Shown piece by piece: positions 1 through 11,576 of a stretch of DNA of 11,576 nucleotides (positions within the stretch are counted from its first letter, which is position 1; the number at the start of each line of letters is the position of its first letter). Made by a program: the position numbers and the translations under genes. This stretch comes from Oliverunavirus OLIVR1 (lineage: Duplodnaviria; Heunggongvirae; Uroviricota; Caudoviricetes; Schitoviridae). The stretch is from positions 64,001 to 75,576 of the IMG/VR virus record IMGVR_UViG_2974724996_000001; one strand, given 5' to 3'. The notes below the pieces were generated by a model that made no database searches, was not told the DNA's origin, and saw only the letters and a list, made by a program, of their open reading frames with translations.

Positions 1-280
1 GCTCATCAAAACGAGCGTTAACTGCCGAAATTTCAGTTTGACGGGACTTATGGAGTTCAGCGTGGGTATCCCACTTTGCTTGATTGTCCCGGGTGATTGT
101 TTCACTAACACGAAGAATATCTCTTGCATTATCCTTATCAGCTTGATCTCGTTTTTCGGCTTCTCTACCGCCATTCCAGATAAGCGCACATGCTGCAAGA
201 ACAATCATCCCAGTGTTGATTAACGACCCAAATCGTTGCCACACTGTCTCAACTTTTGTAGCCATCAACCTAACTTCCAT
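1..280 (-). CDS. Partial single-TM membrane protein (runs off the left edge); possible holin
   Basis: Not in the ORF track. ATG at 280-278 with GGAG 9 nt upstream, and the frame stays open for 93 codons to the window edge: MEVRLMATKVETVWQRFGSLINTGMIVLAACALIWNGGREAEKRDQADKDNARDILRVSETITRDNQAKWDTHAELHKSRQTEISAVNARFDE. One hydrophobic segment followed by a charged helical region; lies next to the lysis genes. The holin call is inference only. Confidence 0.7.
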   Translation of the reverse strand, partial: MEVRLMATKVETVWQRFGSLINTGMIVLAACALIWNGGREAEKRDQADKDNARDILRVSETITRDNQAKWDTHAELHKSRQTEISAVNARFDE

Positions 281-289
281 GAGAATATA

Positions 290-299
290 CTCCGAGGAG
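290..299. promoter_or_regulatory. Back-to-back Shine-Dalgarno dyad serving two divergent genes
   Basis: CTCC-GA-GGAG. GAGGAG (294-299) lies 7 nt before the thyA ATG (307); minus-strand GGAG (293-290) lies 9 nt before the ATG at 280. Confidence 0.7.
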
Positions 300-306
300 A
301 GATATA

Positions 307-1173
307 ATGAATTCTGTAGATACACAATACCTAGAAGTTCTAGGCGAACTTCTAAATTCCAATGAACGTGTCGAAGGGCGTAATGGCGGTGTTGCTACTC
401 ATTTTGGTAAGCAACTCCGCTTTGATGATGTCGGTAACTATTTCCCATTGCTGACTACGAAACGTGTTCATTTCAAGTCAATCCTTGTGGAACTACTCTG
501 GTTCCTTAAAGGACATACTAACATCAAATACCTAAAAGACCATGGGGTCTCTATTTGGGACGAATGGGCTGATGAGAATGGTGAACTTGGTCCTGTGTAT
601 GGTGCCCAGTGGAGAAGCTGGCCATCTGGCCGGTATCAATATGATCCGGTTGAAGAAGCTGAAAATCGTATTGGTTTTGTCAAACGTAAACATACCATTG
701 ATCAGATTACTAATGTAATTAATTCAATAAAGGAACAGCCGTATGGCCGCCGTCATATCGTCTCTGCTTGGAACCCCGCAGAAGTCGATGACATGGCTTT
801 ACCTCCTTGCCATACTCTCTTCCAGTTCCACGTAAGAGCAACAGGTGAACTTGATGTCCAACTCTATCAGCGATCTGCTGATTGGTTCTTGGGTGTCCCA
901 TTTAACATCGCAAGTTATGCGCTACTACTTATTCTCATTGCGAGGGAAGTAGGGCGCAAGCCCGGTGCATTAGTGCACACATTTGGTAACTACCATTTGT
1001 ATGATAATCACCGGGAACAAGCCGGTATCCAGCTTTCGCGTGAACCAAAGGAACTACCGAGAATCAAGGTATGGGCTGATCCTGCTCGGGGTATTTTCGA
1101 TCTCGAACCGGCAGATATTGAATTGATTGGTTGCCAAAGCCACGACTCAATTAAAGCACCTGTTTCAAAATAA
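307..1173 (+). CDS. thyA: Thymidylate synthase (classical ThyA type)
   Basis: Motifs FPLLTTKR, ELLWFL, IWDEWADENGELGPVYG, catalytic PPCH (Cys codon 808-810), YQRSAD, LGVPFNIASY (Asn codon 904-906, the dUMP-specificity position), HLY and C-terminal IKAPV. Strong SD. Confidence 0.97.
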   Translation: MNSVDTQYLEVLGELLNSNERVEGRNGGVATHFGKQLRFDDVGNYFPLLTTKRVHFKSILVELLWFLKGHTNIKYLKDHGVSIWDEWADENGELGPVYGAQWRSWPSGRYQYDPVEEAENRIGFVKRKHTIDQITNVINSIKEQPYGRRHIVSAWNPAEVDDMALPPCHTLFQFHVRATGELDVQLYQRSADWFLGVPFNIASYALLLILIAREVGRKPGALVHTFGNYHLYDNHREQAGIQLSREPKELPRIKVWADPARGIFDLEPADIELIGCQSHDSIKAPVSK

Positions 1174-1175
1174 GG

Positions 1176-1195
1176 AAGGGGGCTTTCGCCCCCTT
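1176..1195. terminator. Intrinsic terminator hairpin between convergent thyA and spanin genes
   Basis: AAGGGGGC-TTTC-GCCCCCTT, a perfect 8-bp stem with a GAAA loop on the minus strand. The minus strand continues CCTTATTTT. Both stop codons abut or enter the stem region. Confidence 0.8.
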
Positions 1196-1409
1196 ACCAA
1201 CACTTCCGTGCCTTACCATCCTCATTGACTTTCGCGAACCAATGAAGAAACGGTTTATCCTTAAATACTGCTGTCTTCGTCTCAGACTGAAGAGTAGGAG
1301 GTTTTCTGAGAATAGAGCACGGATTACTTACACTCCCCAGACTCTGACAACTGACCACCAAGAACGGTAGTACAGAAATCATTATCAGAGTAATTACTGA
1401 TTTTATCAT
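1194..1409 (-). CDS. Outer-membrane lipoprotein spanin (o-spanin, Rz1-like)
   Basis: Signal peptide MIKSVITLIMISVLPFLVVS|C with lipobox Cys, Pro-containing mature part and extra Cys residues. Overlaps the 3' end of the upstream gene in another frame (1324-1409), as expected for overlapped spanins. Confidence 0.75.
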   Translation of the reverse strand: MIKSVITLIMISVLPFLVVSCQSLGSVSNPCSILRKPPTLQSETKTAVFKDKPFLHWFAKVNEDGKARKCW

Positions 1410-1542
1410 TTGTTTTACCCTGTATAATCACCTGCTTTTGGGCATTGATGGCGGCATCCCTAGTAGAGAGATGTTTACCGTATTCAATAGCAGCCATAAA
1501 TATGACTGCTCCTATTAGTGCAGTAATGATGTAAAGTTTCAT
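1324..1542 (-). CDS. Inner-membrane spanin (i-spanin, Rz-like)
   Basis: N-terminal TM helix (LYIITALIGAVIFMAAI), short periplasmic region with two C-terminal Cys residues. TAATG 1-bp overlap with the endolysin stop; followed by a lipoprotein gene. Confidence 0.7.
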   Translation of the reverse strand: MKLYIITALIGAVIFMAAIEYGKHLSTRDAAINAQKQVIIQGKTNDKISNYSDNDFCTTVLGGQLSESGECK

Positions 1543-2699
1543 TAAAGCGCAGGAAGAATCAACTGATCTTCCTCTCCTTGGCTGTTAAACAGAAGCGCAG
1601 TATCTGATTTGGTTCCAGTATAACTCTTACGAGACTTGAACCAACCATAAGCAGCATAGCCTACACCAACCACGATACCACCTACTGTGAGGATAGCAAT
1701 ACCTGTCTGCAATATATCAGTAATCTTACTGAGATAAGCATAAGGAGATACCTGCTCCACTAGGGAAGTAAGCTCATCCTTCAAGGTATTTACAGCTGTA
1801 GGTACAGCAACTGCTATAGCACCGCCCTTTTTAACTTGATCAATATCAATCAGCTTTTGTTGACCAGCATTGACCGGTGCGACATCACGAACAGCCGTAA
1901 GGGCTGTTTGTGTTTTGGGTCCAACAATGCCATCTGCCAAGAGCTTATGAGTTTTTTGAAAAGCCATTACAGCCTTTTCAGTTGCATCACCAAAGTCACC
2001 ATCAATAGCGACTTTGTAGCCTGCCAGATTAAGCATAGCCTGCAAATCACGAACGCCTGCACCTTGAGAGCCAAGACGAAGATATCCAGATCGATTATCA
2101 GGCAGAGTAGCTTCACCACCGAGGGTACGGTAAGCCGCTGCCATCTTGGTGTCGTACTTGTTCACGCGGTAGTTCGGGCCATTATAACCACGGGCAAATG
2201 CTGACCAATCCAAAGCACGTAGGTGTTTATCAAGACCATTCTTCTTGATAAATCTGGCCATGATTTCAATCTGGCCAACGAGGCCAGATCGGGCAACCTC
2301 AATCATTTGATCCAAAGAAGAATAGCCAAGAGACTTCCAATGAGAACCCATCACTTGACCTACACCGTAGGAGCAAGATGAATAGGCAGCATTACGGTCA
2401 AAAACAGCAGCACGCTTAACAAGCTTCCAACGATCCACCTGCTTAGCGGGATTTTTAACCCCTCCAGCCTTGGGGCCGGATACACCAGCCTTTCGAGCAG
2501 CTTCACGGATTTTTGGATCACAGAGCTTATCGAAATAATGACCCTCGTAACGAATAAGGGGTTCAAGACGACCATTAATTGTCTCCCCCGTTACGCCATT
2601 ACTTTCAACCTGAACCACAGCTAGAAGGGCAAGGTGAGGTACATTAATTGAGGAAGCAATTTTCTTTACTTCATTAATCTCATGAGCAGTGAATTTCAC
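1542..2699 (-). CDS. Endolysin: DUF3380-type N-acetylmuramidase + PG-binding domain + C-terminal TM
   Basis: VQVESNG, RYEGHYF, SYGVGQVMGSHW and FARGYNGP muramidase motifs. LRLGSQG..V..LQ..L...GY..DGDFG..T..AV..FQ....L..DGIVGP.T PG-binding repeat (aa ~207-267). TM at aa 334-354 followed by KSRK. GTG start with AGGAG SD. Confidence 0.93.
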   Translation of the reverse strand: MKFTAHEINEVKKIASSINVPHLALLAVVQVESNGVTGETINGRLEPLIRYEGHYFDKLCDPKIREAARKAGVSGPKAGGVKNPAKQVDRWKLVKRAAVFDRNAAYSSCSYGVGQVMGSHWKSLGYSSLDQMIEVARSGLVGQIEIMARFIKKNGLDKHLRALDWSAFARGYNGPNYRVNKYDTKMAAAYRTLGGEATLPDNRSGYLRLGSQGAGVRDLQAMLNLAGYKVAIDGDFGDATEKAVMAFQKTHKLLADGIVGPKTQTALTAVRDVAPVNAGQQKLIDIDQVKKGGAIAVAVPTAVNTLKDELTSLVEQVSPYAYLSKITDILQTGIAILTVGGIVVGVGYAAYGWFKSRKSYTGTKSDTALLFNSQGEEDQLILPAL

Positions 2700-2716
2700 A
2701 TTACTCTCCTAATTAG

Positions 2717-3766
2717 TTATGTAACCCTTCCTCTAAGGTCACCGTAGTTGTTCATAGTAATCAAAGCAGAGCGATATACAATACCTGCTAGTCCTCCTGC
2801 CTGTCCACCAGCACCTCCGCCATTGTTACCACTACCACCTGTGTTACCAGCAGAACCTGCTACGCCCCAATCACCGCCATTACCTCCGGTACCGCCAGTA
2901 CCAGCATTCGTACCACCTCCACTGCCACCTATACCGTTAGATCGGTTCTGATTAGAACCCTGACCATTACCGCCATTTCCCCCGGCTCCACCTGATGTGT
3001 AATTATTCTGCCAACGTCTACGACCAACCTCATAACGTAGACTTCCGGAAATAGGCTGATCTCGATAGGCACCTCTATAATATCTCCAGCCATCATTACC
3101 ATCATATTCAGTGGTACCAGAGCCGCCTACGGTTCCTTTATTAGCTCCACCCCATACAGCATAAGCAGTGTTGTTACTATTCTGTTGTCGGAATACATAT
3201 GAGGAGCCGTCATAAGCCCACCCTTCCCAGAATTCTTGAGTCCAATAACCACCTCCACCATTTCCTCCAACACCTCCGGCACCTCCCCCAGCAAATAGGT
3301 TACCGTAATTATTGAACACAGGCTTTTTAGACCAAGTTACCGCAGGATCTGTATAGATTACATTTCCACCACGACCGCCATTTGGTGCACCACCCCTGCC
3401 TAATATGGACCCGTAATTATTAATTATAAGCAAACCGCCCCAAGTAACAGCTTGGCCTCCGGGTTGAATTGCAGCAGCCCAATCCAATCCATTACCTACA
3501 ATTGTTACACCAGAAGCTATGTTTACGATTTTAGTTGTATCGCTTGCCCATTCTTCAGAAGTAAATAAATTAGAAAAGATTACCTCAGTACCATTACTAG
3601 TAATGGTTACGACAATCTCACTGGCAAATACTTTCTTAGATACCCCAAGAGAAGGGATCATGGAAAATAGAGAATTAACAGGTAACCAAAGACTACCTGC
3701 TTTACGGTATATCCTGTTGACTTTTTTAGCCTGAGAGGCTGCTCTAATATATGTATTTGCCATCAC
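2717..3766 (-). CDS. Gly-rich adhesin / receptor-binding tip protein B2 (T-even gp38-like)
   Basis: INNYGSILGRGG, FNNYGNLFAGGGAGG, long GGx tracts and C-terminal NNYGDLRGRVT resemble the gp38 polyglycine adhesin pattern. Paralog of 5205..6281. The real start is probably the ATG at 3763 (TGATG overlap) rather than the GTG at 3766. Confidence 0.75.
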   Translation of the reverse strand: MMANTYIRAASQAKKVNRIYRKAGSLWLPVNSLFSMIPSLGVSKKVFASEIVVTITSNGTEVIFSNLFTSEEWASDTTKIVNIASGVTIVGNGLDWAAAIQPGGQAVTWGGLLIINNYGSILGRGGAPNGGRGGNVIYTDPAVTWSKKPVFNNYGNLFAGGGAGGVGGNGGGGYWTQEFWEGWAYDGSSYVFRQQNSNNTAYAVWGGANKGTVGGSGTTEYDGNDGWRYYRGAYRDQPISGSLRYEVGRRRWQNNYTSGGAGGNGGNGQGSNQNRSNGIGGSGGGTNAGTGGTGGNGGDWGVAGSAGNTGGSGNNGGGAGGQAGGLAGIVYRSALITMNNYGDLRGRVT

Positions 3767-5190
3767 GCATCATACTGGAAGTACAGATCACCATCTGAAC
3801 CAAAAGAGTCACTAGGTACCCCAGTCCCATAAAAGAAGTTACTAGTAGCAGCATTACCAAGATCACCTGGTTGAACTGCGGTATCTGCTTTACTGCCTTG
3901 TATACTTGTCGCTTTAGTAGCAAGAGCATCTGCAATAGCGCCACTTTCTACCATTTGTGCTTCAGTTTTATTAGGTACGTTTTCCAATCCTACATGGGAT
4001 TTGTTTAATACAACTGTTCCAACCATACCATTAACGGAAAGAACTTGGTCCGAACTGTCAATCTTATCCCAAGTGGAACCATTGGAAACAATCCAGTCTC
4101 CGAGAGACCATTCAGAAAAGTCATCAATAATGGTGGTACCCGGGGTATTGATCACATAATACCACCCTTTGTTAGCAGGCGATGCTGCTGGAATTTCTGG
4201 ATCATTTGCAGAAGCATCCCATGTACCTTGGTAATTCATCGCTCCAATCAACGCCTCATTAATTTGAGACAAAGGGACCTTTGAATTTATATCCAGAGAT
4301 GCGTAACCGTTTGATGCACCTTTATTGATTGCCTTCTCACAAAGAGAAAATGCGTCCTCAAGTCCGGTTATTGTAGACATACTTTGAGAACCAGTATGGT
4401 TCGCTCGATCAAACACATCCTGCTTAATATTCTGAGGATCATATAATGCACTTAGCATGTCTCCGGTACCTGTACCGGAAGCCCCTCTTATATTAGTAGC
4501 TTCACCTATATTATGAGTGTAACCTGTTTCACTAATATACATTCCAACAGGGGGTTTGACACCAGACCCACCAAACCAATCCACTACTCTCTGAACTGCA
4601 CGGGGGCCGTCCATTACATTAGAGACTACAGCAGTCCATGCATCCAGACCTGTTGCACCAACAGGAATACCGAGAGTGATCTTCTTGGTTACTGGATCAT
4701 AGATAGCAGTTGCTTGTTCTCCTACATCAAGGGTTTGTGCTTCGGCTGTAATATCGGCAAGGAGACCATCGCGTATTTCAATGGTCTCATTTAAAGCAAT
4801 TTGAGCAGATTGAACTAGTTCCTCTGTCTGAGGAATGATTTGGAGAAGCTCATCCAGATTAGAATAAACAGCAACAAGTTCCGGAAGTGCAGATACAATT
4901 TGCTCTACACTATCCAGATTTTCTGCCACCAATTTTATATCAGTAATATTATCAATAATACCCTGTAGATTATCCAAATTTTGTTGGATATCTATAAGAG
5001 CATCTATCTGAGCCGATATCAGATTTAGCTGCTGAATATGCTGAGCAACGTATCTTACCACTTCATAAGAGGTACGGAGAATTCTATCTACGACTAACTC
5101 TGGTTGGACATTACCGGCGGGTATAGATGGGGCAGAAGGCTCTGCATACCCATCGTCTGTAAAATCTCCGCCAAAAGGATTACCCGACAT
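3763..5190 (-). CDS. Tail fibre / appendage stalk protein A2
   Basis: N-terminal QPELVVDRILRTSYEVVRYVA anchor-like motif, 10-residue repeats, fibre motifs (GYASLD..KVPLSQ, QGTWDA, GDWIVSNG, V.SVNG..G.VVL.K..VGL.NV) and terminal GTGVPSDSFGSDGDLYFQY. Collinear paralog of 6278..7666. Confidence 0.85.
   Translation of the reverse strand: MSGNPFGGDFTDDGYAEPSAPSIPAGNVQPELVVDRILRTSYEVVRYVAQHIQQLNLISAQIDALIDIQQNLDNLQGIIDNITDIKLVAENLDSVEQIVSALPELVAVYSNLDELLQIIPQTEELVQSAQIALNETIEIRDGLLADITAEAQTLDVGEQATAIYDPVTKKITLGIPVGATGLDAWTAVVSNVMDGPRAVQRVVDWFGGSGVKPPVGMYISETGYTHNIGEATNIRGASGTGTGDMLSALYDPQNIKQDVFDRANHTGSQSMSTITGLEDAFSLCEKAINKGASNGYASLDINSKVPLSQINEALIGAMNYQGTWDASANDPEIPAASPANKGWYYVINTPGTTIIDDFSEWSLGDWIVSNGSTWDKIDSSDQVLSVNGMVGTVVLNKSHVGLENVPNKTEAQMVESGAIADALATKATSIQGSKADTAVQPGDLGNAATSNFFYGTGVPSDSFGSDGDLYFQYDA
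4831..5040 (-). repeat. Seven 10-aa (30-bp) degenerate coiled-coil-like repeats in fibre A2
   Basis: aa 51-120: HIQQLNLISA/QIDALIDIQQ/NLDNLQGIID/NITDIKLVAE/NLDSVEQIVS/ALPELVAVYS/NLDELLQIIP. Confidence 0.7.
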
Positions 5191-5204
5191 AATTACTTAC
5201 CTTA

Positions 5205-6281
5205 TTAGATAGAGTTACCTAGCAGTGTACCAGAACCTGTGTAAATGACTTTAGTGAGATCACTAATACCTTTACCAGCAGCACCTCCGCTAGTGCCTCC
5301 GCCTCCACCATATCCGTTACCAGCGTTACCATTTCCACCTGTGTTACCAATGTTGCCTACACCGCCCGGAGAAGCCCAGTTACCGCCATTTCCGCCTGAG
5401 CCACCTGTACCCCCAGTACCTGCGTTCTCTCCTCCTGGAGCGCCTCCTGAGCCGCCTAGACCATTGGTAGCAGATACACCGTAACCAATACCTCGACCGC
5501 CGTTACCACCAGCACCTCCATTACCACCGGGGGTATTTTCACCAGCAGAATATGTACGGGAAATAGCGTAATAACCAACTCCGCCTGTATAATAATTTTG
5601 AGAACCTTTATAGTAGGTAATTGCACCTATTGCGACAGAATTGGGTATACCGCTACCCATGCCTTGACGCCCGCCCCACCAAGCTTCCCAAGCATTATTA
5701 TTATCATCTTGTACCCAAAAATAAGAACTATCGAAATTATAGATAGGTCCTTCAGACACTACCCATGTTCTATATCCAAGACCACCAGCACCACCTGTAC
5801 CCCCCTTGCCACCGCCACCACCGGCACCTCGAATAACCCCTTCATTACTAATGGTAGCCTTCTTAGTAACTCCGCCACCAATAATAAGGGCATCGCCTCC
5901 GGCAACACCACTGGAACCAAGGGAAGTGGAACCTGCTCCTGAGAGTCCGGATATGCTACCGGAAGGGGTTACTTCGATTACGAGATCACCGCCGAAATCA
6001 GTAGTCCATTGTAATGGTCCACGATCAACAGCAACCTTCAGTCTCTTCTTAGTATTAGCCGCCCATAGACCAGCTTGATACCCGTTAAAAATTGACTCTA
6101 GGGACTGGATCCCCAATGCACCAGCATCAACTGTGACCTCGGCAATGAATACTTGTTTTGCAACACCAGAAATAGAGGCGTAGAGTTCCGTTGCCGGAAC
6201 CCATACACCCCCCTCTTTACGGTATGCATCAGCAACTTTGCGAGCTGCATTAGAGATGTTTACAAAAGTCTCACCCATCAT
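5205..6281 (-). CDS. Gly-rich adhesin / receptor-binding tip protein B1 (T-even gp38-like)
   Basis: ISNEGVIRGAGGGGG, GGx tracts and C-terminal GGAAGKGI...GSGTLLGNSI. N-terminal KV...YRK.G..W.P motif shared with B2. ATGATG overlaps the upstream TGA. Confidence 0.75.
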   Translation of the reverse strand: MMGETFVNISNAARKVADAYRKEGGVWVPATELYASISGVAKQVFIAEVTVDAGALGIQSLESIFNGYQAGLWAANTKKRLKVAVDRGPLQWTTDFGGDLVIEVTPSGSISGLSGAGSTSLGSSGVAGGDALIIGGGVTKKATISNEGVIRGAGGGGGKGGTGGAGGLGYRTWVVSEGPIYNFDSSYFWVQDDNNNAWEAWWGGRQGMGSGIPNSVAIGAITYYKGSQNYYTGGVGYYAISRTYSAGENTPGGNGGAGGNGGRGIGYGVSATNGLGGSGGAPGGENAGTGGTGGSGGNGGNWASPGGVGNIGNTGGNGNAGNGYGGGGGTSGGAAGKGISDLTKVIYTGSGTLLGNSI

Positions 6282-7666
6282 TCGTACCTAAAGTAAATGT
6301 CACCTTCTGTACCGAAATCATCGGTAGGTGCTGAAGTTCCGTAATAGAAGTTCTTAGCAGCAGCAGTGCCTACGTCAGTAGGCTGAAGTGCTGTATCTGC
6401 TTTGTCCCCTTGCTCGGTAGTAGCTTTATCCGCCAAAGCATCTGCAATGGCTCCTGAAGCCACCATATCAGCTTCAGATTTATTTGCTACATTCGCAAGA
6501 CCTACATCAGATTTATTCAGAACAACTGAACCAGTTTTTCCATTTACAGAAGTAACCTGATCAGAGCTATCAATTTTATCCCATGCAGTTCCGTTGGATA
6601 CAATCCAATCACCAACAGACCAATCAGAGACTCCATCGATAGGGGTAGTGCCTGTTACAGAGACAACATAATACCAGCCTTTATTTGCTGCGTCGGCAAT
6701 AGGTATTGCAGGAGTATTTGTATCTGCATCCCATAGACCTTTGAAATTCATCGCACCAATCAAGGACTCATTGATCTGAGACAGGGGTACCTTACCGTTA
6801 TTATCCAGACTTGCGTAACCATTAGCCTGCCCCTTAGCAGAAGCATCTTGTTTATCTGCCAAGGTGTTATTGATATTAGTTATTGCAGTATTGAGTCCGG
6901 TAATAGTGGACATACTCTGTGAACCGGTATGATTTCCACGATCATACACGTTTGCTGAGATGTTGTTCGGATCGTAGGTGGCAGATTGCATATCACCTGA
7001 ACCAGAACCAGAAGCACCTCTGATATTAGTAGCAAGAGCAATATCTGCCGTTAATCCATCAGGGGAAACATACAATCCTATCGTTGGCTTATCACCGGTA
7101 CCGCCTATCCAGTTAATCACCTGTTGGACGATACGAGCACCAGAGATAACGTTCGCAAAAATCGGTGTCCATGAACTCTGCCCAGAAGGAAGAGTCAAGT
7201 TCAGTATCTGATTGGGAGTTTCACCGGTGATCGTAGCAGCAGCAGGACCGTTAGTGACCGTGCCAATAGCCAGTGAATTAACTGGAGCAGCAGGGATACC
7301 AAAATGCAGAATAGAAGTTTCTGGATCATAATCAGCTGTTGCAGCAGTTCCGGGAGGAAGCATACTTGCATTTGCAGTGATGTCTGAAAGCAAATCTTCC
7401 TGAATAGCTTCAACGGCTGCAAGAGCAGTCTCGGCTCTACCGGCTGCTTCTACAGCTTGATCCTTGGCTCCAACGATTTCAGGAAACTGAGGGATATAAG
7501 GAATAATCTCAGCAAGGCTATCTACGTTATCCCCTACAGTTTTGATACTGTCCATATTGGAGGCAACGTATTTGACCACATCGTAAGATGTGCGGAGAAT
7601 TTTATCCACAACCAGTTCCGGTTGAATTGCTCCAGAAGGGGTTTGAAAAGTATTGCGGGAAGCCAT
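6278..7666 (-). CDS. Tail fibre / appendage stalk protein A1
   Basis: QPELVVDKILRTSYDVVKYVA motif, the same fibre motifs as A2 and terminal GTSAPTDDFGTEGDIYFRY. Sits directly after the gp67-like gene, the usual position of N4-like fibre genes. Confidence 0.85.
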   Translation of the reverse strand: MASRNTFQTPSGAIQPELVVDKILRTSYDVVKYVASNMDSIKTVGDNVDSLAEIIPYIPQFPEIVGAKDQAVEAAGRAETALAAVEAIQEDLLSDITANASMLPPGTAATADYDPETSILHFGIPAAPVNSLAIGTVTNGPAAATITGETPNQILNLTLPSGQSSWTPIFANVISGARIVQQVINWIGGTGDKPTIGLYVSPDGLTADIALATNIRGASGSGSGDMQSATYDPNNISANVYDRGNHTGSQSMSTITGLNTAITNINNTLADKQDASAKGQANGYASLDNNGKVPLSQINESLIGAMNFKGLWDADTNTPAIPIADAANKGWYYVVSVTGTTPIDGVSDWSVGDWIVSNGTAWDKIDSSDQVTSVNGKTGSVVLNKSDVGLANVANKSEADMVASGAIADALADKATTEQGDKADTALQPTDVGTAAAKNFYYGTSAPTDDFGTEGDIYFRYE

Positions 7667-8382
7667 TAAATAAACCCTCTCTTATGGAAGACCGTATTAG
7701 TGGTCGAGATCGTCTGACTAGCCAAATCCTTATCTTCAATGTTAACACAATTCAATTCATAATAGCTCATAAGCTCTTGACTTTTGGCTACATGTTCTTG
7801 GCCGGTCATAGAACTAAAGACCTTGGCAGCAACATAATTGTGCAGAGCATCCTCAAAAAAGAAAGGCAATATTATTTCTTGGTTCTCACGTTCGTTATCC
7901 GTAATGTCCCATTTGATAACAGGATGACGTGCTCTATACCCAACGGATAAAGCCACTCCTAGTTTAGGACGAGGAACCTGTAGTACGTGAGGCTGAGGAG
8001 TAAAAAGAGAGTACTGGTGTTCCACGTCATTAATAGGGAACTGATACCCTGTAAAATCTTGAACACTGGTTATTTGAATAACATCATCAGTAAATTTATC
8101 ATGTAATCCATCTTTGATAAATCTCTCTATCTCAGCGGAGTCATCATTCATTTCTGCGAAGCGAGCTTCTAAAGGATATAGAGTCCTGTTCCCAGACAAC
8201 TCAATCAAGACATCTTTACTTAGAAGTTCAAAACGAGAGTAGATGGCAAGGAGGGCAGAATTGATATTCACTACCAACTTGCCTTTCCATTTATCCATAA
8301 TCGTTCCATCGCCTTCATTGCTCATCGCAAGGTTGGACAACTCACCCATCGATAGCTGAGAGAACAATTCAGACAGCTTCAT
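7666..8382 (-). CDS. N4 gp67-like conserved virion protein (possible head-tail adaptor)
   Basis: 238 aa, immediately downstream of TerL as in N4-like genomes. MKLSELF..LS.GELSN N-terminus; ALHNYVAAKVFSSM..H..KS..LM..YE..C C-terminus. GGAG SD; TAATG overlap with the fibre gene. The adaptor role is inference. Confidence 0.75.
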   Translation of the reverse strand: MKLSELFSQLSMGELSNLAMSNEGDGTIMDKWKGKLVVNINSALLAIYSRFELLSKDVLIELSGNRTLYPLEARFAEMNDDSAEIERFIKDGLHDKFTDDVIQITSVQDFTGYQFPINDVEHQYSLFTPQPHVLQVPRPKLGVALSVGYRARHPVIKWDITDNERENQEIILPFFFEDALHNYVAAKVFSSMTGQEHVAKSQELMSYYELNCVNIEDKDLASQTISTTNTVFHKRGFI

Positions 8383-8396
8383 TATTACTACTCCGA

Positions 8397-9998
8397 TTAG
8401 ACAACATATGACTGTAAAGGACTGTTCTCTGGTTCTGGTACATCGTCCTCAAAGACGTTGTTCCCATCCTCATCTTTGATGTTGCCGCTGTCGTCAGACG
8501 GTTTCCAAGGTGTGAGGTACCCAAGCATTGAGACGGTATCTACGCAGTCGTCTTTACCTTTGATCCCGTTAATTGTTACCAGTTTTATTTGCCCAAGGAA
8601 ATGGCCCATGATCACACTGGTTCTTAATTCTTCAGGCCAGTAGAATTTTCCTGATTTGAACCAAGGAACAACAATATTAAAGCGTTCTAGTTTATTAGTA
8701 ACAGGACGGATACCTGGCTCATTAGACTTCGAATTCGAAGCAAAGGTGAACCACACATTTCGATTTTGCATCTCTTGCTGTAGCCATTTAATAAAGCCGC
8801 CTTGCTGACCTGAGATTTCAACACCAACAGACTGCGGACGATACATAGCTACTAGTCGAAATAGATCATTGATGTTCTTATCCATAGTCTGCTTTGCACA
8901 GATACCATCGACCCAGAACCAATCACCATTAGCATTATACGCCCATACACTAATCACCGAGAAGTCAGAACGTTCTTTGTCCGTGGTGGCAAAGTCCGTG
9001 GTGATATAAAAGTTATAGGCGCTCTTACGCTTTAGGAGATTGACGCGAGAGTACCACTGGATTTCTGCATCTTGTACCAGACGTTCATCATCAGAGGACA
9101 ATCGAAGCATAAGCTCCTGCATGAAGGATGCTACATGACCTGTTGTTACAGCCAGATCATATTCAGCCTTGATACGTGAGTAAGGAAAGCGGTCAGGCCA
9201 TGCCCCTACGAAGTCTTCTTCTGCACAGGGGAACTGTTCACAAACAGGATACACCGAAGCATCCCAACCACCGGACTCAACAGCAGTAACGAGGGGATCT
9301 TCTTTATTGAACGGCGTACCGTTGAAGATGACCTTTCGTTTTGTTGGATCGAGAGCGTGGCGAACACCCTTGTAAATCGTATCATTGATCGACTGAATTG
9401 CCGTAGGAGATCGAGCGTCATCATCCGACATCAAGTCATCGAGCACTACAAGCTTAGGGCGTTTGCCAAAAATCTTTGTACCACGAAGACCGGTCTTAGC
9501 ACCGAATAGTTTGGCAGCAAATCGCTGGCCATCCTTATTGGCTGACTCCCAATACTTTTCTGTGAAGTGCATCTCCGGAACCCATTCCTGAAGGAATTCC
9601 GAGTTGTCATAGCGAAACTCAGTATTCTTTCTGGCAGAGGCTACACCATTCTCCATGCTATCAGAGACATAGAGCATAGACTCAACTGGTCCGAAATTTG
9701 GTAACCAACCAAATGTAGCAAGGAACAGGTAGAAGTATTCCATGAACAGGGTGGTCTTGGCAGCACCACGAAAGATAAGGTTCGCTACATTCTCTGAACC
9801 AGAGCAGGCACGGTCAAGCATCTGTAGATGGACCGGAGGAGTTTTATTATCTTCCGGATTATTGCCATTAACTAGTTTAATAAAGTTCATGAAAAACAAG
9901 GAGAACTCGCCGGGAACGTAAGTTCCGTTAGCAAGGTCCGTGTAGTCCACGTTGTTCAACCAGTCATCAAGAGTCTTCTTGACAAGGATGGTGGTCAT
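8397..9998 (-). CDS. terL: Terminase large subunit (N4 gp68-like)
   Basis: Walker A-like IFRGAAKTT, Walker B VVLDD, coupling motif GTP, RNase H-like nuclease acidic residues (TTDFA, SDFSV, KDDCVDTVS). 533 aa with no obvious intein or intron. Confidence 0.95.
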   Translation of the reverse strand: MTTILVKKTLDDWLNNVDYTDLANGTYVPGEFSLFFMNFIKLVNGNNPEDNKTPPVHLQMLDRACSGSENVANLIFRGAAKTTLFMEYFYLFLATFGWLPNFGPVESMLYVSDSMENGVASARKNTEFRYDNSEFLQEWVPEMHFTEKYWESANKDGQRFAAKLFGAKTGLRGTKIFGKRPKLVVLDDLMSDDDARSPTAIQSINDTIYKGVRHALDPTKRKVIFNGTPFNKEDPLVTAVESGGWDASVYPVCEQFPCAEEDFVGAWPDRFPYSRIKAEYDLAVTTGHVASFMQELMLRLSSDDERLVQDAEIQWYSRVNLLKRKSAYNFYITTDFATTDKERSDFSVISVWAYNANGDWFWVDGICAKQTMDKNINDLFRLVAMYRPQSVGVEISGQQGGFIKWLQQEMQNRNVWFTFASNSKSNEPGIRPVTNKLERFNIVVPWFKSGKFYWPEELRTSVIMGHFLGQIKLVTINGIKGKDDCVDTVSMLGYLTPWKPSDDSGNIKDEDGNNVFEDDVPEPENSPLQSYVV

Positions 9999-10732
9999 TC
10001 TTCGATTTCCTCTGCATGAACCAATCTTGAAGCAGCTACGTCAATGGTCTTCATGGTTCCCATCTCAATTGCCGTTTTTTGGGTTTGAGCCAATTGGGTA
10101 ATAGCCTGAGTCAGTGCAGCCATGCCCTGCTGGTCCTGTTCACCTAGATTGATGTTAATACCCTTTGCAGCCTCTGGCTTCTTTAGATGGGTGAGCAAAC
10201 TATTCGCTGCTTCAGTTCGTACCTTCTCACTATCAGCACTGCGCATCAGTTCGAATTGGACGTTAAGCGCCTCTTGATACATATGCTGATTGAGTACCCA
10301 AGAAGGAACGAGCGACTGCTCAAGAATAAGATTGACCAGTTTCCCTTTCTTATAAATAGAGACGTAGCTCGATATCGTTTTTTCGGGTGTGCCGTTCGCC
10401 ACCAATGCCGTGTAGCGATCTGGGAACGTCTTGGCATATGAGTCCTTATCTGTATAGCCCATGAGCTTAAAGCTCACGAAGGCAACGGCTGCAAGGTAAT
10501 CGTCTGTCTTGAACTTGCCTTCTTTCAGCACAGCTGTATAGCTGACAAAGTTCCTTTGGATATGATCTCTGACAATAGGGTCAGTAGTTATACCATTAAG
10601 CTTATCTACATAATCCTGGGTAATAGATGCCCTAAGAGTAGTAGGTACAGCGCTCTTGACCTCTTCGAGTGTCAACAGATCTTCATCCGTAACCGGAATA
10701 GGAGATGAGAAGGGAGCAGAAGGAACACTCAT
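9995..10732 (-). CDS. N4 gp69-like conserved protein (possible terminase small subunit)
   Basis: 245 aa directly upstream of TerL with an ATGA overlap. Motifs SY..VLKEGKFK.DDY..AV.FVS.KLMG, FPDRY..LV and VRTEAANSLLTHLK.PE recalled from N4-like gp69. The TerS role is inferred from synteny. Confidence 0.75.
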   Translation of the reverse strand: MSVPSAPFSSPIPVTDEDLLTLEEVKSAVPTTLRASITQDYVDKLNGITTDPIVRDHIQRNFVSYTAVLKEGKFKTDDYLAAVAFVSFKLMGYTDKDSYAKTFPDRYTALVANGTPEKTISSYVSIYKKGKLVNLILEQSLVPSWVLNQHMYQEALNVQFELMRSADSEKVRTEAANSLLTHLKKPEAAKGININLGEQDQQGMAALTQAITQLAQTQKTAIEMGTMKTIDVAASRLVHAEEIEE

Positions 10733-10741
10733 AATTTAACT

Positions 10742-10772
10742 CTTGATCTAGAGTAGATATTCATCGTATTGA
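10742..10772 (+). promoter_or_regulatory. Candidate sigma70-type promoter driving an intergenic RNA
   Basis: CTTGATCT-N17-TATTGA; the same motif with identical spacing occurs at 11535-11565 (CTTGACCT-N17-TATTGA). Confidence 0.55.
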
Positions 10773-10778
10773 TTGTGT

Positions 10779-10879
10779 ACGGTTGTAGTCACAAGACTCC
10801 CGTACTGATCGAGTTTTGATGGGTTAGCTCAGGTCAGGTTAAAGCCCACGGTGCTCCTTACACCGTGGGCTTTTCTTTT
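10779..10879 (+). ncRNA. Predicted ~100-nt structured small RNA
   Basis: Bounded by the candidate promoter and a terminator whose long U-tract is on the plus strand. Three consecutive hairpins (about 10777-10805, 10805-10837, 10841-10873). No plus-strand ORF with an RBS. The 5' end is estimated. Confidence 0.55.
10841..10879 (+). terminator. Intrinsic terminator, strongest on the plus strand and probably bidirectional
   Basis: AAAGCCCACGGTG-CTCCTTA-CACCGTGGGCTTT, a perfect 13-bp inverted repeat whose right arm runs into TTTTCTTTT (10871-10879). The minus strand has only TTT after the GC stem. Confidence 0.85.
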
Positions 10880-11444
10880 AACAATTACTAACATAATTAT
10901 GTGAGTAATCAATCCGCTTCTTGAGGATGGTCAAGTAGCTCTCCATAGATACGATCTGCTGACGATGGAGTTGCTGGGCTTCCCAGTCCAAGGCACTAAA
11001 CGTAGGTGTGGTAGTAAACATCTTGGCTTTATCAAGCTTGTCCTCAAGCTCTGCGGCTTCCTTTTGCATTTGACCAACGAATGTATCAGCACTAGAACGG
11101 TATAGGTCCTCACGAAGACTATACCCCATGAAAGCCCAAACCTTTTTCTTGGCATCTTCGTAAGCCAAACGATTACCGATATCTGCATTGTAGTTGTTCG
11201 GGTCTGCACAGGCAGATTGTCCCGTAACAGTGAAGCCATTCTTCAGAACCAGAACGCAGAAGGTGAGGACGCCCAGTTCCGGAGTCAGAGGGATTTGGTT
11301 ATCCGGGTCTGCGATATTACCTTGTTCTAGTACACGTAAAACATTAAAGCAGTATTCAGCTTTAATATTATCCAGCAAAGCTACTTCAGTAACCCGAGGA
11401 GCTACGGCTTTGCTGATGAGTTCTTTTTCGGTGACAGGTTGCAT
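10878..11444 (-). CDS. Two-domain protein: N4 Gp49/Sf6 gp66 family domain + C-terminal helical (crAss001_48-like) domain; candidate anti-defence sponge
   Basis: aa 1-116: APRVT...LTFCVLVLKNGFTVTGQSACADP.NYNADIG..LAY..A..KVW..MGY. aa 120-180: MQ.E..EL..KL.K...F.....F..L....Q.L..QQ...M..Y...L..RI. AAAGG SD. Confidence 0.85.
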   Translation of the reverse strand: MQPVTEKELISKAVAPRVTEVALLDNIKAEYCFNVLRVLEQGNIADPDNQIPLTPELGVLTFCVLVLKNGFTVTGQSACADPNNYNADIGNRLAYEDAKKKVWAFMGYSLREDLYRSSADTFVGQMQKEAAELEDKLDKAKMFTTTPTFSALDWEAQQLHRQQIVSMESYLTILKKRIDYSHNYVSNC

Positions 11445-11482
11445 GATCTCAATGCCTTTCTTTGGCGGGGTTAGACAAATAA

Positions 11483-11513
11483 CTTATAGGTCTCATTTAG
11501 GTAATAATGCAAG
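11483..11513 (-). promoter_or_regulatory. Candidate sigma70-type promoter for the Gp49-family gene
   Basis: Minus strand CTTGCATT-N17-TATAAG (TTGCAT-N18-TATAAG), ending 38 nt upstream of the ATG at 11444. Same C-to-T spacing as the two plus-strand candidates. Confidence 0.6.
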
Positions 11514-11534
11514 AGCCTTTTTGATTTGACCCCC

Positions 11535-11565
11535 CTTGACCTGATCAAGGGAACGGGTCTATTGA
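11535..11565 (+). promoter_or_regulatory. Candidate sigma70-type promoter firing rightwards out of the window
   Basis: CTTGACCT-N17-TATTGA, back-to-back with the minus-strand candidate and overlaid by an inverted repeat. Confidence 0.5.
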
Positions 11566-11576
11566 ATACTTACACC

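Follow-up and report, generated by a model that had tools for sequence, protein, structure and literature searches.

A predicted plus-strand RNA family with a conserved hairpin loop beside the packaging genes of N4-like phages

Lambda OOP and P22 sar are cis-antisense phage RNAs, short and terminator-ended, that lie opposite the leader or 5' region of the operon they regulate. Regulatory RNAs of strictly lytic phages are, to our knowledge, barely charted. For the N4 family, the literature searched holds only unexplained small transcripts in the Pseudomonas phage LUZ7. These N4-like phage RNAs (sRNA1–3), seen by ONT-cappable-seq, are abundant, non-coding, shorter than 250 nt, late and intergenic (PMC9163698). 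In LUZ7 and LIT1, Watson-strand middle transcripts extend through late gene cassettes on the opposite strand (PMC9163698). The N4-type hairpin promoter (vRNAP, LUZ7 RNAPII) consists of a stem of 5–7 bp (or at least 6 bp) with a loop of 3–4 nt, upstream of the start (PMC4496689, PMC9163698). Small RNAs with anti-Shine-Dalgarno (anti-SD) loops are described from bacterial hosts. The loop motifs of the AbcR1 and cuckoo RNAs pair with ribosome-binding sites and occur in Rhizobiales, the host order of the phage considered here (PMC4615179, PMC4152367). Blocking of ribosome-binding sites by such loop-borne motifs is established for AbcR1 in Agrobacterium (PMC4152367) and proposed for the cuckoo family (PMC4615179). 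The cuckoo/ar14 RNAs are defined by two to four adjacent hairpins, each with CCUCCUCCC in a loop of 9–27 nt (PMC4615179).

The window, i.e. the whole stretch of DNA that was analysed, is the terminal 11,576 bp of a 75,576-bp phage genome whose gene layout is that of coliphage N4. The phage has already been studied as a biocontrol agent against rhizogenic Agrobacterium. The minus strand carries the 3,443-aa virion RNA polymerase and the late genes, and an N4 gp67-like structural protein, the large terminase (gp68-like) and a gp69-like protein are all encoded on this strand within the window. The gp69-like protein matches PHROG 2109 at 3e-91, and the gene for the terminase large subunit is immediately downstream. 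The N-terminus of the gp69-like protein, MSxxSAPFS, is common to Ochrobactrum phage ZX86 and an IMG/VR relative. The locus is a gap of 145 nt, flanked by the start codon of the gp69-like gene (10732) and the stop codon of a 188-aa gene (10878–10880), and it lies ~0.7 kb from the record end, beside the gp69-like and terminase genes. Both neighbours are minus-strand open reading frames (9995–10732 and 10878–11444), so the ORF list agrees with the earlier note, made from the sequence alone, in placing the gap between two minus-strand genes. The gap contains no open reading frame longer than 21 codons on either strand, no coding potential and no tRNA or tmRNA, and there is no second copy of the RNA element elsewhere in the genome. 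Its features are as follows.

10730–10732, minus strand: start codon of the gp69-like gene (9995–10732), the first of the gp69-like/large-terminase block in the ORF list.
10743–10772, plus strand: candidate sigma70-like promoter TTGATC-N18-TATTGA (boxes at 10743–10748 and 10767–10772), weak, with 7/12 consensus positions.
10753–10776, plus strand: leader that can pair with hairpin 2 over its 5' arm and loop (duplex −10.8 kcal/mol, z −2.8).
10777–10805, plus strand: hairpin 1 (RNAfold), GTACGG/CCGTAC enclosing AGTC-ACAA-GACT.
10806–10836, plus strand: hairpin 2, with two G·U pairs and the loop UUGAUGGGUU (10816–10825), which contains the near-invariant UGGGU(U).
10841–10873 (stem-loop) and 10871–10879 (U-tract), plus strand: hairpin 3, a predicted intrinsic terminator of 13 bp with the loop CUCCUUA (10854–10860).
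10878–10880, minus strand: stop codon of the 188-aa gene (PF13876 + PF21825), which overlaps the U-tract; the gene is convergent with the RNA.

A good rhizobial-type sigma70 promoter on the minus strand (CTTGCA-N18-CTATAA, 11484–11513) lies upstream of the 188-aa gene (10878–11444). This gene, with its PF13876 and PF21825 domains, may form a transcription unit of its own, and read-through of the hairpin at 10841–10873 could feed the packaging operon.

RNAfold of 10770–10880 (plus strand) gives three hairpins at −42.9 kcal/mol (z = −4.83), and none of 200 shuffles is as stable. The three hairpins that the earlier note had drawn are all recovered with the sequences it gave, as are the two G·U pairs it had assigned to hairpin 2 (T10809·G10833 and T10814·G10827). 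The stem of the third hairpin has 8 G-C pairs among its 13 bp and a loop of 7 nt, and is followed by the tail TCTTTTAACA / TCTTTT. A GC-rich stem-loop with a directly adjoining U-tract is thus present on the plus strand, as expected of an intrinsic terminator in the transcribed strand, while on the minus strand only UUUAA follows. In a scan for terminators, 10841–10873 (plus strand) ranks first in the window, which upholds the claim of a plus-facing terminator. The earlier note had also proposed folding both strands. The plus strand folds well, but the reverse strand is about equal (z = −5.0), and the fold of the window alone therefore cannot decide the strand.

Nucleotide searches gave no alignable copy of the gap, and relatives were therefore sought through the gp69-like protein. 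An element of the same build was recognised in 21 distinct sequences, which are mutually related, so that counts overstate the number of independent events. It is always located just upstream of, and antisense to, the gp69-like gene, and consists of a hairpin with a conserved loop followed by a GC-rich hairpin, mostly with a T-tract. The closest relatives are Ochrobactrum phage ZX86, one IMG/VR contig and a metagenome locus (L011), with gp69 identities of 67.6–74%. All three have a three-hairpin unit at the same place and in the same orientation as the window. The window, the IMG/VR contig and L011 have exactly the same hairpin 2 loop, although none of their three stems is the same and their terminator loops bear no relation to one another. 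More distant loci with a two-hairpin core are found in Sinorhizobium phage ort11, Rhizobium phages RHph_X3_15 and X2_28B, and 12 metagenome loci, as well as in IMG/VR contigs confirmed by covariance model. In this distant group the loop of the first hairpin reads GUUU(U)nUGGGUU(U).

A gp69 tree built by maximum likelihood has one clade (support 99/99) in which each of the 17 members carries the element, 12 being recognised by pattern and 5 by inspection, and 3 of these 5 (L018, L025, L026) have a variant loop. The element is also carried by ort11 and X3_15, which are placed beside the N4-coliphage clade on this tree. By pattern, the UGGGU(U) loop occurs on the plus strand of 15 of 86 upstream regions, and 4 looser matches occur on the opposite strand. 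Pattern scans of IMG/VR returned mostly chance matches, of which 8 were upheld by the covariance model (L179, L124, L121, L125, L131, L171, L151 and L176); three of these (L121, L125, L131) repeat L013, and L176 repeats L151. These scans added no member to the window's own clade. Covariance model R1, derived from the distant group, has no match to hairpin 2 of the window clade, even unfiltered. The case for homology between this four-member clade and the rest is therefore one of position, orientation, architecture and loop motif. The public database entries for ZX86, ort11 and the RHph phages leave the gap unannotated, and the element adds a missing annotation feature to these genomes.

Two further observations concern close relatives. 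Contigs from four 'fungus metagenome' runs contain a phage that is 97–98% identical over window positions 10300–11576, with ~20 substitutions in the 188-aa gene versus one in the RNA element. This sole substitution, 10786 T>C, falls on an unpaired base of the hairpin 1 region. In ZX86 there is a second hairpin (L002:7565–7615, plus strand; about 74,950–75,000 of the record) with a hairpin-2-like loop, GUUUUGUGUGUUUUA, on a 12-bp stem. A CU-rich run, CCUCUCCCCCUCUGC, lies behind this stem, and the hairpin scores 17.6 bits with model R1.

Covariation across relatives, a check suggested in the earlier note, is seen in the stem of hairpin 2. Among the equivalents of hairpin 2, 90% of cells are standard pairs versus 75.9% in shuffles, and none of 500 shuffles is as high. 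Eight of the 10 pairs are altered on both sides, as in 3 of 500 shuffles, and the covariation score is 0.52 versus 0.25. When the partner columns are slid, pairing falls to 42–56%. These figures come from 14 related sequences in a model-fitted alignment and lean towards structure. Compensatory stems can also be picked out by eye (GCGGUG/CGCCGC, GCAGCG/UGCUGC, UUGGUG/CACCAA, GGGGUG/CACCUC). Within the window clade, CUGAUC/GGUCAG of hairpin 2 is replaced by CCUGACC/GGUUAGG and other variants. Hairpin 1 has four different stems in this clade, those of the three nearest relatives being GGGTAG/CTACCC, GTGGG/CCCAC and AGTGA/TCACT. RNAalifold, run on a MAFFT alignment of the four close relatives, recovers hairpin 2 alone, because hairpin 1 and the terminator misalign. 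The most conserved feature of the element is the UGGGU(U) loop of hairpin 2, which the earlier note had not singled out. A conserved single-stranded seed within a conserved structure is thus present, in the form of this loop on its covarying stem and of a CUCC-enriched apex in the last hairpin.

Several features bear on which strand is functional. Within helices, the interior positions hold 22 G·U versus 1 A·C on the plus strand, and 2 versus 11 on the minus strand. Of 86 loci scanned uniformly upstream of gp69, 21 have a terminator that faces plus and 7 have one that faces minus. On the plus strand, 15 of the 21 family members have 5 or more T among the 8 bases 3' of the last hairpin. The lower folding energy of the plus strand was set aside as evidence; it is 6.1 kcal/mol better on average (13 of 14 sequences), but shuffles give −7.2, and the advantage is therefore explained by G+T-rich base composition. 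Taken from comparative sequence data, these features lead us to regard the plus strand as the functional one with moderate confidence, and the element is very probably a selected plus-strand RNA structure.

If the minus strand were functional instead, the element would be a leader or intercistronic element of a late mRNA running from the 188-aa gene through gp69 to the terminase. Its AAGGAG-type loops would then offer ribosomes a stand-by or decoy site, or the hairpin would cause attenuation. The minus strand does fold well (z −5.0), and the loop of the terminator hairpin reads UAAGGAG on this strand. A good host-type promoter on this strand, CTTGCA-N18-CTATAA, is upstream of the 188-aa gene, and none convincing is seen on the minus strand inside the gap. 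However, the 22 interior G·U of the plus strand would become A·C in such an mRNA, in which only 2 interior G·U would occur, and the T-tracts follow the last hairpin on the plus strand. In addition, no start codon lies at a usable distance from the AAGGAG loop save that of a 6-codon GTG frame. We therefore consider a functional minus strand improbable.

A DNA-level element is another explanation. It could be a site for packaging or end recognition beside the small-terminase-like gene, an origin of replication, or a promoter hairpin used by a phage RNA polymerase. The gap adjoins the gp69-like and terminase genes about 0.7 kb from the record end, and N4-type polymerases do use DNA hairpin promoters (PMC4496689, PMC9163698). 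Known hairpin promoters have loops of 3–4 nt, though, versus 10–13 nt in hairpin 2, and with an apical region of about 17 nt in hairpin 1 and a terminator loop of 7 nt none of the three hairpins has the N4-type form. The many helix-interior G·T positions and the T-tract fit RNA rather than duplex or cruciform DNA, and the loop motif is absent from the other promoters of the genome. A function at the DNA level appears highly improbable.

The 5' end of the predicted plus-strand RNA is less well marked than its 3' end. The earlier note had proposed a plus-strand promoter with a repeat near the end of the window. The repeat is real (TTGACC-N18-TATTGA, 11536–11565), but the candidate promoter TTGATC-N18-TATTGA matches only 7/12 consensus positions, falls below threshold in a promoter scan of the window and was not reported by it. 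The pattern TTGnnn-N17-19-TATTGA was rejected as a genome-wide signal, since 4 occurrences were found versus 2.6 expected from shuffles. At the very end of the record, a 7-bp hairpin (11533–11565, plus strand; CCCTTGA/TCAAGGG, loop CCTGA) overlaps TTGACC-N18-TATTGA. The record start carries tRNA genes, and 11533–11565 could be a left-end promoter, of host type or phage hairpin type, provided that the two ends adjoin.

Every clade has a TTG box within a few bases of the gp69 start codon. This conservation is confounded, however, because the box overlaps the complement of the gp69 ribosome-binding site (CTCTT at 10740–10744 in the window; CTCTT/CCCTT versus AAGAG/AAGGG in the family). In ort11 and X3_15 a good rhizobial-type promoter, TTGCTA-N16-TTATAG or CTATAA, lies directly before the element. 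The leader at 10753–10776 forms a two-part pairing with hairpin 2 that recurs in the IMG/VR contig, L011 and ZX86 (z −2.4 to −3.7 over the four sequences), and minimum free energy folds that include the leader prefer this pairing. Since the supposed −10 box lies in the leader that pairs with hairpin 2, it would be transcribed in at least some molecules. Given the conserved leader pairing, a separate small-RNA promoter may not exist. Within the gp69-like gene and antisense to it, a promoter-like sequence, CTGACA-N16-TACCAT (10569–10596, plus strand), matches 9/12 positions. Transcription from this site would yield an RNA of about 280 nt that is antisense to the start codon and ribosome-binding site of gp69 and stops at the same terminator.

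These features bring in a third explanation, in which the element is the 3'-end module of long plus-strand ('Watson') antisense transcripts. The terminator would keep these from running into the convergent 188-aa gene and on to the genome end, hairpins 1 and 2 would serve only in stabilisation or processing, and the small RNA would be a by-product with no trans function. The middle transcripts of LUZ7 and LIT1 run antisense through late genes in this manner (PMC9163698). In the window, the promoter of the element is weak and there is a promoter-like site inside gp69 at 10569–10596 (plus strand), and the pairing of the leader with hairpin 2 in 4 of 4 close relatives implies a transcription start further upstream. 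On the other hand, a near-invariant UGGGU(U) loop and a recurrent CUCC apex are needless for a plain terminator, ort11 and X3_15 have their good host-type promoter directly before the element, and the TTG box keeps its place in every clade. A role limited to the 3' end of long transcripts seems unlikely to us. The RNA may occur in two forms, one short and one forming the 3' end of long antisense transcripts, and may fold in two alternative ways.

The earlier note had read the terminator loop CUCCUUA as an anti-SD sequence. The exact loop is absent from ZX86, the IMG/VR contig and L011 and is therefore not conserved, but a looser CU-rich motif recurs. Of the 21 members, 11 have CUCC or CCUC in the apex of the last hairpin and 1 has GGAG or GAGG. 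Composition-preserving shuffles of the apex give a mean of 4.3 CUCC/CCUC carriers, and none of 2000 reaches 11. The stems of the last hairpin are unrelated between lineages, yet the CUCC-type apex recurs in them; 10 of the 21 members lack it, among them the window's three closest relatives. Some relatives have loops close to the cuckoo motif CCUCCUCCC, namely UUUCCUCCCAU, CUCCUCCC and UUCUCCUCCC. In ort11 and X3_15 the RNA would begin with CCUCCU if transcription started a few bases past the predicted −10 box. An anti-SD mechanism is plausible, with comparative support from these loops. The specific version in which the RNA acts in trans by this mechanism is put forward tentatively, as possible rather than probable.

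Scans of translation-initiation regions within the phage identified no conserved target, and three candidates were rejected. The loop of hairpin 2 has an 11-bp match in the leader of the virion RNA polymerase gene, 25–35 nt before the start (genome 51331), which is lost in the IMG/VR relative and ZX86. The terminator loop has a 10-nt match to UAAGGAGCAC in the initiation region of the open reading frame at 4848–5189, which is at chance level for strong ribosome-binding sites. A 13-mer shared with genome 39856–39868 was discarded as a pairing site, as it lies inside a plus-strand gene. In this part of the genome, outside the window (38,900–40,450), the longest minus-strand ORFs are spurious and the real genes are on the plus strand (e.g. 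39649–40083), a caution for users of naive ORF maps of the genome. The reading of the element as a trans repressor or cis-antisense regulator, also offered in the earlier note, is accordingly borne out as regards a structured, terminator-ended and conserved plus-strand unit with CUCC enrichment, but not as regards conserved targets within the phage.

The explanation towards which we lean, by a modest degree, is a plus-strand RNA of an undescribed family acting as a base-pairing riboregulator. The region ~10777–10879 (plus strand), with a start possibly tens of bases further upstream, would encode a non-coding RNA of roughly 100–130 nt that ends at its own intrinsic terminator. It would belong to a previously undescribed family in N4-like (Schitoviridae) phages of Rhizobiales and soil bacteria; no description of the element was found in the literature searched. 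As a base-pairing riboregulator, the RNA would mask Shine-Dalgarno sequences of host or phage mRNAs with its CUCC loop, as the host AbcR1 and cuckoo/ar14 RNAs do. Action in cis on the leader of the packaging operon would also be possible, because the RNA is fully complementary to any late transcript across the gap. Judged from the sequences compared here, the element is very probably a real, undescribed phage RNA family, and probably an anti-Shine-Dalgarno riboregulator.

A more elaborate proposal is that a lytic phage family has a copy-cat of the host anti-SD small RNAs. Its CUCC-tipped terminator hairpin would have targets in trans, either phage late genes or those host mRNAs whose ribosome-binding sites are strong, such as the ABC-transporter mRNAs under AbcR1 or NfeR1 control. 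The UGGGUU loop would recruit a second partner, and the leader pairing would switch between read-through and a short active form. This proposal is speculative and, in our estimate, unlikely to hold in full; were it true, the CUCC hairpin would reprogramme translation during infection. The family itself is clearly supported on evolutionary grounds and keeps a constant position next to the packaging genes, and its loop motif would copy the hosts' own device for silencing ribosome-binding sites.

Comparison with known systems begins with Rfam 15, in which no family reaches the gathering threshold. The best matches of the window are His_leader at 23.5 bits (threshold 49) and anti-hemB at 17.3 bits (49.5). 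None of 11 relatives searched at E up to 1 has a match at threshold, the best being anti-hemB at 27.8 bits in L011. These sub-threshold matches reflect only terminator shape, and the outcome of this search, which the earlier note had recommended, is in line with an undescribed RNA. AbcR (ar15), a family defined by homology to AbcR1/2 in sequence and structure and by two anti-SD modules, was likewise without an Rfam match, in the window at E up to 10 and in the 11 relatives at E up to 1, which places the element outside that family. It also falls outside cuckoo/ar14, with one motif loop in the window, the 7-nt CUCCUUA, and some relatives approaching the motif in one hairpin only.

Within the phage family, the gp70–gp71 gap of coliphage N4 (L001:7365–7574) contains an RNA of several hairpins, among them a long one that includes CAUCUCC, and a strong terminator, GGGAGCC/GGCUCCC. 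The gp69–gp70 gap of N4 (L001:6896–7055) has TTGCAG-N17-TAGACT before gp70, and GUCUCCUUAC. The gp70–gp71 gap RNA shares with the window element the phage family, the genome end, the strand, a place near gp69, a terminator end and CUCC, and it is a positional analogue of that element. Unlike the latter, it lies behind a protein gene, gp70, and has no hairpin with a UGGGUU loop, and covariance model R1 has no match in the N4 locus. LUZ7 sRNA1–3 are, like the window element, non-coding and intergenic in an N4-like phage, but they are located between orf69 and orf70, which is not the place of the N4 gp69 homologue (LUZ7 gp086). Beside gp086 there is only a 68-nt gap, followed by protein genes, and no likeness in sequence or structure was seen between the LUZ7 sRNAs and the window element. 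Compared with lambda OOP and P22 sar, the element differs in that overlap with an mRNA is only assumed, and its conserved loops point to extra contacts in trans.

With the host anti-SD small RNAs (AbcR1 of Agrobacterium, Sinorhizobium and Brucella; cuckoo = ar14, RSs0680/CcsR, NfeR1), the element shares adjacent hairpins with variable stems, C/U-rich 16S-like loop motifs and a Rho-independent terminator (PMC4615179, PMC4152367). It differs from them in being encoded by a phage, in having one motif hairpin, and in carrying the 7-nt CUCCUUA instead of CCUCCUCCC; its UGGGUU loop has no counterpart in the AbcR1 and cuckoo families. The element thus resembles the host anti-SD small RNAs and is a member of none of those families. 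We rate it as a putative phage-encoded, terminator-ended riboregulator with a C/U-rich loop.

Follow-up and report, generated by a model that had tools for sequence, protein, structure and literature searches.

The window analysed here, 11,576 bases long, closes a virus record of 75,576 bases. Its genes include those for a thymidylate synthase, an endolysin of the N-acetylmuramidase type, tail-like proteins, a virion protein resembling N4 gp67, the large terminase and a gp69-like protein. Together with a 3,443-aa open reading frame elsewhere in the genome, which has the size of a virion RNA polymerase, and with the best relatives of the terminase (Ochrobactrum phage ZX86, 69%; Rhizobium Schitoviridae, 67%), this gene content identifies the phage as N4-like and probably as a phage of Rhizobiales. 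Agrobacterium phage OLIVR1 is a biocontrol candidate of the Schitoviridae with a genome of ~75.5 kb and 4 tRNAs (PMC10132094). Additionally, a near-identical copy of the phage, with 1 mismatch in the 6.6 kb compared, is found as contig 3 (JAHBRC010000003.1, 75,499 bp) of the NCBI genome assembly GCA_021864875.1, which suggests that the phage was carried along with the sequenced culture.

Near the end of the window, an intact open reading frame on the minus strand (10878..11444), called identically in independent assemblies, encodes a 188-aa fusion of Acb4 and Sequestin. The downstream neighbour is an N4 gp69-like gene (9995..10732, minus strand), followed by the large terminase gene (8397-9998); the neighbour/terminase pair is supported by matches to phrog_2109 and phrog_38, and the neighbour carries the annotation "small terminase" in phage Piffle. 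The full-length fusion lies at the same locus in ZX86, several Rhizobium phages, ort11 and Piffle. The gene order fusion gene, gp69, terminase is common to ZX86, RHph_I1_6 and ort11, while one small gene intervenes in Piffle. The orthologues ZX86 gp85, RHph_I1_6 gp87 (Rhizobium), ort11 gp88 (Sinorhizobium) and Piffle gp92 (Stenotrophomonas) share 33-44% identity with the OLIVR1 protein and the site upstream of gp69/terminase, and all four are uncharacterised.

The preliminary description had assigned a promoter, a Shine-Dalgarno sequence and a terminator to this gene and regarded it as stand-alone; the elements at its start agree with that account, while the terminator does not. A candidate promoter of the rhizobial sigma70 type, CTTGCA-N18-CTATAA, is located at 11484..11513 on the minus strand (CTTGCA at 11513-11508, CTATAA at 11489-11484). 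A scan for E. coli-type promoters made no call at this site, which resembles the rhizobial consensus CTTGAC-N17-CTATAT (PMC3384568). The pattern TTG(CA/AC)-N17-18-YTATA, drawn from the same sequences in which it was counted, occurs 65-77 nt before the start codon in 7/7 close loci (OLIVR1 and six relatives including ZX86) and is missing upstream of the gene in the more distant RHph_I1_6, ort11 and Piffle. Since the genome holds 2 sites with this pattern against 1.75 expected by chance, it is the positional conservation, rather than the rarity of the pattern, that supports the promoter. A Shine-Dalgarno-like AAAGG (11455..11459, minus strand) precedes the ATG by 10 nt, and similar purine-rich stretches are present in the relatives.

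Just past the stop codon, a GC-rich hairpin (10841..10873; z -5.4) has a stem of 8-11 bp that is present, with differing sequence, in 8/8 loci examined. In all eight loci the plus strand carries the better T-tract, with 6-7 T in 8 nt compared with 2-5 on the gene strand, and a terminator scan also places its call on the plus strand. The hairpin therefore probably ends a plus-strand transcript, and with 2-5 T in 8 nt on the gene strand it would be at most a weak or partial terminator for the fusion gene. Since the U-tract favours the opposite strand, the stand-alone status of the gene is not established; in RHph_I1_6, moreover, the gap between the fusion gene and gp69 is just 56 nt. It is likely that the fusion gene is the first gene of a gp69/terminase unit.

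Between the sponge gene and gp69 lies a gap (10742-10880) whose length stays within 142-151 nt across 7 close loci. It contains the conserved blocks TGATCG and TTGATGGGTT, a co-varying hairpin and a plus-strand terminator, and in 5/9 loci a plus-strand promoter-like CTTG-N20/21-TAYT at the gap end opposite the hairpin; the plus strand of 10742-10880 is a candidate conserved small RNA. An Rfam scan of 10600-11576 returned nothing near the gathering score. Within the gap, the non-coding position 10786 is T in the window and C in sequencing run X1 and in the related metagenomic contigs that cover it, so that either the strains differ or the record is wrong at this base. On the other side of the gene, an independent assembly runs past the record end and reveals divergent tRNA-Asn and tRNA-Gln genes ~190 nt upstream of the fusion gene. 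These tRNA genes (2659-2809 of JAHBRC010000003.1) point away from the sponge gene, and divergent tRNA genes of other identities occupy this place in several relatives too. A second hairpin, located upstream of the promoter (11525-11560; z -3.7) with the core CCCTTGA/TCAAGGG, is not clearly conserved in the relatives, and a GTCAA motif is conserved; the hairpin may be part of the promoter that drives the divergent tRNA genes beyond the record end.

The fusion reading frame contains no internal stop and carries both domains in one frame, Acb4 at the N-terminus and Sequestin at the C-terminus. Specifically, residues 23-113 (11106..11378, minus strand) match PF13876 with a Pfam E-value of 1.5e-24, and residues 121-179 (10908..11084, minus strand) match PF21825 with an E-value of 8.6e-15. 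Both matches exceed the curated cut-offs in the whole protein, and each domain also scores when submitted alone. The PF13876 match reaches 86.7 bits (cut-off 27), compared with 35.5 bits for SPO1 Acb4 itself, while PF21825 scores 54.8 bits within the full protein and 57.9 bits when the domain is taken alone (cut-off 24.8). The arrangement noted beforehand, a Gp49/gp66-type domain followed by a helical domain, is thus confirmed, as are the identification of PF13876 with Acb4 (bioRxiv 10.1101/2024.12.30.630793) and the guess that the second domain is another sponge, namely Sequestin, the name given to PF21825 by Tal et al. (bioRxiv 10.1101/2025.07.12.664507). An AlphaFold2 model (pLDDT 88.8) shows a β-sheet domain, a long helix and a helical hairpin. 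A genome-wide search found no second copy of either family, and Tad2 (PF11195) has no match in the protein or elsewhere in the genome. The gene differs from a ~97%-identical metagenomic relative by 11 synonymous and 8 non-synonymous changes (pN/pS ~0.20, Fisher p 5e-4), and we conclude from this ratio that it is under purifying selection.

To place the first domain structurally, we compared it with the PDB. A single-sequence search retrieved Acb4 at an E-value of only 0.13, and the match was resolved by a profile of 42 homologues, whose sole match was 9E4W (SPO1 Acb4; E 4e-7). The top 13 Foldseek matches of the model were all 9E4W (best E 2e-4, probability 1.0), and VIA-align against this structure gave Z 9.0 and an rmsd of 2.5 over 75 aligned residues. 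The AlphaFold2 model, Foldseek and VIA-align agree on a three-stranded antiparallel sheet followed by a long C-terminal helix, as in 9E4W. As judged from this model, the first domain has the Acb4 fold, so that HMM and Foldseek comparison both lead to the family that the preliminary description had named.

We next mapped the published ligand contacts of SPO1 Acb4 onto the OLIVR1 protein. The contacts on the adenine side, F48, V56, F62, N63 and I66, correspond to F71, C79, Y85, N86 and I89 and are kept or conservatively replaced. In contrast, the guanine-reading K36 and E49 and the phosphate contacts Y57, T70 and K81 are replaced by V59, T72, A80, L93 and A104. These residues are not kept in most of 119 homologues either, and the loss is typical of the branch, with Thr at position 72 in 118/119 and Ala at position 80 in 116/119. 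The equivalents of K36, E49, Y57 and T70 are missing even in the cGAMP-binding Ab09 gp59, where only that of K81 is kept. Two motif variants had been suspected of shifting the ligand specificity, and neither suspicion holds. GQSAC is present in 37/119 homologues, and its counterparts are GQSSC in Ab09 gp59 and GTSSV in SPO1; the Phe of FMGY is found in only 7/119 homologues, yet it is the residue of both tested proteins (FLAY in SPO1, FAGY in Ab09 gp59). The published ligand contacts of SPO1 Acb4 include neither position. The variable loop of ~20 aa (about residues 36-58) was considered as a novelty and rejected, for the distance from PRVT to TFC is 45 here and ranges from 25 to 58 among the homologues. 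[quoted passage not shown] Since cA3 is absent from the reported Acb4 ligands, it is unlikely to be a ligand here.

The second domain forms a helical hairpin in the AlphaFold2 model, with helices at 122-143 and 154-186. For this domain, the PDB searches (profile, Foldseek and VIA-align) yielded only generic coiled-coil matches, none of them a chain called Sequestin, which is no evidence against membership of the Sequestin family. At the sequence level, it matches T4 Y16O/DenB.1 with a pairwise E-value of 4e-6. A word-based search of the Sequestin region against shorter proteins gave no match, which marks a sensitivity limit, as an HMMER search with Sequestin found 17,031 matches; several proteins in the HMMER set carry two Sequestin-like stretches in tandem. 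Sequestin is a 3'cADPR sponge, and 10 of 13 tested Sequestins inhibit Thoeris, type I only; alanine substitution of E12, Q47 or R61 in SequestinA, and of E11, Q45 or R59 in SequestinB, abolishes the activity (10.1101/2025.07.12.664507). These essential residues are kept in OLIVR1 as E129, Q163 and R177, with spacing identical to that of SequestinB. Their equivalents occur in 216, 215 and 213 of 216 domains, respectively, and none of the three varies in the alignment that includes T4 Y16O and Ab09 gp59. M167, Y170 and L174 are kept as well, which completes the Q...M..Y...L..R motif previously read from the sequence (Q163/M167/Y170/L174/R177).

Three positions of the hairpin depart from the family. 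In a sample of 216 other domains that leans to consensus-like domains, position 125 (Gln in OLIVR1) is Arg in 212, position 140 (Ala) is Leu in 209, and position 160 (His), 3 residues before the key Gln, is Leu or Met in all 216; Q125 and H160 are each unique in this comparison. In the ~97%-identical relative, codon 125 is CGA (Arg) while A140 and H160 are shared, so the arginine was lost recently. The arginine in question, R8 or R7 in SequestinA/B, is phosphate-proximal and a predicted contact, but proved dispensable in alanine scans (10.1101/2025.07.12.664507), and Q125 therefore does not overturn the assignment to Sequestin. The helix register of the model would bring A140 and H160 face to face close to the turn of the hairpin, and they may be a compensated small/large pair. 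These atypical residues are the sole real peculiarity of this gene copy, and they may weaken its Sequestin half.

The architecture itself is known rather than novel: it has been published, modelled and tested. PF21825 is the commonest fusion partner of Acb4, with 91 cases in Pfam, and the fusion of phage YH6 was modelled by Tal et al. (10.1101/2025.07.12.664507). Among the best 119 Acb4 homologues found here, 57 also carry the Sequestin domain, and both Pfam domains are present in the YH6 fusion and in the orthologues of ZX86, RHph_I1_6, ort11 and Piffle. The orthologues differ from OLIVR1 in loop length, in having Leu at position 160, and, in all except RHph_I1_6, in having Arg at position 125. 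The closest tested counterpart is gp59 of Pseudomonas phage Ab09, another N4-like phage, which inhibits both type I Thoeris and CBASS (bioRxiv 10.64898/2026.06.04.730250), so that the earlier proposal of one protein countering two defence systems is borne out for this type of fusion. Ab09 gp59 is a tetramer that binds 3'cADPR tightly, 3'3'-cGAMP more weakly, and also 2'3'-cAA (10.64898/2026.06.04.730250). It resembles the OLIVR1 protein in the order of PF13876 and PF21825, in its Acb4 core (46% identity across 61 aa), in the GQS motif and F-x-GY, and in the Sequestin Glu, Gln and Arg residues. It differs in length, with 147 aa against 188 aa in OLIVR1, which has an N-terminal extension, the ~20-aa Acb4 loop and a short C-terminal tail; in its residues Arg, Leu and Lys where OLIVR1 has Q125, H160 and A104; and in its location in the SSB-vRNAP hot spot, beside the SSB gene, rather than before gp69/terminase. 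SPO1 Acb4 (gp1.3 of a Bacillus phage; PDB 9E4W) shares the PF13876 family and fold and is a stand-alone 96-aa protein of about 26% identity. The Sequestins themselves share the helical hairpin predicted by the model, whereas the OLIVR1 copy is fused.

Based on these comparisons, we consider it probable that the OLIVR1 protein is a bifunctional anti-defence sponge, a tetramer that would take up both CBASS dinucleotides and 3'cADPR. The Pfam matches, the fold of 9E4W, the architecture of Ab09 gp59, the retained E129, Q163 and R177, and the pN/pS of ~0.20 all support this reading; oligomeric state, ligands and anti-defence activity are extrapolated from the homologues. The gene would lead the packaging (gp69/terminase) region, with transcription starting at the host-type promoter. 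If the protein follows Ab09 gp59, its Acb4 domains would assemble into a tetramer whose inter-subunit pockets bind the cyclic dinucleotides of CBASS (cGAMP isomers) and probably the cUA and cAA types too. The Sequestin hairpins would pair into antiparallel dimers, two per tetramer, with pockets for 3'cADPR (1''-3' gcADPR), the type I Thoeris signal; His-ADPR is an unlikely ligand because the Sequestins and gp59 failed to inhibit type II Thoeris. With the signals removed, the host suicide effectors would stay off, and as a cost the same sequestration would be expected to trigger Panoptes, whose decoy is 2'3'-cAA, in hosts that carry it (10.64898/2026.06.04.730250).

Several observations count against the bifunctional sponge, namely the off-consensus residues Q125, A140 and H160, the inactivity of 3 of the 13 tested Sequestins (10.1101/2025.07.12.664507) and the changed SPO1 contacts, although the latter are shared by most homologues from proteobacterial phages. 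The first of these points leaves some room for a protein whose Acb4 sponge works while R125Q, L160H and L140A degrade the 3'cADPR pocket, leaving the Sequestin half weakened or inactive; such a protein would counter CBASS, trigger Panoptes and counter Thoeris poorly. The uniqueness of Q125 and H160 and the recent change from Arg to Gln fit this account, as do the differences from the close relative, 4 of 7 of which are non-synonymous in the Sequestin part against 4 of 12 in the rest, counts too few for a test. Selection could also be relaxed by redundancy of the kind reported for Ab09 gp59, which is deletable and redundant with other Ab09 genes (10.64898/2026.06.04.730250). On the other hand, R8A and R7A did not abolish activity, the three essential residues are intact, A140 and H160 may represent compensated repacking and are both present in the close relative, and the domain alone, at 57.9 bits on PF21825, scores above the active Ab09 domain (46.9). 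We thus regard a crippled Sequestin half as the less likely outcome, albeit one with a real chance of being correct.

The same substitutions could instead retune the pocket, with the loss of an arginine and the gain of a histidine one turn from Q163 shifting the ligand to 2'cADPR, N7-cADPR or His-ADPR. Both altered residues fall on the conserved face of the helices (125/129/133; 160/163/167/170/174/177), and in other sponge families the ligand varies between members (PMC13712596). The two changes, however, arose at different times, as the relative combines R125 with H160; no clade of Q125/H160 proteins was found; and the reported Sequestin binding is to 3'cADPR only, with type II Thoeris unaffected by Sequestins and gp59. 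A ligand shift is therefore improbable, but if true it would be a natural specificity variant that widens the known range of Sequestin. Least probable of all is a role outside defence, in packaging or virion assembly, to which the conserved site directly upstream of gp69/terminase in rhizobial N4-like phages might point: the Ab09 fusion lies at another locus, beside the SSB gene, and is deletable there (10.64898/2026.06.04.730250), and both domains occur alone or otherwise fused in many unrelated phages.

The OLIVR1 protein is an ordinary new member of the known Acb4-Sequestin fusions, and the analysis provides a previously uncharacterised gene with a probable function. It also places the fusion of rhizobial N4-like phages at a conserved position ahead of the terminase genes, away from the SSB-vRNAP hot spot described in Pseudomonas N4-like phages. 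By analogy with gp59, OLIVR1 would be expected to withstand CBASS and type I Thoeris and to be sensitive to Panoptes, with possible consequences for its narrow host range; a literature search for CBASS or Thoeris in Agrobacterium found nothing. The pair formed by OLIVR1 (Q125) and its close relative (R125) offers a natural test of the dispensable arginine.

Elsewhere in the window, the region 2717-7666 (minus strand) contains two tandem paralogous gene pairs, one encoding proteins of 462 aa and 358 aa (Gly-rich), the other proteins of 475 aa and 349 aa (Gly-rich). The first members of the pairs share long stretches, and the first one matches tail-protein PHROGs; the region looks like a duplicated tail fibre/receptor-binding module.
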